Of a stretch of 64,000 nucleotides of DNA, positions 1 through 64,000 are shown piece after piece (the stretch's first letter is position 1; each line of letters begins with the position of its first letter). A program made the translations under genes and the position numbers. The DNA lies in NCBI GenBank assembly GCA_029858305.1, contig JAOUFI010000001.1, positions 160,001 to 224,000 of the forward strand. The letters are read 5' to 3'. The notes beneath the pieces were generated by a model. The model made no database searches. It was not told the DNA's origin and was given only the letters and a program-made list of their open reading frames with translations. The DNA comes from Candidatus Thorarchaeota archaeon. GTDB lineage: Archaea > Asgardarchaeota > Thorarchaeia > Thorarchaeales > Thorarchaeaceae.

Positions 1-603
1 TGCCACACCCTTGACCACATCACGTCGGAGTCCTATGGAGAGATTGTCAAATTGTGCATGTAGTGCAAACCAACTCTCAATATGCCAGTCTCTGGCGCCC
101 CAGCTCTTATCTCGTTCCCCGAGCCCTTGTATTCTCACAACTCGACCATCAGAGAACTCGATAGTACCATGAGGCGCTCCAGACTGTTCAAAGTGCCCGT
201 GCCAAGATGTTCCACTGCCACTTCCAAAGTCATACGCGGTAAATCTTGTAGGCCAGACTATATTGACACTGAGATTTTTGCCCCTATATTCAATACGCCA
301 TTCTTTCAACGGTGTGACTAATTCGTACGATAAGATTCCGTCAGTCAACGATTTGGACAGGTCAGCAGAGAATGAACCACTTGGTTCGTTGAAGTGGACT
401 TCGCGTTCTTGTTCATAGAAGAGAGCAAACACAAACTCCCGTTTCTTCCTATTCGGAAGTAGACCAATAGTCGAGAATCCTGACATTCCCGAGTCAATGT
501 CCACCCAATTGAAGTAATAGCTCTCGCGCCAATCAGGATTTTCGTCTGCCTCATGTGCATATTCGTCAATCTCAGTTAGCGTACTCGTTCCTTTCAATTG
601 CAT
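1..603 (-). CDS. Partial CDS running off the window start; tocopherol-cyclase/AttH-like beta-barrel protein (DUF7064/7065-like)
   Basis: Not in the ORF track. Manual translation from ATG at 603: MQLKGTSTLTEIDEYAHEADENPDWRESYYFNW...GHFEQSG...GERDKSWGARDW, open to position 1; GGAG upstream. Confidence 0.65.
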   Translation of the reverse strand, partial: MQLKGTSTLTEIDEYAHEADENPDWRESYYFNWVDIDSGMSGFSTIGLLPNRKKREFVFALFYEQEREVHFNEPSGSFSADLSKSLTDGILSYELVTPLKEWRIEYRGKNLSVNIVWPTRFTAYDFGSGSGTSWHGHFEQSGAPHGTIEFSDGRVVRIQGLGERDKSWGARDWHIESWFALHAQFDNLSIGLRRDVVKGVA

Positions 604-609
604 TCGCTC

Positions 610-1776
610 CTATTCGGGGAGAAGATAGAGAGTTGGATCCTCTTCCATTTCATCATCGAATCGGCCAAACCGAATGAAAGCAGGATCTGCGTCATTATCC
701 ATAAAGAAGGGTACATGTTCATCTATGACTGATTGAGAGAGGTTCCAATCTATTTTGTCAGTGATTCCAACTTGATTTGTATAACGAGCATAACCTCTCC
801 AATAGGCTTGAGCTCCAGCGAGCATGAGTGTTCTCTTGTCCCATTCTGCAAATTTCAGGTATAACTCAGTCTGTGCTGCATCTGCAGCCTCAGCATATGC
901 AGAGAGCTCATCTAAACCAAGAGGCACAATCTTCAAACCATGTTTTGTGTATGCACAAGCTCTAGAAGCAAATCTGGAATAATCACCAGGTTCAACAGTT
1001 ACAGTACCTACGTCATTGAAGAAGGTTGTACAGTCCTTCAGAGTCATAGCGATACCCAAAGAGGCTGAAGGAAGTTTGGATTCTGTATCAGACCATGGTA
1101 ACCATAGATTTTCCTTTCCATCATGGAGGTGGGTATATTCCGAGATAATCATAATCTCATTATTATCCACGGGGTAAGGACCATGATCGATTATTTTTGC
1201 ACGAGCTTCACATTCATCCATGAATGCATAGAGATCAACTGCGCCAATATGACGTCGGATTTTCCGTACCTGTTCCTCAGTCACAGGCTCAAGGTGATTC
1301 TTAAGCCAATCGATACTGTCATCGCCGAGAGCTAGATTCACTCCCCCTGATAAGGCGACTGTTGGTTTTCCAGTATTGAAATAGTTAATACCCAAGTTGT
1401 ACCACTTTTCAAGCATCCATTTCCACTGTTCCTGACGCTCAAATGGTTCTTTCGATGGGTCGCTCTCATACTTGTTGAAAATAACACCCATCCTCGCAAG
1501 GCTGTAGTAAAGCCAGAGGTAAGTTATTGATAATGCATGAATCTCAGAAAGCAGTGTTTTACTTTTCTTTGCAAGCTCCTTAGGCGTAATTTTGCCCCAT
1601 ACTTGCGTCATTACATCATAGAGATGTTCGTAGGTCTGGTAAAAACTGACACTGATATACTCGTTTACAGGAAATAACTTCGATTCCAGAAGCCCACGTT
1701 CTGCAAGAATGTCAGAGAAGACTTGAGAAAGATGAGCTAATTGTTGATTGATTTCACTAGTTTCCAAGTGATTCAT
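610..1776 (-). CDS. Conserved hypothetical protein, putative substrate-binding partner of the split PEP-utilizing enzyme
   Basis: ORF 610-1866; likely start MNHLETSE at 1776 after GGAG; ERGLLESKLFPV motif; divergent from the His-swivel gene. Confidence 0.6.
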   Translation of the reverse strand: MNHLETSEINQQLAHLSQVFSDILAERGLLESKLFPVNEYISVSFYQTYEHLYDVMTQVWGKITPKELAKKSKTLLSEIHALSITYLWLYYSLARMGVIFNKYESDPSKEPFERQEQWKWMLEKWYNLGINYFNTGKPTVALSGGVNLALGDDSIDWLKNHLEPVTEEQVRKIRRHIGAVDLYAFMDECEARAKIIDHGPYPVDNNEIMIISEYTHLHDGKENLWLPWSDTESKLPSASLGIAMTLKDCTTFFNDVGTVTVEPGDYSRFASRACAYTKHGLKIVPLGLDELSAYAEAADAAQTELYLKFAEWDKRTLMLAGAQAYWRGYARYTNQVGITDKIDWNLSQSVIDEHVPFFMDNDADPAFIRFGRFDDEMEEDPTLYLLPE

Positions 1777-1907
1777 CTCCGAAAAGGTGTGTGCACATTG
1801 AAATATTGGAGCTAAAACTGCTAGTATTAAGTCGTTCGAAACCATAAGCAGTCTTATAATGGACAAAACATTTCAGAAGTGAAAACCTCTCTGGTGGCAG
1901 ATTCTGA

Positions 1908-2258
1908 TTGAAACGAGTTGGAAACGGACTTATTTCATTGAAGCTCAATGCAGAAGGTGAGCTTAGGTATATTACCTCTGTCCAGGAGGTCGTCAAACTT
2001 TTGAAGGAAGGTCCTAATGGAAAAATTGCGTTGGTGGATGACGCAGGGACCACATTTCTTGCACCTGTTCTATCAAAACTTGCGGGGGTTGTTTGCAGGT
2101 CTGGAGCGTTAGGATCTCACCTAGCTATTGTCACTCGCGAGTTTGAGATACCTGCATTGATGGGAGTGCAGATTGAGAATCCACAGGAAATCCATGGCAA
2201 ACATGCAGTTATTGAGCCTGAGGATGGAACCTCAGGAGCCCTCTATATAAGAGAATAG
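1908..2258 (+). CDS. Stand-alone PEP-utilizing enzyme mobile (phospho-His swivel) domain protein
   Basis: GALGSHLAIVTREFEIPALMG phosphohistidine signature; only 116 aa. Confidence 0.85.
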   Translation: MKRVGNGLISLKLNAEGELRYITSVQEVVKLLKEGPNGKIALVDDAGTTFLAPVLSKLAGVVCRSGALGSHLAIVTREFEIPALMGVQIENPQEIHGKHAVIEPEDGTSGALYIRE

Positions 2259-2273
2259 TTGGAAGTTACATAA

Positions 2274-3266
2274 GTGCGCGCTAACAGGATTCCTTTGGTT
2301 CAACCTCTAGACACGATTAGGCCAGAGGATATTGAAACTCATGGTGGAAAGGCAACAAACATCGCTCGTCTGAAGCTTGCAGGATTTTGCGTACCAAGGG
2401 GATTCTCGATCTCTAGCCTCAGTTTCAATCGTATCAGAAAGAGTCTTCCAGAAATCAACAAGTTTCTTGATAGACTCGAAGACGAAGAAGACTTTGAAGA
2501 AATACTCAATCTTGCAGAAAAGCTGCAAACTCTGGTGAATTCGTACCAAATACCAGAAGATCTGAAATCAGAGATATCGCAAGAGTTCCAACGGTTGCAA
2601 GAACAACAGATTGGTTCTGTATGGGGATATGCTGTTCGCTCCTCGGCAACTATTGAGGATAGAAATGATATTTCATTTGCAGGTCAAGCAAATAGCTACC
2701 TATGTGTAAAAGAAATTTCAAACATATTTGATGCTGTTAAGCAGGTCTGGAAATCTGTCTATTCGCCTAGCGCGTTGATATATCTAAAGAATAAAGGAGT
2801 ACCAATAAATCTGGTCAAAATGGCCATAGTAGTTCAGGAAATGATACCTGCTATTGTATCAGGCGTAATGTTCACCGCCAATGTAGTGAGTAACAACAGA
2901 AAGGAGATGCTAATTAATGCAACTTGGGGCTTGGGAGAAACATTGGTGTCGGGACGAGTCATTCCTGATACGTTTATTCTGTCAAAGAATCCACTGAGTA
3001 TCATACAAAAAGAGATGGGAGCCAAAGAGATTACTAGCATTGTTGTTGCTTCAGAAGGAGATGCTAAAACGAATACACATACCACACCAAGAGAAAAATG
3101 TGAGAAATATACTCTAGAGAATCATGAATTATTAAGAGTAGCACAACTAGGCATAGAGATAGAGAAGCAAATGGGATCACCCCAAGACATTGAATGGTGC
3201 ATCAGGACAGATGGTGAAATCGTGATTCTTCAATCACGACCGATAACTTCTCTCAGAATCCCCTAA
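2274..3266 (+). CDS. Stand-alone PEP synthase/PPDK N-terminal ATP-grasp domain protein
   Basis: GGKATN, AVRSSATIED..SFAGQ, MAIVVQEM, GVMFT, WGLGETLVSG, PQDIEW, ILQSRPIT; ends right after the domain. Confidence 0.9.
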   Translation: MRANRIPLVQPLDTIRPEDIETHGGKATNIARLKLAGFCVPRGFSISSLSFNRIRKSLPEINKFLDRLEDEEDFEEILNLAEKLQTLVNSYQIPEDLKSEISQEFQRLQEQQIGSVWGYAVRSSATIEDRNDISFAGQANSYLCVKEISNIFDAVKQVWKSVYSPSALIYLKNKGVPINLVKMAIVVQEMIPAIVSGVMFTANVVSNNRKEMLINATWGLGETLVSGRVIPDTFILSKNPLSIIQKEMGAKEITSIVVASEGDAKTNTHTTPREKCEKYTLENHELLRVAQLGIEIEKQMGSPQDIEWCIRTDGEIVILQSRPITSLRIP

Positions 3267-3537
3267 TTATTGCTAGCGAGTCGCCAGGCTTGACTGTTAT
3301 TGCCTTCTCTGGGCAGACCTCCACACATTTCATACATCCAGTACATTTAGAGAGCCAAATTGCATCGACCCGCCAAATCTCTGGATTATGTGGGTCTGGG
3401 TGTTTTTCCAGCGTAGGATGCATTAGAAACACAGCTGGATCGCAAACAAAGAGGCATTTCCTGCACTCACGAGGGTCCGTGCTAGCTCCTGTGTGACACT
3501 TTGAATAGTCCAACTTGATGCTTGTTTTTTTAGTCAT
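3253..3537 (-). CDS. 4Fe-4S ferredoxin
   Basis: C..CRKCLFVC and CTGCMKCVEVCP motifs. Confidence 0.8.
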   Translation of the reverse strand: MTKKTSIKLDYSKCHTGASTDPRECRKCLFVCDPAVFLMHPTLEKHPDPHNPEIWRVDAIWLSKCTGCMKCVEVCPEKAITVKPGDSLAIIRGF

Positions 3538-3547
3538 CTTGTACACC

Positions 3548-4417
3548 TCAGTATTTTCCAGCTTGTCCTGGAATCGACTCTCGTGGGACAAGATTCAGTG
3601 CATCATGCTTGCATGCATGTCGACAGACACCACATCCAAAGCACTTGTCCAAATCCACAATTACGCGTTTCACCGACGGGAGGTATCGAAGTGCATTGAA
3701 TTGACACATCCTGACGCAAGACTTGCAGCCTTCGCATTTATCGATATCAATGTCAATGAGATACTCCCCTTTGTAAACTGTCTTCAAATTGAAGTCATTT
3801 CTTAGTCTGAGACCACCACACTCAGGGCTTTCACAAGAGCAAATAGCATTGATGTAGGGTACCGGTTGGAACCAGACAGATGCAACATAGCCCTTCTCAT
3901 TCTGTTCCTGAAGAGCTTGGATTGCTTCTTCGCGATCGAGTCTGTATTTGACTCCCTCAGGGATGTATCTTGTATGTTTCTCAATGACCTCTGATAACTG
4001 GCCAAAATTGATACAAACTGCATCCTTCACACCCCTTTGCATCCACCTACAAACACAGTAATTCTTGATAATGGGTTCAGCCGCGAGATTCCCCATGATA
4101 TGTTGAGCATCTTCGAGAGGGAGCACCTGGCCGAAATGACCATCAGCTCGAACAGGATTTCTATTCTCCTTCTCACTGTGTATCTGTCCCTCAACCACTT
4201 TACGAATTAATCGTCCTATGATTGGCATCTGCATTTTATAACCGAGACCAATGGAGTTGAATCCCATAATCTTTCGAATGAAGAGGGTTTCCATGTTCTT
4301 CCACTGCTCTTCCAGATATTCGCCAGCATTGTACTCATCAGCCAACTCATTTCGATACAACCTGGCATTATTGTACCACTTTCCACCATCGCCGTGTTTG
4401 AAACACCATTCGCACAT
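3548..4417 (-). CDS. 4Fe-4S dicluster domain protein with Cys-rich N-terminal region
   Basis: CVCR, ICSC...C, CEGCKSCVRMC, CFGCGVCRHAC. Confidence 0.8.
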   Translation of the reverse strand: MCEWCFKHGDGGKWYNNARLYRNELADEYNAGEYLEEQWKNMETLFIRKIMGFNSIGLGYKMQMPIIGRLIRKVVEGQIHSEKENRNPVRADGHFGQVLPLEDAQHIMGNLAAEPIIKNYCVCRWMQRGVKDAVCINFGQLSEVIEKHTRYIPEGVKYRLDREEAIQALQEQNEKGYVASVWFQPVPYINAICSCESPECGGLRLRNDFNLKTVYKGEYLIDIDIDKCEGCKSCVRMCQFNALRYLPSVKRVIVDLDKCFGCGVCRHACKHDALNLVPRESIPGQAGKY

Positions 4418-4699
4418 ACATATCGCCTGCAGAGTCTAAGTACTTGTTGTTTGATATTCTCCGAAATCAAATGCAATATTTAAGACTCCCGACCAAATAA
4501 TGAGAAGTCGTGGCGGGGATGAATGCCTCTCAATCCATGATTATTCTCCGCTATCGCATGTACTGAGATTCTTTTTTTGATATGATACATGTGTACATTC
4601 AGTGGAGTAGAATGAATGGAGAAACTGGAGGATTGAATAATACTAGTAATCCTTTTCACACTCAATAGAGTCTAAAGAAAATTATAGAGGAGTGCCCAT

Positions 4700-6796
4700 A
4701 TGATTCGACTGATTGGTATCCTGACCACCGGCGGCGTTCCTATTAAAGTCAAGAGCGCTATGGATGCAGACGGTCAGATGATAATCGGTCCTTTAATAGA
4801 AGCTGCTAAAGCACTTAGTAATGTAATCGGTAGTGGAGAGGTCAGGAAACTCGGCTTTAGAGAGAATACTCTAATTGTGACCGAGTGTAAAAAGGGATAC
4901 ACCATTGTTGCACTTGTGAGCAAGGCGGAGGACTACATGGACAGTCTCCTTCGTGTGATAGCTGATGCAATTGATGATTCTGACTTAGCAACCGCAGATG
5001 GATCTGTAAATGACAGTCATGAAAGAATAATTGATCAGATTATTCATACTTATACCAGAGAGCATGTAGAAACTGGATTCCTTGAGATACTGCCTAGTGT
5101 CTGGAATCCAATTCTAAGCGCATTAAAACAAAGCGAGAAACTTTCAGTATCACTTCAGGAGGTAGAAGCACTCCTAAGCAAGGAGGAATCTGTTACAGGA
5201 TGGAATAAACTCAAAGCAGGAGTAAACGGGACTTTAAAGGACGCACTTCTATTTGCGCTCCAAGGAGAGTTTGATCGAGCATGCGCAATGGCAATGAACG
5301 TAGAGGGAGCGTTGGCTGGTGTGTTCTGCATTAAGATGGGGGCCTTGACTCACACAATGACGAAGGTAATTTCGCCACCCCTAACAGAGCTGAAACAAAT
5401 TGCTGCCGCTCTTCCAGAAGACTATCCCTTCACGGATTTTGCCCGATCATTAGTGAGTTTTACTGCAGGGGAACTCATCCCGGCGGACTATTCGCGAGTT
5501 TTTAGAGAAACAGTAAATCGATTTGAATTCAAAGACGATGAAGAGCATCTTCTACTGGGTTTTATGTTTCTTGATGCTCGAGTTGTTGACTACCAGAAAT
5601 TTGCACAGAAATTACTCAATCTGTACAGAGAGAAATCAGAGGTGTTTTGTTCATATATTGAATCAATCGACGAGAGAGGAAAATTATTCGAAAAACTCTA
5701 TTCAATTACCAACTACGGTGCGTTCCGTGATGAACTAGGGATGTACAAATCACGAATTACAAGTATCCTTGGAAACATAAACTGGGTTCTTGATTCAGAT
5801 CTATTGTGGGAGCTGAAAAAAGAGGGTAAAGGGATTGAGATTGGAGTTACGGCTTCTTTGAAGCTCCAGAATTATATTGCAATTCTGACTGCCTTAGCTG
5901 AATCACCCGTACTCACAATTGGCGAACGGAGAGAAGTGCTTGAGGAGGTTCTCATGTTATATCGAGACTACTTCAGAGATCTAATGATGGTCGAAGTGCC
6001 TCTCTTTAGCTACACCTTGGATAGTGTCTTCCAAAGTCTAAGCGTGGCCAATGCAGAATACTACTTCCTGACAACTGGTGAAAGTCGTAAACAACATTTA
6101 GACCAATCAATAGATTTCCTCTCAGATATCTATCATACAATAGAAGAAGAATGGCCGAAGTCACAGGTACGATTCTCGTTGTTTGTTGTAGGGAACGCTC
6201 TAAGTCCAGTTTTTACAAGAGCAGACATATTATCGGATGAAGAAGTACGGTTAGTATACTTGGCAATGAAACTACTAGATGTTAATACCATTGATGCAAT
6301 ACAGATAACAAAACCAGAAGCCTACGCGACAAATCTTGGAAACACGATAACAACGTTGGCTGCACTAGCTGCACGACTCCTTGAAACTGAGGAACGAACA
6401 GTGGTTCTAAAGAGATGCGTAGAAATTATTCTTGACACTCAAGAGTGGTTCATTTCTCGAGGTGTAATATGTCGCGATGATATAATGTCTGCAAGTTTCC
6501 ACTCCTCACTGGTCACTGCGACTCTAGAAGGCGATGAGTTAGAACGTATTGTAAATAGGGTGATTGCCCTCAATCGTATAGCAATTCAAGACCCTGTCAA
6601 GTATGATTATGAAGTTGCAATGATTTCAAGTCCATACATAGGAATACTGATTGATGCCTGTAATCGTTTGAGCAATAAGAAATACTTACAACTTGCAAGG
6701 GACTCATTTGACTCAGCATACCGAGCTTGGATCAAGTATGGCTTTCCAGAGAAAGCAGTGAATTTTAAGAAAAAATACGGAAATATTGCGTGTTAA
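4700..6796 (+). CDS. Longin-like N-terminal domain fused to a long alpha-helical region
   Basis: N-terminus MIRLIGILTTGGVPI...helix...LGFRENTLIV...YTIVALVS has the longin beta-beta-alpha-beta-beta-beta-alpha pattern; remainder helical. Confidence 0.55.
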   Translation: MIRLIGILTTGGVPIKVKSAMDADGQMIIGPLIEAAKALSNVIGSGEVRKLGFRENTLIVTECKKGYTIVALVSKAEDYMDSLLRVIADAIDDSDLATADGSVNDSHERIIDQIIHTYTREHVETGFLEILPSVWNPILSALKQSEKLSVSLQEVEALLSKEESVTGWNKLKAGVNGTLKDALLFALQGEFDRACAMAMNVEGALAGVFCIKMGALTHTMTKVISPPLTELKQIAAALPEDYPFTDFARSLVSFTAGELIPADYSRVFRETVNRFEFKDDEEHLLLGFMFLDARVVDYQKFAQKLLNLYREKSEVFCSYIESIDERGKLFEKLYSITNYGAFRDELGMYKSRITSILGNINWVLDSDLLWELKKEGKGIEIGVTASLKLQNYIAILTALAESPVLTIGERREVLEEVLMLYRDYFRDLMMVEVPLFSYTLDSVFQSLSVANAEYYFLTTGESRKQHLDQSIDFLSDIYHTIEEEWPKSQVRFSLFVVGNALSPVFTRADILSDEEVRLVYLAMKLLDVNTIDAIQITKPEAYATNLGNTITTLAALAARLLETEERTVVLKRCVEIILDTQEWFISRGVICRDDIMSASFHSSLVTATLEGDELERIVNRVIALNRIAIQDPVKYDYEVAMISSPYIGILIDACNRLSNKKYLQLARDSFDSAYRAWIKYGFPEKAVNFKKKYGNIAC

Positions 6797-6814
6797 ATTT
6801 CAATATGAGAGTGG

Positions 6815-8050
6815 ATGAGTACAATGGGAAGGATGAAGAAATACAAGGGTTACAAGGCATATCAGTATCTTACTCCAGGCGTTGATTATAAGGTCTTCAA
6901 ACTGAGAGATGCAATTAGGAAAGATTGGGCTTTTACATTGCCACTCTCAAAGACCGAGGAGGAACGAGTAGAGGGAATTCTCGAGAAGAACATTGTAATC
7001 GATCTCCACGAGCATCCAACATTGATGGTTGAGGATGCAAATCAGTCGGTTGAGATGTGGAGAGAGGGAAGGGAATTCATGGCCTATGAGGCTCTGAGTC
7101 AATCACCACTCGATGGTGTCTTTGATAACTTGATGGACGGCAGCGCACAAATCACTTCTAAACAGGGCTGGAAATGGACTGATATGATCCATGATCTAGG
7201 CCAGAGACTCTGCGATATCAACCATCAAGACTATGTGATTCATTGCAAAAGACCGGATGATATTGTTGCAGCACATAAAGAGGGGAAGCTAGCCTGGGTT
7301 GCGGTACTTGAGAGTTCATCATCCATAGAGAATGAAATGGATCGTATTGACATACTTTATGGTCTTGGTATCAGGTCAATGGGATTAACCTACAGCGAGT
7401 CGAATATGCTTGGTTCAGGTTTGAACGAGATGACGGACGGAGGGCTTACGGATTTTGGATATGATTGTGTGGTAAGAATGAACAAAGTGGGAATGCTCAT
7501 TGATGTGAGCCATGCAGGAGACAAGACGGCCTTGGATGCAATAGAGGGCAGTAAGAAGCCAATAATCGTATCCCATGCTGGTGCCCGTGCATTATTGCCA
7601 ATCAAGCGTTTGTTCCCTGATGAAGTTCTACAGGCGCTGGCAGAATCAGATGGAGTCATAGGTATAGAAGCTGCACCAGGTTACACAGCAACAAAAGATG
7701 ATCCAGTTCCCTCGATTGATACATATATGGCGCACCTAGAATATTGTGTCGAGCTGATGGGTATAGACCATGTAGGGTGTGGACCAGACACGCTCTATGG
7801 TGATCATGTTGGATTCTACCGCTTGGAAGACGACCGACTACTGTCTGCGGGATTAGGTCATTATTCCAGACCGGGAAAGACTGGTGAACCACCCGTGAAT
7901 CAACTTCCGGACTATGTAAGGGGCATGGAGAATGCTACTGAAGCCATGGATAATGTAGCAAGATGGCTTGTGAAGAACGGTTACTCAGACGAGGAGATAG
8001 CAAAGATCATCGGAGGCAATGCTCTAAGGCTACTGAAAGCAGTATGGTAG
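6815..8050 (+). CDS. Membrane dipeptidase family (peptidase M19)
   Basis: IDLHEH, LTYS, GLTDFG, IDVSH, IVSH, GIDHVGCGPD, IIGGNALR. Confidence 0.9.
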   Translation: MSTMGRMKKYKGYKAYQYLTPGVDYKVFKLRDAIRKDWAFTLPLSKTEEERVEGILEKNIVIDLHEHPTLMVEDANQSVEMWREGREFMAYEALSQSPLDGVFDNLMDGSAQITSKQGWKWTDMIHDLGQRLCDINHQDYVIHCKRPDDIVAAHKEGKLAWVAVLESSSSIENEMDRIDILYGLGIRSMGLTYSESNMLGSGLNEMTDGGLTDFGYDCVVRMNKVGMLIDVSHAGDKTALDAIEGSKKPIIVSHAGARALLPIKRLFPDEVLQALAESDGVIGIEAAPGYTATKDDPVPSIDTYMAHLEYCVELMGIDHVGCGPDTLYGDHVGFYRLEDDRLLSAGLGHYSRPGKTGEPPVNQLPDYVRGMENATEAMDNVARWLVKNGYSDEEIAKIIGGNALRLLKAVW

Positions 8051-8094
8051 GTATTGTTAGAGCCAATAGTCAAGATCCGAGATGGGAGATGGCG

Positions 8095-9024
8095 TCATAT
8101 TCTATCATCGTTCTGTGTTGGTTCTTTTTCGACTGGAGCAATGACTGGGCGGTGTACCTCACTTGCCCCCAAGGGTTTTGCTATGCGCTTGATAAAACCA
8201 ACTGACTTCTTCTGTGCAACTTCGTTGAGTATCACTACCGGGACAACAAAAGACATGACAAGTAGGGGAATTCCTGCAGTCCATAAGAAGCTGATGAAAA
8301 CAGGACTTCTAAGTATTGATTCGCCTGGGTGAAATATATCCAAACCCTGAATGACAAAGGTATTAAAAAAGTGCTCCATGAACATAGCAATTGGAAAAGC
8401 AAGTATTGAGTAACCTCCTAACATGCTGCTGTACCATTTGCCCACACCTTCAGTATCAGGGCATTGCCGCACCTCTAATTGTCCGCGTTTGAGATGTGTT
8501 ACAATACCTGCATCATTTAGAATCCAAGTCGGCATGAACAATGCCAATGCTATTGGCATCATGATTAATGCGCCCATAAGTGTAGTACTAATAGGATATA
8601 GAAACTTGATTGAGTCATCTATTGCTGCTGGATCTACAAAGAGGTACCTACTAAGTATTCCGCGCACTAGACCTGCCGTACTCACACTAAATAGAGCTGG
8701 CAATGCAGCTCTACGAAGTATCCGGATACCACCAAATTTCGAGCCAATATGCATGATGTCAGTATCAAAGGCTGCAGCCTTAACCAATTTATGAAACAGG
8801 AGCATCAGAGCGGCCATTGGAATTGCTATAATGAAGTACTCAAGTGCGATGACAGGAATAGCAATGCCTAGTACAATTAAGATGTCAGTATACAGTGTAC
8901 CCTCAATAAAGGGGATAAAGCTGAGAAAAGGAAAGTCCTTTGTAACCCAATATATTGAGAAAATTGTGGAAGCAATCCCAACAATAGCAAATATTATCGG
9001 GAAGAAGAATCGTGAACGACCCAT
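8095..9024 (-). CDS. Hypothetical multi-pass membrane protein
   Basis: 309 aa ORF with about 6 hydrophobic segments. Confidence 0.7.
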   Translation of the reverse strand: MGRSRFFFPIIFAIVGIASTIFSIYWVTKDFPFLSFIPFIEGTLYTDILIVLGIAIPVIALEYFIIAIPMAALMLLFHKLVKAAAFDTDIMHIGSKFGGIRILRRAALPALFSVSTAGLVRGILSRYLFVDPAAIDDSIKFLYPISTTLMGALIMMPIALALFMPTWILNDAGIVTHLKRGQLEVRQCPDTEGVGKWYSSMLGGYSILAFPIAMFMEHFFNTFVIQGLDIFHPGESILRSPVFISFLWTAGIPLLVMSFVVPVVILNEVAQKKSVGFIKRIAKPLGASEVHRPVIAPVEKEPTQNDDRI

Positions 9025-9187
9025 TGTTCCGGACTCCTTGTGATGTTATATGTTGGACAATGGATTCGGTGGTATATAGACCATACGGCTGTGTATTAAG
9101 AGAAACCATAGCAATTCTTGAGATTGTGTTATATGCAGACGGTGGTGAAATCTTTCAACTTATAACAAATGAGTGCATAGCAAAGAT

Positions 9188-9655
9188 ATGTCATTCGTGA
9201 AATCTATCATCAATTATACAATGTGGGCGAACGATACTATATGGAGAATCACTGAGAAGCTGACTGATGAGGAATTTAGTCGAGATTTTGATAAAGCCGG
9301 TGGAAGCATTCGACTTAGATACATTCACCTAGCTGAAGATACTTGGGAGTGGTATCATGACTGGCATTGTGAGGAACCAGAAGAGCCAGACTTTTCTGAA
9401 ATGACAAGAGGTGAACTTTACAAATTCACGATGGACTATATTATGAAGTGGAGAAGCCTGATTGATGAACTAACGGTGAACTCCTTCAAGGATGAGCGGA
9501 ATGGAAAGGTCGTTATAGTCACGCTTGATGAAATGATATTCCATCTGGCAAATCATCACACCTATCATAGAGGACAGATAGTCATGGGGCTAAGGCTGCT
9601 GGGCAAAAATGTTGAGATGACCGATTATGTTCCTTACAGATTCAAGACTGCATAA
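9188..9655 (+). CDS. DinB/YfiT family protein
   Basis: YTMWAN, SIR..YIH, HLANHHTYHRGQ. Confidence 0.9.
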   Translation: MSFVKSIINYTMWANDTIWRITEKLTDEEFSRDFDKAGGSIRLRYIHLAEDTWEWYHDWHCEEPEEPDFSEMTRGELYKFTMDYIMKWRSLIDELTVNSFKDERNGKVVIVTLDEMIFHLANHHTYHRGQIVMGLRLLGKNVEMTDYVPYRFKTA

Positions 9656-9667
9656 CAATCTTAGATT

Positions 9668-9704
9668 AAAAAAGATCTAGAGGGAGACCCTTGCAGGTCT
9701 CTCT
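9668..9704 (-). terminator. Stem-loop plus U-tract downstream of acs, between convergent dinB and acs
   Basis: GAGACC-6nt-GGTCTC stem (extendable) followed on the minus strand by TTTTTT. Confidence 0.5.
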
Positions 9705-9720
9705 CCGGGTAATCTAAATT

Positions 9721-11709
9721 CTACAGACGTTCGTTGACTAGGGTTTCAACAACAGAGGGGTCAGCCAGAGTTGTGACATCGCCAAGGTCATCTATCTGAC
9801 CAGCTGCAATTCTCTTGAGAATTCTTCTCATAATTTTACCAGAGCGGGTCTTTGGAAGAGCATCTGCGAACTGCACCTTTGCGGGAGTAGCTATGGGGCC
9901 TACATCGTTTCGAACATGATTTCTAAGTTCTTGGCGTAGTTCCTCAGTCTTCTCAACACCCATCTTGAGCGTCACAAAGCAATAGATGTCTTCACCCTTA
10001 ATCTCATGGGGGAATCCAACAACAGCACACTCAGCAACAGCGGGATGTTTTACAAGTGAGGACTCAATCTCAGCCGTCCCAAGTCTGTGACCTGACACTT
10101 TTAGAACGTCATCGAGGCGTCCCATCACGAAGTAGTATCCATCTTTGTTGAACCGAGCGCCATCACCAGTGTAGTACATCGGATTCTTATCTGCAGGATT
10201 CTTGAACTGCACCCAATACGTATCTACGAATCGTTTGTGGTTGCCATAAACAGTTCTCATGAGACCAGGCCAAGGTTTCTTGAAGCAGAGATAACCACCC
10301 TCGTTGGGACCAACAGGCACCCCGTCTTCTGCAACGATAATAGGGTCAAGACCAAAATATGGGAAGGTTGCTGAACCTGGGATTGTAGGTGTTGCCCCAG
10401 GTAGCGGTGTAAGAATCACACCACCGGTTTCGGTCTGCCAATATGTGTCAACGATAGGGCATTTCTCCTTGCCAATCATTCTGTAGTACCACATCCAAGC
10501 CTCTGGATTGATTGGCTCTCCAACAGTACCAAGAAGATTCAAACTTGATAGATCATGCTTCAAAACAGGTTCGTTGCCAAATCTCATTAATGCGCGGATT
10601 GCTGTAGGTGCAGTATAGAACTGAGTCACCTTCCAGCGTTCGACTTCTAGCCAGAAACGGTCGTTATCAGGGTATGTTGGTACGGACTCGTACATCAGGG
10701 TAGTAGCACCAGCTGAAAGAGGTCCGTATACAATGTAAGAATGTCCAGTAATCCATCCAATGTCAGCTGTGCACCAATAGATGTCACCTGGATGCCAATC
10801 AAAGATATTCAAAAATGAGTGGGTCGTGTAAACCATGAAACCACCCGTTGTGTGAAGTACACCTTTTGGCTTACCAGTTGAGCCGGATGTATAGAGAATG
10901 AACAATGGATCCTCAGCCTTCATCCACTCAGTTTCACACTTATCACTGACCTTTGCGTATTCCTCGTGATACCAGACATCTCTGCCCTCGGTCCATGGGA
11001 CATCAATTCCAACTCTCTTGATTATCAGAACTTTTTCTACAACCGGAGTGGATTCGAGAGCTGTGTCAGCACCAGCCTTCTGTGGGATAGTCTTGCCGCT
11101 GCGGTAATATCCATCAGCAGTTACTAAGACCTTCCCCTGACAGTCTTGAATTCTATCTACGAGCGAATCAGCACTAAATCCACCAAATACAATACTGTGA
11201 ATTGCTCCAATCTTCACACAAGCAAGCATGATGATTGCCAGCTCAGGAATCATTGGAAGGTAGATAGTGATCCTATCACCCTTCTTGACACCTAGGTTCT
11301 TCAGAACATTCGCTGCCTTGTTGACCTCGCTAAGAAGCTGCTTGTAGGTGTAAGTCTTTGACTCATCAAGAGGTTCGCCTTGCCAAATCAAAGCAATTTG
11401 ATCGCCTTTACCAGCGTTAACGTGTTTGTCAAGACAATTGTAAGCCATATTGGTAATGCCATCTTCAAACCACGTAAACTCTGCATTTTTAGGATTCTTC
11501 CAATCAAACCCTTTTGTCGGTTCTTTCTTCCAGTAGCAAAGTTCCTTTGCTGCCTTTAACCAGAAGGTATCAGTGTGTTCGATGGACTCTTTCCAGATTT
11601 TCATCCTCTCTGCCTGGCTTTTTACATAGGCCTTTTTGGAGAAGCTCTTTGGAGGGTCGAAGCGCCGTTCCTCCTGGCTATATACTGTAATCTTCTTATC
11701 TTCTGACAA
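9721..11709 (-). CDS. acs: AMP-forming acetyl-CoA synthetase
   Basis: YTSGSTGKPKG, DTYWQTETG, GRLDDVLKVSGHRLGTAEIES, LPKTRSGKIMRR. Confidence 0.96.
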   Translation of the reverse strand: MSEDKKITVYSQEERRFDPPKSFSKKAYVKSQAERMKIWKESIEHTDTFWLKAAKELCYWKKEPTKGFDWKNPKNAEFTWFEDGITNMAYNCLDKHVNAGKGDQIALIWQGEPLDESKTYTYKQLLSEVNKAANVLKNLGVKKGDRITIYLPMIPELAIIMLACVKIGAIHSIVFGGFSADSLVDRIQDCQGKVLVTADGYYRSGKTIPQKAGADTALESTPVVEKVLIIKRVGIDVPWTEGRDVWYHEEYAKVSDKCETEWMKAEDPLFILYTSGSTGKPKGVLHTTGGFMVYTTHSFLNIFDWHPGDIYWCTADIGWITGHSYIVYGPLSAGATTLMYESVPTYPDNDRFWLEVERWKVTQFYTAPTAIRALMRFGNEPVLKHDLSSLNLLGTVGEPINPEAWMWYYRMIGKEKCPIVDTYWQTETGGVILTPLPGATPTIPGSATFPYFGLDPIIVAEDGVPVGPNEGGYLCFKKPWPGLMRTVYGNHKRFVDTYWVQFKNPADKNPMYYTGDGARFNKDGYYFVMGRLDDVLKVSGHRLGTAEIESSLVKHPAVAECAVVGFPHEIKGEDIYCFVTLKMGVEKTEELRQELRNHVRNDVGPIATPAKVQFADALPKTRSGKIMRRILKRIAAGQIDDLGDVTTLADPSVVETLVNERL

Positions 11710-11813
11710 AATCGGTCACCAAATTCGGTCGATGATATGAGCCGAGGAGCAAAAAATGTACTATATGAAGCTTGTCAAATCGGAATGAAAGCATTGAAAA
11801 GTTGTGGTTGCTG

Positions 11814-11855
11814 AAAAAAGAAAAGAAGAGGTCAAAGAAAATAGTTCGACCTCTT
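11814..11855 (-). terminator. Stem-loop plus pyrimidine tract after the MFS gene
   Basis: AAGAGGTC/GACCTCTT 8-bp stem followed by TTCTTTTCTTTTTT on the minus strand. Confidence 0.55.
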
Positions 11856-11865
11856 AATCAATTAA

Positions 11866-13137
11866 TTATGAATTCTTGCGCTTCGCCTTGAGTATCAAAG
11901 TGAAGAGTACTGCGATGAGTGCTAGAATACCAGTCACAATAAACGCCATGAAGTATGACCCAGTAGCGTCCTTAATGGGGCCTGCTACGAATGCTCCGGT
12001 AATTCCGGCAATACCATACGCAGTAAACATTACGCCATAGTTCTTTCCAACGTTTTTGCTACCAAAGAAATCTGCAGTCGCTGATGGGAATAAAGCAAAA
12101 TTACCACCGAAACAGAAGCCAATCAGTGAAGCAATTCCCATGACAGCGAACCAACTAATGGACAGGGTTGTCATCAAAGCAAATGTGAACATTCCGATTG
12201 CGAGAATAATAAACATGAGAATCATTGTGTTTTCGCGACCTAATTTGTCGGATAATGCACCCCATACAATTCGTCCTGCTGCGTTGAGTATACTCATTAT
12301 TCCAACAAGAATCACAGCATCTGTCGTGGTATCAATTGCCAATGAAGCAGTCTTCACGTTACCAATGGTCATGAGACCAGCGGTAGCAGCAAAAACGAAC
12401 ATCAACCAGAGGAGCCAGAAGGTTGAGGTTCGAATCATTTGACCAGGCATCATACCAGTACCAGCACCGTCAGCTATCGTTACAGGGGGAGTGTAACCAG
12501 CTGGGAGCCAACCTTCAGGAGGATTAACAAGTACCTGAGCGCCCAGTACGACAAGAACAAGGTACACGACACCAAGAACTATCATTGGCACCCCAATGTT
12601 AAGTGTGGTAGGCACATTGTAGAAACTCAGAAGAATGGTTTCTACCCAACCAAAGATGAGTGCGCCCGCACCAAAACCGGCTACAGCAATACCAGTGATA
12701 GTACCTTTCTTGTCAGGAAACCACTTTACTAGAGCTGCAATTGGACAGACATAGGCAAACCCAATACCTGCACCACCAATTATACCATATGTAATGACAA
12801 GGTAAATTGTGCCTAGAAGTGCATTACCACCTGCGATTGTATCAACAAAAAAGGCGGAGATATAACCAGCACCAAGAAGAATTCCACCAAATGTGGCAAC
12901 TTTTCTGGGACCTACACGATCTTGCCATCTTCCTGCAAAGATCATAAAAAGTGCAAACGATGCCAAACCAGCTGCGAATGGGAGCAGTGAATATAGAGAG
13001 GGCCATTGATATGCGCCACTTGGAGCATTTAGTGCCGTCTGAAAGAAGGACCAAGCGTATATCGAACCCAAGCAAAGCTGAACAATTAGCGCGCCGAGAA
13101 TGACAAGGTTTCTATTACCGATTTTTTGTTCCGACAT
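11866..13137 (-). CDS. MFS transporter, OFA (oxalate/formate, monocarboxylate) family
   Basis: LGSIYAWS, GRWQDRVGPR, KWFPDKKG..TG.AVAGFGAG, DFFGSKNVGKNYG. Confidence 0.9.
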   Translation of the reverse strand: MSEQKIGNRNLVILGALIVQLCLGSIYAWSFFQTALNAPSGAYQWPSLYSLLPFAAGLASFALFMIFAGRWQDRVGPRKVATFGGILLGAGYISAFFVDTIAGGNALLGTIYLVITYGIIGGAGIGFAYVCPIAALVKWFPDKKGTITGIAVAGFGAGALIFGWVETILLSFYNVPTTLNIGVPMIVLGVVYLVLVVLGAQVLVNPPEGWLPAGYTPPVTIADGAGTGMMPGQMIRTSTFWLLWLMFVFAATAGLMTIGNVKTASLAIDTTTDAVILVGIMSILNAAGRIVWGALSDKLGRENTMILMFIILAIGMFTFALMTTLSISWFAVMGIASLIGFCFGGNFALFPSATADFFGSKNVGKNYGVMFTAYGIAGITGAFVAGPIKDATGSYFMAFIVTGILALIAVLFTLILKAKRKNS

Positions 13138-13306
13138 ATGACACCCACCTGAAAGTGTGTCAGAAATTACATCCTCTGCGATTTGTTCCACACTAAAAGC
13201 CTTCCGACTTTTAGATGAGTAACTGACCATTCTCTGCGTAGTATGTCACTTGGAAACGTCTTTATATCGAGTATAAACCATCTCCTTGACAACAGAGGGT
13301 TTACAT

Positions 13307-15193
13307 ATGGTTGCAACTGACTGGACTCAAAAATACAAGAGTAAGATTCTGACAGCCTCAAAAGCCATTACGAAAGTCAGACGTGGGTCAAGAATCTTTC
13401 TTGGAACTGGATGTGGTGTGCCCTACCACCTTGTACAAGAGTTAGCTGCTCATGCTAATCAGATGGCAGATAACGAGATTGTGCACCTTCTCACTCTCGG
13501 AGATACACCATCTGCAGATTCAAAATTCCAGACACAGTTCCGGCATAATACTTTCTTTGTGAGCGCCAACATCAGGGATGCAGTTTCAGAAGGGCGCGCG
13601 GATTATACACCAATCATGCTCTCGGATATTCCAGACCTATTCAGACAGAAGAGAATGCCACTAGATGTTGCTATGATACAGATTAGCCCTCCCGACAGAT
13701 ATGGATACTGTTCACTAGGAATCTCTGTGGATATAACAAAAGCAGCCTCTGAGAGCGCAGACATTGTTATCGCGCAGGTCAATGATAAGATGCCAATAAC
13801 GCATGGCGACTCATTTGTTGATATTAGAGAGATTGATTATCTTGTTCCCTTCAATGAACCATTAAGAGAATTCCAAGGTGATGAGATCACTGAAACAGTA
13901 GATCTTATTGGTAGTTATGTTGCGAGATTGGTGGAGAACGAGTCGACTCTAGAACTTGGTATTGGTGCACTCCCACAGGCTGTATGTAACAACCTTCTTG
14001 ATTCTGGAGTTCAGGATCTCGGCATCCATACAGAGATGTTCAGTGATAGTCTATTACCTCTAATAGATGCAGGTATTGTGACCAATAAGAAAAAGTCAAT
14101 CAACAAAGGAAAAGTAATTGCTAGCTTTGCGATGGGATCAAGGAAACTTTACGAATACATTGATGACAACCCATTCTTTCATTTTCATGATACAGCGTAT
14201 GTAAACGACCCTTATGTTATTGGACAAAACAGGAAGATGATAGCAATCAACTCAGCTCTCGAGGTAGATCTTACAGGTCAAGTATGTGCAGACTCTCTTG
14301 GGCATAGGTTCTACAGCGGAATTGGTGGCCAAGTTGACTTCATCAGGGGTGCAAAGAGGTCTCAAGGAGGTAAGGCAATCATTTGTCTGCAATCTACAGC
14401 AATGGAAGGAACAGTTTCGAGAATAGTGCCCCAGTTGAGCGAGGGCTCTGGCGTAGTAACCACTCGTGGAGATGTAGATGTGATTATTACAGAATATGGT
14501 CTGGCGAACATGCATGGAAAGACAATCAGAGAACGCGTATTGTCACTCATTGCCATAGCGCATCCGAAGTTCCGAAACGATCTCCTCGATGCAGCTAAGA
14601 AAATGAGGTATGTCTTCGAGGACCAAGTTCCATTCCTTGTGCAGGGGACATACTTCGCCACTGAATATGAAATAACAGAGAGATTCAAGGGTCCAGATGG
14701 ACCTGTTGATGTGCATTTCAGACTTATACGACCAGACGATACTGATCGTATCAAGGAGTTGTTCTACGGTCTCAGCGAGGAAAGTATCTACTTTAGATTC
14801 CTCACACCGCTACGGAGCCTGAGAAGGCAGACTCTTCAGGATTTCTATAATGTAGATCAGTCACGCGATATCAGTGTCGTAGCTGTCATAAAATCAGATG
14901 AAGAGGGCGAAACTGAGAGAATCATTGGTGCAGGAAGATATGTTCTCAACAGAAGTACAAATGAGGCAGAATTTGCACTCCTTGTTAATGACGACTATCA
15001 AAACAGAGGAATTGGTACATTCTTGCTGAACCACCTTATGAGGATTGCAAAGAGTAAGGGCGTTGATGCATTCATTGCATATGTTCATCCACAGAACCAG
15101 CCAATGATTAGATTCATCCACAAGACTGGAAAGGTTGTAGAGAGTAAGATATCTATACAGGATGAAGAGTACGTATTTCGGCTTAAACTATAG
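13307..15193 (+). CDS. Acetyl-CoA hydrolase/CoA-transferase fused to a C-terminal Pat-like GNAT acetyltransferase
   Basis: LGIGALP, IHTEMFSD, YSGIGGQVDF, then SIYFRF...AEFALLVNDDYQNRGIG. Confidence 0.9.
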   Translation: MVATDWTQKYKSKILTASKAITKVRRGSRIFLGTGCGVPYHLVQELAAHANQMADNEIVHLLTLGDTPSADSKFQTQFRHNTFFVSANIRDAVSEGRADYTPIMLSDIPDLFRQKRMPLDVAMIQISPPDRYGYCSLGISVDITKAASESADIVIAQVNDKMPITHGDSFVDIREIDYLVPFNEPLREFQGDEITETVDLIGSYVARLVENESTLELGIGALPQAVCNNLLDSGVQDLGIHTEMFSDSLLPLIDAGIVTNKKKSINKGKVIASFAMGSRKLYEYIDDNPFFHFHDTAYVNDPYVIGQNRKMIAINSALEVDLTGQVCADSLGHRFYSGIGGQVDFIRGAKRSQGGKAIICLQSTAMEGTVSRIVPQLSEGSGVVTTRGDVDVIITEYGLANMHGKTIRERVLSLIAIAHPKFRNDLLDAAKKMRYVFEDQVPFLVQGTYFATEYEITERFKGPDGPVDVHFRLIRPDDTDRIKELFYGLSEESIYFRFLTPLRSLRRQTLQDFYNVDQSRDISVVAVIKSDEEGETERIIGAGRYVLNRSTNEAEFALLVNDDYQNRGIGTFLLNHLMRIAKSKGVDAFIAYVHPQNQPMIRFIHKTGKVVESKISIQDEEYVFRLKL

Positions 15194-15250
15194 ACATCTA
15201 TATGCTACATATATCACTCAAAGACTTCGATATAATCCAAGTGAACACCC

Positions 15251-16456
15251 ATGAGCGATACTCTTCTGAAAGCTGGGACTGTAATTGTAGGAAATGGTAG
15301 TCAAATCGAGAACGTATCAATCTTGATTCAAAACGGGATTATCTCAAGATTAGAGAGAGAGATTCCCATAGGTCCGGAAATGGATGTGCTTGAATTTTCT
15401 GACTGTGTGGTCATGCCAGGTATGATTGATCCGCATGTTCATGTTTGCTTTGATGGTTCACCAAACATGGCTGAAACACAGAAACTCGCTGATGAGTTGC
15501 TTGCAATCAGAGGTAGTAAGTTATTGGAAACCCTCCTCCAACATGGAGTGACAACTGTTGGTGATGCGGCAGGACGGGGAAATGTTCCTTTTGCGGTGAA
15601 AGAGGCAATTGATCGAGGAATTGCCAAAGGACCACGTTTTCTTCCCTGTGGAAGAATGATCACGATAACAGGTGGAAGAGATCCTCTCGCTGGGGCAAAT
15701 GAGGCAGATGGTGCTGACAATGTACGACGGGCGGTCCGGGAAGAGATTGGAAGAGGGGTATACTATGTCAAACTGGCTGCAACGGGAGCTATGACATCTG
15801 AACATACAGAGAGTATGAGTATTCAGTTCAATCAAGAAGAACTACAGGCAGCAGCTGATGAGGCTAGGAAAGTTGGAAAGAGGTCTCATTCACATGCCTA
15901 TGGAGAAGAGGGAATCAGGAACACTATACTTGCAGGAGTCGATGTGCTTGTTCATGGTCATCCACTCAGTAAAGAGAACATCGAACTGATGAAGAAGCAC
16001 AAGACCATGTACATGCCAACCATGGTGACCTACTATGAATCACAACTTCATCATGATGACGGAGACCTTCCAGAATTTATGGTTCGAAAAGAGAAGGAGA
16101 TATTCCCGCTCATAGAAGAGGGAGTACGAAATGCTGTCAAAGCTGGGATAGAGCTGGTGGTTGGAACCGATTCAGGGATGCCCTATACCTACTATGGAAA
16201 GTCCACCCCAGAAGAGATGGAACTACTCGTGAGATTGGGTGGTGCCACAGAGATGCAAGCCATTGTTGCAGGTACAAGAAACGCTGCAAGATCAATGAGT
16301 ATCGAATCAAAGGTTGGAACAATTGAACCAGGCAAGTCAGCGGATTTGTTGATTCTTGTTCAAGGAAAGAATCCTCTAGAGGATATCTCGATTCTACAAG
16401 ACACACAATCAATTAAGAGAGTCATCCTCAGAGGAAAGACTGTAGTTGAGAGATAG
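15251..16456 (+). CDS. Metal-dependent amidohydrolase (imidazolonepropionase/Xaa-Pro dipeptidase-like)
   Basis: PGMIDPHVH, HSHAYG, VHGH, GTDSG, GTIEPGKSADL. Confidence 0.9.
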   Translation: MSDTLLKAGTVIVGNGSQIENVSILIQNGIISRLEREIPIGPEMDVLEFSDCVVMPGMIDPHVHVCFDGSPNMAETQKLADELLAIRGSKLLETLLQHGVTTVGDAAGRGNVPFAVKEAIDRGIAKGPRFLPCGRMITITGGRDPLAGANEADGADNVRRAVREEIGRGVYYVKLAATGAMTSEHTESMSIQFNQEELQAAADEARKVGKRSHSHAYGEEGIRNTILAGVDVLVHGHPLSKENIELMKKHKTMYMPTMVTYYESQLHHDDGDLPEFMVRKEKEIFPLIEEGVRNAVKAGIELVVGTDSGMPYTYYGKSTPEEMELLVRLGGATEMQAIVAGTRNAARSMSIESKVGTIEPGKSADLLILVQGKNPLEDISILQDTQSIKRVILRGKTVVER

Positions 16457-16461
16457 AATTG

Positions 16462-16502
16462 GTTTGAAAAGAGATGGAGCAGACGGAGTGATATGCCTGC
16501 TC
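16462..16502 (-). terminator. Stem-loop plus pyrimidine tract
   Basis: GAGCAGGC-10nt-GTCTGCTC followed by CATCTCTTTTC on the minus strand. Confidence 0.45.
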
Positions 16503-16650
16503 TTATTTCAATATACTAGGTTGCTGTAGAAGCAATGGTGTGGATTTCACCCTCGTTTAAACTGGTTCATCAGGCGGTTCCCCTGATTGTGTATCTCATT
16601 CTCACCCCCAAAGAACTAGTATTTTCGTTGCAATTTTAGCACAGATAGAG

Positions 16651-16723
16651 TGAAGGCGCCACACCGCCGGGAAGCGGGAAACGACAGACACTAGATGTAA
16701 AATAGGAACCGTGGCGCCGTTCA
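16651..16723. ncRNA. Candidate structured RNA element of unknown family
   Basis: TGAA-GGCGCCAC ... GTGGCGCC-g-TTCA closing stem with an inner CCGC/GCGG hairpin; GC-rich patch in an AT-rich intergenic region. Confidence 0.35.
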
Positions 16724-16798
16724 ATTACTAATCACATCCAGTTCTAATAAGCACCTAGAAAATTACGAGAATATATTCAACGTACAACACAAAATGCC

Positions 16799-16987
16799 AT
16801 GACAAGTACGACTCTTATCTCTAGAATTCAGTACTTCACTCGAGAGCAACTTGAAGCAATTGATCAGATATTAAAATTACTTGATTCTGATGAATATCGA
16901 GACTACCATGACCAATTCGGTGTATGTAATGCCCCGGATACGATTGAGTCACTTCGAAAAGAGGTTCGTAATGCTCTCGAGAAATAA
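16799..16987 (+). CDS. Small hypothetical protein
   Basis: 62 aa ORF with plausible helical composition. Confidence 0.5.
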   Translation: MTSTTLISRIQYFTREQLEAIDQILKLLDSDEYRDYHDQFGVCNAPDTIESLRKEVRNALEK

Positions 16988-17065
16988 TGATGCGCTTATG
17001 ATGTTTTTAACATTAGGGACAGGTCTGTTTCTTGGTTGAGAATAAATCCAGATAATAATCCCCGC

Positions 17066-17317
17066 CTATGCCACGACAAAAATAGGTGGGAATAAGACAA
17101 AGTACTCTATTACTATAGATAGCAGTACTCCACCAGCCACGAAACTCTTTCCCCGACTTTGATTGACCTCAGTGAACCAGAGTATCGCACCTATTAGCAC
17201 TATGACAACACCTGAGATCTGCCCTATGAAGATTAGAAAGTCCCATATCTCGATGAAATATGATGTTATCAACTGTGCAAAGTTCGCAAGTGGTGATTGT
17301 AACAGCACTGGATTCAT
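17066..17317 (-). CDS. Small two-TM membrane protein, pilin-like (paralog 1)
   Basis: 83 aa; two hydrophobic helices around a basic RGK loop; paralog of 17406-17657. Confidence 0.75.
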   Translation of the reverse strand: MNPVLLQSPLANFAQLITSYFIEIWDFLIFIGQISGVVIVLIGAILWFTEVNQSRGKSFVAGGVLLSIVIEYFVLFPPIFVVA

Positions 17318-17405
17318 TATACTGACCCAAATCAGAGTGGTTCTTTGTTAATTTAAGGTCCTAGAAAGTGAGGACCTACGTATGGTTGAATAGATCATCA
17401 TAGAC

Positions 17406-17657
17406 TTATGGAGTGACAAAATCTGGTGGAAACAATACAAAGTACTCAACTACAATACAAAGAATGATTCCACCAAAGATGAGGCCACGACCACGAGGAA
17501 TATGTGCGTGAGTAAGCCAAATAATGGCACCAGTGAGTACTATAAGGACTCCCGAAACTCCACCAATAAAGATTAGAAAATCCCAGATCTCAATAATATA
17601 TCCTAGAATCAAGTCTGTAAAATTCTGAAGGGGTGATTGTAGCAATACTGGATTCAT
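17406..17657 (-). CDS. Small two-TM membrane protein, pilin-like (paralog 2)
   Basis: 83 aa; shares MNPVLLQSPL, IEIWDFLIFIG and EYFVLFPP with paralog 1. Confidence 0.75.
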   Translation of the reverse strand: MNPVLLQSPLQNFTDLILGYIIEIWDFLIFIGGVSGVLIVLTGAIIWLTHAHIPRGRGLIFGGIILCIVVEYFVLFPPDFVTP

Positions 17658-17761
17658 CGTCCTCTCATTCTAATTCACAATGATTCGATTTAAAGCTCCA
17701 AAGGGAGAAAATGCAAATGAAGAGAGGAAAAGTGATAAAAATAAGCAACCAAGGTCGATAA

Positions 17762-18310
17762 CTATAGATTGTAGATCATTTCCTTCGCAAAATTCTTCGC
17801 ATTTTCAATATCTTGAAGGGTAGGGTGTTTGCGAAGCTCTGGAAGATAATCATTCCATTCATCTTCGTCTGCGATGATTTCTTGATGTATGAAATGCTCA
17901 ATTGGCGGACTTGCTTTGCCCATACAATGAAAGAGTCCTAGGAGTTCTATGTCCCTCGCCTTACATGCGTTCTCGAAAGTCGGAATGCATCGACCTGCCC
18001 ATTGATCGTACAGCTCCTTTCTTCGATTGGTACCATCTGGCAAGTACGTTGAGTGTGTGAAGAAGCCCACAAGTTTGAACTTGGGAGATTTTGGTAAACG
18101 CTCTAGGAATCCTTTCACAGGTGGAGCCAAATCACTATCATGACATGGAGCTCCCACAAAAAGGAAGTCGTACTCATCTAGTGTATCAAGGTCTACTCTG
18201 CGTACTGTTTCAATGGCTGCTTCTCCGTTATCTGAGAGAACATCAAACATTGCTTCAGCTATCATCTTTGTATTGTTGGTCTGCGTGAAGTAAGCGACTA
18301 GAGATTTCAT
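17762..18310 (-). CDS. Flavodoxin family protein
   Basis: YFTQTNNTKMIAEAM, YDFLFVGAP, HPTLQDIENAKNFA. Confidence 0.85.
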   Translation of the reverse strand: MKSLVAYFTQTNNTKMIAEAMFDVLSDNGEAAIETVRRVDLDTLDEYDFLFVGAPCHDSDLAPPVKGFLERLPKSPKFKLVGFFTHSTYLPDGTNRRKELYDQWAGRCIPTFENACKARDIELLGLFHCMGKASPPIEHFIHQEIIADEDEWNDYLPELRKHPTLQDIENAKNFAKEMIYNL

Positions 18311-18382
18311 GAGAATCCCGAAACTTGGCAAGTAATAAATTCAATCTAATTATAAAATAATGAATGAAAATTCAGAAAATTA

Positions 18383-18460
18383 TGGTGGGCCCGACGCGAT
18401 TTGAACGCGCGATATCCGCCTTATCAGAGCGGCGCTATAACCAGTCTAAGCCACGGGCCC
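18383..18460 (-). tRNA. tRNA-Ile(GAT), no intron, CCA encoded
   Basis: GGGCCCG/CGGGCCC acceptor; CCGCT-CTGATAA-GGCGG anticodon arm; TTCAAAT T-loop. Confidence 0.96.
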
Positions 18461-18571
18461 CATGCGTTCGTGGTTCCGGTTTGTCTTTGTTAGCGATAAA
18501 AAGGTTATGACTGAGTGTCCTTTTTGATGTAACTAGATAATCTTTAGAGTTCCTTTTATTATAAAGAGGTC

Positions 18572-19222
18572 ATGAGGAAACAAGCTTCTGTCATTGGGAT
18601 AGTTCTGGTTGTGGCTATTACAGCTGGAGTCTTCTATCTTAGAGGTTTGGATGGAGGAGAGTACATAGCTCCTTTTGATAATGAAGGACGGTACGATTCG
18701 ACTATTCTCAACAATATGGGTGTAATTTACAGTAATCGATCGGACATTGCTCATTGGAACGATGGGTATAGCGAGAGTGATAGCTGCCCGTGGGGATTCA
18801 TACATAATGGTCTTGATTATTTCTTTTTCAATAACTCCGATGTTGTTGCCGCTGCCCCAGGTCTTGTCGAAGATATCGATATTGGCTATATAGAGAATAC
18901 TACTTTTTACAAAGTCGGAATGAAGGTTCGATTCAACGAGTCAGTGACCCTCGAGTACAGCTTTGAGGGAGAAGGAAATGAAATCCTACGAGCTCAACAA
19001 GTGGGAATGCTCAGCGTGCGGATAGGAGATTGGCTAGAAAAAGGAGATTTGATTGGTAGCTTCCTCAGGCCAGCAGAGTATGACCATGTTCACTTCGTTG
19101 TATATCTCAACGATGTGTCCATTTGTCCAAGGCTTGTTATGGCAGAGGATGAATATACAGAGATAATGGAATTAATCGAGCTCTTTCATCCAGGAGACGG
19201 TTGGCATCTATGTTACCCATGA
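18572..19222 (+). CDS. Membrane-anchored M23-like metallopeptidase domain protein
   Basis: N-terminal TM; HNGLD (HxxxD), VVAAAPGLV, GDWLEKGDLIG, HVHF (HxH). Confidence 0.7.
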   Translation: MRKQASVIGIVLVVAITAGVFYLRGLDGGEYIAPFDNEGRYDSTILNNMGVIYSNRSDIAHWNDGYSESDSCPWGFIHNGLDYFFFNNSDVVAAAPGLVEDIDIGYIENTTFYKVGMKVRFNESVTLEYSFEGEGNEILRAQQVGMLSVRIGDWLEKGDLIGSFLRPAEYDHVHFVVYLNDVSICPRLVMAEDEYTEIMELIELFHPGDGWHLCYP

Positions 19223-19381
19223 AACAACAAAGTCGTGAAGACTTATCATAATGCTTCAGGAAAACTCCTACTGATAAAATCAGAAACTCATAGTCGGCAT
19301 GCTTGAGCTGTGTAAAGACGGTCGCTTCATCATATGAAACAGATATAGACCACGATGCAATGTAGAAAATAGGTGATTTGA

Positions 19382-20056
19382 ATGACTGTTACAATTCGAT
19401 GGTTAGCACATGCAAGTTTTCAAATAAAGACAGAAACGCAGAATGTCTACATTGATCCATCCACAAAAGACACGGGTCTGAAGAAGGATGATTTCAAACC
19501 TGCAGACTTGATATTGGTGACACACGGGCATAAAGATCATTTTGACAAGGACTTGCTCAAGAAAATCCGTAAGCCTGGAAATCCAGTGATTGCTCCAGGG
19601 GCTCTTAAAAAGGAGATGAAAGGTATTGTAATGTGGGATGTGGGTCCAGGACAATTTATGCAGATGTCTGGTGGATTCCATATTATAGGAACTCAGGCAT
19701 ATAACGTGAAGCGACTTCGACCTAATGGCGAACCGTTTCACCCCAAGGGACTTGGTGCAGGATATATCCTGAAGATTGAGGAAAAGAAAATCTACCATGC
19801 TGGAGATACTGACTTAATACCAGAGATGGAACAATTGAGCACAGCTGGCATAGATGTTGCGCTGCTTCCAGCTGGAGACACATATACAATGGATACTAAA
19901 GATGCAGCAGAAGCGGCATTGATGATCAAGCCAAAGGTCGTAATACCGATGCATCTTTGGGATAAGGATCCTACGCCTTTCAAGACAGAAGTTGAGTCAA
20001 GGTCATCAATGAAAGTCGTCCTACTTGGAAAGGGAGAGGAATATACTATAGAATAG
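19382..20056 (+). CDS. MBL-fold metallo-hydrolase
   Basis: WLAHASF, THGHKDH, YHAGDT, VIPMH. Confidence 0.9.
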   Translation: MTVTIRWLAHASFQIKTETQNVYIDPSTKDTGLKKDDFKPADLILVTHGHKDHFDKDLLKKIRKPGNPVIAPGALKKEMKGIVMWDVGPGQFMQMSGGFHIIGTQAYNVKRLRPNGEPFHPKGLGAGYILKIEEKKIYHAGDTDLIPEMEQLSTAGIDVALLPAGDTYTMDTKDAAEAALMIKPKVVIPMHLWDKDPTPFKTEVESRSSMKVVLLGKGEEYTIE

Positions 20057-20061
20057 ATTAT

Positions 20062-20088
20062 GGAAAACAGGAGACTATCGTCTCCTGT
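20062..20088. terminator. Perfect 9-bp hairpin between convergent genes
   Basis: ACAGGAGAC-TATC-GTCTCCTGT at 20067-20088, followed by a short T run on the minus strand. Confidence 0.5.
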
Positions 20089-20105
20089 GGCCAATATATT
20101 GAATT

Positions 20106-20249
20106 TCAGGGCCAAGACTTTAGTTTCTGAAGCTCATGTGCTTTGATTTTTGGATCTACCTCAAGTACCTCGACTTTGAGCATCTTGTCACCCTGCCGGT
20201 TTTTTTGGACAATGTCGAGTCCTTCGGTTGTCTGACCAAAGACCGTATG
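20106..20249 (-). pseudogene. Orphan 3' fragment of a cyclophilin gene (47 codons plus stop)
   Basis: [47 protein letters not shown] aligns without gaps to the C-terminus encoded by 20929-21072. Confidence 0.85.
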
Positions 20250-20628
20250 AGAGTTTATCTCTTCCCAAAAACGTGCACTCTGCACAGAGAATATTTCCTT
20301 TTTCGATTCTAAGATGAATGTCTGTTTTTCCTTTCCTAACGAAAGGTTCTCGCGTTGCTGCTCCTTCAAAAGCAATATTGAGATACGAAAGCAGTAAATC
20401 CCTCAGCTGTTCTTCTTTCAATTCAGAATGGACTTTAGGCGTTTTTTCAAAGCTGTGACCTCCATTTTTTACAAGTTTAACTACTGCTTCAATCGCAATT
20501 TTCTTGATTTCAGACTCCTTTTCCTTCTCTGTCTTTGGATACACAGGTTTGATTTCTTCTCGAACTGTGAGATTAACAAAAGTTTTGTGACCTTTGTTGA
20601 AGAGTGCCATTATGGAGCAAATCAGCAC
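20250..20628 (-). pseudogene. Truncated PD-(D/E)XK restriction-endonuclease-like fragment
   Basis: EEQLRDLLL...GKTDIHLR...ILCAECTF(W); catalytic ExK reads ECT; frameshift in a T run and abrupt junction to the cyclophilin fragment. Confidence 0.55.
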
Positions 20629-20928
20629 TATGTCACTCTTTTCAATGGGCTAGAAATATTGTCACCATAATGGCTGCAAAAATACACACGATGACGCCAA
20701 TGATGCCAATAATATTTCTTTTGTGTTTCAATTCTTGTTGCTCCACCATCCATATGGATGTGTATTCTCATTGGCAAAGAAGTACTTTAAGCTCTCAGTT
20801 CAACGCAACAACTCAAAAATTAATTATTCGAATATGAAAAAAAGTAAAGCGTATAGAATCATAAATTGAGAAACTTACACTTCATTTTGGAAATTTTCAT
20901 ATCCGTCAAGTTCATTATATTTTTTAGA

Positions 20929-21417
20929 TTATCTCCATGATTTCAATTTTTGAAGCTCATGTTTTTCAATCAAAGGGTCCACTTCCAGTACTTCCACCTT
21001 AAGCATTCTATCGCCTTGACGGATGCCATTTACAACTTCCATTCCTTCAATCACCTCTCCGAAGACTGTATGCTTTCCGTCGAGATGTTTAGTGTTTTTC
21101 TCATCAAGGACGATAAAGAATTGACTTCCACCGGTATCCCTTCCAGCATGAGCCATTGAAAAGGCGCCAACCCTGTGTTTCTGCTTGTGTCCTCGTGTTT
21201 CACAAGGAATTGCATATCCAGGTCCACCAGATCCTGTACCTGTAGGATCACCACCTTGAATTACAAAATTATCCACAACTCTGTGGAAGGTCAATCCATC
21301 ATAGTAACCACTCTGAGCAAGTGTGACGAAATTTTTGACTGTATTAATTGCATCATCATTCCAGAATTCCGCTAGAATGTTACCACGATTTGTCTGAATT
21401 CTAATTCTTGTTGGCAA
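20929..21417 (-). CDS. ppiA: Cyclophilin-type peptidyl-prolyl cis-trans isomerase
   Basis: [47 protein letters not shown]. Confidence 0.95.
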
Positions 21418-21568
21418 AGTTCAACACCTTTCAAGTAAATGTACGACCATAATCGCTTTTCTCAAGCTCATGCTTTTTTGTTCTTAGGTATTATGGAAGC
21501 TCTGTTAGAGAATAAGTTTCAGTCCCGCCTATTGGCTTATTAGCAAACACGAAGAATTCTGGAAACAG

Positions 21569-22774
21569 ATGACCATCGAAAGAGAATACACCGAAGGCAG
21601 GATAACATTCCTGAGCGCAGATGTCGAGCACTACAGTGGAAATAAGAAACAAATCACTGCAAGCATACCTGTCTTCTACAACGAAAAGATGAGGCTCAAC
21701 CGTGATATTTCGGTACTATTTCTCTCTGCGTACTTGAGAGAAAATAAAATTGAAACAATGTGTGAACCTCTAACCGGCTCTGGTGTCAGAACCCTAAGAT
21801 ATCTGAAAGAGTGTCCAGGAGATTTTACTGCGAAGCTATTTGATGTGAATCCAAATGCTATAGAAATTGCACGTAAGAATATCAAGTCACTGAACCTTGA
21901 AACGAGAGCTCAAGTACTCAAGGGTGATGCAAAGCTTCTATTGTTGACGGAGTCGAGAGAGAAACGATTTGATTATGTAGATGTAGATCCCTTTGGTACG
22001 CCCGCTCCGTATGTTAATGCTGCCATTCAATCATTAAACCCAGATGGTGGACTCCTTGCCTTAACTGCAACAGACATGCCAGTACTTTGTGGAGCCTATC
22101 AAAAAGTCGCATTAAGGAGGTATGGAGGTTTCTCGGTCAGAGCTCCATTTGTGCATGAAGTTGCTGTAAGACTTCTTGAGGGATTTGCCTTTCGAGTCGC
22201 AGGTCTCAACGATTGTTCCATAACACCTCTTGCAGTTCTGAGCACAGATCATTATATCAGGACTTGGATAAAAATTGAAGCAGATAGAAAGAAGTCCAAT
22301 CGTCAGACAGAGAACCTAGGTATAATCAAGTTCTGTGAGGGGTGCATGCAGACCCAAATAATCCCTCAGCCACAGAAATATGATAACGACACATTCGAGC
22401 ATGCGATGCACAACTGCAAAGGGTTGATACGTATGGCCGGTCCATTATGGATTGGGGATTTGTTCAAAATAAAACAACTAAAAGGAGCGCAGGAAATATT
22501 CAATCAGGATGATGCAAGTTATTATCACAAGCGGGTTCAAAGAATCCTAGAAGAAATGATAGAGGAACATTCACTGATTGAAATACCGTTCATAGATCTT
22601 CATGCATTATGCGACTTGCATAATTTCACCCCACCAAAGAACTCGGATATCATCCAGTATCTCAAAACTATGGGGTATAGTGCAACAAGAACACATTTCA
22701 GACCCACAGCAATTAGAACTAATGCCCCGGTGGCAGAAGTTGTGTCTGCGATAAAGAATCTAATGAAAAGGTGA
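21569..22774 (+). CDS. trm1: tRNA (guanine26-N2)-dimethyltransferase
   Basis: VFYNEKMRLNRD, GSGVRTLRY, VDVDPFGTP, GPLWIG, THF.PTAIRTNAP. Confidence 0.93.
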   Translation: MTIEREYTEGRITFLSADVEHYSGNKKQITASIPVFYNEKMRLNRDISVLFLSAYLRENKIETMCEPLTGSGVRTLRYLKECPGDFTAKLFDVNPNAIEIARKNIKSLNLETRAQVLKGDAKLLLLTESREKRFDYVDVDPFGTPAPYVNAAIQSLNPDGGLLALTATDMPVLCGAYQKVALRRYGGFSVRAPFVHEVAVRLLEGFAFRVAGLNDCSITPLAVLSTDHYIRTWIKIEADRKKSNRQTENLGIIKFCEGCMQTQIIPQPQKYDNDTFEHAMHNCKGLIRMAGPLWIGDLFKIKQLKGAQEIFNQDDASYYHKRVQRILEEMIEEHSLIEIPFIDLHALCDLHNFTPPKNSDIIQYLKTMGYSATRTHFRPTAIRTNAPVAEVVSAIKNLMKR

Positions 22775-22780
22775 GTATGA

Positions 22781-23422
22781 ATGGGAAGACAGTCCGAGGG
22801 TGAACGACGTAAGAGAGAGTTCTACTACAGGGCTGCAAAGAAAGCAGGCTATCGAAGTAGATCAGCTTACAAAATAAAACAAATAGCCAAGAAGCATGGC
22901 ATATTAAACGGGGTTGATATCGTCCTGGAACTATGCAGTTCTCCAGGAGGTTGGACTCAAGTACTTCGCGAATTAAATACGAGTCTACAGATTGTAGCAA
23001 TAGATTTGGAAGCCATGTCACCTGTTCAAGGAGTTCATTTCATCCAAGGAAGCATCCTAGATGATGAGATTATTGTCAAAGCTAAAACTCTTACAAGGGG
23101 ACATTTCGATCTTGTATTATCAGACTGTTCACCGAAAGTGTCTGGTCATTGGGAACTTGATGTTGTCAGACAGCTTGAACTAGCTAGTCGTACATTCGAG
23201 ATAGGACAGCAGGTTCTTGGACCAAATGGAAAAGCCCTCGCAAAGGTGTTCCAAGGGCAGGGTTTTCAAGAATTTATGGCACAAATCCGTTCAATGTTCC
23301 GCACAGTGAAACTAATCAAACCCGATGCATCACGCAAAACAAGTGCGGAGATATACCTACTTGCAACTGGACCATTTAGGAAAAAATCTGATGAGAGAAG
23401 TATGGAAAAAGACACTAATTAA
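22781..23422 (+). CDS. rlmE: 23S rRNA 2'-O-methyltransferase (FtsJ/RlmE)
   Basis: GYRSRSAYKI, SPGGWTQV, LSDCSP, KVFQG, KPDASRKTSAEIY. Confidence 0.93.
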   Translation: MGRQSEGERRKREFYYRAAKKAGYRSRSAYKIKQIAKKHGILNGVDIVLELCSSPGGWTQVLRELNTSLQIVAIDLEAMSPVQGVHFIQGSILDDEIIVKAKTLTRGHFDLVLSDCSPKVSGHWELDVVRQLELASRTFEIGQQVLGPNGKALAKVFQGQGFQEFMAQIRSMFRTVKLIKPDASRKTSAEIYLLATGPFRKKSDERSMEKDTN

Positions 23423-23762
23423 TATCAGCGCCCACCCATTCTTCTAGTTCCCTACAAAGGACTGGAGAGTCTGGCTGTCTTACCCCACATTTTGTGATTC
23501 TGAGACAGTGAAAACAGGGACAACCATCCATGTCAGTCAGACAACTAGGCTCCGATTCCTCTGTCAGTGCGGTCCTCGTTATGTATCTTTCATTTTCTAC
23601 TTCTTGTTTCTGCATTATCTTTCCCTCGGACATCAGAGCTGTTAGAGCTGACGTGATTTGTTCGAGACTAATGTCGAGTCTTTCTTTAAGGTCCATGATG
23701 CTAAGACCAGCCTGATCGGCGGTCTTTAACTCGTTCAGTATCTGTTCAGATACGCCGTTCAT
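23415..23762 (-). CDS. TFE-beta / RPC34-like winged-helix plus Fe-S domain protein
   Basis: wHTH N-terminus; C-terminal CPCFHC...C...SPVLC..LEEW. Confidence 0.8.
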   Translation of the reverse strand: MNGVSEQILNELKTADQAGLSIMDLKERLDISLEQITSALTALMSEGKIMQKQEVENERYITRTALTEESEPSCLTDMDGCPCFHCLRITKCGVRQPDSPVLCRELEEWVGADIN

Positions 23763-23894
23763 TGAAATGACCTTTTGATTGACATGCGACAACATCAAAC
23801 AAACTACACAGACCGATATTTAACTATCGGAAGGGGCTATATATTATCGGCAAATGTCGTATTGAATTTGACAAGGATGTACACAAGCGTACAT

Positions 23895-24131
23895 TCATTT
23901 TCTATGTATATAGAGAACCTGTCCGATGAGTTTCTTGGTATCAGACTCTTTGTTTGGGCGAATTGCAACATATGGGTGTTTGACTGGTCCAAAAACGTCG
24001 ACAATGATGCCTATCTCTTGCGCCCTCTTATCAAATACAATCGATTTGTTGCCTACAGGTGGAACCTTCTCAGTACGTACAATGATTGTTCCGCGATGCG
24101 AAATCTGAAGTACTGTTCCGAGCCGTCTCAA
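23895..24131 (-). CDS. gar1: H/ACA RNP component Gar1
   Basis: MRRLGTVL, IGIIVDVFGPVKHPYVAI. Confidence 0.92.
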   Translation of the reverse strand: MRRLGTVLQISHRGTIIVRTEKVPPVGNKSIVFDKRAQEIGIIVDVFGPVKHPYVAIRPNKESDTKKLIGQVLYIHRK

Positions 24132-24155
24132 TATCTTGTCACCTGTGACTAAATA

Positions 24156-24509
24156 CTACTTTCGGTGTTTTTTCTTTCCCTTCTTCGTGGATTCTACCAA
24201 TCGCATAGACTCCCGTTTAGCAACAGCTCTTCGGACACCCTTTGCTAGCATTAGTAGAATTCTCTTCTTCTTGTGACCCTCTTCATTCGTAACTGCAATG
24301 TACCCCTTTTTGTCAATCCAATTGCGGGGATATCTCTTGTCACGTTCAACCTCATATTCAAATCCTGATGATTCTGCAGCCTCTTCCAGAATATCTATTG
24401 TAACATCTGAAGCGGCAAGATTACTTGATATCTTTCGACCTTGTAGCCGCGTGTAGTTTTTCTCGAAATATGCTGGCCAGAATATGAGCACCCCATCGCG
24501 CTTTCTCAT
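24156..24509 (-). CDS. srp19: Signal recognition particle protein SRP19
   Basis: FWPAYF...GRKI, KRYPRNW, G.I.V...KKRIL. Confidence 0.92.
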   Translation of the reverse strand: MRKRDGVLIFWPAYFEKNYTRLQGRKISSNLAASDVTIDILEEAAESSGFEYEVERDKRYPRNWIDKKGYIAVTNEEGHKKKRILLMLAKGVRRAVAKRESMRLVESTKKGKKKHRK

Positions 24510-24662
24510 TCCGTACACACCTATGTTCTGATGCTGGTTCTCTTACTATTACACTTTTTATCCTTCCCATGGGTATTGATTCTGATGTTTTTCATCCCAA
24601 GAGGGAACTTCTTAAGCATCTGAACACGGTCGATAAATAACCGAGCACAGGATGCTGATGAG

Positions 24663-25148
24663 TTGCACAGAAAGAGTAAGGATGTATATTTTGCAGAGAT
24701 TGCCGATCTAGTATCATCTAGAAGTACGTGCCTTAGGGACCAAGTAGGAGCTGTTGTGGTGAAAGAGTCCCAGATTCTCAGCACTGGATATAACGGTGCT
24801 CCAAAAGGACTCCCACACTGTTCGGAGATTGGATGTTTAAGGGATCAGATGGGCGTAAAATCCGGAGAGCGTCATGAACTGTGTAGGGGACTACATGCAG
24901 AACAGAATGCCATTATTCAAGCGGCTTATCATGGAACGAGTGTCAGGGGAGCAAAGATGTATTGTACGACAAGACCCTGCAGTATCTGCACAAAGATGAT
25001 TATCAATGCAGGTATTGTCGAAATCATCTATATTGATGGTTATGAGGATGCCTTGGCAACACAACTAGTCAAGGAGTCAGAACTCGTTGTTCGTCAGATT
25101 ATGATTCCCAGAGTCTATGGCAGAAATGGTACAAACATAGCTAAATAA
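24663..25148 (+). CDS. dCMP deaminase (ComEB-like)
   Basis: [22 protein letters not shown]. Confidence 0.92.
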
Positions 25149-25220
25149 CTCGCAAAAGCCATTTGTCGGGAAAGCTTAAAGAGTGACTAGGTCCCAGATT
25201 TAGTTCTAGGTGCACAGTAC

Positions 25221-26135
25221 ATGGTTGAACTCCGAAATTTAATCAGCATACTTGACCTAGAGAAGAAACAGATTGATCATATTCTTGATAATGCGGCTAA
25301 AATGGAAGCTGTGGCAGTAAAAAGAAGCAAAGATTTAGATTCCAAGATTATGGCAACACTGTTTTTTGAACCATCAACACGAACTCGTCTTTCATTTGAA
25401 AGCGCAATGTTGCGACTTGGTGGAAGTGTGCTTGGATTTGCAGAGGCTGGAACCTCAAGTGCAGGTGGTAAAGGGGAAACACTTGCTGATACTATTCGTA
25501 CTGTTGAAAGATACGCTGATGTAATCGTGATGCGTCACCCATTAGATGGTTCTGCTAGGGTTGCAGCAGAGTTCTCCAACATTCCTGTTATCAATGCGGG
25601 AAGTGGTTCGGAGGAACACCCAACACAGGCGCTTTTAGACCTCTACTCTATAAAGAAACTCAAGGGAAAGCTTGATGGAATATCAATTTCCCTCTGTGGG
25701 GATTTGAAGTATGGCAGAACTGTTCATTCTCTTGGAATGGGACTTACACACTATGATGTCACCATCAAACTCGCAGCTCCGCAGTCGTTACGAATGAAAC
25801 CTGCAGTGATTGAACAGATGAAAAAAGCAGGCGTGAGCGTGATTGAAGTAGAGAGTATTGAAGAAGCAGTCAAGGATACTGATGTCATCTATATGACCCG
25901 CATTCAGAAAGAACGATTTCCAGATCCTAGAGAATACGACAAGGTGAGTGGCAAGTTTAGTATCACTGCACAAGATGTCAAATTGATGCGAGATGATGCA
26001 ATTATTTTGCATCCCCTCCCAAGAGTGGACGAATTAAGCGCGGAAGTGGATAGTTTCCCACAAGCCAAATATTTCGACCAAGTCTACAACGGGGTCATTG
26101 TCCGCATGGCCATATTAAAGATGATTCTTGGCTAG
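25221..26135 (+). CDS. pyrB: Aspartate carbamoyltransferase catalytic subunit
   Basis: FFEPSTRTRLSF, HPTQALLD, GDLKYGRTVHSL, HPLPR. Confidence 0.97.
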   Translation: MVELRNLISILDLEKKQIDHILDNAAKMEAVAVKRSKDLDSKIMATLFFEPSTRTRLSFESAMLRLGGSVLGFAEAGTSSAGGKGETLADTIRTVERYADVIVMRHPLDGSARVAAEFSNIPVINAGSGSEEHPTQALLDLYSIKKLKGKLDGISISLCGDLKYGRTVHSLGMGLTHYDVTIKLAAPQSLRMKPAVIEQMKKAGVSVIEVESIEEAVKDTDVIYMTRIQKERFPDPREYDKVSGKFSITAQDVKLMRDDAIILHPLPRVDELSAEVDSFPQAKYFDQVYNGVIVRMAILKMILG

Positions 26136-26857
26136 ATAGGTTCGAGGCTCCTAAGCTCTCGTATCAGAATATCCAGCGAGCCAAGCTTACTGACTGCAAG
26201 CGGTATCCGCATCTGCTCAGATAGTTCAAGTGCCAGACGATCTACCTCTCCAACGCCATGTAGAATGACCAGCGCTGGTTTAAACTCTTGAGATTTTATA
26301 GCAATCATCGGAGCTCGACCAGTATTTACATTTGTAAACAGCAAACACCGTTCAGTTGTAGCACCAAAGAGCTTTAGAAACGCATCACTGTTGAGCTCCT
26401 TCACAGCACGTTCTACATCAACCAATGTATAGCCGTAGAGCTGTCGATCCAGGTACTTCTCTCCAGCGACGATTGTACACTTCAACTGCTTACAGAAATT
26501 TTTCGAACTGAAAGGAGTTGAAAAATCACTCATGGCCAGCACAATATTGAGATCAACAAGACTCACGTCCATCAACCTTACAAAAGCTGCAACGGTGTGA
26601 CCACCATTACGCTCATCAAGACTTAGGAGTGCCATCACAAAACGTCGTATCGTTGAGGTACCAGGAGACTTCCGTCTTCCGGATTCATAATCGCTAATCA
26701 CACTAGGGCTGATGCCGAGAAATTCTGCAAGAATGATTTGAGGAAGTCGAAACCGCTCACGCCAGACTCGCATTGCCTGGCCAGGACTTTCTGATAATGC
26801 TATCTCACCTGCTATTCGTCTTGCAAGCCGGTCTCTGACTGATGACTGATACGACAT
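26132..26857 (-). CDS. Archaeal XRE-type HTH transcriptional regulator (COG1709-like)
   Basis: IAGEIALSESPG, SPSVISDYESGRRKSPG, FTNVNTGRAPMIAI. Confidence 0.88.
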   Translation of the reverse strand: MSYQSSVRDRLARRIAGEIALSESPGQAMRVWRERFRLPQIILAEFLGISPSVISDYESGRRKSPGTSTIRRFVMALLSLDERNGGHTVAAFVRLMDVSLVDLNIVLAMSDFSTPFSSKNFCKQLKCTIVAGEKYLDRQLYGYTLVDVERAVKELNSDAFLKLFGATTERCLLFTNVNTGRAPMIAIKSQEFKPALVILHGVGEVDRLALELSEQMRIPLAVSKLGSLDILIRELRSLEPI

Positions 26858-26946
26858 TATGCGATGTTTGGAGCAGTGGGAACATAAGCATTTCGACTAT
26901 TGACGATGTATAGAAGGTGCCTTTCCTAGGGTGATTAGCTATGTTT

Positions 26947-27135
26947 CTAGGATACCACTACTCTGAAAGAGACACAGCCATTCGGACATTCCTCAACACA
27001 GTTACCACATTCTTTGCAATATTGCACATGTGCGATAGTTGGTTTTTCGTCTATTTTCTCGTAAACCCCATAGCGGCATGTCTTTACGCATGTCCCGCAA
27101 CCATCGCAGCAGTCATACTCAATTTTGGTAGGAAT
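26947..27135 (-). CDS. 2[4Fe-4S] ferredoxin with an apparent ATT start (or a 1-nt frameshift near the start)
   Basis: Not in the ORF track. (M)PTKIEYDCCDGCGTCVKTCRYG...CKECGNCVEECPNGCVSFRVVVS*; GGTGA 6 nt before the ATT. Confidence 0.75.
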   Translation of the reverse strand: MPTKIEYDCCDGCGTCVKTCRYGVYEKIDEKPTIAHVQYCKECGNCVEECPNGCVSFRVVVS

Positions 27136-27291
27136 GTCAATTCACCGTGTTTGTCTTATTCAGTGTAAGTTTTGTTATTTAACGACTTAAGACATATAGG
27201 AAATGGACATACAGAATGGCTTCAAACTGATTGCCTTTCAGCTCATTCCTACTGAAAGAGTCATCAAGATGTACAATGATACGAAAAGAAG

Positions 27292-27432
27292 TGGTGGGCC
27301 GGCCCGGATTTGAACCGGGGATCCCTTGGATTCTTGCGGGCTTGGGCAATGCCAAGCGGCGACCCAAACCAAGAATCATTTTTGGCAACCGGTCACGAGT
27401 GACGGATTGTAGCCAAGCTAGACCACCGACCC
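27292..27432 (-). tRNA. tRNA-Pro(TGG) with two introns: D-loop 27380-27410 (31 nt) and 37/38 at 27331-27362 (32 nt)
   Basis: Removing both gives a 78-nt cloverleaf (CTTGG-TTTGGGT-CCAAG); BHB central helices TTGG/CCAA and TTTG/CAAG. Confidence 0.9.
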
Positions 27433-27480
27433 TTGCATTCTAGCTTCCTCTCAATTCGAGTTATAAGAATATCTCTGGAT

Positions 27481-29175
27481 TCAAGGACAGATTCCAATGA
27501 TGACTCCTTGATATGGCGCAAGATGAAGTTTGGATTCGTTGAGTGTGTCTGTATCACTTATGGTCGAGAATAGTAGTTTAGGATTCTTCCCAATTTCACT
27601 TACGTAACTTGGTTTTTTAGAGAAATTCAACCAAATTTGTACTACTTGTTCATCGTATATTCGTTGGTAAGAGAGGAAGTTACCAAATAGAGATGGAGGT
27701 AATAGATTCAGTGATCCTGAATGAAGAGCTGGGGTTTCTTTACGGAGTTTCAGGAGAGCCTTGTAACAGTTCAATAGGGAATCTGGATTAGACTCTTCTG
27801 AGTCTACATTGATTGTTTCATATCCAAGACTTACTGGGAGCCAGGAGATTGATTTGTCAGAACAAAAACCTGCATTTGGTGATGAAGTCCATTGCATTGG
27901 AGTTCTGCAATCATCACGATTCAGAGAGATTGAACCACTTCGTGTTAGTAGATTAACAATAAATTGAGGAAGCCAGCTATACTTCAGAGCTACAGGATCT
28001 TGTGCGTTTCTTAAAGGGATTCTATGATTTGACATTCCAACCTCTTCACCATAATAGATGAAGGGAACTCCTCTTGCTGTTAGTTGCAACATCACGTTGA
28101 TTTTTGCCTTGTTCACGTCATTCCCTAATTTACTAATACGACGCATTTGATCGTGGTTAGAGAATACCCAGGTCGGAGAGTAGGGCTCTATAAAGTATTG
28201 TTCATATCTACTGATTAAGTTACGAAACGTGTTTGCATCAAATCTTGCATTGAGAGATTGGAAGAGGAATGTCAAATGAAGTCCATTGGTCTTGATATCA
28301 TCTATTTTTTCGCCACAATACCTCTTGAGCGTTTCAAGTGATGCTGCTATTTCGCCAACCAAGAACCTTTCGGGATCTGAATATTCATCCATCACACTTC
28401 GAAGTTCTTTCGCAAAGGCAAAATTGTCAGGATGATTGACAGTGTATAACTTATTCTGGAAGAAACTTTTGTCATGCTCCTCGGAAGGAAAGAATGTTAA
28501 GGCAAATGGATTATTTTGAAGACTCTCATCTTCAAACACCGTATTGATGATATCTAAACGAAACCCATCGACGCCCTTATCCAACCAAAAGCGAAGAGTA
28601 TCAAACATCTCTTGCTTCACTTCAGTATTGCGATAGTTTAGATCTGGTTGAAAGGGAAGAAACTGAGCCCAGTACCATTGGTCAGTCTGTTCATCATAGT
28701 GCCATCCTGAACCTCCTACAATCGATTTCCAGTTGTTTGGAGGTTTCTTACCTCTTGGCTTTTGGCCATCACGCCAAATGTACCAATTGCGCTTCGGATT
28801 ATCCATACTCGACCGTGATTGCAGGAACCAAGGGTGTTGATTGCTAGTATGATTGAGAACCATATCAAAAACCACATACATGTCGCGATTGTGAATTTCC
28901 TGTATGAGCCTTTCACAGTCACTCATGGTTCCATACTCAGAAGCAATACTTCTGTAGTCACTGACATCATACCCATGATCTGCTTGAGGACTCGAAAAGA
29001 ATGGTGAGAACCAGATTGTTCCAACTCCCAAATCCTGTAGATAGTCTAGTTTTGAAATGATTCCTGGAATATCTCCAATTCCGTTGTTTGTACTATCCTT
29101 GAAACTTCGTGGATAAATCTGATATACTGTGGTCGTCTTCCACCAAGGTAGGAATTTAATAGAAGATGTCACCAC
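27481..29175 (-). CDS. GH13 alpha-glucosidase / oligo-1,6-glucosidase
   Basis: YQIYPRSF, DMVLNHTS, DGFRLD, VGE, SNHD, RDDCRTPMQW. Confidence 0.93.
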   Translation of the reverse strand: MVTSSIKFLPWWKTTTVYQIYPRSFKDSTNNGIGDIPGIISKLDYLQDLGVGTIWFSPFFSSPQADHGYDVSDYRSIASEYGTMSDCERLIQEIHNRDMYVVFDMVLNHTSNQHPWFLQSRSSMDNPKRNWYIWRDGQKPRGKKPPNNWKSIVGGSGWHYDEQTDQWYWAQFLPFQPDLNYRNTEVKQEMFDTLRFWLDKGVDGFRLDIINTVFEDESLQNNPFALTFFPSEEHDKSFFQNKLYTVNHPDNFAFAKELRSVMDEYSDPERFLVGEIAASLETLKRYCGEKIDDIKTNGLHLTFLFQSLNARFDANTFRNLISRYEQYFIEPYSPTWVFSNHDQMRRISKLGNDVNKAKINVMLQLTARGVPFIYYGEEVGMSNHRIPLRNAQDPVALKYSWLPQFIVNLLTRSGSISLNRDDCRTPMQWTSSPNAGFCSDKSISWLPVSLGYETINVDSEESNPDSLLNCYKALLKLRKETPALHSGSLNLLPPSLFGNFLSYQRIYDEQVVQIWLNFSKKPSYVSEIGKNPKLLFSTISDTDTLNESKLHLAPYQGVIIGICP

Positions 29176-29255
29176 GGAAGATACCTCATATGATTTAAAT
29201 TACAACTGCCTCATTTCTCTTCTTATTTCGTTATTGATTAGCAGCACACCCAAGC

Positions 29256-29543
29256 ATGAATAAGGTCATAATGGATATACAATTGTTGAAGGTGAGTAAC
29301 ATGAGCTTGCTAGGACCAGATGATTTCGACCTTGATGAAAAAGGAAGAAAAAAGAAACTTGCACATGATCTCTCTCCGGATGTAGCTAAAGAGATTGAAA
29401 AATGGCTTGAGAAAATCGATACTCCTCTCGCATTTGAGAAAATTGCGGAACTGATAGGACCGGAAGAGGCTAAGAGGCTGATTGGAGAGCGTACAAGACA
29501 CGGGAGAAGAATAAAACCGGGAGACCCTTGGGCTCTAGAATGA
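29256..29543 (+). CDS. Hypothetical protein
   Basis: 95 aa charged ORF; start may be at MSLLGPDD after GGTGA. Confidence 0.55.
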   Translation: MNKVIMDIQLLKVSNMSLLGPDDFDLDEKGRKKKLAHDLSPDVAKEIEKWLEKIDTPLAFEKIAELIGPEEAKRLIGERTRHGRRIKPGDPWALE

Positions 29544-29676
29544 AAGGAGAATAATATGACACGTGATTGATGATACAAAGTATGGGAGAACACCTCGCAC
29601 TTATATCAGGGTGACTAATATAGAGAGAGGAACAATTAGGCAGAGCCACACAAGTGTAGTAGATTCACCGATATGA

Positions 29677-29955
29677 TCAATCTTTCTTGTTTTCCCAGAA
29701 GACTTTGGCCTCTTCTTCAAGCTTGTCGAGACGATCATAATAATCAGGAAATTCATTGAGGTGAGCAAACGCAATCTTTCCTGTCGTTAGAGAATCATCA
29801 TTCGTAACATTGGTAACTCTGTTGCGTTTACCATGCTCGAGTTCAACATCCATCCCCTTTCTAAGTTGCTCAACATCAAATCTATCCCATTTTATACCGA
29901 GCTTTTCACCTATAATTTTGGCTTCTGCTATTGTGAAGGATTTCTTTGAAGGCAT
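29677..29955 (-). CDS. DUF5661-like small protein
   Basis: GMDVELEHG...TGKIAFAHLNEFPDYYDRL. Confidence 0.75.
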   Translation of the reverse strand: MPSKKSFTIAEAKIIGEKLGIKWDRFDVEQLRKGMDVELEHGKRNRVTNVTNDDSLTTGKIAFAHLNEFPDYYDRLDKLEEEAKVFWENKKD

Positions 29956-30022
29956 ACACGAATCGCGTACAAACTGGGCTTTAGCATTTTGGAGTAAGAA
30001 TATCATAGGAAATGTGAAGAAA

Positions 30023-30047
30023 AAGTGGATTCCCAGGCGAGATTTGA
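30023..30047 (-). repeat. att-like copy of the tRNA-Thr 3' end (intron-less form)
   Basis: aagtggattcccaggcgagatttga versus tRNA aagtggagccccaggcgagatttg (30467-30490); 2 mismatches in 24 nt. Confidence 0.8.
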
Positions 30048-30148
30048 TAGGAGGACTTTCGCGTTCTAATATAATTTCTTGCGTTGTGCGAAATCAGCAA
30101 TAAGCAGCAATCAGGTTTCGGAACTATTGATTAAAAGAGGAAAGAAGA

Positions 30149-30463
30149 ATGAGAACGAATTTAAAAATCACAGTTGTGAAAACATTCACTCCTGAGGATG
30201 TATTTGGTCCAAATCACGGTATTACAAGAAATGGTCAACCATTTATTCCATGTGATCATAAGGAGGGCGAAGAGTTTATTGTAAACAATCAATATGAGAA
30301 ACCAGAGGGATTCTGTGAGCGAGCTTGGCAGGATCTCTATTCAACAATAATGGTCTATTATCATGGTGGGGACTATAGATTTCCCTCGCCTGGAGCAACA
30401 TACCAGCCATGCGGGGACGGAGTAAACCCTGTTGTCTTCAAGATAGAGAAGCTGGAAGATTGA
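30149..30463 (+). CDS. TIGR04076 family protein
   Basis: KITVVK...C...G.EF...PEGFCERAW...CGDGVNPVVFKIE. Confidence 0.8.
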   Translation: MRTNLKITVVKTFTPEDVFGPNHGITRNGQPFIPCDHKEGEEFIVNNQYEKPEGFCERAWQDLYSTIMVYYHGGDYRFPSPGATYQPCGDGVNPVVFKIEKLED

Positions 30464-30469
30464 AAGAAG

Positions 30470-30577
30470 TGGAGCCCCAGGCGAGATTTGTTCCACGTTG
30501 AGAGAATCTCAGCGTGTTTGAACTCGCGGCCTCCTCCTTACCAAGGAGGCGATCTAACCGGTCTAAGCTACTGGGGC
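30470..30577 (-). tRNA. tRNA-Thr(GGT) with a 30-nt T-loop intron (58/59; 30488-30517)
   Basis: GCCCCAG/CTGGGGC acceptor; CCTCC-TTGGTAA-GGAGG; BHB helix GTTC/GAAC with 3-nt bulges. Confidence 0.92.
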
Positions 30578-30667
30578 TTTTCTATGACATCCACAAAAAG
30601 AGGTGTCATTCGGATTTCGCTTGAGGAGTAGAGATAAAGATTTCGTCTATGTCAAATTTGGAAAATA

Positions 30668-31282
30668 CTAACGCCACTGAATCTTGGCTAGAAGCGGTGT
30701 CAGCGCCCGAGTGGCCTTGGCTCCCTTGAATCTAGCTATTGCAGTGAGAGGCACTTCTGAATCCAAGCCCAGCTGCATAAGACTCGGGCAATCGAACAGA
30801 CCAGATATATCCAAAGAGACCAGTTCGTTCTTAGTAAGGGTCAGGTTCCGTAGTTTCTTACATTTTTTAAGAGCTGAGAGATCTATACTCTCAAGTTTAT
30901 TTTCATAGAGGTGGAGAGCTTTCAAACTCTTGCAACCTCCAAGGGGAGTAAGATCAAGAGTTCTGAGATTATTGAATGAGAGATCCAAATGCATCAGGTT
31001 GGTGCATCCTTCCAAAGGGGAGAGGTCAATGACTTCGAGCTCATTGCTCCCGAGGTTGAGTTCTAGTAGATTGCCATTGCCGTGAAGGACTGAGAGGTCA
31101 AGGCTTTGAATCTCATTTCCGGAGAGTGTCAATACTTCAAGATTTGGAAATTGGGCAAGTGGAGTGAGATCAATTGAGCCGATTCTCTTATCGCCGAGAT
31201 TGATTGATGTTGTGTTTGAGTCAAACCGTTCTACTACTTTTCCACCTTTCTTTGTTTCACTCCAGATGGTGATTTCTTCCAT
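30668..31282 (-). CDS. Leucine-rich repeat protein
   Basis: About six 22-aa repeats LxxLxLxxNxLxxIDLSPL. Confidence 0.92.
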   Translation of the reverse strand: MEEITIWSETKKGGKVVERFDSNTTSINLGDKRIGSIDLTPLAQFPNLEVLTLSGNEIQSLDLSVLHGNGNLLELNLGSNELEVIDLSPLEGCTNLMHLDLSFNNLRTLDLTPLGGCKSLKALHLYENKLESIDLSALKKCKKLRNLTLTKNELVSLDISGLFDCPSLMQLGLDSEVPLTAIARFKGAKATRALTPLLAKIQWR

Positions 31283-31430
31283 TTATGATACATCCATGTA
31301 TCCTGCGCACCCGCTGCTTAATAATTTGGTAGGGTCTGAAACACAAGGATTTTCAAAAATTCTAGAGGATTATATTGATATTGTTGATTCAAGTCTGATT
31401 TTGTTGCGGCGGTATTGAAGAATCGACTCA

Positions 31431-32402
31431 ATGCCAAGGTGGTTGAAAATGCATCATAGTGTGAATCAAGGATCGCTTGAGATTGTCAAAGAGATTCTTG
31501 ATAGGAAAAACGAACTCATCTGTAGTGTGAAGGAGATGAAATCAGGAACAACGCTCATCGATGCAGGTATCCAGTGCAAAGGGAGCGTGGAACTTGGTAG
31601 ACTTATCGGAGAAACTTGCCTTGGCGGATTGGGGGTGGTCAGAATAACGAGGATGATTATTGGTGATTTGGACTTACCTGCAGTCATAGTCAGTGTGGAA
31701 CGTCCAAAGATTGGAACGCTTGCGTCGCAATATGCTGGCTGGAGCATAAGAATAGGTGGAAATTATGCTCTGGGTTCAGGTCCAGCTAGAGCCTTGGCGA
31801 GAGTGGAAAAGAGCCTTTACGAAGAAATAGGCTATCAAGATACATCAAAAAAGAGCGTGATTATACTCGAAACTAGAGAGATGCCTACTGAAGAGGTGGT
31901 AGAGCACATTGCAAAAAAATGCGGAATTACTTCATCCAATCTGTATTGTATCGTAGTACCAACCGCGAGCATAGCTGGTTCAGTTCAAATATCCTCTAGA
32001 ATAGTTGGAGTAGGACTTCACAAGCTTCGACATATTGGATTTGACCTAGAAAGAATAAGAAGAGGTCATGGGGTGGCTCCAATTGCACCGGTGGAAAAGC
32101 ACGATAATAAGGCGATGGGAGTTACCAATGATTGCATACGCTACGGCGGGAGAACCTTTTATCATATAAGCACAGATAGTGATGATTTGCAAGATATTGT
32201 AGAGAGAGTTCCAGCATCCACTTCAACCCATTACGAACAATCCTTCAATGACTTGTTCAAGAATGCCAGCTTTGATTTCTATAAATTAGACCCACTAATC
32301 TTCGGTCCTGCCGAGGTTACATTTAATCACATCGAGAGTGGAAAAATATACCAGGCCGGAGGAGTGAATCCCGACATTCTTCGACACTCTTTTGGCATAT
32401 GA
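31431..32402 (+). CDS. mch: Methenyltetrahydromethanopterin cyclohydrolase
   Basis: CLGGLG, SQYAGW, GSGPARAL, PTASIAGSVQISSR, GVTND...YGG, DFYKLDP..FGPA. Confidence 0.92.
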   Translation: MPRWLKMHHSVNQGSLEIVKEILDRKNELICSVKEMKSGTTLIDAGIQCKGSVELGRLIGETCLGGLGVVRITRMIIGDLDLPAVIVSVERPKIGTLASQYAGWSIRIGGNYALGSGPARALARVEKSLYEEIGYQDTSKKSVIILETREMPTEEVVEHIAKKCGITSSNLYCIVVPTASIAGSVQISSRIVGVGLHKLRHIGFDLERIRRGHGVAPIAPVEKHDNKAMGVTNDCIRYGGRTFYHISTDSDDLQDIVERVPASTSTHYEQSFNDLFKNASFDFYKLDPLIFGPAEVTFNHIESGKIYQAGGVNPDILRHSFGI

Positions 32403-32411
32403 ATTGGAACA

Positions 32412-33932
32412 CTACGTAACATCCATCTTCTCAACCTCTTCACTCTCTTTCTTATCTGCCTCAATTACAACTTCAGCCACTGGAATAGGATTCTTGAAAG
32501 CTTCTCGTATCATCATTGTTGCTGCAAGGGAGATGATTGCACAGAGTAGTAGAGTCAGTGTAAACCCTCCAGACTGAGGGAGCAACCAACCAAAGAAAGC
32601 AATGAGAGGCATTGAAACCACCATTACTAGAGTGGGCTGTAAGGAATACATTGAGTTTCGAATTCGATTAGGTACTACATCAAGCATGACTCTCTGGGTG
32701 AGAATATCTGCTATTGCACCAAACATATTCAGAGCAACGAAGAGTATGAAAATGAGTGCCACGGGAATAATTGTCTGAACAGGGATTTCTATCAAAGGCA
32801 GACTCGTAAATGGAATGAAGACGCTAATGAATTCTGTAGTTTCTGGATCAGCCCCGGGAAAAATATACACAATCGCAGCAAGAACAAGATAGAAGATGAC
32901 ACCAGTAAACTGAAGCAGCCTAAATCGCGGAATCCATTTCTTCGGATCGAACCGTTTTGCGATTACACCACTTCTCTCGTTTGCAAGAGCCTGTGGTAGA
33001 AAGACAAGTGTACGAAATGCAGAAACTGCTACCATTGTGACAAGATAGCTGAAGTAGAGCGGGAATAAAATCAGGTTCCACCAAACTGGTCCTGTGCTCC
33101 ACAACACCACACCACCAAGAATTAGATAGGTGACAAATCGACTTGACCACAGAAACCTGAACCCGTCTTTAAGCAGAGACCCATACTCTGCAATAGTTGG
33201 ACGTTTTTCTTGCTCCTTCCGGACTCCAGGCAGGTCTCTGATTAATCTGAACACTACTAATGCAAGAAGAATAGCAAAAACTGCTTGGAGATTGAAGACC
33301 CACTGTTCACCATAGAACCATGCAAGCCATGAACCAGGAAGGAGAACAAGTGTTGATGATACCTGCCAGACCATGCCCATCCGACCCCAAAACACGCCGT
33401 ACATCTTTCGGTCCTTATCCTGAGGCATTGCTACTCTATAGTTGTTATCAAACCAAGCATTGAACGCGCCACTCTCCTGTGAGGATCCTAGACCAAACAG
33501 GAAATAGATTATCACATAGAGGTAGAAAGGCGCAGGTGTATCTTTGACAATCTGAGCAGAGAGCCAGAACGCTGCGGCATAGCATAGAAGAGCTGAGGAT
33601 ATCACATATCTTTGCCCAATCCAATCACCTAACACGCCTGTAGGATAATCAAGGACAGTCTGCACTGCCATTTGAATGACAACAAGGATTCCAACAAGCG
33701 TGAGCCCGGCAAAGTAGTCACCATTACCAAGAGACTCTGCAATGAAGATCATCCAGAATGTGGTGCTTATTTGAAAGCTTGCTGCAAAGGAGGGAAGTAA
33801 GACTGATAGAATCTTCACTAATCGAGCAGCATCGGATGTGGCTCCTTCTAGACCAAACATGCGAGCGTATCGGCTTGATACTATCTCAGGTTGTTCAATC
33901 TCAGATTCTACAGTCATAGGCATCGTCAGCAC
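32412..33932 (-). CDS. MFS transporter
   Basis: DYPTGVLGDWIGQR, SGAFNAW, about 12 TM segments. Confidence 0.85.
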   Translation of the reverse strand: MLTMPMTVESEIEQPEIVSSRYARMFGLEGATSDAARLVKILSVLLPSFAASFQISTTFWMIFIAESLGNGDYFAGLTLVGILVVIQMAVQTVLDYPTGVLGDWIGQRYVISSALLCYAAAFWLSAQIVKDTPAPFYLYVIIYFLFGLGSSQESGAFNAWFDNNYRVAMPQDKDRKMYGVFWGRMGMVWQVSSTLVLLPGSWLAWFYGEQWVFNLQAVFAILLALVVFRLIRDLPGVRKEQEKRPTIAEYGSLLKDGFRFLWSSRFVTYLILGGVVLWSTGPVWWNLILFPLYFSYLVTMVAVSAFRTLVFLPQALANERSGVIAKRFDPKKWIPRFRLLQFTGVIFYLVLAAIVYIFPGADPETTEFISVFIPFTSLPLIEIPVQTIIPVALIFILFVALNMFGAIADILTQRVMLDVVPNRIRNSMYSLQPTLVMVVSMPLIAFFGWLLPQSGGFTLTLLLCAIISLAATMMIREAFKNPIPVAEVVIEADKKESEEVEKMDVT

Positions 33933-34013
33933 TTATTCCATATATGGCTTAATACTTGGGCAGTAAACAAGTCTTTTATCAAGTAATCTCTCAACAATCA
34001 AGAGCGGTGCAAT

Positions 34014-34295
34014 ATGACAAGAATCACTGTTCGTTTTCGGGGACCCATTGCAGGACGCATCACAGGGGGTGGTGTGGAGGTTGAGCTTCAAAAAAGCACT
34101 ACCATAGGTGAACTACTAAACCAAGTGATGAAGCAAGTACCATACCTCCAAACTATATGGAACAGTCCTACTGAGATTGACCGAGACTCTATGATACTGT
34201 GTAATGAAGTAGATATAGGAATAGGAGGCGGGCTCAGTTCAATAGTAAATGATGGAGATGTCCTTACCATTTTGCCTCTTGTTCATGGCGGTTAG
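34014..34295 (+). CDS. MoaD/ThiS/Urm1-like ubiquitin-fold protein (SAMP)
   Basis: Beta-grasp pattern; C-terminal DGDVLTILPLVHGG. Confidence 0.88.
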   Translation: MTRITVRFRGPIAGRITGGGVEVELQKSTTIGELLNQVMKQVPYLQTIWNSPTEIDRDSMILCNEVDIGIGGGLSSIVNDGDVLTILPLVHGG

Positions 34296-34816
34296 ATGAA
34301 CCTCTCGCCTGCATGAATTGCTTCAGTGTTGACTTTAAGAGCCTTCGGAGGAACAAATTCAACGAGTGTCTTTTCCAGAACATCAATCGGGAACAAATCT
34401 GCCTTCTTTACAAGAGCTCCGAGCATTACCATGTTTGCCACGAGCCGAAGACCAAGTTCATCAGCAGATCTCATGGCGGGAATCTCTATGACCTCAAACC
34501 CTTCTATTTTGTTGGTTTTCACTAAATCTGGATCAGCAAGAACAATACTTCCCTTCTTTGCACCACCAATGTAGAGATCTAGAGCCTTCTGAGACATGGC
34601 AACAAAGTAGTCAGATTGGCGTACCTTTGGATAATGAATCGGTTGATCACTAATTATTACTTCGCTTTTTGCAGCTGTTCCACGGGCTTCAGGACCGTAA
34701 CTTTGGCTCTGCACAGCCTTGAGATTTCCATAGACAACAGCTGCATGCCCGAGAATTACACCTGCAAGGACCACTCCCATTCCTCCGGTGCCAGCAATCC
34801 GAATCTCTGTTCTCAT
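34292..34816 (-). CDS. korC: 2-oxoacid:ferredoxin oxidoreductase gamma subunit
   Basis: IRIAGTGGMG, QSYGPEARG, ANMVMLG. Confidence 0.88.
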   Translation of the reverse strand: MRTEIRIAGTGGMGVVLAGVILGHAAVVYGNLKAVQSQSYGPEARGTAAKSEVIISDQPIHYPKVRQSDYFVAMSQKALDLYIGGAKKGSIVLADPDLVKTNKIEGFEVIEIPAMRSADELGLRLVANMVMLGALVKKADLFPIDVLEKTLVEFVPPKALKVNTEAIHAGERFI

Positions 34817-34822
34817 CGGAGC

Positions 34823-35662
34823 CTATTCCTCCAGATTTGCATAGATTGCTCTCATTGAGTCAATGAACTCTATCTCATCTCGGTCTGCAAAAACTCCAAG
34901 GTCGATACCATCTCTTGTTGGAATTTTTAGGTCAACAGGAGCGTCTTTCTTACGTACAGGATATTTCTTGAACCAAGCAATCATTTCTTCAGGAGTACTA
35001 GTGCCAGTCTTCCGACCATAAGATGTTGGGCATTGTGAGATGATTTCAACAAAGGTGAATCCTTTTTTCTCAAGTGCTGTTCTGATTGCACGTGCTGCTT
35101 GAACGGGATGAGCTGTCGTCCATCTGGCAACATAATTAGCTCCAGCCGCAGCAACCAGACGCGAGATGTCGAATGGACGCTCCGGATTGCCGTAAGGAGA
35201 TGTGCTAGTCCGGTCTCCTGTGAAGGTTGTAGGACCCACTTGGCCCCCTGTCATACCATAGATGTAGTTGTTCACGCAAATCACAGTCATATCGATGTTC
35301 CGTCGGGCAGCATGGATGAGGTGATTTCCACCGATAGCAGCCAAGTCGCCATCCCCGCTAATCACGACCACTTTGAGTTCTGGATTAGCCAGCTTCAATC
35401 CTGTGGCAAACGCAATAGCTCTTCCATGAGTTGTGTGAAGTGTATCTGCTTTGAAATAGGGTGATGTGATCCAAGAACTGCAACCAATTCCTGAAACAAA
35501 TGTAAACTTGCTAAGATCCTCATGACCTAAATCTTTCACTGCTTTAATGAAAGAGTTGGTGACCTCTCCAGCTCCGCACCCGCTACAAAAAGTACTTGGC
35601 AGGCTCTCTTGACGTAAGTACTGCAGCGCAAAGTGTTTTGAAGTTGATGTCAACACATTCAC
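34823..35662 (-). CDS. korB: 2-oxoacid:ferredoxin oxidoreductase beta subunit
   Basis: FCSGCG, SGIGCS, HTTHGRA, GDGD..AIGGNH, NNYIYGMTGGQ. Confidence 0.92.
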   Translation of the reverse strand: MNVLTSTSKHFALQYLRQESLPSTFCSGCGAGEVTNSFIKAVKDLGHEDLSKFTFVSGIGCSSWITSPYFKADTLHTTHGRAIAFATGLKLANPELKVVVISGDGDLAAIGGNHLIHAARRNIDMTVICVNNYIYGMTGGQVGPTTFTGDRTSTSPYGNPERPFDISRLVAAAGANYVARWTTAHPVQAARAIRTALEKKGFTFVEIISQCPTSYGRKTGTSTPEEMIAWFKKYPVRKKDAPVDLKIPTRDGIDLGVFADRDEIEFIDSMRAIYANLEE

Positions 35663-35760
35663 CTATGTCCACTGAGATAGCGGCCTGCAGAGCCTAATAA
35701 TCCATTCTCTATAGACCTTAGCTATCTCGCGCGATCATGAGTGTCCGATTCTTTCTAATT

Positions 35761-36447
35761 TCAAAAAACTGCTGTTAGTTGTGGGGCTTCTTCCGCTTTG
35801 ATCTTTCTTTCCCTATGATACCAAGGATTAGTCAGCGCTAATGCACCTACGACCATGGAAATAGTGAGAAGAACGTCAGGGATGTAGAAAAAGGGAGTAG
35901 AGATGAGCGGGACTCGCATAACTTGGCTGGCCATTCCAAACAAGACAGAGATGATCATTAGATCACTTCTTACCTCTCTTAGACGTCCGGTTCTCCATGT
36001 TACTACGAAAGTGAACACCATCATGATGCCAAGGCCTATAATCACGGGAATGGTCATTATCATAACGAATTGCTCAGTGACTCCAAAGAGTGCAATTGAC
36101 ACCCAATAAATCAGAAGTATGTACACGAGACGATTATGATATTTCTGAATCGAAGGAGCCCATATTTGAAGGAGTGCTCCTAGAACTGGAACTGTTGCAC
36201 CACTGATGATGACTGATCGAAGACGGAAGAGCTCCATTGATGGCGCAAGTACTCCGAGATTCGGAAGGGTCAGTATAATCATGTTGAGCGTCTGACTCAC
36301 AAAAGATATCGCGAAGACTAGAGGCAAGTCTGTAAGAAGGCGTACTTCTTGGCGATACCATTGCCTTCCAAGATATACACTGATTACTCCAGAGAATAAA
36401 ATCGTCGCAATACTTGAAACTAATACTAATTCAGCGCCTGCTTGCAT
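35761..36447 (-). CDS. Hypothetical membrane protein with about 7 TM segments
   Basis: 228 aa, about seven hydrophobic segments. Confidence 0.7.
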   Translation of the reverse strand: MQAGAELVLVSSIATILFSGVISVYLGRQWYRQEVRLLTDLPLVFAISFVSQTLNMIILTLPNLGVLAPSMELFRLRSVIISGATVPVLGALLQIWAPSIQKYHNRLVYILLIYWVSIALFGVTEQFVMIMTIPVIIGLGIMMVFTFVVTWRTGRLREVRSDLMIISVLFGMASQVMRVPLISTPFFYIPDVLLTISMVVGALALTNPWYHRERKIKAEEAPQLTAVF

Positions 36448-36450
36448 TTT

Positions 36451-37410
36451 CTATACCTCATTATTCATTCTATTAACTGAAATACCATCTTCTGTTTCCG
36501 CTATGTTCACATGACCAATTAGTTTCTGCCAACGGTCGGTTACCTGTTCAATCTTGTATTTCCAAAGGAATAATCCCAGTGGGACAAAAATAAGGAAGAA
36601 CATCAGTAATGTAGTGATCATTAATTCGCCATTTGAAAAGGCCAAGTCTGGACCTTGAATCACTGGTTCTGGACCAATCTTGAAGTTCTCGCTGGAAAAA
36701 TTGATGATCGTGTGAATTGTTATTGGGCCAATCAGAGAACTTGCAGAACTAAACCGCTCATAATAGATACCAAAGAACATCCCAAGCAGCATTGTAAAGA
36801 ACACCATAGAAGCTACTTGACCAAGAACATCTGTGCCACCATTGATAATTGGCCATCCAGCATGCCAGAAACCGAAGATGGTGGCAGATAGCACGATTGA
36901 AGCAATTGGAGCCATTCTTGTCTTGAATGCGTTTAGGAGAAGACCGCGGAACAAGGTTTCTTCAAGAAAGGCGTTTGTCAAGAAGAAGAGGAATGTGTAC
37001 CCAAGAAGTTCCTGATTCAGAATGTGGAGTTCCAGGGGGTAGGTCGAGTCAAGGAAGAGTGCGTATACAATCGACCCACCAAAATCGATACCAACAGCGA
37101 ATATTATCCCTATTAGAAGACCCACAACAAATTGGGATTGTATTCTATCTCGAGATAGACCAAGCACTGACTCGATTTCTGTTGGACGATATTTCAAGAA
37201 GATAATTAAGATTATCAAAAACGGGAACAATTTTGAAGGGAAAATATTCACCCAAGTGTCCCCAAGACCCAATACAAATTGATCAATAATTCTCCAGATA
37301 ACTGCTATTAGTAGCATTATTCCACCTAATTTGATAAGGCCGATTGATGCAGAAGGTGATACTTCCTGTTTGGTTGGTTCAATTAGTTCTTGGGTCTGTG
37401 TTGTTGCCAT
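36451..37410 (-). CDS. CPBP family intramembrane metalloprotease (CAAX protease/Abi)
   Basis: EETLFRG, FGFWH, IHTIIN. Confidence 0.9.
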   Translation of the reverse strand: MATTQTQELIEPTKQEVSPSASIGLIKLGGIMLLIAVIWRIIDQFVLGLGDTWVNIFPSKLFPFLIILIIFLKYRPTEIESVLGLSRDRIQSQFVVGLLIGIIFAVGIDFGGSIVYALFLDSTYPLELHILNQELLGYTFLFFLTNAFLEETLFRGLLLNAFKTRMAPIASIVLSATIFGFWHAGWPIINGGTDVLGQVASMVFFTMLLGMFFGIYYERFSSASSLIGPITIHTIINFSSENFKIGPEPVIQGPDLAFSNGELMITTLLMFFLIFVPLGLFLWKYKIEQVTDRWQKLIGHVNIAETEDGISVNRMNNEV

Positions 37411-37620
37411 TAAAAAGACCTCTACACTTCAATGGGTCTACATGTCATGATTGTCCATACAATTTAAGCACCGATATACTCGACCTCCAAATGATACGCA
37501 TTCATTCGTCATACTAGATTGTTCTCTTGTGTTTTGGCGGATTCAGACTCTATCAGCAATTTTAAAACAGCAAACCCGCAGCCCTCAATTCCAAAGCTAC
37601 TGCTTTAGTGGTGAAACTGA

Positions 37621-38055
37621 ATGTCAGATGTCGCAGCTATGAGAGCCTTCAACCGTGAATTAGCAGCGGTTGTCGGTGCAACAATTGAAGTAACAACAAA
37701 GGAAGGTAAGACCTACCAAGGAACTCTGAAAGGTATTGATCAAACTACTCTAAGCATCGTCTTGTCTGATGTTGCTGTTGTAGGTGGTGGAGCTAATATC
37801 CCAAAACTCTTCATCTATGGAAGTAGTATCAGTGCATTCTCTGTAGCGCAGAAAGAGATTAGTCTAGAAGGTCTTGCCAAGGAACTTGAGAAGACATTCC
37901 CACCAGGTGGTGTGAATTTCTATCCTGAGACTGGCGTGATCGTTGTCATGAACAAGATCAGAATTACACCAGAGGGTGTGGATGGATCAGGACCTCTGTA
38001 TGAACGTGTAGCAGCTATTGCTGATGAATGGTTAAAAGAACATGGTCTTGCATGA
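37621..38055 (+). CDS. Sm-like protein with C-terminal domain (SmAP3 type)
   Basis: Sm1 motif GKTYQGTLKGID...IVL; Sm2 LFIYGSSI; about 60-aa extension. Confidence 0.85.
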   Translation: MSDVAAMRAFNRELAAVVGATIEVTTKEGKTYQGTLKGIDQTTLSIVLSDVAVVGGGANIPKLFIYGSSISAFSVAQKEISLEGLAKELEKTFPPGGVNFYPETGVIVVMNKIRITPEGVDGSGPLYERVAAIADEWLKEHGLA

Positions 38056-38167
38056 ATAAGAATCATGAACAGAAACTGAAATGGAAGAAATCTCAAGTCA
38101 TATCTAGGCCAAACTAGGTATAATGCTGCGACGGCGGATTGTCTGGAGTCATTCACCAAAATATGAA

Positions 38168-39424
38168 TTACAAGAGCTTTCGTAGACCGAGCTCTTCAAG
38201 ATCCTTCTTTTTAACCTCTTCACTGTGCTTACGCCCAGAGAGCGTACGCTCAAGGGGTTTTAGACGGTCTTCCCATGTTGCACGAGCAGATTCTGGGACC
38301 TTGCCAAATGCCTTTGTTCTTGCTTGAGTGGATCCCAGAGTTTCTTTTTTAGATCCAATGATCCCATACTCAGCAAGACGTTTTGTTGCTACAGAGATTC
38401 CGGATTCTTCTTTCGACCGTGGAAGTAGTTGAGGGCTTTTCACTCCTGTAAGAATAAGCATAACACGCAAAACACCACCTAGTCGAGGATCAACGCGGGC
38501 ACCCCAAATGACATTGGCATCCAGACTCATCTTTTCAGAGACCAGTTCACCAACTTTGTTGGCTTCTGCAAGACTCATGTCAGGGCCACCTGTGATATGT
38601 ATCAGTGCTCCGGTAGCTCCATTCCACTCTACTTCAAGCAATGGACTATTCAGAGCATTCTTGATTGCTTCATGAGATCGATCGGGTCCTGTAGCCTCTC
38701 CGAGACCAACAAGAGCGACCCCGCCATTACAGATTATCGAACGAACATCAGCATAGTCCAAATTAATCAGACTGGGCATAGTGATGGTTTCAGTGATTCC
38801 CTTTACCATGTTTGCAAGGACCTCATCACCGACACCAAATGCTTCCTCTAGGGGAAGATCGGGAACAAGTTCCATTAACTTCTGATTGTCAATTACAACT
38901 GCAGTATCAACATTCTCCTGTAGACGCGCAAGACCAGCTTTGGCCTTATCTATTCGAGTTCTCTCGAGACTGAAAGGCATTGTCACAACGCCCACTACGA
39001 TGGCATCATTGTTCTTAGCAATCTCTGCAACAACAGGGGCGCTTCCTGTACCTGTACCACCACCTAAGCCTGCAGCAATGAAGACCAAGTCCGCATCACG
39101 AAGCAATTCTGTCAATTGTCCAGCAGACTCCTCTGCTGCAGCCTTTCCAACATGGGGATAACCCCCAGCTCCTAATCCACGGGTAATCCTCTCGCCAATG
39201 AGGAGCTTTCTATGGGCTGTTGTGACAGCTAGGTGTTGTCGGTCTGTGTTAATTGCTATACACTCTGCACCCTGCACTCCTATGGTCATGAGACGTTTTA
39301 TTGTGTTATTTCCAGCGCCTCCACAACCCACAACAACGATTCGTGCCTGCCCTACATCTCGTGTTGTTGAGGATCCTCGCTCGATACGACTGTGTTCACG
39401 TGCAGAATCAATGAACGACTTCAT
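38168..39424 (-). CDS. ftsZ: Cell division protein FtsZ (FtsZ2-type context)
   Basis: [33 protein letters not shown]. Confidence 0.97.
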
Positions 39425-39606
39425 TCTCCAACAACCTCACTAATCTTCTCCTTTTGGAACATATTTTGGTCCCAGAGTTCTCGTTTCAGGAGGTCACGGA
39501 TGGCAATTCGGATTGCCTCTGATCGATTAGGATAGAGACCATTGTCAACCAATTGCCGGATATCATCAAGAATTCTTTCGGGCAAGTGCACTGCTATAAG
39601 TCGCAT
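39421..39606 (-). CDS. cdrS: Ribbon-helix-helix regulator, CdrS-like
   Basis: MRLIAVHLP...[18 protein letters not shown]; overlaps the ftsZ start by 4 nt. Confidence 0.85.
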
Positions 39607-39647
39607 ATCGAGTCCTCTATGCAAGTGAGGAACTAGTGGGATATGGA

Positions 39648-39666
39648 TATGTGTAATACTCACATA
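39648..39666. promoter_or_regulatory. Inverted repeat upstream of cdrS-ftsZ; possible RHH operator
   Basis: TATGTG-TAATACT-CACATA. Confidence 0.3.
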
Positions 39667-39730
39667 CGGATAATATCTTGAAAATAAAATAAAGGAAGAA
39701 GAGAAGAGTATCCTCTTCTCTAGTCTATGC

Positions 39731-40453
39731 TTACTTAGTCTTACGACCAGTTCTTCTGGCTGCGATGTTACCCACCTTACGACCAGGTGGTGCATGTCTA
39801 CTGACTGTGGATGGTCTGCCTGGAGACTGGTGAGAACCACCACCGTGAGGATGGGAACATGCATTCATTGCAGCACCACGAACCACTGGCCATTTTCGAG
39901 CCTTCCCGCGTATGGAGTGCCATACTGTCCCTGCCTTCAAGAACGGTTTTTCAGAACGGCCGCCTCCAGCAACAATGCCAATAGTTGCCCTACATCTTGG
40001 ACTAAAGGATTTATGAGTTCCACTTGGAAGTCGAACTATAGCCTTTGTCTTGTCAATTGCTATAATCGTCGCAGCAAGACCAGATGCTTTGACATACTTG
40101 CCACCATCACCAGGACTGCCTTCGATATTGTATACTGGGGTACCTTCAGGGATGTACTCAAGCATCAGAGTGTTGCCATTTTCTAAACGTGCATTCTCAC
40201 CACACTCTATTGTCTGGCCAACTTGTGCTCCCTCTGGTGCCACTATATAGTGAATCTTAGTTTCACCTTCATATCTCACTGCAGCAAGAGGTGCGCCTCT
40301 TCCAGATTCGTGGTGGAGATTGACAATTGTTCCCGCATAGGTCTTATCAGGTGCCCATTTAGGATGTCGAGCAGGTGCAATTTTCTTGTGGCTCGGAGAC
40401 CTCCACTGAGTAGTGCCTCTACCTTTTCGCTGTACAAGTATACGTCTACCCAT
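39731..40453 (-). CDS. rpl2: 50S ribosomal protein uL2
   Basis: MGRRILVQRKG, WPVVRGAAMN...HPHGGG. Confidence 0.97.
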   Translation of the reverse strand: MGRRILVQRKGRGTTQWRSPSHKKIAPARHPKWAPDKTYAGTIVNLHHESGRGAPLAAVRYEGETKIHYIVAPEGAQVGQTIECGENARLENGNTLMLEYIPEGTPVYNIEGSPGDGGKYVKASGLAATIIAIDKTKAIVRLPSGTHKSFSPRCRATIGIVAGGGRSEKPFLKAGTVWHSIRGKARKWPVVRGAAMNACSHPHGGGSHQSPGRPSTVSRHAPPGRKVGNIAARRTGRKTK

Positions 40454-40465
40454 TCACAAGCCTCC

Positions 40466-40729
40466 TTAGAAGATCCCGAGGTTGGTCGCAACCTCTGCGG
40501 CACTGTACTCTGGTGCCAATTTCACAAATGCCTTCTTTTTCCCATCAGGCATTATGAGTGTGTTTACTTTCTCCACAACAACATCGTAGAGGGATTCTAC
40601 AGCCCACCGAATGGTGTTCTTGTTTGCTTTGCGTTCTACATAGAATATTAGCTTGTTTTCCTGATCAACAGCCTCAAGACTGGCTTCTGTCACTACTGGT
40701 TGGATAATCACTTCATTTGGATCTCTCAT
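40466..40729 (-). CDS. rpl23: 50S ribosomal protein uL23
   Basis: PVVTE, NKLIFYV, KVNTLI, KKAFVKL. Confidence 0.96.
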   Translation of the reverse strand: MRDPNEVIIQPVVTEASLEAVDQENKLIFYVERKANKNTIRWAVESLYDVVVEKVNTLIMPDGKKKAFVKLAPEYSAAEVATNLGIF

Positions 40730-40740
40730 GATATTTCACC

Positions 40741-41541
40741 TCAGAAGAACAGATTCTCCTTTCCAAGCCTGTCTATGGCTGAAGTTGTCCAGACCACTAG
40801 GCGACCAGCATGTGTTCCAGGAGCCAAGAGCTCCGCATTCAGACCATGGACTTCAGTAATGTCCACGCCAGGAAGATTCCTTGCAGCTGCACCAATTCCC
40901 GAGTCGTTGCCAACAACTATCAGTATTGATTTGGGAGTCTTCATCTTTCTACCGCGCATCTTTCCCTTGCCAGCTCTGACATTTCGACCATTGCTAGCTC
41001 TCTCAAGATCATCACCAAGGCCTAAAGCAGTCAATGTTTCGTAGGCTTCCTTGGTTGTAGCAATTGATTCAAGCTTACTACTTACTACGAGTGGGATTAT
41101 GGGAACTTTGTCTATGTTGTGACCTCTTTTCTTCACAAATTGAGCGTTTGCCGTAGCAGCTATTGCTGAACGGATAGCTAGTCGATTCTCTTTGATATTC
41201 ACTCGCTCAATGAGCACTTTTCGTGCTTCAGGAGGGTGTGCCACTCGACCGCCTACCGTACCAGGAGCAAAACCTGCTTTATTGGCTGCACTCGTTCCAC
41301 TACCCTTGATTCTTGGCATTCTTGACTTGCCATGACCAGTCTGCCAACTCTTAGCTGTGTTACGCTTGCCTGCTAATTCATCAACACCATGTGGTTGAAA
41401 TCTACGTGACTGAACAGCTAGCACAGCCCGCTTAATCACATCCGGACGATATGGAGTGTCAAAATGGGGTGGTAGCTCGATGGTTTCTTTACTGGGTTTT
41501 CCAGTTAATGTGTACGTCTTTATGTTTGCCATAGATGTCAT
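40741..41541 (-). CDS. rpl4: 50S ribosomal protein uL4
   Basis: RPDVIKRAV, GGRVAHPP, RAGKGKMRGR, LAPGTHAGRL. Confidence 0.97.
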   Translation of the reverse strand: MTSMANIKTYTLTGKPSKETIELPPHFDTPYRPDVIKRAVLAVQSRRFQPHGVDELAGKRNTAKSWQTGHGKSRMPRIKGSGTSAANKAGFAPGTVGGRVAHPPEARKVLIERVNIKENRLAIRSAIAATANAQFVKKRGHNIDKVPIIPLVVSSKLESIATTKEAYETLTALGLGDDLERASNGRNVRAGKGKMRGRKMKTPKSILIVVGNDSGIGAAARNLPGVDITEVHGLNAELLAPGTHAGRLVVWTTSAIDRLGKENLFF

Positions 41542-41545
41542 CCTC

Positions 41546-42556
41546 CTACTGCTTCGATGATGTGCTGATGTAGCTCACCTGCATTGGACCTTCTTTTTGA
41601 CCCATCTTTGGACGCATGGCGAGCCGGATTCGTACTGGCCGTTTTATTGTACCAGGAACTGATCCATGAAGCATTATGTAATCACCACGAATGACACCGT
41701 AGTTCACAAATCCGCTAGAGGGCGTGATTTCTTCTCCACGTTCACCCATCTTGAGAATTCTGTTATTGTAACTTGTCCGAGTGTGGAAACCCGTCTGACC
41801 AGGTCTAGGAACGGTGTATCTGATACTAGATGGAGTCCAAGGACCAATACAACCAATTCCACGTTTTGTCTTTCTGGATTTGTGTTGGAGAATTCTAACT
41901 CCCCAGCGGCGGACCGGACCCTGAAATCCATGACCCTTGGTCACTGCAATCGTATCAACGAGGATTCCCTCATCTAGGATGTCTGCTACACGGAGATCGG
42001 TGCCAAGAATACTCTTGGCGTACTCAAAGGCTGTTCTGATATCTCCGCCTGTACCTATTTTGTATTCCACTACATCAGGCTTCTTTTTCGATAGTCCCGC
42101 AAGTCGTGGCTGAGTATGGATTAACATCCGAATCTCGGCAAACGAGTCGAGCTTTGACTCAAACTCTGCCATCTTGGTATCATGGTCATAGTCTTTTGGC
42201 AGTGGCAATGTCTTTCGAAGGTCTTCTGACAAATTACTCGCAAGAACCTCTATTACAAGCCTGAGACCATAGGGAGTAGCCTCATAACCGCGAATTGAGA
42301 ATGGCCTAATCGGAGGTGTATCAATCACTGTGACCGGCATGACAGTTTCCTGTCCGTTGAATGGACTGTCAGGGTTGTTTATTGTAACAACCGCATGGGT
42401 CATACCAGCTTTATATCCGATGAAACCAAGTAGTTTTGCAGCCGAGTCGTTATACTCAGGCCAGTTCTTGATACGGGGCACGAATTTAGAAGCCTTGCCT
42501 CGTGGCAAGTATGCTAGACTGCCACGCCTTGGTGCTTCTTTCTTTCTGTGTGCCAA
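41546..42556 (-). CDS. rpl3: 50S ribosomal protein uL3
   Basis: PRRGSLAYLPR, GYKAGMTH, TKGHGFQGPVRRWG; likely TTG start at 42556. Confidence 0.96.
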   Translation of the reverse strand: MAHRKKEAPRRGSLAYLPRGKASKFVPRIKNWPEYNDSAAKLLGFIGYKAGMTHAVVTINNPDSPFNGQETVMPVTVIDTPPIRPFSIRGYEATPYGLRLVIEVLASNLSEDLRKTLPLPKDYDHDTKMAEFESKLDSFAEIRMLIHTQPRLAGLSKKKPDVVEYKIGTGGDIRTAFEYAKSILGTDLRVADILDEGILVDTIAVTKGHGFQGPVRRWGVRILQHKSRKTKRGIGCIGPWTPSSIRYTVPRPGQTGFHTRTSYNNRILKMGERGEEITPSSGFVNYGVIRGDYIMLHGSVPGTIKRPVRIRLAMRPKMGQKEGPMQVSYISTSSKQ

Positions 42557-42693
42557 TTTTAACACCACAATAATATCCGTATCGAATGGCCGGTAAACTA
42601 GGCTATTCGTACTACAACGGACCCGCCAAGGGGGGATTGTTTTTAAAACTTGCCTACTGACCAAGTACCAATTCGGGGTACTGAAGAAATTAG

Positions 42694-45060
42694 CTAGAAT
42701 CGATTCTGCTCAGTTCTAGCAAGGATTTCGTTTTGCAGATCCTTACCTATGTTAACAAAATAGTCCGAGTATCCAGCAACTCGAACAATAAGGTTCTGAT
42801 AATTTTCTGGATGAGTCTGAGCATCTCGCAAGGTTTCAGCTTTTACAACATTGAACTGAATATGGTGACCACCTAATTTGAAGTACGTAAGGACTAAATC
42901 CGCAAGCTTTCGGCGCCCCTCTTTGTCTGCGAGAACATCAGGCATAAACTTCTGATTTAGAAGGGTACCTCCGGTTTTAGAATGGTCAATCTTGGCGACA
43001 GATTTGATTACAGCAGTAGGCCCACTCTTATCAGCTCCATGACTAGGAGATATCCCGTCAGATAAAGGACCACCAGCTTTTCTACCATCAGGAGTTGCAC
43101 CTGTTACCTGTCCAAAGTAGATGTGTACAGTGGTTGGAAGAAGATTAACGCGATATTCTCCACCCTTTGTATTTGGACGGCCATCGATTGAGTCAAAATA
43201 TACCTGAAAGACTGATTGAGCTATCGCATCTGCATAGTCATCATCATTTCCATACTTTGGCGTCTTGTTCAACAACGTCATTCTCAAAGCATCATTTTCT
43301 TCAAAATCAGTCCTCATCGCTTCAAGCAACTCTGCCATGGTGTACTTCTTTTTATCGAAGACATGATATTTGATTGCAGAGAGCGAATCTGTGATAGTCC
43401 CCATGCCAACGCCCTGAATGTAGGTTGAATTGTATCGAGGACCACCATCATGGTAGTTTCTACCCTTCATAATGCAATCATCAAAAAGAAGGGACATGAA
43501 AGGCGCAGGCATATATTCTGCGTAGAGTCGTTCGATTATATTATTGCCTTTGATTTTGACATCAATAAAGTATCGTAGTTGCTTCTTATAGGCTGTGAAT
43601 AGTTCTTCAAATGACGTGAACTCTGTTACATTTCCTGTTTCTATTCCGACTCTCTTCCCTGTTCGAGGATCGACACCGTTGTTGAGGGTTATTTCTAGTA
43701 TTTTTGGCCAGTTACAGTATCCTGTCAGGATACAGCTCTCTTTTCCAAAAGCGCTGATTGTGACACAACCACTTGGTCCTCCAACCCTTGCGTCCTCGAT
43801 TGACTTTCCCGCTCGAAGAAACTCTTTGATTATCACATCTGTGTTGAACAGAGAGGGTTGACCGAACCCTTCCTTCACCACATCAATTGCGCTCATCAAG
43901 AAACTATCAGGATTCTCCGTACTCATCTGAATACATATACTCGGTTGTATCAACCGCATCTCATTGCAGACCTCAAGAATGAGATAAGAAAGATCGTTGA
44001 CAGCATCCGTACCGTCAGATTTCAGGCCCCCAGTATTAATCAGAGAGAAGTCTTGGTATGTACCACTCTGCTGTTCAGTGATTTCGACTTTTGGTGGAGC
44101 TGGCTGATTATTGAACTTGATCCAGAAACACTGCAAAAGCTCTTTTGAGAACTCCTTTGTAAGGGTTCCATTACTGATATCTCTCTGATAGAAGGGGTAG
44201 AGGTTCAGGTCCAAGCGACCAGGATTGAAACTATCCCAGACATTGAGTTCTATAATTACGCCAAGGTGAATAAACCAGTATGCCTGTAAAGCCTCCCAGA
44301 AATTACGTGGGGGCTTGGCTGGAACGTGAGCGCATATCTCTGCAATTTGATCTAGTTCTTTCTTCCGGACAGGATTGGTCTCCGACTCGGCAAGTTCCCT
44401 CGCTTTGTCAGCATGACGCTGTGCAAAGGAAATCATCGCTTCTGCTGCAATCTGCATTGCCTTGAGCTCTTGCTCCTTTGCGTATGCCTTGTCATCATCA
44501 TAATAATCTAATTTGGAGAGAGCTTGTTGGATGTCATCAATGAAATCGAGAAGTCCACGACGATAGATTTTGTCATCAAGAATTGCGTGTCCGGGAGCTC
44601 TTTGTTCCATAAACTCAGTAAATACGCCAGCCTCAAAGGCGGCCATCCATTGATCTGACATTACACTGAAAACACGTTCACGTATTGTCCTACCAGTCCA
44701 ATAGGGAATAATCTCATCACGATAGGTGCTGAGGGCTTCATCGCTGACCAAGAAAGGTGTGCGTTCTCGTGAATTAGCAATCTTGAGGTCATTAAGAGAA
44801 TGACAACAGAGTTCAGGGTATGTTGGTGTGGCCTGTGGTGCGGACCCACGTTCACCAACGATTAACTCTCCATCATTGATGATGATTGTCTTATTTTCCA
44901 GAATATACTTGAATGCCGTTGCCCTAGCTACTGGATTTGATACTGTATCTGCCCCGCCATTCTGATAGAAATCAGTCAGGAGTTCAGCGCGTTCAGTGCA
45001 GATATAGGGTTTAGTACGAACACTCTGCTCTCGTAATTTCTGAACGCGTTCTGTCAACAT
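42694..45060 (-). CDS. Glycyl radical enzyme, trans-4-hydroxy-L-proline dehydratase (HypD)-like
   Basis: PTYPELCCH, FTEFMEQRAPGH, KFNNQPAPPKV, LPTT.HIYFG, glycyl loop VRVAGYS; Cys loop reads SGCVT. Confidence 0.88.
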   Translation of the reverse strand: MLTERVQKLREQSVRTKPYICTERAELLTDFYQNGGADTVSNPVARATAFKYILENKTIIINDGELIVGERGSAPQATPTYPELCCHSLNDLKIANSRERTPFLVSDEALSTYRDEIIPYWTGRTIRERVFSVMSDQWMAAFEAGVFTEFMEQRAPGHAILDDKIYRRGLLDFIDDIQQALSKLDYYDDDKAYAKEQELKAMQIAAEAMISFAQRHADKARELAESETNPVRKKELDQIAEICAHVPAKPPRNFWEALQAYWFIHLGVIIELNVWDSFNPGRLDLNLYPFYQRDISNGTLTKEFSKELLQCFWIKFNNQPAPPKVEITEQQSGTYQDFSLINTGGLKSDGTDAVNDLSYLILEVCNEMRLIQPSICIQMSTENPDSFLMSAIDVVKEGFGQPSLFNTDVIIKEFLRAGKSIEDARVGGPSGCVTISAFGKESCILTGYCNWPKILEITLNNGVDPRTGKRVGIETGNVTEFTSFEELFTAYKKQLRYFIDVKIKGNNIIERLYAEYMPAPFMSLLFDDCIMKGRNYHDGGPRYNSTYIQGVGMGTITDSLSAIKYHVFDKKKYTMAELLEAMRTDFEENDALRMTLLNKTPKYGNDDDYADAIAQSVFQVYFDSIDGRPNTKGGEYRVNLLPTTVHIYFGQVTGATPDGRKAGGPLSDGISPSHGADKSGPTAVIKSVAKIDHSKTGGTLLNQKFMPDVLADKEGRRKLADLVLTYFKLGGHHIQFNVVKAETLRDAQTHPENYQNLIVRVAGYSDYFVNIGKDLQNEILARTEQNRF

Positions 45061-45147
45061 AGTGTGAACCTCGCTGAATCTCCACAAACGTATCGAGTTT
45101 GATAGATACCTCATCATGTGTCTAAAAAGGTCACGTATAAGGAATGG

Positions 45148-46005
45148 TTAATCGTAGAACCCCTGTCTTGCTATCACCTTTCCTACTGAATTGTTCAAAA
45201 GACCAAGACTGACTATGAGAGCCTCTTCAAGCCGTACTGTTTCGGATCCTTGATCATCTATTGTGTTTATCCAAAAATCAATTTGACGTTTGATATCATC
45301 TCTCTGTACATCGCAAAGCTCCAAGATGCCCCTATTGGGGTCCCCAAACACAGCCAAGACTGAGCCTGTGCTGGACACTGTTGATATCAAATCTTTCTCC
45401 AACTGAAAGAAAGGGGGCGCTTTTCTAGAGAAGCCAATTCGGGTCATATTTCTAGACCGCTCCAGTAGCTCTAGTAGGGTTCCGGTTCGGCTTGCTTCAA
45501 ATCCCCAATAGACTGGAGCTTCTAGTCGGTCTATGATGGATAAAGAGAGAGTCGGAGATACAGCTTCAACTTTGAATAAGGTAGGGTCACGTTCACTCAG
45601 CAACGTTGGAAAATCGATGAGATTATCGAATCCTAAATCAATCTTGCCAGGACGAACTTGAATTCCCCACCTCACTGTACCAGCAGTTAACTCTGATATT
45701 TTTGATAGAAGGGGGTGACTACGGGTTCGTAAGGGTGGAAGAAGTCCTGCATATTGAAGGGAGGGCGACTGGGGAAAGATTCTCCTTCTAAGATATTGGG
45801 GTGTGTCCATAAACCGTAGAATCTTCACGAGAAGATCAGCATCCCTTTTTTGCGTAGCACGGAGTTTTTCTGTGCTATAGACAAACACCTCTTCTACTCG
45901 GAATATTGCAAGTGTTCGAGCGATTTGACCGACCTTTACCGTCTTCTGTCGTAGATCGGTGCAGTCAATCAATGAGGTGTCAGGAAGTGCTACCTTGAGG
46001 GTCAT
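45148..46005 (-). CDS. SPOUT-class RNA methyltransferase (COG2106/SPOUT1-like)
   Basis: IARTLAIFRV, TPQYLRR..F, GLLPPL, QGSETVRLEEA. Confidence 0.88.
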   Translation of the reverse strand: MTLKVALPDTSLIDCTDLRQKTVKVGQIARTLAIFRVEEVFVYSTEKLRATQKRDADLLVKILRFMDTPQYLRRRIFPQSPSLQYAGLLPPLRTRSHPLLSKISELTAGTVRWGIQVRPGKIDLGFDNLIDFPTLLSERDPTLFKVEAVSPTLSLSIIDRLEAPVYWGFEASRTGTLLELLERSRNMTRIGFSRKAPPFFQLEKDLISTVSSTGSVLAVFGDPNRGILELCDVQRDDIKRQIDFWINTIDDQGSETVRLEEALIVSLGLLNNSVGKVIARQGFYD

Positions 46006-46017
46006 AGTAAAGTTCTC

Positions 46018-46479
46018 CTACAAATCTAAAGTAAACCAGAGTGTTGTTCGGTCTGTGCCTTCAAGAATCTTCATGTCAGCATAGGTCATGGCCTTGACCT
46101 CGGTTCGTGCAATGTGTCGATTAAAATCAATGCTTTCACCAAATGCTCTCCCCTTAAGGGAAAAACCTGTTAATTTCTGAGAAATATCAATGATTTCAAA
46201 CCGTGAGAAGAATTGATTGTTGATATCAATAAGAGAGATGAGGGTTCCAATCCATTCCACAAGAAGCTCTTCAAGATCAATGCCTTGTACAGATACTTCA
46301 ACAGATTCTAACGAGGCGACCGTGGTCGTATCAAGTATTACTTCGAATGTCGCTTTTGCGGCCTCTTCAAATGCATCCTTTATTGTCGGAGCCCAGCACT
46401 CGATAGTGATGTCAGCTGTGTGCTCGTGGAATCTGAATCCTCTTTCCAATTGCATAGTCTCCAATGGCACCCACGACAA
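46018..46479 (-). CDS. Archease (RtcB cofactor)
   Basis: HEHTADI, EVKAMTY, C-terminal LDL. Confidence 0.92.
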   Translation of the reverse strand: MSWVPLETMQLERGFRFHEHTADITIECWAPTIKDAFEEAAKATFEVILDTTTVASLESVEVSVQGIDLEELLVEWIGTLISLIDINNQFFSRFEIIDISQKLTGFSLKGRAFGESIDFNRHIARTEVKAMTYADMKILEGTDRTTLWFTLDL

Positions 46480-46516
46480 GAAGCTTAAAAGGCATTTCCA
46501 ACGGTGGAAACCCTAT

Positions 46517-46632
46517 GCCGAGGTAGCCAAGCCCGGACCACGGCGCCGGTCTTGAAAACCGGTGTGTTCGCACCCACGAGTTCAAAAAATGTCACAATTT
46601 GTGATATCGAGCATATCTCGTCCTCGGCGCCA
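46517..46632 (+). tRNA. tRNA-Ser(TGA) with a 29-nt T-loop intron (58/59; 46586-46614)
   Basis: GCCGAGG/CCTCGGC acceptor; CCGGT-CTTGAAA-ACCGG; long variable arm; BHB helix GTTC/GAGC; G73-CCA. Confidence 0.92.
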
Positions 46633-46720
46633 TCTCCATTTTGCTGATTGATGTTCCGTCGCACTGTAAATTCTACATGTGGTGATAATTCACAGAGAGA
46701 GTTGGACAAATGTCCATGAG

Positions 46721-47173
46721 CTAGGCTGTCCCCTTGCCGAAGAGCTTCATTCCTGAAATTGCTGACGCGAGCACAATCATAGCAATCATCATGATATATG
46801 CCATGTATGGGATGTTGAAACCGAGTACAGGAAAAGTCTGAACAAGTTCTGTAACGCAGATAACGACTGAACTGATCGTGGCGAGCACCCACCCTTGTTT
46901 TGAACTCCTCCAGAAGATCAAGTAGACCATGTATAGAATGAATATCTCTACAATCAGGACAGCAAGCCCCATCGTCCGGAGGTGCTCTGAAATCAAGTAT
47001 GCTAATTGAGGATACATACTGACTAACTCTTCCCATGTTAGCTCGCTGTATGCGAGATCATCGAGAAACAACGAGCCCATGATGAAATATGACAAGTAGA
47101 TAGCGATGTGAATTATGACTGTGAATACCCAGAAGAAAATGGCAACCTTACTTGAGATTGTTGATCGATCCAT
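46721..47173 (-). CDS. Hypothetical 4-TM membrane protein (islet cargo)
   Basis: 150 aa hydrophobic ORF between tRNA-Ser and its 3' repeat. Confidence 0.7.
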   Translation of the reverse strand: MDRSTISSKVAIFFWVFTVIIHIAIYLSYFIMGSLFLDDLAYSELTWEELVSMYPQLAYLISEHLRTMGLAVLIVEIFILYMVYLIFWRSSKQGWVLATISSVVICVTELVQTFPVLGFNIPYMAYIMMIAMIVLASAISGMKLFGKGTA

Positions 47174-47260
47174 GGTTTGACACCTTCCGTTTGCAGTCAG
47201 ACAGAAATCATACTCCGATATTTAATATGTGATGTTTATGAAGGGTGAAGTCCTACTCCC

Positions 47261-47282
47261 TCAAATCTAACCCTCGGCGCCA
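47261..47282 (+). repeat. att-like copy of the tRNA-Ser 3' end (intron-less form)
   Basis: TCAAATCTaacCCTCGGCGCCA versus spliced tRNA TCAAATCTcgtCCTCGGCGCCA (19/22). Confidence 0.75.
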
Positions 47283-47352
47283 CATAATTTTGCCGCAATA
47301 GTAGACAATAATCCCAATCTTATTCAACAATCTATGAGTCGGTGTATATCAG

Positions 47353-48129
47353 ATGGACATACCAGTGAACTCTTGGTTCAATGCAATTTCCCTTCGGCAT
47401 TCACAGAGAAAATACTCTGGAGAAAAACCAGATGAAAATGTGGTGAATAGGCTTGATACTGCATGCAGTAGTTTTCATCCTTTCGCTGGTGCAAGAGCCG
47501 TGCTTGTGAGAGAACCTGGCGATGATGTGTTCAAGGGAATCGTTGGTTCATATTTCAAAGTATCAGATGCGCCATATTACATGGCATTCATTGGCGATAT
47601 GACAACACCTAATGTACAAGAGGTAGCAGGATACATAGGCGAAGGAGTCATCCTCGAGGCGACGGCTCTGGGGCTTAATACATGCTGGGTTGGAGGTTTC
47701 ATTAACCGTGATGCTGTATTGAAACAAATCGATATGCAAGACAATGAGCGAGTTCTAGCTATCACACCTATTGGCTACTCGAAGGCTGATTCTGACCGAG
47801 TGGGTTTATCCAGCAAGAATCATAAACGAAAGGATTTGAATAAGCTTATCGTGAATGGAGACCTAGAGGAGAGTAGTTGGAGTAGAACTGCCCTTGAGGC
47901 TGCTAGGTTAGCACCTTCAGCAGCCAATAGACAACCATGGAGATTCGCAATCAAGGAGGACTCAATTGTTGTTTCGGTTATAAGCAAAAGACGAGAATTT
48001 GGTGTTTCAAGAAGGCTTGATTGTGGTATTGCCATGCTTCACCTTGAGTTGGGTGCACTTTCAACGGGTGCCAGCGGGATGTGGAAGTTCCTTGAGCCTC
48101 CCAATGTTGCATCATACAGAACTAACTAA
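47353..48129 (+). CDS. Nitroreductase family protein (tandem domains)
   Basis: RHSQRKY, LGLNTCWVGG, ARLAPSAANRQPWRF, DCGIAMLH. Confidence 0.9.
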   Translation: MDIPVNSWFNAISLRHSQRKYSGEKPDENVVNRLDTACSSFHPFAGARAVLVREPGDDVFKGIVGSYFKVSDAPYYMAFIGDMTTPNVQEVAGYIGEGVILEATALGLNTCWVGGFINRDAVLKQIDMQDNERVLAITPIGYSKADSDRVGLSSKNHKRKDLNKLIVNGDLEESSWSRTALEAARLAPSAANRQPWRFAIKEDSIVVSVISKRREFGVSRRLDCGIAMLHLELGALSTGASGMWKFLEPPNVASYRTN

Positions 48130-48174
48130 ATCGCAGAACTAGCTTTGGAAATTCACTTCTAAGGGACATGATTT

Positions 48175-48636
48175 CTAGTTCTCTTTGAGGAAGACTATAC
48201 TCACAGTTCCTTCTATCGAACCAAGGGGTGTGCTTGTTACATCATTGCCTAGTTCGTCAACTACATACCACTTAGAATCTTGATCTTTGTCTTTGAATGG
48301 CCATGTCTTATGCAGGACTTCTTTTAGAGGAGTAGTCTCATTCCCACGAATGAAATAGTCCTTGCTCGAATCTGCACTTTTCACAGTACGAACAATTTCA
48401 CCACTATAGCCTATTGACCATCGGGCATACCTTGGTATCTTTGAAACAAGATAGGCTGTAGATATAGTAAATGTAATAATAGAGAGCCAAAACACCCACG
48501 TATACTGAGTGTAGGAAATAACGATGATTCCGTATGGAGAAATATAGCCAAACTGTACAAGAAGTAGAAATAAACTGCAGAGAATCCAAATAGACAATGC
48601 CAGAGGATCAACCTTCCATTTTTCCATGAAGCTCAC
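48175..48636 (-). CDS. Hypothetical protein with two N-terminal TM helices and a soluble C-terminal domain
   Basis: 153 aa ORF; GGAG upstream of the start. Confidence 0.65.
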   Translation of the reverse strand: MSFMEKWKVDPLALSIWILCSLFLLLVQFGYISPYGIIVISYTQYTWVFWLSIITFTISTAYLVSKIPRYARWSIGYSGEIVRTVKSADSSKDYFIRGNETTPLKEVLHKTWPFKDKDQDSKWYVVDELGNDVTSTPLGSIEGTVSIVFLKEN

Positions 48637-48744
48637 ATCTCCGCTAGTTGGTTCAGTGTTTAGCTCATATGAAAGGCTATAGCACTTGTTAAAATTTGAA
48701 TATATGCTTCAGATTCAGTAACCACTTTTTCGGAAAGCAGTCAT

Positions 48745-50346
48745 TTAGAGAGATTTGGCAAGATATGGTCCTTTATCAGTGAAACCAAGTTCACGGTAGT
48801 ATTCTTTGACACCAATTCCACTATTGACTAGAATCTGTTTGACATCAAACTCTGCACGGCCAATTTTCTCTGCGTTGCCAATCAACTTTTCACCGAGCCC
48901 AAGATGCTGCCAAGCATCCTCATCTCTCTGACCGATATCAACAACAGGACCGTACACATGTAGTTCACGAATGATGAGGGAAGAGATGTCGATTATTTCC
49001 GGTCTGTATGCATCGATGCTTGGATATCGAAGTCGGATGAATCCAAAGAGTACATCCAAGTCAGGTTCTTCGAATGAGAGAAATATCTCCGTTCCATCAG
49101 ATGCCTCATAGTCACGTCGAACAAGTTGGATATCCTTGGGATTGACTTGTTCATCAGATCTCATCTGAAAATGACCAATCTCTCTAAATCGAATAGTGGG
49201 ATTTCTCAATCCCTCTTTTTTCATTCTCTGATGTACTAACTCTCTAAGGTTTCCTTGATTCAGACCAGCTTCTATCTGGTGAATAGGAATATCTCTCTGC
49301 ATTCTCTGAATTCGTACATACTCGGGCATGTTACTGACCGCAGTAGATACTACGGAAACAACCTGTTCGTTTGTGTAAGGAGTGTACTCCCCAGCCTGCC
49401 ACCACTCATACAACTTTGTGTTTTTCACAACGATGGTAGGATATATCTTGAGCATATCTGGGCGAAATCTGGAATCTGAGAAGAGCTGGTTGAAGACCTG
49501 TATGTCATCATCAGGTGTAGCTCCTGGAAGACCCGGCATCATATGGTAGCACACTTTGAGGCCACTATCACGTAGAAGCTTCGTAGCATTGACTGTTGCA
49601 TCTACACTATGACCTCTCTGAACGTGTTCAAGTATATCATCAGAGAGCGTCTGGACACCAAGTTCCACTCTAGTTGCACCCATTTCAAGTATTTTATCGA
49701 TGCTCTCTCGGGTCACCCAATCAGGGCGTGTTTCAAAGGTCAAGCCAACATTGCGAACCTCCGCGGTTTCGTTCAGTTTGATTGATTCTTGGAGAGTAGA
49801 ACTGGTCATACCATTCATCGCATCAAGACAGCCTTTAACAAAGAATTTCTGATAGTCGTCAGGCTTGGAACACCAATCTCCACCCATCACTATCAGCTCA
49901 ACCTTGTTTATGCTATGACCAATTGTCTTGAGTTGGTGTAGACGACTCTCTACTTGCCTATAGGGATCAAACTCGTTCTGAATGCCTCTCATTGTCGCCG
50001 GCTCATATCCAGTATAGCTCTGTGGAACACCAAGATCAGGGCCCCCTGGGCAATAGGCGCACTTCCCATGAGGACATTCATGAGGTCGGGTCATCGCAGC
50101 TACGACTGCAACTCCTGAAACAGTACGTACAGGACGTTTCTGGAGAAACTGACGAAGAATATCATTTTCTTCTGGAATAGTGACTTCTAAGATGTCGGCA
50201 TTAGAAGGGGTTGTTTCGCAATGGTACTTCGCACATACTTTATTCTTGATTTTGTTGACCGTTCTACGACTAAGAGGCTCACTAGAGTTGAGCAGAGCCT
50301 CTACTATCTCTCTGCGAACTGTGTATTCATCGTAAGGAGTGGTCAT
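48745..50346 (-). CDS. elp3: tRNA uridine(34) carboxymethyltransferase Elp3 (radical SAM plus KAT)
   Basis: CPHGKCAYCPGG, QSYTGYEP, ETRPD, KIYPT, RELHVYG, WQHLGLG. Confidence 0.96.
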   Translation of the reverse strand: MTTPYDEYTVRREIVEALLNSSEPLSRRTVNKIKNKVCAKYHCETTPSNADILEVTIPEENDILRQFLQKRPVRTVSGVAVVAAMTRPHECPHGKCAYCPGGPDLGVPQSYTGYEPATMRGIQNEFDPYRQVESRLHQLKTIGHSINKVELIVMGGDWCSKPDDYQKFFVKGCLDAMNGMTSSTLQESIKLNETAEVRNVGLTFETRPDWVTRESIDKILEMGATRVELGVQTLSDDILEHVQRGHSVDATVNATKLLRDSGLKVCYHMMPGLPGATPDDDIQVFNQLFSDSRFRPDMLKIYPTIVVKNTKLYEWWQAGEYTPYTNEQVVSVVSTAVSNMPEYVRIQRMQRDIPIHQIEAGLNQGNLRELVHQRMKKEGLRNPTIRFREIGHFQMRSDEQVNPKDIQLVRRDYEASDGTEIFLSFEEPDLDVLFGFIRLRYPSIDAYRPEIIDISSLIIRELHVYGPVVDIGQRDEDAWQHLGLGEKLIGNAEKIGRAEFDVKQILVNSGIGVKEYYRELGFTDKGPYLAKSL

Positions 50347-50418
50347 GACAATAACGAGCTAACCAATTTCGAATTAATAGAATGCGGTTTGACCTTGAAT
50401 TCTAAAACAGTGAGCAAT

Positions 50419-51000
50419 CTATTTCTCTGGAGGTGCAAATGAAATCAAATTATCATTACTGATATCCTGACTAGCTGTATTTTCAGTTGAATCGGGCAGC
50501 TTGCCGACAAGGACTGTTTCAAGGCCAAACCTTCTACAGGCGTCCTCTAGTGTGGATATAGCTACTCTTGTCCAACCAGTGATATCAATCTCTCCAGGAA
50601 TAGCCACTTCTCGTACCATTATGCTGAACGGTTTTACATGCTCAGCAGTGAGTATCTTTGCAACTATAGATAACACAATCTTCCTTTCTTCATTCAGAGC
50701 GTGAGCATAGGCCAGTATTAGCCTATCAACTGCATCATGACTGCCAATGGCAGACAGCGTGACTAGACCGGTGAGCCAATTCTCATAGTCGTGAGAGTTA
50801 AGAAGTTGCTCACAATAGTCCATGAGATTTGGATCTTTTCTTCGAGCAAGTTCCAATAGAGCAGGTCTGCGAAGGAGAATGTGTACACAATCATCGTTGA
50901 CCAAATCCCACAGCCGGGCACTATCGACATCTACATACATTGGGGTGTAGTCTTCGACCTGAGATGGACTCGATAGAAGCCGAAGCTGTGGGAGGGTCAT
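50419..51000 (-). CDS. Hypothetical protein with HEAT-like helical repeats
   Basis: ALLELAR...LSAIGSHDAVDRL...VAKIL repeat-like pattern. Confidence 0.55.
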   Translation of the reverse strand: MTLPQLRLLSSPSQVEDYTPMYVDVDSARLWDLVNDDCVHILLRRPALLELARRKDPNLMDYCEQLLNSHDYENWLTGLVTLSAIGSHDAVDRLILAYAHALNEERKIVLSIVAKILTAEHVKPFSIMVREVAIPGEIDITGWTRVAISTLEDACRRFGLETVLVGKLPDSTENTASQDISNDNLISFAPPEK

Positions 51001-51139
51001 GAAATGCGGTATCGACCAAGGCTATTAAGGTCGTCATACATTTTTGATTGAAAGTGTATCAGTCATTCCTTGCTAGGTCAATTGGATACCTTTTTATGAT
51101 GACAATTCGAAACCACAGTACTGACAAGGTGAAATATCG

Positions 51140-51301
51140 ATGCCTGGTTCACATGGTTCATTAACAAAAGCCGGAAAAGTCCGCGAGTCTACACCAAAAG
51201 TAAAGGGTCGCGAGAGGCATACACCAATTCCTCGATTGCGTAATAAGAGGAATTACAAAAGGCGATTTATTCAAGGACAGACGATTGGAGTCCGTAAGTA
51301 A
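51140..51301 (+). CDS. rps30e: 30S ribosomal protein eS30
   Basis: Not in the ORF track (53 aa). MPGSHGSLTKAGKVRESTPKV...PRLRNKRNYKRRF; GGTGA upstream. Confidence 0.93.
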   Translation: MPGSHGSLTKAGKVRESTPKVKGRERHTPIPRLRNKRNYKRRFIQGQTIGVRK

Positions 51302-51333
51302 ATCCTGAATCTAATGAACTCCTAGATGGAGAT

Positions 51334-52155
51334 TCAAAACTTCTTCTTCGAGCCTACCTGATCTCGATAGTATTTCCCAAAATCTGAGAGTTTCTCTAGT
51401 TGTTTTCCTGTAAATACTGGTCCGTCTAAACAGACGAGATCTCCGGTGGGATCCATCGCGCATGTACCGCAAAGACCACACCCACACTTCATGAATCGCT
51501 CTAGGGAAGCCTGAAATCCAATACCGGCTTTCATAGCTATCTTTTGTAATCCAGCCATCATCATTTCTGGACCACATGTATAGAGCGTATCGAACTGCGT
51601 AACATCCACAAGTTCAGTCACACCTTCGGTTGCTAAGCCTCGATATCCTGAACTCCCGTCATCGGTGGTTGTTATTAGTGTGAGAGCCTTGCTATTCAAT
51701 TCATAGAATTCTCTATAAAATATCAGATCATCCTTCGTCTTTGCAGCAATGAGTAGAGTGATGCCTGCACCCGCTTCAAGAAGTCTATAGACAAGAGGAC
51801 GTAATGGTGCCATTCCGACTCCCCCACCAACGACGAGGGCATTATTGCACTTTATGTCGAAGGGTTTCCCAAAAGGCCCTCTTACACCTATCCAGTCACC
51901 AGGAGCTTTAGAGATTAATGCCTGTGTGGCTTCACCTATGTTCAAGACCGTAATACCGACCCTCGAAGGTGCCCAGTTTGAAATACTCATCGGAACTTCA
52001 TCGATTCCGGGAACCCATACCATTAGGAATTGACCTGCACTGAAACTCAAAGGGTGCATCATATCAAAATAGAGTGTCCGGCATTTTTTGGATTCGGAGA
52101 TGACTTCTGATATCCTGACTGAAGCAAACCGCCCCAATAGCTCATCAGTTCTCAT
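51334..52155 (-). CDS. pyrK: Dihydroorotate dehydrogenase electron transfer subunit
   Basis: GQFLMVW, RGPFG, GGGVGMAP, CGP, MKCGCGLCGTC...VCLDGPVF. Confidence 0.94.
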   Translation of the reverse strand: MRTDELLGRFASVRISEVISESKKCRTLYFDMMHPLSFSAGQFLMVWVPGIDEVPMSISNWAPSRVGITVLNIGEATQALISKAPGDWIGVRGPFGKPFDIKCNNALVVGGGVGMAPLRPLVYRLLEAGAGITLLIAAKTKDDLIFYREFYELNSKALTLITTTDDGSSGYRGLATEGVTELVDVTQFDTLYTCGPEMMMAGLQKIAMKAGIGFQASLERFMKCGCGLCGTCAMDPTGDLVCLDGPVFTGKQLEKLSDFGKYYRDQVGSKKKF

Positions 52156-52156
52156 G

Positions 52157-53077
52157 TTAAGATTTCACTCCCGCTCCAATAATGTCATCCACACTATTCA
52201 GACCCGACTCCTCTATGTATCGGCTCACACCATTCTTGATCTTGGAGAAGACATCTATATCATTCATTACAGCGGTGCCAATCTGAATCGCACGCGCGCC
52301 AGCAAGATGCATTTCGACAGCATCTTCCCATGAAGACACACCACCAACCCCGATTATAGGAATTGAGAGAGTTTTATACAAATCATAGACACACCTGACA
52401 GCTATTGGGAATATTGAGGGACCAGAGAGCCCCCCAACCATATTTCCGAGAATGGGCTGCTGCTGATGGATATCAATCCTCATTCCCCTAACTGTGTTTA
52501 TAGCTACGATGGCATCTGCCCCTGCTTCCTGCGCGGCTTTACCAACTGAAACATAGTCAGATGCATTAGGAGTCAACTTTGCAAAGACAGGAACATCAGC
52601 TATTTCTTTTGCAGATTTCACATACTTGTATGTAAGGTCAGGGCTGTGGGAGATTTGGCTAATTTCCGCATGAGGACAGGAAAGATTGAGTTCGATAGCG
52701 GACGGTTTCATCTTCACTGCCTTTTCCACAATATGTGCAATCTCTTTCGGTGTATTGCCAAAGACGCTCATAATCACTGGAATCTTTGCTTTATTCAGCA
52801 GTTTCATCTCATCTTCAAAAGCATCTATACCTGGATTCGTCAGTCCTATTGCATTTAACAGACCACCATGACTCGCTGTAAGTACAGGACCAGCATGACC
52901 TTTTCTGGGGCTAGAACCAAGAGATTTAGTGACGACTGCGTCTGCCCCAGCATGCACTGCTCTAATCATTGTTGATGCAGCAACGCCTAATATGCCTGAA
53001 GCAAGCCAATAGCCGTGAATTTTCAACGTTTCACCACAGATGTTGAGGATATCGTTCGGTAATAAGCTAGTTGGCAA
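52157..53077 (-). CDS. pyrD: Dihydroorotate dehydrogenase 1B catalytic subunit
   Basis: VVTKS, NAIGLTNPG, ELNLSCPH, KLTPN, GGLSG, IIGVGG. Confidence 0.94.
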   Translation of the reverse strand: MPTSLLPNDILNICGETLKIHGYWLASGILGVAASTMIRAVHAGADAVVTKSLGSSPRKGHAGPVLTASHGGLLNAIGLTNPGIDAFEDEMKLLNKAKIPVIMSVFGNTPKEIAHIVEKAVKMKPSAIELNLSCPHAEISQISHSPDLTYKYVKSAKEIADVPVFAKLTPNASDYVSVGKAAQEAGADAIVAINTVRGMRIDIHQQQPILGNMVGGLSGPSIFPIAVRCVYDLYKTLSIPIIGVGGVSSWEDAVEMHLAGARAIQIGTAVMNDIDVFSKIKNGVSRYIEESGLNSVDDIIGAGVKS

Positions 53078-53132
53078 AGCTTATCCGGTAAATAATCATT
53101 CAAGCAACAAACCTGTTAAGGATGGATTAATC

Positions 53133-54401
53133 ATGCCAGTATATCTCACACTCTCAGCCTTTGGTGCATTTGTGCTTAATGAACAGAATGAAGTAATTGC
53201 CAGACATGTTATCTATCCTGATGAACAACTTGCTGTTTCAAACCTACTGGCAATCAGTAAGGGTGAAAAGACGGATGCAATTGAGTCGATGGCATCAGAA
53301 ATCATCAAGCTAGGTACAAATGAAGTCTTTGTTGAGGATCAGATGCTTGCACGTTCTTTATCGCAGGTTGAAGGTATTATCGTGAGTGTATCTGACGATG
53401 GCACGACAAAATGGTTCAGAGAGAATTTAGGAGAATACCTCAGTCAGCTAGGCATTGTCAAGTCTCAAGAAGAAATCTCATCCTTCAGATATAATGTGGC
53501 TATTCGGCTATCAAAGGCGAAACTAAGTGCTGCAAGTGCAGAGAAGGACCTGCTTGTAAAGAATGCAATTGATGCCATAGATGAGGTGGACAAGGCAATA
53601 AACATCCTCGTGATGCGAGCTCGGGAATGGTATTCTTTTCATCATCCTACACTGAGCGAACTCATTCAAGACCAAGATCAGTTTGCGCAGATACTCAAAT
53701 TCTGTTGTGGAAAGGATAAGATGACCAAAGCATGCCTAGAGAAGATTGGACTTCCAGAATCCACCATTGAACAGATATTGAAAGCAGTAATCGGCGATAT
53801 TGGACCGGATATGAAAGAAGATGATCTTACAATAATTCAAAACCTTGCACAGACTATAGATGGGCTTTATAATACTCGAAAAGAACTTGAGGCCTATGTC
53901 ACCACGGTCATGGGAAAGATATCACCAAACATGACCGCACTGGTAGGTCCACTCATTGGTGCGCGACTAATTAGTCTTGCCGGATCGCTCAAGGAGTTAG
54001 CTAGAAAACCTTCAAGCACTATCCAAGTTTATGGTGCTGAGAAAGCACTTTTCAGGAGTTTGAAGACAGGAGCGGATCCACCAAAACATGGAATCATATA
54101 CCGTGTGACTGAAATCAATAGCGCGCCGTATTGGCAGAGAGGGAAAATAGCAAGGGCATTAGCAGGAAAATTATCGATTGCTTCTCGTATTGATGCGTAT
54201 GCAGAAAGAGATGTCGGAGATAGTCTTAGAGAGGCCTTCCTTTTCAGAGTGGAGGAAATTCGAAAACAGAATCCAGAGGCACCAGTCAAACAAGTAAAAC
54301 CACCAAAGCCAGAAGAAAAGCGAAAACAACCGCAGAGGGGGCGTGACAAGGGAAAGAAACGAGATCGAAGAAACAAAAGGGAACAAGGAGGACGAAGATA
54401 A
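53133..54401 (+). CDS. nop5: Box C/D RNP protein Nop5 (Nop56/58)
   Basis: REWYS.H.P, PSSTIQVYGAEKALF, PPKHG.I, RGKIARALAGK. Confidence 0.95.
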   Translation: MPVYLTLSAFGAFVLNEQNEVIARHVIYPDEQLAVSNLLAISKGEKTDAIESMASEIIKLGTNEVFVEDQMLARSLSQVEGIIVSVSDDGTTKWFRENLGEYLSQLGIVKSQEEISSFRYNVAIRLSKAKLSAASAEKDLLVKNAIDAIDEVDKAINILVMRAREWYSFHHPTLSELIQDQDQFAQILKFCCGKDKMTKACLEKIGLPESTIEQILKAVIGDIGPDMKEDDLTIIQNLAQTIDGLYNTRKELEAYVTTVMGKISPNMTALVGPLIGARLISLAGSLKELARKPSSTIQVYGAEKALFRSLKTGADPPKHGIIYRVTEINSAPYWQRGKIARALAGKLSIASRIDAYAERDVGDSLREAFLFRVEEIRKQNPEAPVKQVKPPKPEEKRKQPQRGRDKGKKRDRRNKREQGGRR

Positions 54402-55099
54402 TGGCAACTGTAAATCCACACAAATTTGCTGGAGTGTATACATCGATAGATGGAGAACACAGTTCTTTATCCACGAAGTCACTGATTCCTGGAATTAGCG
54501 TCTATGGTGAGAAGTTGGTCAAGGTCGGGCTAGAAGAGTATCGGATTTGGTCGCCTCGAAGATCAAAACTTGCAGCAGCAATTAGAAAGGGTCTAACAGA
54601 GATGCCTATTCAACCAGGTTCTAAGGTTCTTTATCTTGGAGCCGCTTCAGGTACAACAGTGAGCCATTGTTCAGACATCGTAGGACAGGATGGTGTGATT
54701 TACGCTGTAGAGTTTGCACATAGAAGTGCAAGAGACTTAGTCCAACTTGCAGCAGCTAGGAGCAATGTGATTCCCATCATTGAGGACGCAAGACATCCCA
54801 CACGTTATGCTCCGCTCGTATCCGGGACAATAGAAGTAATCTATCAAGATGTGGCGCAACCTAATCAAGCTGATATTCTCATTGAGAACTTGAAGACATT
54901 CTGCTCTTTTGGAGCTTGGGGAATGATTGCCATTAAGGCAAGAAGCATTGATTCTACAACGAGTCTTGATAAGGTCTACAATAAAGAGATTTCAGAGCTT
55001 GTGAACAGAGGAGTAGAGATTGTTGACAACATCGATCTAGAACCACTAGAGAAAGATCATCGATTCATTGTTTGTCGTGTCACGGAGGATATGATTTGA
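54401..55099 (+). CDS. flpA: Fibrillarin-like 2'-O-methyltransferase
   Basis: VYGE, RSKLAAAI, VLYLGAASGTTVSH, DVAQPNQ. Confidence 0.96.
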   Translation: MATVNPHKFAGVYTSIDGEHSSLSTKSLIPGISVYGEKLVKVGLEEYRIWSPRRSKLAAAIRKGLTEMPIQPGSKVLYLGAASGTTVSHCSDIVGQDGVIYAVEFAHRSARDLVQLAAARSNVIPIIEDARHPTRYAPLVSGTIEVIYQDVAQPNQADILIENLKTFCSFGAWGMIAIKARSIDSTTSLDKVYNKEISELVNRGVEIVDNIDLEPLEKDHRFIVCRVTEDMI

Positions 55100-55563
55100 G
55101 TCCATCGATAGATAAACTGATTGAACATGAAATTGACACATTAAACGAACATCTACCTGAAACAAGAATTACTCTGCAGGAACTGAGCAAGTCGGGCAAA
55201 CCATTTTTTATCACACGGTCAGGAGAGAAATCAATTTTTAGGGTAGAGGAGATTGAGTGGCTTCTAGAACAAGTACCAGATCGATTCCATGATAGCATAC
55301 GACTACCAATCGTAATTCTGAGGCGGCTCGATCACGGTCTCGGCATTTATACAGTTGCTGGAAACAAGACAGAACTCTTCATGATTCATAAAATTCTAGG
55401 ATATGTTGACCTAGAATGGGAGAAATTTGCCTCGTGGAAACCCATCGAGCAGCTAGCAAGACCACAAGTGCAATTTCTTAGAAAGAAGATGCCTTCAACA
55501 TCCTGTATTGGAATAGTACATGCAACACGAGAAAAATCAAAAAACGATGTGACATATGATTGA
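55096..55563 (+). CDS. DUF61 (UPF0216) family protein
   Basis: LNEHLP..R.TL..L, IRLPIVI; position after fibrillarin. Confidence 0.7.
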   Translation: MSPSIDKLIEHEIDTLNEHLPETRITLQELSKSGKPFFITRSGEKSIFRVEEIEWLLEQVPDRFHDSIRLPIVILRRLDHGLGIYTVAGNKTELFMIHKILGYVDLEWEKFASWKPIEQLARPQVQFLRKKMPSTSCIGIVHATREKSKNDVTYD

Positions 55564-55623
55564 AAATAGATTGTTTTCACTATTAGATAATCTGAAAAGG
55601 GTTTATCATCGAAGAGATATTGG

Positions 55624-56586
55624 TTGAAGAAATTGACCAAAGCCAGAACCGAACTAACTCAGGAGATCATTAAGCAGTTAGATGAGGCTGGGTTTAGTCT
55701 TTCAACCCAATGTGATGTGAGACCAAGCTGTTTTGATATGGTAGCTCGAAAAGAGGACCGTCTTCTACTAGTTAAAGTATTATCGAACATCGATGCCTTA
55801 ACGAAGGAAGATGCAGAAGCATTACAACTGGTTGCAAACTTCTTCAGTGCTACTCCGCTGATAGTTGGCTATAAGACGAGAAAGGGAGAACTTGACGAGG
55901 GCGTTGTTTACAAGAGACACGGTGTATCAACTATTGCACCACTAAGTTTCCAAGGTATGATAGCCGAGGAACGGATGCCCAGGGAGTTTGCACAGAGGGG
56001 TGGTAGACTTGTGGCTATCGATGGCGTCAAACTCAGAAAGGCAAGATTAGAGCGCAGAATGACCACAGGAGATCTTGCTGATTGCGTTCAGGTTTCTGCA
56101 AGAGCTGTTCTTGCATATGAAAAGGATGAGATGGATATCAGTATTGAAACTGCGGAACGTCTAGAAGAGGTGCTCGAAACAGACCTAATGATTCCGATTG
56201 ATCTCCTCCGAGAAAAGGAAGAAAAGATGATTATGCAGCAGGGGGCACCATTAGATTTTCTGGAACAGCGTGTGAATGAGTTCTTTGCACGACTTGGGAT
56301 GAAAGTGCTCTGGACCAATCGAGCACCGTTCCATGTTGCAGCTAAGGAAACTGGCCCACCTCTGATATCTGGTGTTGGGTCAATAAAGAGCTGGAGTCTG
56401 AAAAAACGCATGGAGATACTCAAGAGTGTATCAAAAGTTTCAGAATCCGATGCGGTCATCTTTGTAGAAGAAGGTCAAATCGAAGAAAAAGTATCAGACC
56501 TCCCAGTCATCCGCCAGCTTGAACTCGATTCCATTGAAAAGCCGCAGGAACTCAAGAAGATTATAGCGGAACGATCAAGTGAGTAG
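55624..56586 (+). CDS. Archaeal HTH transcriptional regulator (COG1395-like)
   Basis: SCFDMVAR, KVLSNIDAL, L..GVVY.RHG, RGG..V.IDG, XRE-type HTH. Confidence 0.88.
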   Translation: MKKLTKARTELTQEIIKQLDEAGFSLSTQCDVRPSCFDMVARKEDRLLLVKVLSNIDALTKEDAEALQLVANFFSATPLIVGYKTRKGELDEGVVYKRHGVSTIAPLSFQGMIAEERMPREFAQRGGRLVAIDGVKLRKARLERRMTTGDLADCVQVSARAVLAYEKDEMDISIETAERLEEVLETDLMIPIDLLREKEEKMIMQQGAPLDFLEQRVNEFFARLGMKVLWTNRAPFHVAAKETGPPLISGVGSIKSWSLKKRMEILKSVSKVSESDAVIFVEEGQIEEKVSDLPVIRQLELDSIEKPQELKKIIAERSSE

Positions 56587-56597
56587 AATGCTCGGGA

Positions 56598-57263
56598 TTA
56601 GTCGAGTCTTGTCTGCTCTGCTTCGTTTCTGATTTTTCTCACAGTATCCCAACTGTGACGAATAATAGAGGGCAGCTTCTGCTTACTTTCGATTAATCTC
56701 TTCACAAATTCGATTGTCTTTGGGTCAGAGGGGTAGCCTGAGCCAAAATCTCCAAATCTACGATGCAATCGATTAATTGCTTGATCACGCTGAACTTTAG
56801 CGATGATAGATGCAGCTGATACAATGGGATATTTCGAGTCAGCCTTATGTTCGGAAATTATGTTTGCACCTTTCGATGTGAGTCCACTCAACTCACCAAT
56901 CCTCTCTCCGAAACGGCTAGCTTTTACGTCCGCCGCATCTAAGTAGATTTTTTGAGGATTCAGTGATGTCACAACTTCTACAAACTCCATGACTTCAATC
57001 TCATTCATGGTCATTCGTTTCCGTAGTTTATCGATTTCAGAAGCCGCTATAGATCTAGTGACAATCCTATCGGCGATTGATTCAATCTTTGTTCCTAACT
57101 TTTCGCGGCGTTGCGGTGTAAGCAACTTGGAGTCTCGTATCCCGATGTGCTCCAGCTCCTCCAGTGTAGAAGGGGTGACAAGAACGCCACAGATTATCAT
57201 AGGGCCAATTAAAGGGCCGCGTCCAGCTTCATCTACTCCTGCAATTCCATGGAGTTTTGGCAT
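56598..57263 (-). CDS. rnhB: Ribonuclease HII
   Basis: GVDEAGRGP, DSKLL, VSAASIIAKV.RD, GSGYPSDP. Confidence 0.96.
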   Translation of the reverse strand: MPKLHGIAGVDEAGRGPLIGPMIICGVLVTPSTLEELEHIGIRDSKLLTPQRREKLGTKIESIADRIVTRSIAASEIDKLRKRMTMNEIEVMEFVEVVTSLNPQKIYLDAADVKASRFGERIGELSGLTSKGANIISEHKADSKYPIVSAASIIAKVQRDQAINRLHRRFGDFGSGYPSDPKTIEFVKRLIESKQKLPSIIRHSWDTVRKIRNEAEQTRLD

Positions 57264-57428
57264 AACGTACTAGACGTATTGCGGACTTATTATCATCGCG
57301 GATGTTGGCGCATTGAAATGAAACTAAATCGAAAATCAGATTTTTCGATTAAACCTGACGGTAAAAGGAGTTTTAGAGAATATTTGCTATGAATTATGGA
57401 CCAAGCAGTTTCACACAATGCTCAAACA

Positions 57429-59528
57429 TCATTTTATCTTCAAACCTGTGTGATGCGCTCGAAAGATGAATGACTTGGCCCACAAATCAATGGTTTTCTC
57501 GATTGGAGATCCAACTCCATGACCCGCTTGGCTCTCGGTATAAAGAATTAGAGGTCCATCATCTAGCATCTCATCCGTTGTACTCTGAAGCTTTGCAGTC
57601 ATCTTGAATGCATGCATTGGATCAACTCTGCTATCGCCCAAGGCTGTGTACAGCAGAGTCGGAGGATATTTTACATCTCTGACATGATGATAGGGACTAT
57701 AGGGATATATCCATTCAAACTCCTCTTTGACTTCTGGGTCCCCGTACTCTGGAGACCAAGTCTTTGCCACCTGAAAACGGGTATATCTAATCATATCGAG
57801 CAAAGGTACATGACATGATACAGCTCCAAAGAGTTCAGGTCTTTGAACCAACGCAGCTCCTACCAAAAGACCTCCGTTGCTTCCACCATAGATTGCGATA
57901 GTGTCACGACTGCCAATTCTATTTTCGATGAGCCATTCGGCGGCTCCAATGAAGTCATCAAAGACGTTTTGTTTGTTCTCACGGTTTCCTGCCCGGTGCC
58001 ACTTTTGTCCGTACTCCCCACCACCCCTGAGATGTGCGATTGCTACTATACCCCCTTGTTCAATCCAAGTAACATAGTTTTGAGAGAATACTGGAGTGTT
58101 TGATAAACCAAATCCACCATATCCAGTCAGTGTGACTGGAGTCTTCACTGAAATCTTAGTACTTTTGTTCGATAGGATAAACATTGAAACTTTCGTGCCA
58201 TCCTTAGACTTGTACCATACCTGTTTTGATTGGAAAAGTGTAGGATCTAAATCAAGATTTGGCTTGTAGAAAAGGCTAGACTCACCAGATTTGTAAGAGT
58301 AGTACGAAGCTGGATAGAAGTAGCTACCAAGGTTATAGTAGAATCTGTCTGCTTCAGGAGAGGTAGAAAGTTGATAGAGTGTTACATGGGAGTTGAAACT
58401 GACATTGTCTATAAGTTTGCCAGACTCTAAATCATGAACTTTCAAAGAACTAGAGGCGTTCTTTTCCTCTATTACAGCAAGTTGGTTATTATGAATAACG
58501 AACCTACCGTGGTCAGCAGTAAAAATAACGCCTTCGGTTTCTTTTACTACTGTTTTACTTTCAGGTATCTTTCTATCTTCAGAGAATCTCGATAAATCGT
58601 ATCTTAGAATCTGACCGTTTGGAGCACCGTGTTGCGTTAGTACATATAGATGATTACCATTCACCTCAGATATACTTGAAACCGAATCACTCGTGATTAC
58701 TGGAACGAATGTCAATGAGCTGGGGTCATCTGGATTCACGTGAGCAATATGGATATCTGAACTGATGAATCGATAACTACAGATTGTCAATAGTGTGCAA
58801 TCCTCGTTGATTGAGAGAAGTGGATGTTCAGTCTTTAATCTCCCTGAGCCAAACACCTTCACGTCATTCTTGTAATCATCGCCAAGCTTGTGATAATAGA
58901 CGTGGTGATAGTAGTTCTCATCCTCTGGTGAAACAGTTCCAGGTAATGGGTATCTACTGTAGTAGAAACCTATGTTTTTTACCCAGGCGATTTCACACCA
59001 TTTAGTTTGCGGTATCTTCTCAGTGAGATTTTTTTTCTTCTCAACATCTATCACATGTAGAACGCTCATCTCTGTGCCCCCTTCTGATGTTCCGTATGCC
59101 ACTAAGCTTCCATCGCTGCTTGCACTAAACCAATCAATCGAGATGAGCGCATCTTTGGACTCTTTAAGGGGATCAAAGAGTACTGTCTTCTTTCCTTTCT
59201 CCCCATCTTGATAGCAAAGGGACGGTTGGTTTTTTCCGGCTTCCCTGAAGAAATAGAAGAATCTGGGGCCATTCTTCGTTGTTACAACCTTTAAGGTGGC
59301 GTCTTGAATGTAATCGTATAGAAACAGGTCATGCATTCGTTTCTTGATAATCGCTCCACCAGAATATCCATCAAGGATTTTGGTGGAAAACTTGTTCTGT
59401 TCTTCCACCCACTCTAGCACCTCACTTGAAGACGCATCTTCAAGCCAACGATACGGATCTTCAATCTTGATACCATGTATCTCTTCTACAATTTTCTCTT
59501 TCCGGGATACTGGATATTTTTGTCCCAT
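57429..59528 (-). CDS. Prolyl oligopeptidase (S9A)
   Basis: DPYRWLED, GYGGF, RGGGEYG, GGSNGGL, DSRV, AGH. Confidence 0.95.
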   Translation of the reverse strand: MGQKYPVSRKEKIVEEIHGIKIEDPYRWLEDASSSEVLEWVEEQNKFSTKILDGYSGGAIIKKRMHDLFLYDYIQDATLKVVTTKNGPRFFYFFREAGKNQPSLCYQDGEKGKKTVLFDPLKESKDALISIDWFSASSDGSLVAYGTSEGGTEMSVLHVIDVEKKKNLTEKIPQTKWCEIAWVKNIGFYYSRYPLPGTVSPEDENYYHHVYYHKLGDDYKNDVKVFGSGRLKTEHPLLSINEDCTLLTICSYRFISSDIHIAHVNPDDPSSLTFVPVITSDSVSSISEVNGNHLYVLTQHGAPNGQILRYDLSRFSEDRKIPESKTVVKETEGVIFTADHGRFVIHNNQLAVIEEKNASSSLKVHDLESGKLIDNVSFNSHVTLYQLSTSPEADRFYYNLGSYFYPASYYSYKSGESSLFYKPNLDLDPTLFQSKQVWYKSKDGTKVSMFILSNKSTKISVKTPVTLTGYGGFGLSNTPVFSQNYVTWIEQGGIVAIAHLRGGGEYGQKWHRAGNRENKQNVFDDFIGAAEWLIENRIGSRDTIAIYGGSNGGLLVGAALVQRPELFGAVSCHVPLLDMIRYTRFQVAKTWSPEYGDPEVKEEFEWIYPYSPYHHVRDVKYPPTLLYTALGDSRVDPMHAFKMTAKLQSTTDEMLDDGPLILYTESQAGHGVGSPIEKTIDLWAKSFIFRAHHTGLKIK

Positions 59529-59591
59529 GTTCTACTCCCTCAAATTACAGAGTCTGTCAATATTCTTGAAAATATGTGCTTTTTGGAAAAA

Positions 59592-59729
59592 TGGTGGGGA
59601 CGGTGGGATTTGAACCCACGATCGACGAGTTACGCCAAGACGACGGTCGTTTATTGACCCCGCTCATTTCCGGTGCGAATTGCACCCAGATCTGGAGCCC
59701 GTCGCCTTACCGGTCTAGGCCACGTCCCC
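59592..59729 (-). tRNA. tRNA-Trp(CCA) with a 61-nt intron at 37/38 (59631-59691)
   Basis: GGGGACG/CGTCCCC acceptor; ACGGG-CTCCAG|A-CTCGT; TTCAAAT T-loop; relaxed BHB. Confidence 0.9.
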
Positions 59730-60227
59730 GAGGTCGAAAGGCACCACTGATGTGCAAGTTAAGAAGTTTTCGTCAGTTTTTGCATCTAAGATTATCATAA
59801 TATTATTGATTCCTTAATACACGGATTTGAAGCACATACGTATTGGTGTTGCTAAATAAAGTAAACATAAAACAGCTAACAATATTCTGCTAATTTACCA
59901 ACTTTTTGTAATTTTTCGGTTAATTCTTTGCAATTATCCGTGTATTTGCATAAGCGAATTGGTTAGGGATTTCCGTATGAGTGATGTACAAATGAAACCC
60001 TGTGAACCTAGCTTACCAGAACCATGGATGTTTTGATTCCAGTCCTTCGGTGTTAGTAATGAAATCATCGTCCCAAGAATGGGACGATGCTGCACTATTT
60101 CTCATTTTTTCTCTTTAATTATCAAGATTAAGGTTTACCTACTTTTCTGATCTGTAAGACGGAAAGAGGATAACTCTAAAATGGATTTCAGAGAATTAAA
60201 TCAGGAATTCGATAGAGGATTCTCTTT

Positions 60228-62249
60228 ATGACAAATTCTAACGCCCTTCCAGTGACGGTTTGGTTAACACCTGAAGAATCCGAAATAGGTATTCTTTCGT
60301 TTAATCGAGAGGATTTAGTGGTAAAGTTAGAATCGGGGAGAATCATTCGTGGAAAAGATTCTGCTAGAGTTCTTTTTGAATTGCAAAATATGATTGTTTT
60401 TGATGGTGATGGCAAAAGCTCAACAATTTCAATTGAGGAAAAATACAAAATTCGGTTGGCACCGGATTTGATTATTGAACGCCCGTATGTCAGTCATGGA
60501 GGACAATTTATCGAAGACATTTTTCCACCATCAACATCAGGATTCTATGGGCGCTTCCAAGCAGGAAAAGGAACAGCTCTATATTTTATTAATAGAATAC
60601 AGGATAGTAATAGGTTTCTACTCTCGGTAACTAATTCTTCTGCTAAGAGAATCTATGAAACTCAATTCATTCAACGGTACGAGGCAGAAGCGCTTTCTTT
60701 AGTTGATGACATTAAGATTTTAGAGTGCATTTATGCAAAATCAGTGATTGCAAAAGAAAAACCCAGACATGAAATTCTGGGCGTTTTGGATGAACCAGCC
60801 CCATCATGGAAAGAGCTATCTAAGATTATTGGAGAGGTTTCTATCCCGAATCTCCGGTTAGGGAATAGTATGAGAGATACAATATCTCAGCTTGTTCCCG
60901 CTTCTTTCCCAAATGAAGTTAGAGAAGAACTTATGGCATTCCTTGCATACGTCGTGAAAAGCAAGATTCCAATGGAAGATCCTCTTATTTATTCATTCAA
61001 ATTTTCTTCAATACCAATAATGGAGAATCTCTTGAATGGACATCTAATGTATCTAATAGACAGGATAAATTGGCCACCTTATGCAAAACTGATGATATTG
61101 GCGGCAAGAGGCCAGCTTGAATCTCCAAAAAGAGCCATTTCTGATGCAATTATGAATACACCATGGCTCCTTTTTAACCAGAAATGCATGGAGCTTCGTC
61201 CAAGCTGGCTAGACATTGCAGTGGATTCAGTAATAAGCCTGAATAAATCAGGTCATGTTGTACTTGGTTTGCCAACCACAAAAAGTGCTGCTAGAAGATC
61301 AAGATCATCCTGGAAGAAAAGGTTTGCTGAACTTTCGTATGGACTAAGGATACGAGGGCAGATTGATTCTTCAATACTAGGCTTAATCGAGCTCGTCTAT
61401 CTGGGTGCAGCCTATCGATGGCCGCATCGGCATATGAAATTCATTTCACGTTTAGGGGCAATTAGTGATAACTCTCCTCACCTGCAGGTAATGATAATGC
61501 CTCCATCAGCAGCCGAACGTGTAAAAAGAGCTATCCCCAATATGTTATCTGTAGGGTGGTCAAAAAGGACTTCAAACTTTGATTTATTTGATAATCAATC
61601 GAAGAAATGGATGGTCCCTATAGGCAGAATTACTGATTCCTTGGATGAAAGAAGTTCAATTAAGAAACTAATTAATGAATTTCGTAAAGAAGATATTCCT
61701 GATTCATATTTGATTTCAAAAGAAGAAACCAGGGTAGCAGACTTTATAGCTGAAGGAATTGAATCTTTTTATTTTGAAATTCCTGAATTCCTAAGTAATT
61801 TTAAAATAAACAAAAATTCGGCTAGTGCAATCATTACAAATCTTGTGAATCGAAAAATATTACAACTGTCATACGATTTGTCTGATCCAAACTTAATTTC
61901 GCTAGCAACAATTATTCAAGGAAATAGTGATGTTGTAACTTCTCTTGTTTCAGCATTTCTCAAACATACGCCATCATCACATGCAAGATTGAACGAAAAA
62001 AGCGATAATGCAGTTATTCTCTCTAGATTTCCAGAAGAATCAATTTACCTAATTGTATCTCAATTGACACAGCTAGGCCCTGAGAGGGAAGTAAATATTC
62101 GTTGTATGAGACCCATAACATTTCAAAGATATACCTCGAATCTCTATCAACGTCTTCTTAGAGAGGATGGAACTTGGGATGATGATGTAAGTGCATTCCT
62201 TTCTCAGGCTAGATCCAAGAGAAGAGAGCTGTCAGAGAGTAAAATGTAG
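60228..62249 (+). CDS. Large hypothetical protein, possibly with a C-terminal winged-helix/Lrp-like region
   Basis: 673 aa ORF in an AT-richer segment; no catalytic motif recognised. Confidence 0.7.
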   Translation: MTNSNALPVTVWLTPEESEIGILSFNREDLVVKLESGRIIRGKDSARVLFELQNMIVFDGDGKSSTISIEEKYKIRLAPDLIIERPYVSHGGQFIEDIFPPSTSGFYGRFQAGKGTALYFINRIQDSNRFLLSVTNSSAKRIYETQFIQRYEAEALSLVDDIKILECIYAKSVIAKEKPRHEILGVLDEPAPSWKELSKIIGEVSIPNLRLGNSMRDTISQLVPASFPNEVREELMAFLAYVVKSKIPMEDPLIYSFKFSSIPIMENLLNGHLMYLIDRINWPPYAKLMILAARGQLESPKRAISDAIMNTPWLLFNQKCMELRPSWLDIAVDSVISLNKSGHVVLGLPTTKSAARRSRSSWKKRFAELSYGLRIRGQIDSSILGLIELVYLGAAYRWPHRHMKFISRLGAISDNSPHLQVMIMPPSAAERVKRAIPNMLSVGWSKRTSNFDLFDNQSKKWMVPIGRITDSLDERSSIKKLINEFRKEDIPDSYLISKEETRVADFIAEGIESFYFEIPEFLSNFKINKNSASAIITNLVNRKILQLSYDLSDPNLISLATIIQGNSDVVTSLVSAFLKHTPSSHARLNEKSDNAVILSRFPEESIYLIVSQLTQLGPEREVNIRCMRPITFQRYTSNLYQRLLREDGTWDDDVSAFLSQARSKRRELSESKM

Positions 62250-62259
62250 AAGATGAAAT

Positions 62260-62898
62260 ATGAAAATGAAAAGAAAGGTGTATTATAATCTGGTATTTCT
62301 GGTCACTATGGTAATTTTGTCACTAGTATCAATCACGGGAGAACCTTCTGGAACCTATCAGCCATCTTCAGTTTTGATGTACCAGCTAACTCAGTCTACT
62401 GGCACCGAATTTGACATGACTCTAATGCCTGGTTTTGCAGACCTGATTCCCGGTACTGAACCTGTGAATTTGATACTCGAACTACGAGTGGGAGTAAGTG
62501 ATCCAGATGGAGTCAGTAAAGTCATTGGAAGCTACAAGAATAATTCGATTAGTGAATGGACAAATGTAACTATGAGTCTGGATGACAGCACTAGTAATCC
62601 TGATGATTACGTTGCTTGGCCTCATAATTATACAATGACTGAACCATCCTTTGTTGTCATCTGGGATATCAAGTTCTATGCGAATGATAGTCTAAATAAT
62701 TGGAATGTTTCAAGTGTACATCAGCTGTCAATATGCAGACAGACTTCGACTTCTATAACCACCACATCTATGATAACTTCTACAACCACAACCAACTCTA
62801 CTACAACCGATTCACTCATAGTTCCATTTGTAATTGTGGCGATTTCTGTTCTCATCATCATACCAGTATTATATATCATATCTCAACGAAGAATCTAA
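62260..62898 (+). CDS. Surface protein: signal/TM, Ig-like beta domain, Thr-rich linker, C-terminal TM
   Basis: VSDPDGVSKV...YANDSLNNWN, TTTTNSTTT linker, several NxS/T sequons. Confidence 0.75.
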   Translation: MKMKRKVYYNLVFLVTMVILSLVSITGEPSGTYQPSSVLMYQLTQSTGTEFDMTLMPGFADLIPGTEPVNLILELRVGVSDPDGVSKVIGSYKNNSISEWTNVTMSLDDSTSNPDDYVAWPHNYTMTEPSFVVIWDIKFYANDSLNNWNVSSVHQLSICRQTSTSITTTSMITSTTTTNSTTTDSLIVPFVIVAISVLIIIPVLYIISQRRI

Positions 62899-62956
62899 AC
62901 GAAGAAAGATGTCAGAGAGTAATGCTTAAAACCAAACATAGAAACACAACGACTTG

Positions 62957-63075
62957 ATGGCGGCCATAGTCCTGAGGGTCTACCTGAACTCGGCCGAACT
63001 CAGAAGTCAAGCCTCAGAACGTCGTGTGGAAATGTGCATTGCGCGAGCGTGCGACAAGCCCACGAGCTGCCACAT
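62957..63075 (+). rRNA. rrf: 5S rRNA, stand-alone
   Basis: TGGCGGC/GCTGCCA terminal helix; GGCCATAG and CCGAACTCAGAAGTCAAGC; about 119 nt; TATA-like TTAAAA about 30 nt upstream and T-tract downstream. Confidence 0.9.
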
Positions 63076-63154
63076 TTTCCTTCTCATGACATCTTCTAAA
63101 ATGACTAGATAGAAGCCATTAAAAGACTAACACAAGAAGACGGATTTGATTCAC

Positions 63155-64000
63155 ATGCAGCTAGGTGGAACAAACGAATACAGTTGGATTATCAATATAG
63201 CATTCTTCGCCTTCATCATGCTATTCAGTCTTTATGGAGCCAAATTCCAAATGTGGCAGTGGCTGAAACAGATAGAGATGGGCTTGAGCGAGATGAAACG
63301 AATGTTTGTGGAGTCGCGACAGACTGCTATTGATACATTCAAAGACTATGGAAAGTCAGAGGAAGATATCGCTAAAGATTTGGACAGGTGGATGGACTAC
63401 TTCACAATAATGCCTGTGGACTTGGACCCTGCAGGTATACTCAAAAGACTTGATCACTTGCTTGATGAACGAAGGGACCGATTCCAAGAGTTTGTTGCAG
63501 ACCTAGCCCCAGAATCAAACGTCAGTATAAATCAGAATCTGGAGAACACACTTGAAGTCACGCAAGTTCTTGGTTTGATTTACAGGGTCGTCAGGCACTT
63601 CTATATTCTTGGAAAGAAGACTGGTAGCCAAATTATGATTATGCAGATTCAGATGCAGATGCCTGACTTACTCAGACTTGCAAAGGCATACTACGACGCT
63701 CTCGGAGCTTTCTCAGAGGGTAAACCCATTGGTGATGGGATTGGCCCATTGGTCGTCACCAAGTTTGCAAGATCTTACGGAGCCACACCAGAAAGTTACA
63801 TTCAGGAGATTTCACGTGAAGTAGGATACTATGTTGTGGAGTCTGAAGGTCGAACAGTTTACGCACTCAGAGCAACAGGACCAGGTGGAACAGTAGGTAA
63901 ACCAGGTTTTGGTGTGAAGAAACTTGTCGAACAGAACAAGAATAAGATTGCACGAATCATCACCATTGATGCCGCATTGAAGTTCGAGGGTGAAGAACTA
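63155..64000 (+). CDS. DUF1512 family protein, partial (runs off the window end)
   Basis: Manual translation: N-terminal TM, F.IMPVDLDPAGI, PIGDGIGPLV, GPGGTVGKPG, IITIDAALKFEGE. Confidence 0.85.
   Translation, partial: MQLGGTNEYSWIINIAFFAFIMLFSLYGAKFQMWQWLKQIEMGLSEMKRMFVESRQTAIDTFKDYGKSEEDIAKDLDRWMDYFTIMPVDLDPAGILKRLDHLLDERRDRFQEFVADLAPESNVSINQNLENTLEVTQVLGLIYRVVRHFYILGKKTGSQIMIMQIQMQMPDLLRLAKAYYDALGAFSEGKPIGDGIGPLVVTKFARSYGATPESYIQEISREVGYYVVESEGRTVYALRATGPGGTVGKPGFGVKKLVEQNKNKIARIITIDAALKFEGEEL

What the first reader, a model, noticed from the sequence alone, without database searches (positions are those of the whole stretch)
30023..30577. tRNA-Thr T-loop intron lies inside an att-like core; one-gene islet closed by an intron-less tRNA copy
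Seen: a 24-25-nt copy of the tRNA-Thr 3' end lies 444 bp away and brackets one TIGR04076 gene. On the tRNA strand the copy begins TCAAATCTCGC, which fits the spliced T-loop (one base better than the intron-bearing gene), and the 30-nt intron falls at 58/59 within that stretch. Known: tyrosine integrases commonly cross over in the tRNA T-loop/3' half, and tRNA introns have been proposed to block such integration. Inference: this is a relic of an integrated element (no integrase left), and the intron either postdates integration or interrupts the target site.
Basis: partly seen in the sequence, partly recalled or inferred. Interest (0 to 1): 0.7.

Follow-up and report, generated by a model that had tools for sequence, protein, structure and literature searches.

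The report
tRNA-Thr gene-cassette stack tolerates intron
The one-gene islet behind an intron-containing threonine tRNA gene of an Asgard (Thorarchaeota) archaeon is one unit of a stack of swappable single-gene modules joined by copies of the tRNA's tail, and the intron does not appear to stop modules being swapped there.

Summary
In detail: tRNA-Thr(GGU) at 30470-30577 (-), a 30-nt intron at 58/59, a tail copy 444 bp away (22 of 24 bases) and one TIGR04076 gene between. The reading needs changing. The intron's last three bases rebuild C56-A58, so the shared core is whole in the intron-bearing gene, and the 'one base better' fit is chance. The islet is one unit of a changing cassette array: 24 of 37 scored relatives carry cassettes here, 13 are empty, and four cassette pairs occur in both orders. 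Contigs from two other studies carry the same intron with an extra cassette joined at the core. T-loop introns are not enriched for copies (2 of 5 against 8 of 25 tRNAs here). No recombinase was found in this 89%-complete genome, and none of 20 family integrase regions holds a tRNA end. Best reading: cassette exchange through short tRNA-tail identity by a host enzyme (about 0.5); rival: visiting integrases (0.3). Some cassette ends carry intron-bearing tRNA fragments and may move introns. The scan noted such arrays earlier at other Thorarchaeota tRNAs and rRNA tails; the intron test is what this adds.

The parts
30470..30577 (-). tRNA-Thr(GGU) gene, CCA encoded; anchor of the array
   Evidence: spliced form called by ARAGORN, 78 nt
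30488..30517 (-). 30-nt T-loop intron at 58/59; its last three bases repeat exon positions 56-58
   Evidence: bulge-helix-bulge pairing; homologous introns in G001 25/30, G013 24/30, G003 20/30
30470..30490 (-). Shared core (C56-A76 equivalent) as it stands in the unspliced gene; point where cassettes join
   Evidence: contigs of X2, X4, X6 leave the window at 30490, and at 30467 just past the CCA
30149..30463 (+). Cassette A cargo: TIGR04076 protein, 104 aa, antisense to the tRNA
   Evidence: the 10 tRNA-Thr-linked copies form one clade, support 0.90
30079..30088 (-). Conserved closing junction of cassette A (CG|CAA); a perfect tail copy follows it in G022, while here the retained copy lies about 35 nt further on
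   Evidence: alignment of 10 genomes
30023..30047 (-). Copy of the tRNA 3' end, 2 mismatches; joint between cassettes A and C
29677..30006 (-). Cassette C cargo: DUF5661 protein (likely start near 29955); first in the array in G026
29304..29543 (+). Conserved small backbone gene beyond the array; the weakly DUF202-like backbone gene that lies before it in most relatives is missing here

Best explanation
The 3' end of tRNA-Thr(GGU) is the docking site of an additive gene-cassette array. SHOWN: each unit is one small gene (either strand, with its upstream region) closed by a copy of the last ~21 bases of the tRNA gene; units are gained, lost and reordered between relatives exactly at these copies; in the intron-bearing gene the core is intact because the 58/59 intron ends in the same three bases as the exon; alleles with this intron differ in their first cassette. 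INFERRED: a unit excises as a circle by a crossover between two successive tail copies, moves between cells as DNA and re-enters by one crossover at the tRNA core, 3' of the intron; the host keeps its 5' part and intron, the unit supplies the new tail, and the old tail is displaced. INFERRED, least certain: the crossover is made by a host enzyme that works on short identity (RadA-type recombination or an unrecognised host recombinase with a bias for the T-loop), not by an element-borne integrase. Units whose end carries a long, intron-bearing tRNA fragment could add or remove introns when the crossover falls further 5'.
For: Array: 24 of 37 scored alleles filled, 13 empty (state assigned by hand). 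Both orders seen for A/C (G000 vs G026), A/B (G011, G026 vs G005), B/D (G008 vs G026) and A/E (G072, G088 vs L196). The backbone resumes after the last copy as after the empty tRNA. Cassette A of G000 is 62% identical to that of G007, its nearest relative on the downstream-gene tree, whose downstream genes are 80-97% identical. Intron tolerance: in X4 and X6 the tRNA contigs match the window's intron (X6 record 28: 30467-30542, 0 differences) but continue past the CCA into the end of a G026-type TIGR04076 gene (21 of 21 letters for X4). In X4 the contig holding gene A continues at 30490 into a G011-type closing junction (20 of 22 letters). G011 and G014 share the same two introns but carry A|B and D; G019 and G022 share a 59/60 intron but carry B and A. 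No element enzyme: PF00589, PF00239, PF00078, Cas1 and PF16795 give no match in G000, and a profile of 11 family integrases hits only zinc ribbons. 36 of 60 family genomes have no PF00589 match. 0 of 20 integrase regions of up to 16 kb hold a tRNA 3' end. Generality: copies follow 11 of 35 tRNA genes found by script plus Ser and Leu genes it missed, none lies upstream, and a similar repeat array follows the 16S 3' end. Copy length runs from under 21 nt to nearly whole genes.
Against: No circle or excision product was seen; only contigs were available, and the extra cassette is read from 30-letter loose ends. The 5' ends of copies cluster at T54-C56 (33 of 45 rows extend 6 bases or fewer 5' of A59, mode 5). 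That is the T-loop overlap of classical tyrosine integrases and is not predicted by plain homology. About 21 bp is short for homologous recombination (recalled). G000 is 89% complete, so an enzyme may be missing from the assembly. A dampening effect of the intron is not excluded: two or more intact copies occur in 0 of 6 T-loop-intron alleles against 4 of 10 alleles without a T-arm intron (p = 0.23; three of the four are one clade). The 59/60 introns do not restore C56.
Confidence: 0.5

Rival explanations
1. Same array, but moved in trans by tyrosine integrases of visiting viruses or plasmids that cross over in the T-loop; cassettes are carried along and left behind (tandem accretion, cis-mobilisation).
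For: Copy 5' ends cluster at the start of the T-loop, and a few at the anticodon arm, the two symmetric sites that integrases use (PMC8371274 passages). Insertion is polar. PF00589 is present in 24 of 61 family genomes. Intron-containing tRNA genes are known targets: 10 of 39 in Thaumarchaeota (PMC6563490 passage).
Against: None of 20 integrase regions holds a tRNA end (the one ARAGORN call lies inside an integrase ORF; several regions are cut by contig ends). No matching attP in 2.9 million viral contigs: 0 exact hits, and 1 unrelated phage tRNA-Arg. At least 13 tRNA specificities plus the 16S tail would be needed in one genome that has no integrase.
Confidence: 0.3
2. One reading: a dead relic of one integrated element, with the intron arriving later or blocking the site.
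For: The window's copy has 2 mismatches and lies about 35 nt beyond the conserved end of cassette A; cassette C has no clear closing copy. Long fresh arrays were seen only in alleles without a T-arm intron. Randau and Soll's blocking idea is cited in PMC3293823.
Against: Four order conflicts; same-intron alleles with different first cassettes; an extra cassette at the core in X4 and X6; no enrichment genome-wide.
Confidence: 0.08
3. RNA route: splicing endonuclease and ligase join transcripts at the T-loop, and reverse transcription writes them back, so introns and cassettes arise by one process.
For: Introns at 53/54, 58/59 and 59/60 and the copy boundaries fall in the same arm.
Against: No PF00078 match in G000. 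Some copies keep introns (G024, G005, G026; Leu-CAA in G000). Cassettes lie on both strands and include upstream regions. The 30 bases before the window's copy do not resemble 58/59 introns (7-10 of 30).
Confidence: 0.05

Closest known systems
Additive flexible genomic islands at tRNA/tmRNA genes (Alteromonas; PMC4898812, passages)
   Same: [quoted passage not shown]
   Different: Here the units are single genes of 0.4-0.6 kb, the host is an archaeon, many tRNA genes and the 16S tail are used in one genome, and the target carries changing introns.
tRNA-targeting integrated elements of archaea (tyrosine integrase, attL/attR; PMC8371274 and PMC6563490, passages) and tandem accretion / cis-mobilised elements (Pavlovic 2004, Bellanger 2011; seen only as titles in PMC5812530)
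   Same: 3' part of the tRNA duplicated, boundaries at T-loop or anticodon arm, tandem reuse of one site, intron-containing targets allowed.
   Different: No integrase in the unit, at the locus or in the assembly. Thaumarchaeal cryptic elements start at 2.6 kb and encode an integrase. Family integrases here are not at tRNA genes.
Integrons and cassette arrays (recalled, not read)
   Same: Stack of one-gene cassettes, reordered, with polar addition at a fixed site.
   Different: No IntI; the joint is a copy of the host tRNA tail, not an attC hairpin; cassettes lie on both strands.
Intron gain at tRNA-Thr(GGU) through an inserted element in Caldiarchaeum (PMC3293823, parts 1-2 of 5 read)
   Same: Same tRNA species, population-level intron variation, tRNA fragment flanking an insert.
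   Different: There a 1.9-kb element with a putative recombinase and a 5' fragment; here recombinase-free one-gene units with 3' fragments, some carrying introns.
Intron-rich tRNA genes of Asgard archaea (PMC11291895, passages)
   Same: Non-canonical and multiple introns are common.
   Different: The passages seen do not mention tail copies or cassettes.

Membership tests
Archaeal intron-containing tRNA gene | Bulge-helix-bulge at the exon-intron joints; removal gives a cloverleaf | tested here: met
   4-bp central helix, two 3-nt bulges, 2-bp exon helix; spliced gene called tRNA-Thr(ggt)
Archaeal intron-containing tRNA gene | Splicing in vivo | not testable with these tools
   no RNA run available
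Additive flexible genomic island at a tRNA | Same chromosomal site empty in some relatives, filled in others | tested here: met
   13 empty and 24 filled of 37 scored
Additive flexible genomic island at a tRNA | Cassette number and order independent of phylogeny; tRNA-part repeat after cassettes | tested here: met
   four order conflicts; copies at joints
tRNA-integrated element (tyrosine integrase) | Direct repeat of the tRNA 3' part at the distal end | tested here: met
tRNA-integrated element (tyrosine integrase) | Integrase gene or remnant in the element | tested here: not met
Cis-mobilisable element / tandem accretion | A cognate integrase-bearing element uses the same site | tested here: not met
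   none in the Thr loci mapped, none at 20 integrase regions, no attP in viral contigs; sampling is incomplete
Integron | IntI tyrosine recombinase next to attI | tested here: not met
   no PF00589 match in G000
Integron | attC hairpin sites between cassettes | tested here: inconclusive
   joints are tRNA-tail copies; the stretch at the copy folds no better than shuffles (z = +0.97); no attC model was run
Casposon | Cas1-family casposase and terminal inverted repeats | tested here: not met
   no Cas1 in G000; no inverted pair at the cassette ends among the 25 of 28 pairs shown

The most novel reading that the evidence does not exclude
Thorarchaeota run a host-encoded, integron-like gene-capture system that uses the tails of tRNA and rRNA genes as universal docking sites without any element integrase. 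The same traffic swaps 3' halves of tRNA genes and so delivers and removes introns, which would explain why this one tRNA changes intron state between sister species, and would show that T-loop introns are passengers of, not barriers to, integration.
Probability: 0.3. Interest if true: 0.85.

Novelty: new variant of a known kind. Interest (0 to 1): 0.55.

Why it matters
It gives a natural test of the long-standing idea that archaeal tRNA introns protect against integration. At this locus a T-loop intron sits at the edge of the joint and cassettes still come and go, because the splice geometry rebuilds the core. It also adds population-level evidence that Asgard archaea exchange single genes through tRNA-tail arrays with no recognisable integrase, which points to an unidentified recombination activity. 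Intron-bearing cassette ends offer a concrete route for the rapid intron turnover of Asgard tRNAs.

Tried and rejected
Recombinase hunt in G000: five families and a home-made integrase profile, all negative; the weak profile hits were zinc ribbons. Integrases next to tRNAs: 0 of 30 short loci matched G000 tRNA tails and 1 of 30 had an ARAGORN call; 0 of 20 longer regions held a tail, and that one call proved to lie inside the integrase ORF. attP in viral contigs: none; the one hit is a tRNA-Arg in a 27-gene phage tRNA cluster. No RNA holder listed. No solved structure resembles the TIGR04076 protein by sequence. Split-tRNA reading: the stretch 5' of the copy is unstructured and unlike the intron. 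Cassette as a giant spliced intron: the copy is not preceded by the bases needed for the central helix (by eye). TIGR04076 as a general tRNA-linked gene: 2 of 30 top family loci and 0 of 3 other G000 copies checked lie near a tRNA tail; only the Thr-linked clade does. An IQ-TREE run timed out and FastTree was used; deep nodes are weak, and the markers lie within 10 kb of the hotspot. Rows dropped or known to be wrong: one false tRNA (C158) and two genes at contig ends, the 45 rows include two real Arg(GCG) genes, one chance match (G021) and two loci anchored on a copy, 11 of 48 alleles were not scored (other neighbours, another locus or contig end) and the script missed the variable-region intron of G066. 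Literature searches listed no paper on tRNA-tail cassette arrays in Asgard archaea; the library lacks most subscription journals and no supplements were read.

Full report
1. Observation. The window is part of G000 (3.04 Mb, 205 contigs, 89% complete). The closest named relative of the islet's protein is in a Thorarchaeota MAG (80% identity, L196). On the minus strand a tRNA-Thr(GGU) gene spans 30470-30577. Its T-loop holds a 30-nt intron (30488-30517). G53-C56 pairs with four intron bases, both bulges are three bases long, and cutting after the second base of each puts the intron at 58/59; the spliced 78-nt gene is called by ARAGORN. A copy of the tail lies 444 bp downstream (22 of 24 bases), with no other match within 3 mismatches in the assembly and about 1e-7 expected per 5 kb. 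Between them is a TIGR04076 gene. A contig of run X1, which may be the source sample, covers 29017-30579 without a difference.

2. The intron does not cut the shared core. The central helix fixes a C three bases before the 3' splice site, and the two bulge bases are A. So the intron ends in the same three bases as exon positions 56-58, and the unspliced gene still carries the whole C56-A76 core. This holds for all 7 alleles with a 58/59 intron (G000, G001, G003, G004, G010, G013, G021), but not for the three 59/60 alleles. The window's copy extends 3 bases 5' of A59 against the gene and 4 against a spliced allele.

3. The locus is a cassette array. A search of 61 genomes and fetched regions gave 48 tRNA-Thr(GGU) genes; 37 could be scored: 24 filled, 13 empty (states assigned by hand). 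Recurring cassettes are A (TIGR04076), B and D (unnamed proteins, membrane-like by eye), C (DUF5661) and E. Orders include A|C (G000), C|D|A|B (G026), A|B (G011), B|D|E (G008), B|B (G016), B|A (G005), A|E (G072, G088) and C...E|A|A (L196). Four pairs occur in both orders, so deletion from one ancestral array cannot explain them. After the last copy, four filled alleles resume with the sequence that follows the tRNA in two empty ones. The ten Thr-linked TIGR04076 genes form one clade among 35 sequences (support 0.90) and end at a conserved CG|CAA junction. G000's gene is only 62% identical to that of G007, its nearest relative on the downstream-gene tree, whose downstream genes are 80-97% identical. 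In G000 the retained copy lies about 35 nt beyond that junction and opens cassette C, so the islet is the first of two units.

4. Intron state and cassette state vary independently. Filled/empty counts in the genus: T-loop intron 6/0, T-stem intron (about 53/54, typed by pattern) 4/1, no T-arm intron 8/2; Fisher p = 0.53. In the family: 6/0, 7/3, 11/10; p = 0.07. Kin are not independent. G011 and G014 share two introns but carry A|B and D; G019 and G022 share a 59/60 intron but carry B and A; G000 and G007 both carry an A-type cassette but have different introns. In runs X4 and X6 (two other studies) the tRNA contigs match the window's intron (X6: 30467-30542, 0 differences; X4: no difference at the intron positions listed) but leave the window just past the CCA and run into the end of a G026-type TIGR04076 gene. 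In X4 the contig holding gene A leaves at 30490, exactly the C56 position, into a G011-type closing junction (20 of 22 letters); X2 and X6 contigs also stop matching at 30490. So an extra cassette sits between the intron-bearing tRNA and cassette A in near-identical populations: one gain or loss happened at the intron-bearing core. This rests on contigs and 30-letter loose ends. Genome-wide in G000, downstream copies follow 2 of 5 scorable T-loop-intron genes, 1 of 3 T-stem-intron genes and 8 of 25 with an intact T-arm (p = 1). Against full neutrality: two or more intact copies occur in 0 of 6 T-loop-intron alleles and 4 of 10 without a T-arm intron (p = 0.23).

5. Some cassette ends carry introns. 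G024 has, 140 bp behind its intron-less gene, a fragment from the anticodon stem onward with two introns. Its stem differs from the functional gene and its sisters G008 and G016 are intron-less, so the fragment looks imported. G005 and G026 have fragments with the T-stem intron (0 of 2000 shuffles score as well; G011 60 of 2000). All of these lie directly before cassette B. In G000 the Leu(CAA) copy includes its intron. The copies are therefore DNA-level, and a crossover 5' of such an intron would add or remove it. The direction cannot be read from these data. PMC3293823 (parts 1-2 of 5 read) proposed intron gain through an inserted element at the same tRNA in Caldiarchaeum, and cites Randau and Soll for the blocking idea (not read).

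6. Mechanism. Copies follow 11 of 35 tRNA genes found by script, plus Ser and Leu genes it missed, always downstream. G014 shows such arrays too. A repeat array also follows the 16S 3' end on the window's contig (lead from an earlier scan note). Cargo is ordinary accessory genes. No tyrosine or serine recombinase, reverse transcriptase or Cas1 was found in G000. PF00589 occurs in 24 of 61 family genomes, but none of 20 integrase regions holds a tRNA end, and no attP was found among viral contigs. This favours a host activity working on short identity (0.5). On the other side, copy 5' ends cluster at T54-C56 (33 of 45 rows within 6 bases of A59, mode 5; a random stretch reaches 5 in about 1%), with a few at the anticodon arm. 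These are the sites described for tyrosine integrases (PMC8371274 passages), so visiting integrases remain a serious rival (0.3). Circles and the enzyme are inferred, not shown.

7. Comparison and verdict. It works like the additive tRNA islands of Alteromonas (PMC4898812 passages) and meets their two tests. It fails the enzyme test for tRNA-integrated elements, integrons and casposons. Intron-containing tRNA genes are known targets in Thaumarchaeota (10 of 39; PMC6563490 passage), and intron-rich tRNAs are known in Asgard archaea (PMC11291895 passages). The passages of PMC11529989 seen do not describe such arrays. Seven searches listed no paper on them in Asgard archaea; supplements were not read. 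Earlier notes of this scan describe the same kind of array at other Thorarchaeota tRNAs, rRNA tails and nrdD; these are not independent support. New variant of a known kind; interest 0.55.

Noticed in passing
window 46517-46632 (+) and 47262-47282 (+): tRNA-Ser(UGA) with a T-loop intron, missed by ARAGORN, and a decayed tail copy 650 bp on, bracketing one gene. Here the intron does not fully rebuild positions 56-58 and the copy fits the spliced form two bases better.
   Followed up: partly
window 27292-27432 (-): A 141-nt tRNA gene with long inserts (Pro-like by its 5' end) that ARAGORN miscalls as Ala; the genes before it (amylase, other glycosidase, TnpB-like or none) vary between relatives.
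   Followed up: no
G000:C34:45911-49983 (L073): Between the real Arg(CCG) and Arg(GCG) genes lie one short copy and two nearly whole tRNA gene copies with altered anticodon or acceptor stem, separating small genes.
   Followed up: partly
G000:C91:7390-11615 and C69:11100-12624 (L075, L074): tRNA-Lys with two introns and three tail copies; two more copies of the same tail at the end of C69 suggest the array continues across the contig break.
   Followed up: partly
G000:C205:128860-137716: At least seven copies of the sequence just behind the 16S 3' end, spaced 0.5-2 kb.
   Followed up: partly
61 family genomes: 37 of 61 genomes, including several over 95% complete, have no PF00589 match, so a conserved XerA seems to be missing or very divergent in this family.
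   Followed up: no
L032 (G001), L033 (G013): The two alleles whose introns are closest to the window's have a TnpB-like gene (PF07282) or its remnant right behind the tRNA and rearranged neighbours.
   Followed up: partly
run X2, window 30008-30490: Cassette A has about twice the depth of cassette C, and a more distant contig (about 85% alike) joins at 30024: a hint that two species share a nearly identical cassette A. A G004-like intron variant is also present in this run.
   Followed up: partly
L063 (G005:C42): A divergent, intron-less tRNA-Thr(GGU) at another locus in a genome whose array (L150) lacks its anchor at a contig end.
   Followed up: no
G000:C43:222-299 and C113:8309-8386: Two identical tRNA-Glu(UUC) genes, one at a contig start: a real duplicate or an assembly artefact.
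   Followed up: no

Follow-up and report, generated by a model that had tools for sequence, protein, structure and literature searches.

A displaced tRNA-Ser 3' end in a Thorarchaeota genome as the probable scar of a single-gene insertion next to a T-loop intron

Gene capture was reportedly described by She et al. in 2001. Archaeal viruses and plasmids that integrate into tRNA genes (SSV1-type and pNOB8-type integrases; available part of PMC3293823) leave an arrangement like the one reported here, with a rebuilt tRNA gene, a displaced tRNA end with its flank, and foreign genes between the two. However, the SSV1 repeat, as quoted in the same part of that paper, is 44 nt long compared with 22 nt here, and the insert at our locus is 628 bp long, carries a single gene, and is accompanied by no integrase that we could find, intact or partitioned. 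Tandem cassette accretion at gene 3' ends is similar in its small units and its copies of the anchor end, whereas the tRNA-Ser site is a single unit with a decayed repeat and no nearby recombinase. Integron gene-cassette arrays bear a surface likeness, in that small, mostly single-gene units are stacked at one site while the recombinase lies outside the units. Unlike integrons, the present site has no IntI, attI or attC and uses the end of the host tRNA as its repeat; it falls outside the integron family.

Introns and integration have been connected in two ways. For tRNA-Thr(GGU) of Caldiarchaeum subterraneum, Sugahara et al. (2012; PMC3293823, available part) put forward a model of intron gain by integration, under which an intron may distinguish attP from attB. 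That case resembles ours in pairing a tRNA gene with a neighboring tRNA fragment of different intron content; there, however, a recombinase gene separates the tRNA from a 5' fragment 1.8 kb upstream and the intron position is 24/25, whereas the tRNA-Ser site has a 3' fragment downstream, no recombinase, and the intron at 58/59. Randau and Soll, as quoted in the available part of PMC4390854, considered that disrupted tRNA genes protect against integration. This is the defence reading that the initial annotation of our locus had offered. The present data did not confirm it, as cassettes here turn over beside intron-bearing genes. Both the defence and the delivery ideas are thus already published. 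Asgard archaea, and the Thermoproteales cited alongside them, have non-canonical and multiple tRNA introns (PMC11291895, available part), and the introns described below share with these a location outside 37/38, the possibility of several per gene, and a tendency to be missed by standard finders. The T-arm positions 58/59 and 53/54 and the fast turnover within one genus are observations of this analysis.

The window, a stretch of 64,000 nt from the genome under study (G000; relatives G0xx belong to the same genus), contains the following features at the tRNA-Ser locus.

46517-46632, plus strand: tRNA-Ser(TGA), 116 nt including the encoded CCA, from a cloverleaf read in the sequence and our own scan; exon 1 46517-46585, exon 2 46615-46632
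46586-46614, plus strand: predicted T-loop intron, 29 nt, position 58/59, with homologues in orthologues
46633-47260, no strand: inserted single-gene cassette, 628 bp, missing in G012 and G023, with unrelated DNA in other relatives
46721-47173, minus strand: cargo ORF of 150 aa, predicted membrane protein with about four hydrophobic segments, antisense to the tRNA
47261-47282, plus strand: displaced copy of the tRNA-Ser(TGA) 3' end, T55 to CCA, intron-less form, 19/22 to the spliced tRNA
47283-47352, plus strand: ancestral downstream flank of the tRNA (TTTTGCCGCAATAG...), aligning with the flank after the tRNA in G012 and G023
47353-48129: nitroreductase-family gene (Pfam TM1586_NiRdase), directly beyond the ancestral flank

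Once 46586-46614 is removed, the tRNA gene folds into a complete class-II cloverleaf with anticodon TGA and a 7-nt T loop, and the intron-less orthologues show exactly the join predicted for splicing; owing to a run of A, the intron position can also be read as 59/60. ARAGORN and Rfam did not detect tRNA-Ser(TGA) at 46517-46632. Our own scan relies on the acceptor, T arm and CCA, and demands a perfect acceptor stem, T8, G10 and an encoded CCA. Orthologues occur in 18 same-genus genomes, and a homologous T-loop intron is present in 12 of the 19 genes. The intron holds a hairpin and a GAGC tetranucleotide able to pair with G53-C56; the hairpin arms covary among the 12 orthologues (UCCAC/GUGGA, UCGUC/GACGA, GUCACA/UGUGAU), and five other tRNAs of the genome have the same intron architecture. 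By these comparisons, the Ser T-loop intron belongs to an apparent family of structured introns in at least six tRNAs of this genome. A strict 3-4-3 bulge-helix-bulge (BHB) motif could not be drawn at the Ser intron. A 4-bp helix, G53-C56/GAAC (with GAGC and GAAU variants), is drawable that leaves each splice site unpaired, on opposite strands, but the unpaired stretches are ~5 nt long compared with the 3 nt of a BHB, and the helix is absent from the RNAalifold prediction. Contigs from four public runs aligned to the window contained no join across the Ser intron; the only RNA run, X20, contributed a single 181-nt contig at 46817-46997, inside the cargo gene and outside the tRNA, which is not proof of transcription. 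Some Ser orthologues also have hairpins within their canonical introns; reading these as displaced variable arms was considered and set aside.

The copy at 47261-47282, which reads TCAAATCTAACCCTCGGCGCCA, lies on the same strand as tRNA-Ser at +629 downstream. Its 19/22 match to the 3' end of the in-silico spliced tRNA, first reported in the initial annotation, was reproduced, and none of 100 dinucleotide shuffles reached two matches (expected 0.00). Against the genomic 22-mer 46611-46632 the match falls to 17/22, so the copy is indeed closer to the intron-less form, a fit that depends on two bases for Ser (and on one base for the Thr copy described below). Compared with the Ser(TGA) form common to 14 of the 19 orthologues, the copy matches at 20/22. 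In a near-identical strain (X3) it has lost 2 nt at 47266 and has T for G at 47277. We therefore regard it as an apparently decaying attR-like remnant.

Comparison with relatives indicates how the copy came to lie there. In the insert-free genomes G012 and G023, the DNA that follows the copy here directly follows the tRNA; the flank is identical at 53/91 and 60/99 positions, respectively, as opposed to 31/84 for a control flank, and the same flank also stands after copies in G009, G010, G016 and G022. Since this flank adjoins the tRNA in G012 and G023, the copy marks the ancestral tRNA end and 46633-47260 is an insertion. Its junctions are also found in independent metagenome contigs (X2 records 2 and 4, X3 record 8), and DNA runs X1-X19 contain this stretch. 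Distant X4 contigs have loose ends at 46696 and 47173/47188, for which either another context of the four-segment membrane-protein gene or mere divergence is possible. In the closest relative, G007, the Ser locus is unassembled, the contig ending inside the nitroreductase gene. The suggestion that this is an old integration site is thus borne out by flank orthology and a variable insert; its second part, a special coincidence with T-loop introns, is not (see the census below).

Kyte-Doolittle windows confirmed about four hydrophobic stretches in the single ORF between tRNA-Ser and copy, in keeping with the four-transmembrane (4-TM) gene noted earlier; the ORF has no Pfam match and belongs to no known family. 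A relative with 77% amino acid identity lies in one same-genus MAG, on another contig and beside a different gene, and relatives at 54% occur in two genomes of another family. The gene is patchy, being found in 7 of 201 phylum genomes and in none of 14 sampled same-genus genomes.

Neither a whole nor a split integrase was found at the Ser site, where this ORF is the only one. A PF00589 search gave no matches in the assembly (88.9% complete), and only 8 of the 28 genomes of the genus have any; in G020, G016, G024, G012 and G018, tyrosine recombinases lie on short contigs. A Pfam scan of 19 + 16 cassette proteins revealed no recombinase; the cassette cargo consists of ordinary accessory genes. 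Because no integrase was found at the site or in the assembly, site-specific recombination is a proposed mechanism here, for which the recombinase would have to act in trans. Contigs of the four public runs contained no excised or empty-site joint, and contigs drop rare variants.

Based on these findings, we consider it probable that the copy is the attR-like scar of a 628-bp, one-gene insertion into tRNA-Ser(TGA) and that its association with the intron is incidental. Site-specific recombination, with a recombinase presumably supplied in trans, would place the segment carrying the membrane-protein gene into the T-loop-to-CCA part of the tRNA gene. This would rebuild a working tRNA end on the left, while the old end would be pushed to the right together with the native flank and the nitroreductase gene. 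Any order of intron gain and insertion would likewise be inferred.

The Ser locus turns over across the genus. Sequence extends 1.4 kb or more downstream in 16 same-genus genomes; of these, 11 have one or two downstream Ser 3'-end copies, and the first gene after tRNA-Ser comes from many unrelated families. Units of one or two genes are separated by copies of the anchor 3' end, and their contents differ among relatives. Even near-identical relatives vary in the inserted DNA: G008, G016 and G024 are 95-96% identical upstream of tRNA-Ser, and each has different DNA just downstream. Copies accompany 8 of 10 intron-bearing and 3 of 6 intron-less Ser genes (p=0.30). Against the incidental reading, a foreign gene or segment follows the tRNA in 10/10 intron-bearing but 3/6 intron-less cases, a count that requires enough flank and draws on related genomes that are not independent.

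Genome-wide, our scan recovered 41 tRNA genes, a lower bound because its criteria are strict (a tRNA-Ser(CGA) on contig C45 lies outside the 41), and six of these have T-loop introns. Same-strand downstream copies (22-mer, ≤4 mismatches) were found at 13 of the 41, whereas upstream matches were confined to a tandem Arg-type tRNA cluster. Leftover 3' ends are therefore common beside tRNA genes here, with or without a T-loop intron, and the genome has at least 13 tRNA-anchored cassette sites, the Ser site among them. The initial annotation had proposed that T-loop-intron tRNAs coincide with integration sites and had named equal frequency elsewhere as evidence to the contrary; copies occur at 3/6 T-loop-intron tRNAs and 10/35 others (Fisher p=0.36), or at 3/6 and 13/35 with an 18-mer (p=0.66), so that remnants are about as frequent elsewhere. 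As it had reported by eye, the Ile, Pro and Trp genes of the window have no nearby copies. The Ser copy does start at T55 like the Thr copy, yet this is a general habit, most copies beginning at positions 53-55, intron or not.

Several results of the census point away from an incidental association. The three copies at T-loop-intron tRNAs (Ser, Thr and Leu(CAG)) are intron-less at 5/5 discriminating bases, such that displaced fragment and working gene differ in intron content. They carry 2, 3 and 3 mismatches as opposed to 0, 1, 0, 2, 0, 1, 0, 0, 1 and 0 at the others (one-sided exact Mann-Whitney p=0.007). With the count restricted, post hoc, to tRNAs that have 4 kb or more downstream, the comparison becomes 3/3 vs 7/26 (p=0.033). 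Nonetheless, an incidental co-occurrence is most likely, given that tRNAs lacking such introns have scars about as often and that cassettes change beside intron-bearing genes.

The second case claimed in the window, at tRNA-Thr, is real and comprises three features.

30470-30577, minus strand: tRNA-Thr(GGT) with a 30-nt T-loop intron, from our own scan
30149-30463, plus strand: 104-aa ORF between tRNA-Thr and the copy
30026-30047, minus strand: displaced copy of the tRNA-Thr 3' end, 20/22, starting at T55

ARAGORN mis-calls this tRNA as a 75-nt intron-less gene. Across the genus, Thr copies are found at 5/14 intron-bearing and 5/11 other genes (compared as 5/13 vs 5/11, p=1.0).

Intron state is labile across the genus. 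On an 18-genome tree, the Ser T-loop intron requires five changes by parsimony, at least four of them forced by well-supported branches, and its state is unclustered (290 of 500 shuffles were as low). The same tRNA-Thr has its intron at 58/59 in G000 and at 53/54 in G007. These two genomes also have the Thr cassette ORF in common (82% DNA identity, query 1-1139), so an intron change need not accompany the adjacent cassette. In G024 (L055), by contrast, ARAGORN places an intron-less tRNA-Thr at 257-335; beyond a gap of 30 nt, at 366-475, lies a displaced 3' part that begins within the anticodon loop and includes two introns, one canonical and one at 53/54. As read from the sequence, this is one clear example in which recombination appears to have swapped the intron state.

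The G024 tRNA-Thr bears directly on the strongest alternative, in which the incoming DNA brought its own tRNA 3' part with the intron and displaced an old, intron-less end; G024 is the mirror image of that arrangement. Although its upstream flank is 96% identical, the tRNA-Ser of G024 also departs from the G008 and G016 genes along the 3' half and in its introns, and is followed by a two-gene insert plus copy. The presence of an insert at all 10 intron-bearing Ser genes and the published model (PMC3293823, available part) fit as well. At our Ser gene, however, only 4-5 nt of identity, TCAA(A), lie to the left of the intron, leaving scant room for a crossover; G000 and G007 combine one Thr cassette with different introns; and our searches found no element with an intron-bearing attachment site. 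Intron delivery, as the initial annotation had imagined it, thus has its example in a relative and none for this gene, for which we consider it unlikely.

A less probable alternative, and a doubtful one, is that the intron was gained or kept since it splits the attachment core T55-CCA and blocks integration, leaving only old scars. The intron does sit 4 nt inside the 22-nt repeat, and the idea is in print (PMC4390854 and PMC3293823, available parts). The intron-less bases of the three copies noted above would also be expected, as would their decay, with 2-3 mismatches where 9 of the 10 other tRNAs have a copy with 0-1. Cassette turnover next to intron-bearing genes contradicts this reading. 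G008 and G016 have the same Ser intron, with 95% identity both in the tRNA and upstream of it, but unrelated DNA right after the tRNA, and G014 has an extra cassette before the first cassette of G009 and G011, all three with the same intron type. In G022, near-perfect copies accompany 58/59-intron genes (Ser, 1/22 mismatch; Thr, 0/18 against its own end). Many copies begin only at A57-A59, suggesting that 17-18 nt 3' of the intron may suffice for recombination. Intron-bearing tRNAs do not differ from others in how often remnants accompany them, and the more decayed Ser copies of the genus (5, 5 and 3 mismatches) are those beside intron-less genes.

It is very unlikely that the copy is a functional element, namely a spare 3' exon, a processing signal or a terminator for neighboring genes. 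It stands ~70 nt before the nitroreductase start and such copies recur at many loci, but its three mismatches break the T stem, no 5' partner sequence lies upstream, the near-identical strain has altered it by a 2-nt deletion and a substitution, and the copies of relatives carry 1-5 scattered mismatches. Chance similarity, or an origin from another tRNA, to which the matches of 19/22 with Ser(CGA) of contig C45 and 18/22 with Phe(GAA) might point, is ruled out for practical purposes by the shuffles and by the same-strand position 628 nt downstream with a flank orthologous to that of Ser(TGA), on account of which the copy was assigned to this gene, whose genus-common form is also the better match.

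Taken alone, the preferred reading makes the site an ordinary integration scar, and its worth lies in the data set to which it belongs: a genus of 28 Asgard genomes with many tRNA-anchored single-gene cassettes, no visible recombinase, and T-arm introns that are gained, lost and relocated very fast. This makes both published ideas, that introns protect and that integration delivers them, checkable. The limited test performed here speaks against protection and has yielded one clean example of recombination exchanging introns. We tentatively raise the possibility that small-cassette traffic at Thorarchaeota tRNA 3' ends drives tRNA intron turnover, with each recombination swapping the 3' part for the incoming version and thereby adding or removing introns. 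Introns at 53/54 and 58/59 would then lie on the left border of the recombination core, as this is the meeting point of exchanged and resident DNA. If true, this would generalize the single-locus model of 2012 into a testable mechanism by which non-canonical tRNA introns arose in the archaea closest to eukaryotes.

As a minor observation on the copies themselves, the 7-mer AAGTCCT stands upstream of both the Ser and the Thr copy in the window, and a homologous stretch occurs in G004.

The tRNA-Ser(TGA) gene has an acceptor stem GCCGAGG/CCTCGGC, an anticodon loop CTTGAAA (TGA, serine), a variable-arm hairpin and a T stem ACGAG/CTCGT that closes a T loop of 36 nt instead of the usual 7. The gene (46517-46632) was not detected by ARAGORN or Rfam and was recovered by a custom scan for acceptor pairing, a T arm and CCA. 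The features of this locus and of a companion case are as follows.

46517-46632: tRNA-Ser(TGA) gene with a T-loop intron; class II, encoded CCA, discriminator G
46586-46614: T-loop intron of tRNA-Ser(TGA), 29 nt; its removal leaves the loop TTCAAAT
46721-47173, minus strand: the sole ORF between tRNA-Ser and the copy, 150 aa, ~4 hydrophobic stretches (4-TM gene)
47261-47282: displaced copy of the tRNA-Ser 3' end, TCAAATCTAACCCTCGGCGCCA
30470-30577, minus strand: companion tRNA-Thr(GGT) gene with a 30-nt T-loop intron
30026-30047: copy of the tRNA-Thr 3' end (20/22), beyond a 104-aa ORF downstream of tRNA-Thr

The 22-mer at 47261-47282 agrees with the spliced 3' end of tRNA-Ser(TGA) at 19/22 positions and with the unspliced genomic 22-mer at 17/22, and two matches of the 22-mer were obtained in 0 of 100 shuffles. 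Its likeness to the spliced form and the bracketing of a single ~4-TM ORF, both reported in the initial annotation, were thereby reproduced, and the companion tRNA-Thr case, with its intron, ORF and copy, is equally real. The 4-TM ORF matched no Pfam family. ARAGORN's call of a 75-nt intron-less tRNA-Thr at 30504-30578 is wrong; the gene there is the intron-bearing one of 108 nt. The layout of tRNA-Ser, intron, inserted segment (cassette) and copy is not an assembly artefact: a contig from the independent metagenome set X2 covers tRNA, intron and cassette (46146-46873, 7 differences), and contigs from X2 (46888-47502) and a second such set, X3 (46871-47495), span cassette, copy and the start of the nitroreductase gene. 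AAGTCCT occurs immediately upstream of both copies (Ser, 47236-47260; Thr, 30048-30062), and the sequence before the Ser copy (..ATGAAGG.TGAAGTCCTACTCCC) has a homologue before the Ser copy of the relative G004 (L016), where the cassette genes differ. This shared sequence may represent a conserved cassette end.

Forty relatives were searched with 46018-48129, and the tRNA-Ser(TGA) locus was taken from 18 same-genus genomes. In G012 and G023, tRNA-Ser(TGA) lacks the T-loop intron and is followed directly 3' by ...TTTCATTTTGCCGC/G... and then by the nitroreductase-family gene; in the genome studied (G000), this same flank comes after the copy, not after tRNA-Ser. The G000 post-copy flank is identical to that of G012 at 53/91 positions and to that of G023 at 60/99, versus 31/84 for the G000 post-tRNA flank used as control. 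Because the insert-free flank is orthologous to the DNA after the copy, the copy is the ancestral tRNA end and 46633-47260 is the insertion; the earlier reading of the locus as an old integration site was right. The copy matches at 20/22 positions the 3' end common to 14/19 tRNA-Ser(TGA) orthologues (CTCAT T stem), so one of the three 'mismatches' arose later, through compensatory change in the T stem of G000 itself. Among other G000 tRNAs, tRNA-Ser(CGA) of contig C45 (19/22) and tRNA-Phe (18/22) also resemble the copy and were rejected as its source, since the flank assigns it to Ser(TGA). The copy drifts like non-functional DNA, with a 2-nt deletion and one substitution inside it in a near-identical strain (X3). 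The Ser site is a real integration scar of known type: that an element entering a tRNA gene leaves its 3' part directly repeated is textbook knowledge (summarised in PMC3293823), and PMC8813620 describes mobile elements whose integration in Asgard genomes is tRNA-linked.

Across the genus, the tRNA-Ser(TGA) site is an insertion hot spot. Of 16 Ser loci with at least 1.4 kb downstream, 11 carry one or two downstream 3'-end copies at ≤5 mismatches of 22 (estimated chance ~0.002 per locus). The first gene after tRNA-Ser encodes the 4-TM protein in G000 and, in relatives, a beta-helix, a 673-aa unknown, a beta-propeller, a DUF4760, a LigT-like, a formamidase or an HTH protein, and the modules recur in differing order between genomes. 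Upstream of tRNA-Ser, identity among G008, G016 and G024 is 95-96%, yet the 332 bases downstream of it in G008 match 0/18 other loci. The distribution of the 4-TM gene is patchy. It was found in 7/201 sampled phylum genomes, G000 included, the other six all belonging to another family (22-54% identity), and in 0/14 sampled same-genus genomes; a relative with 77% identity lies in one same-genus MAG, on a separate contig with a different adjoining gene. In G016 (L025, C141 ~1167-2444), an inserted IS200/IS605 TnpB-type gene (OrfB_IS605, Cas12f1-like TNB) separates the archease gene from tRNA-Ser. In G015, G016 and G022 (L024, L025, L026), the nitroreductase-family gene is overlapped at its C-terminal end, or followed, by an extra Ser 3'-end copy; this 'core' neighbour, too, may be an old cassette.

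T-loop introns of 28-30 nt and the same build occur in six G000 tRNAs: Pro (C85), Val-CAC (C95), His (C162), Leu-CAG (C180), Ser-TGA and Thr-GGT. The initial annotation inferred that such tRNAs coincide specially with integration scars. The spliced 22-mer (T55 to CCA) of each of 41 G000 tRNA genes (Infernal and custom scan combined; a lower bound, because Ser-CGA surfaced only later) was searched within 25 kb at ≤4 mismatches, tRNA genes excluded. Same-strand downstream copies were found at 3/6 T-loop-intron tRNAs (Leu-CAG +582, Ser +629, Thr +423) versus 10/35 remaining tRNAs (Fisher p=0.36), and an 18-mer version gave 3/6 versus 13/35 (p=0.66). The ten are as follows.

tRNA-Tyr (C5): two copies, 0 mismatches
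tRNA-Glu-TTC (C113): copy with 0 mismatches
tRNA-Met (C113): copy with 2 mismatches
tRNA C119:45988: copy with 0 mismatches
tRNA C188:15238: copy with 1 mismatch
tRNA-Gly-GCC (C202): copy with 0 mismatches
tRNA-Leu-GAG (C204): three copies
tRNA-Leu-CAA (C205): copy with 1 mismatch
tRNA C111:7775: copy with 1 mismatch
tRNA C91:7390: two copies, 0 mismatches

Remnants are therefore equally frequent with and without T-loop introns, within the power of 41 genes, an outcome that the initial annotation had named as refuting its inference, and a special tie between scar and T-loop intron is not supported by this genome-wide control. Most G000 copies begin at positions 53-55, introns or not (Met and Gly at T55), and some are longer, such as the 41-nt Glu copy that begins in the anticodon loop; since start positions are independent of introns, beginning at T55 is a property of the recombination system and not of the intron. 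The cargo at copy-bearing tRNA sites consists of ordinary accessory genes (methyltransferase, CAAX protease, GGR-like oxidoreductase, LRR, BNR, FG-GAP, GNAT, DUF2284 and unknowns). No recombinase was found among this cargo in G000, nor any integrase in a PF00589 profile search of its assembly; PF00589 integrases occur in 8/28 genomes of the genus, mainly on short contigs. One short contig (L075, G020:C116:1-2406) has three tyrosine-recombinase genes side by side.

Several comparisons speak for an intron-integration link. The bases that discriminate spliced from genomic sequence (T55 in all three tRNAs, plus one more each in Ser and Leu-CAG) show the spliced form at 5/5 in the copies at Ser, Thr and Leu-CAG. 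With 2, 3 and 3 mismatches, these copies have also decayed further than the best ones found at the remaining ten tRNAs (0, 1, 0, 2, 0, 1, 0, 0, 1 and 0; exact one-sided Mann-Whitney p=0.007). Downstream sequence extends for 1.0, 3.0 and 2.9 kb at the three copy-less T-loop-intron tRNAs, and at the three copy-bearing ones every copy lies within 630 nt; when the count is confined to tRNAs with ≥4 kb downstream, a limit set post hoc, copies occur at 3/3 T-loop-intron tRNAs versus 7/26 others (p=0.033). In the genus, Ser copies accompany 8/10 intron-bearing versus 3/6 intron-less genes (p=0.30) and foreign DNA follows the tRNA in 10/10 intron-bearing genes, counts that overstate the evidence because the genomes are related. 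We found no published table for Asgard archaea that relates where introns lie to the presence of attachment-site remnants, a weak statement of absence.

The introns themselves turn over. Of 19 Ser orthologues, 12 have the T-loop intron, whose hairpin arms covary; on a tree of 18 genomes (archease and RNA methyltransferase, 380 columns) its presence requires 5 changes, of which well-supported branches force at least 4, and is unclustered (290/500 shuffles as low). tRNA-Thr(GGT), present in 26 of 27 genus genomes searched, lacks a T-arm intron in 11 of them; in 10 it carries one at 58/59 and in the other 5 an unrelated one at 53/54. G53-C56 can pair (4 bp) with a GAAC-like tetranucleotide located 4 nt ahead of the 3' strand of the T stem, a pairing drawable by manual reading in 6/6 G000 T-loop introns and orthologues; the unpaired stretches on either side exceed those of a textbook bulge-helix-bulge, and the helix was absent from the RNAalifold prediction. 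We infer that these introns are spliced. Non-canonical tRNA introns are described as abundant in Asgard genomes in PMC11291895.

Intron delivery by integration and shielding of the site by the intron, both suggested in the initial annotation, are proposed in passages of PMC3293823; a passage of PMC4390854 credits the protective role to Randau and Soll. Exchange is seen once, in the relative G024 (L055, C314:17000-19500), where an ARAGORN-confirmed intron-less tRNA-Thr(GGT) at 257-335 is followed, 30 nt beyond, by a displaced tRNA-Thr 3' part (366-475) that begins in the anticodon loop and holds a canonical and a 53/54 intron. The working tRNA lost two introns at once, its old part being displaced; this is the mechanism that Sugahara et al. 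2012 (PMC3293823) put forward for Caldiarchaeum, here running towards loss. The G024 Thr repeat extends 8 nt beyond CCA. The G024 tRNA-Ser, which carries a two-gene insert and a copy, differs from that of its close relatives G008 and G016 in 3' half and intron content. For the G000 tRNA-Ser, intron gain through such exchange is possible; it would require a crossover within 4-5 nt left of the intron, and at the Thr locus the closest relative, G007 (L048, C18), has a 53/54 intron of unrelated sequence versus the 58/59 intron of G000, although the two share the neighbouring cassette with its 104-aa ORF (82% DNA identity), so an intron can change while the cassette beside it does not.

Shielding is disfavoured, because adjacent DNA changes beside the same intron. 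G008 and G016 share a Ser T-loop intron (tRNA 95% identical) and differ in adjacent DNA; in G014 an additional LigT-like cassette, with a copy, stands before the DUF4760 cassette that comes first in G009 and G011, yet the three Ser genes have one common intron type. In G022, two copies adjoin 58/59-intron genes: the Ser one has 1 mismatch, and the Thr one is a perfect match to the 3' end of its own tRNA. Thr copies in the genus accompany 5/14 T-arm-intron versus 5/11 intron-less genes (Fisher run as 5/13, p=1.0). Many copies begin only at A57-A59, so the 17-18 nt right of the intron may suffice for recombination.

Other G000 tRNA loci are also unusual. Standard tools missed or truncated tRNA-Ser(CGA) (C45:13020-13154; canonical and 53/54 introns) and tRNA-Ser(GCT) (C50:9028-9170; D-region insert). 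At tRNA-Tyr (C5:5961-7144, L033), perfect 3'-end copies lie at +183 and +1055, and the 40 nt past the second are identical to the 40 nt past the tRNA, indicating a unit duplicated in tandem. Four tandem Arg-type tRNA genes at C34:45911-49983, spaced 1-2 kb apart with the same 18-nt 3' end, one with an odd anticodon call and one with a broken acceptor end, look like whole-tRNA copies within a cassette array.
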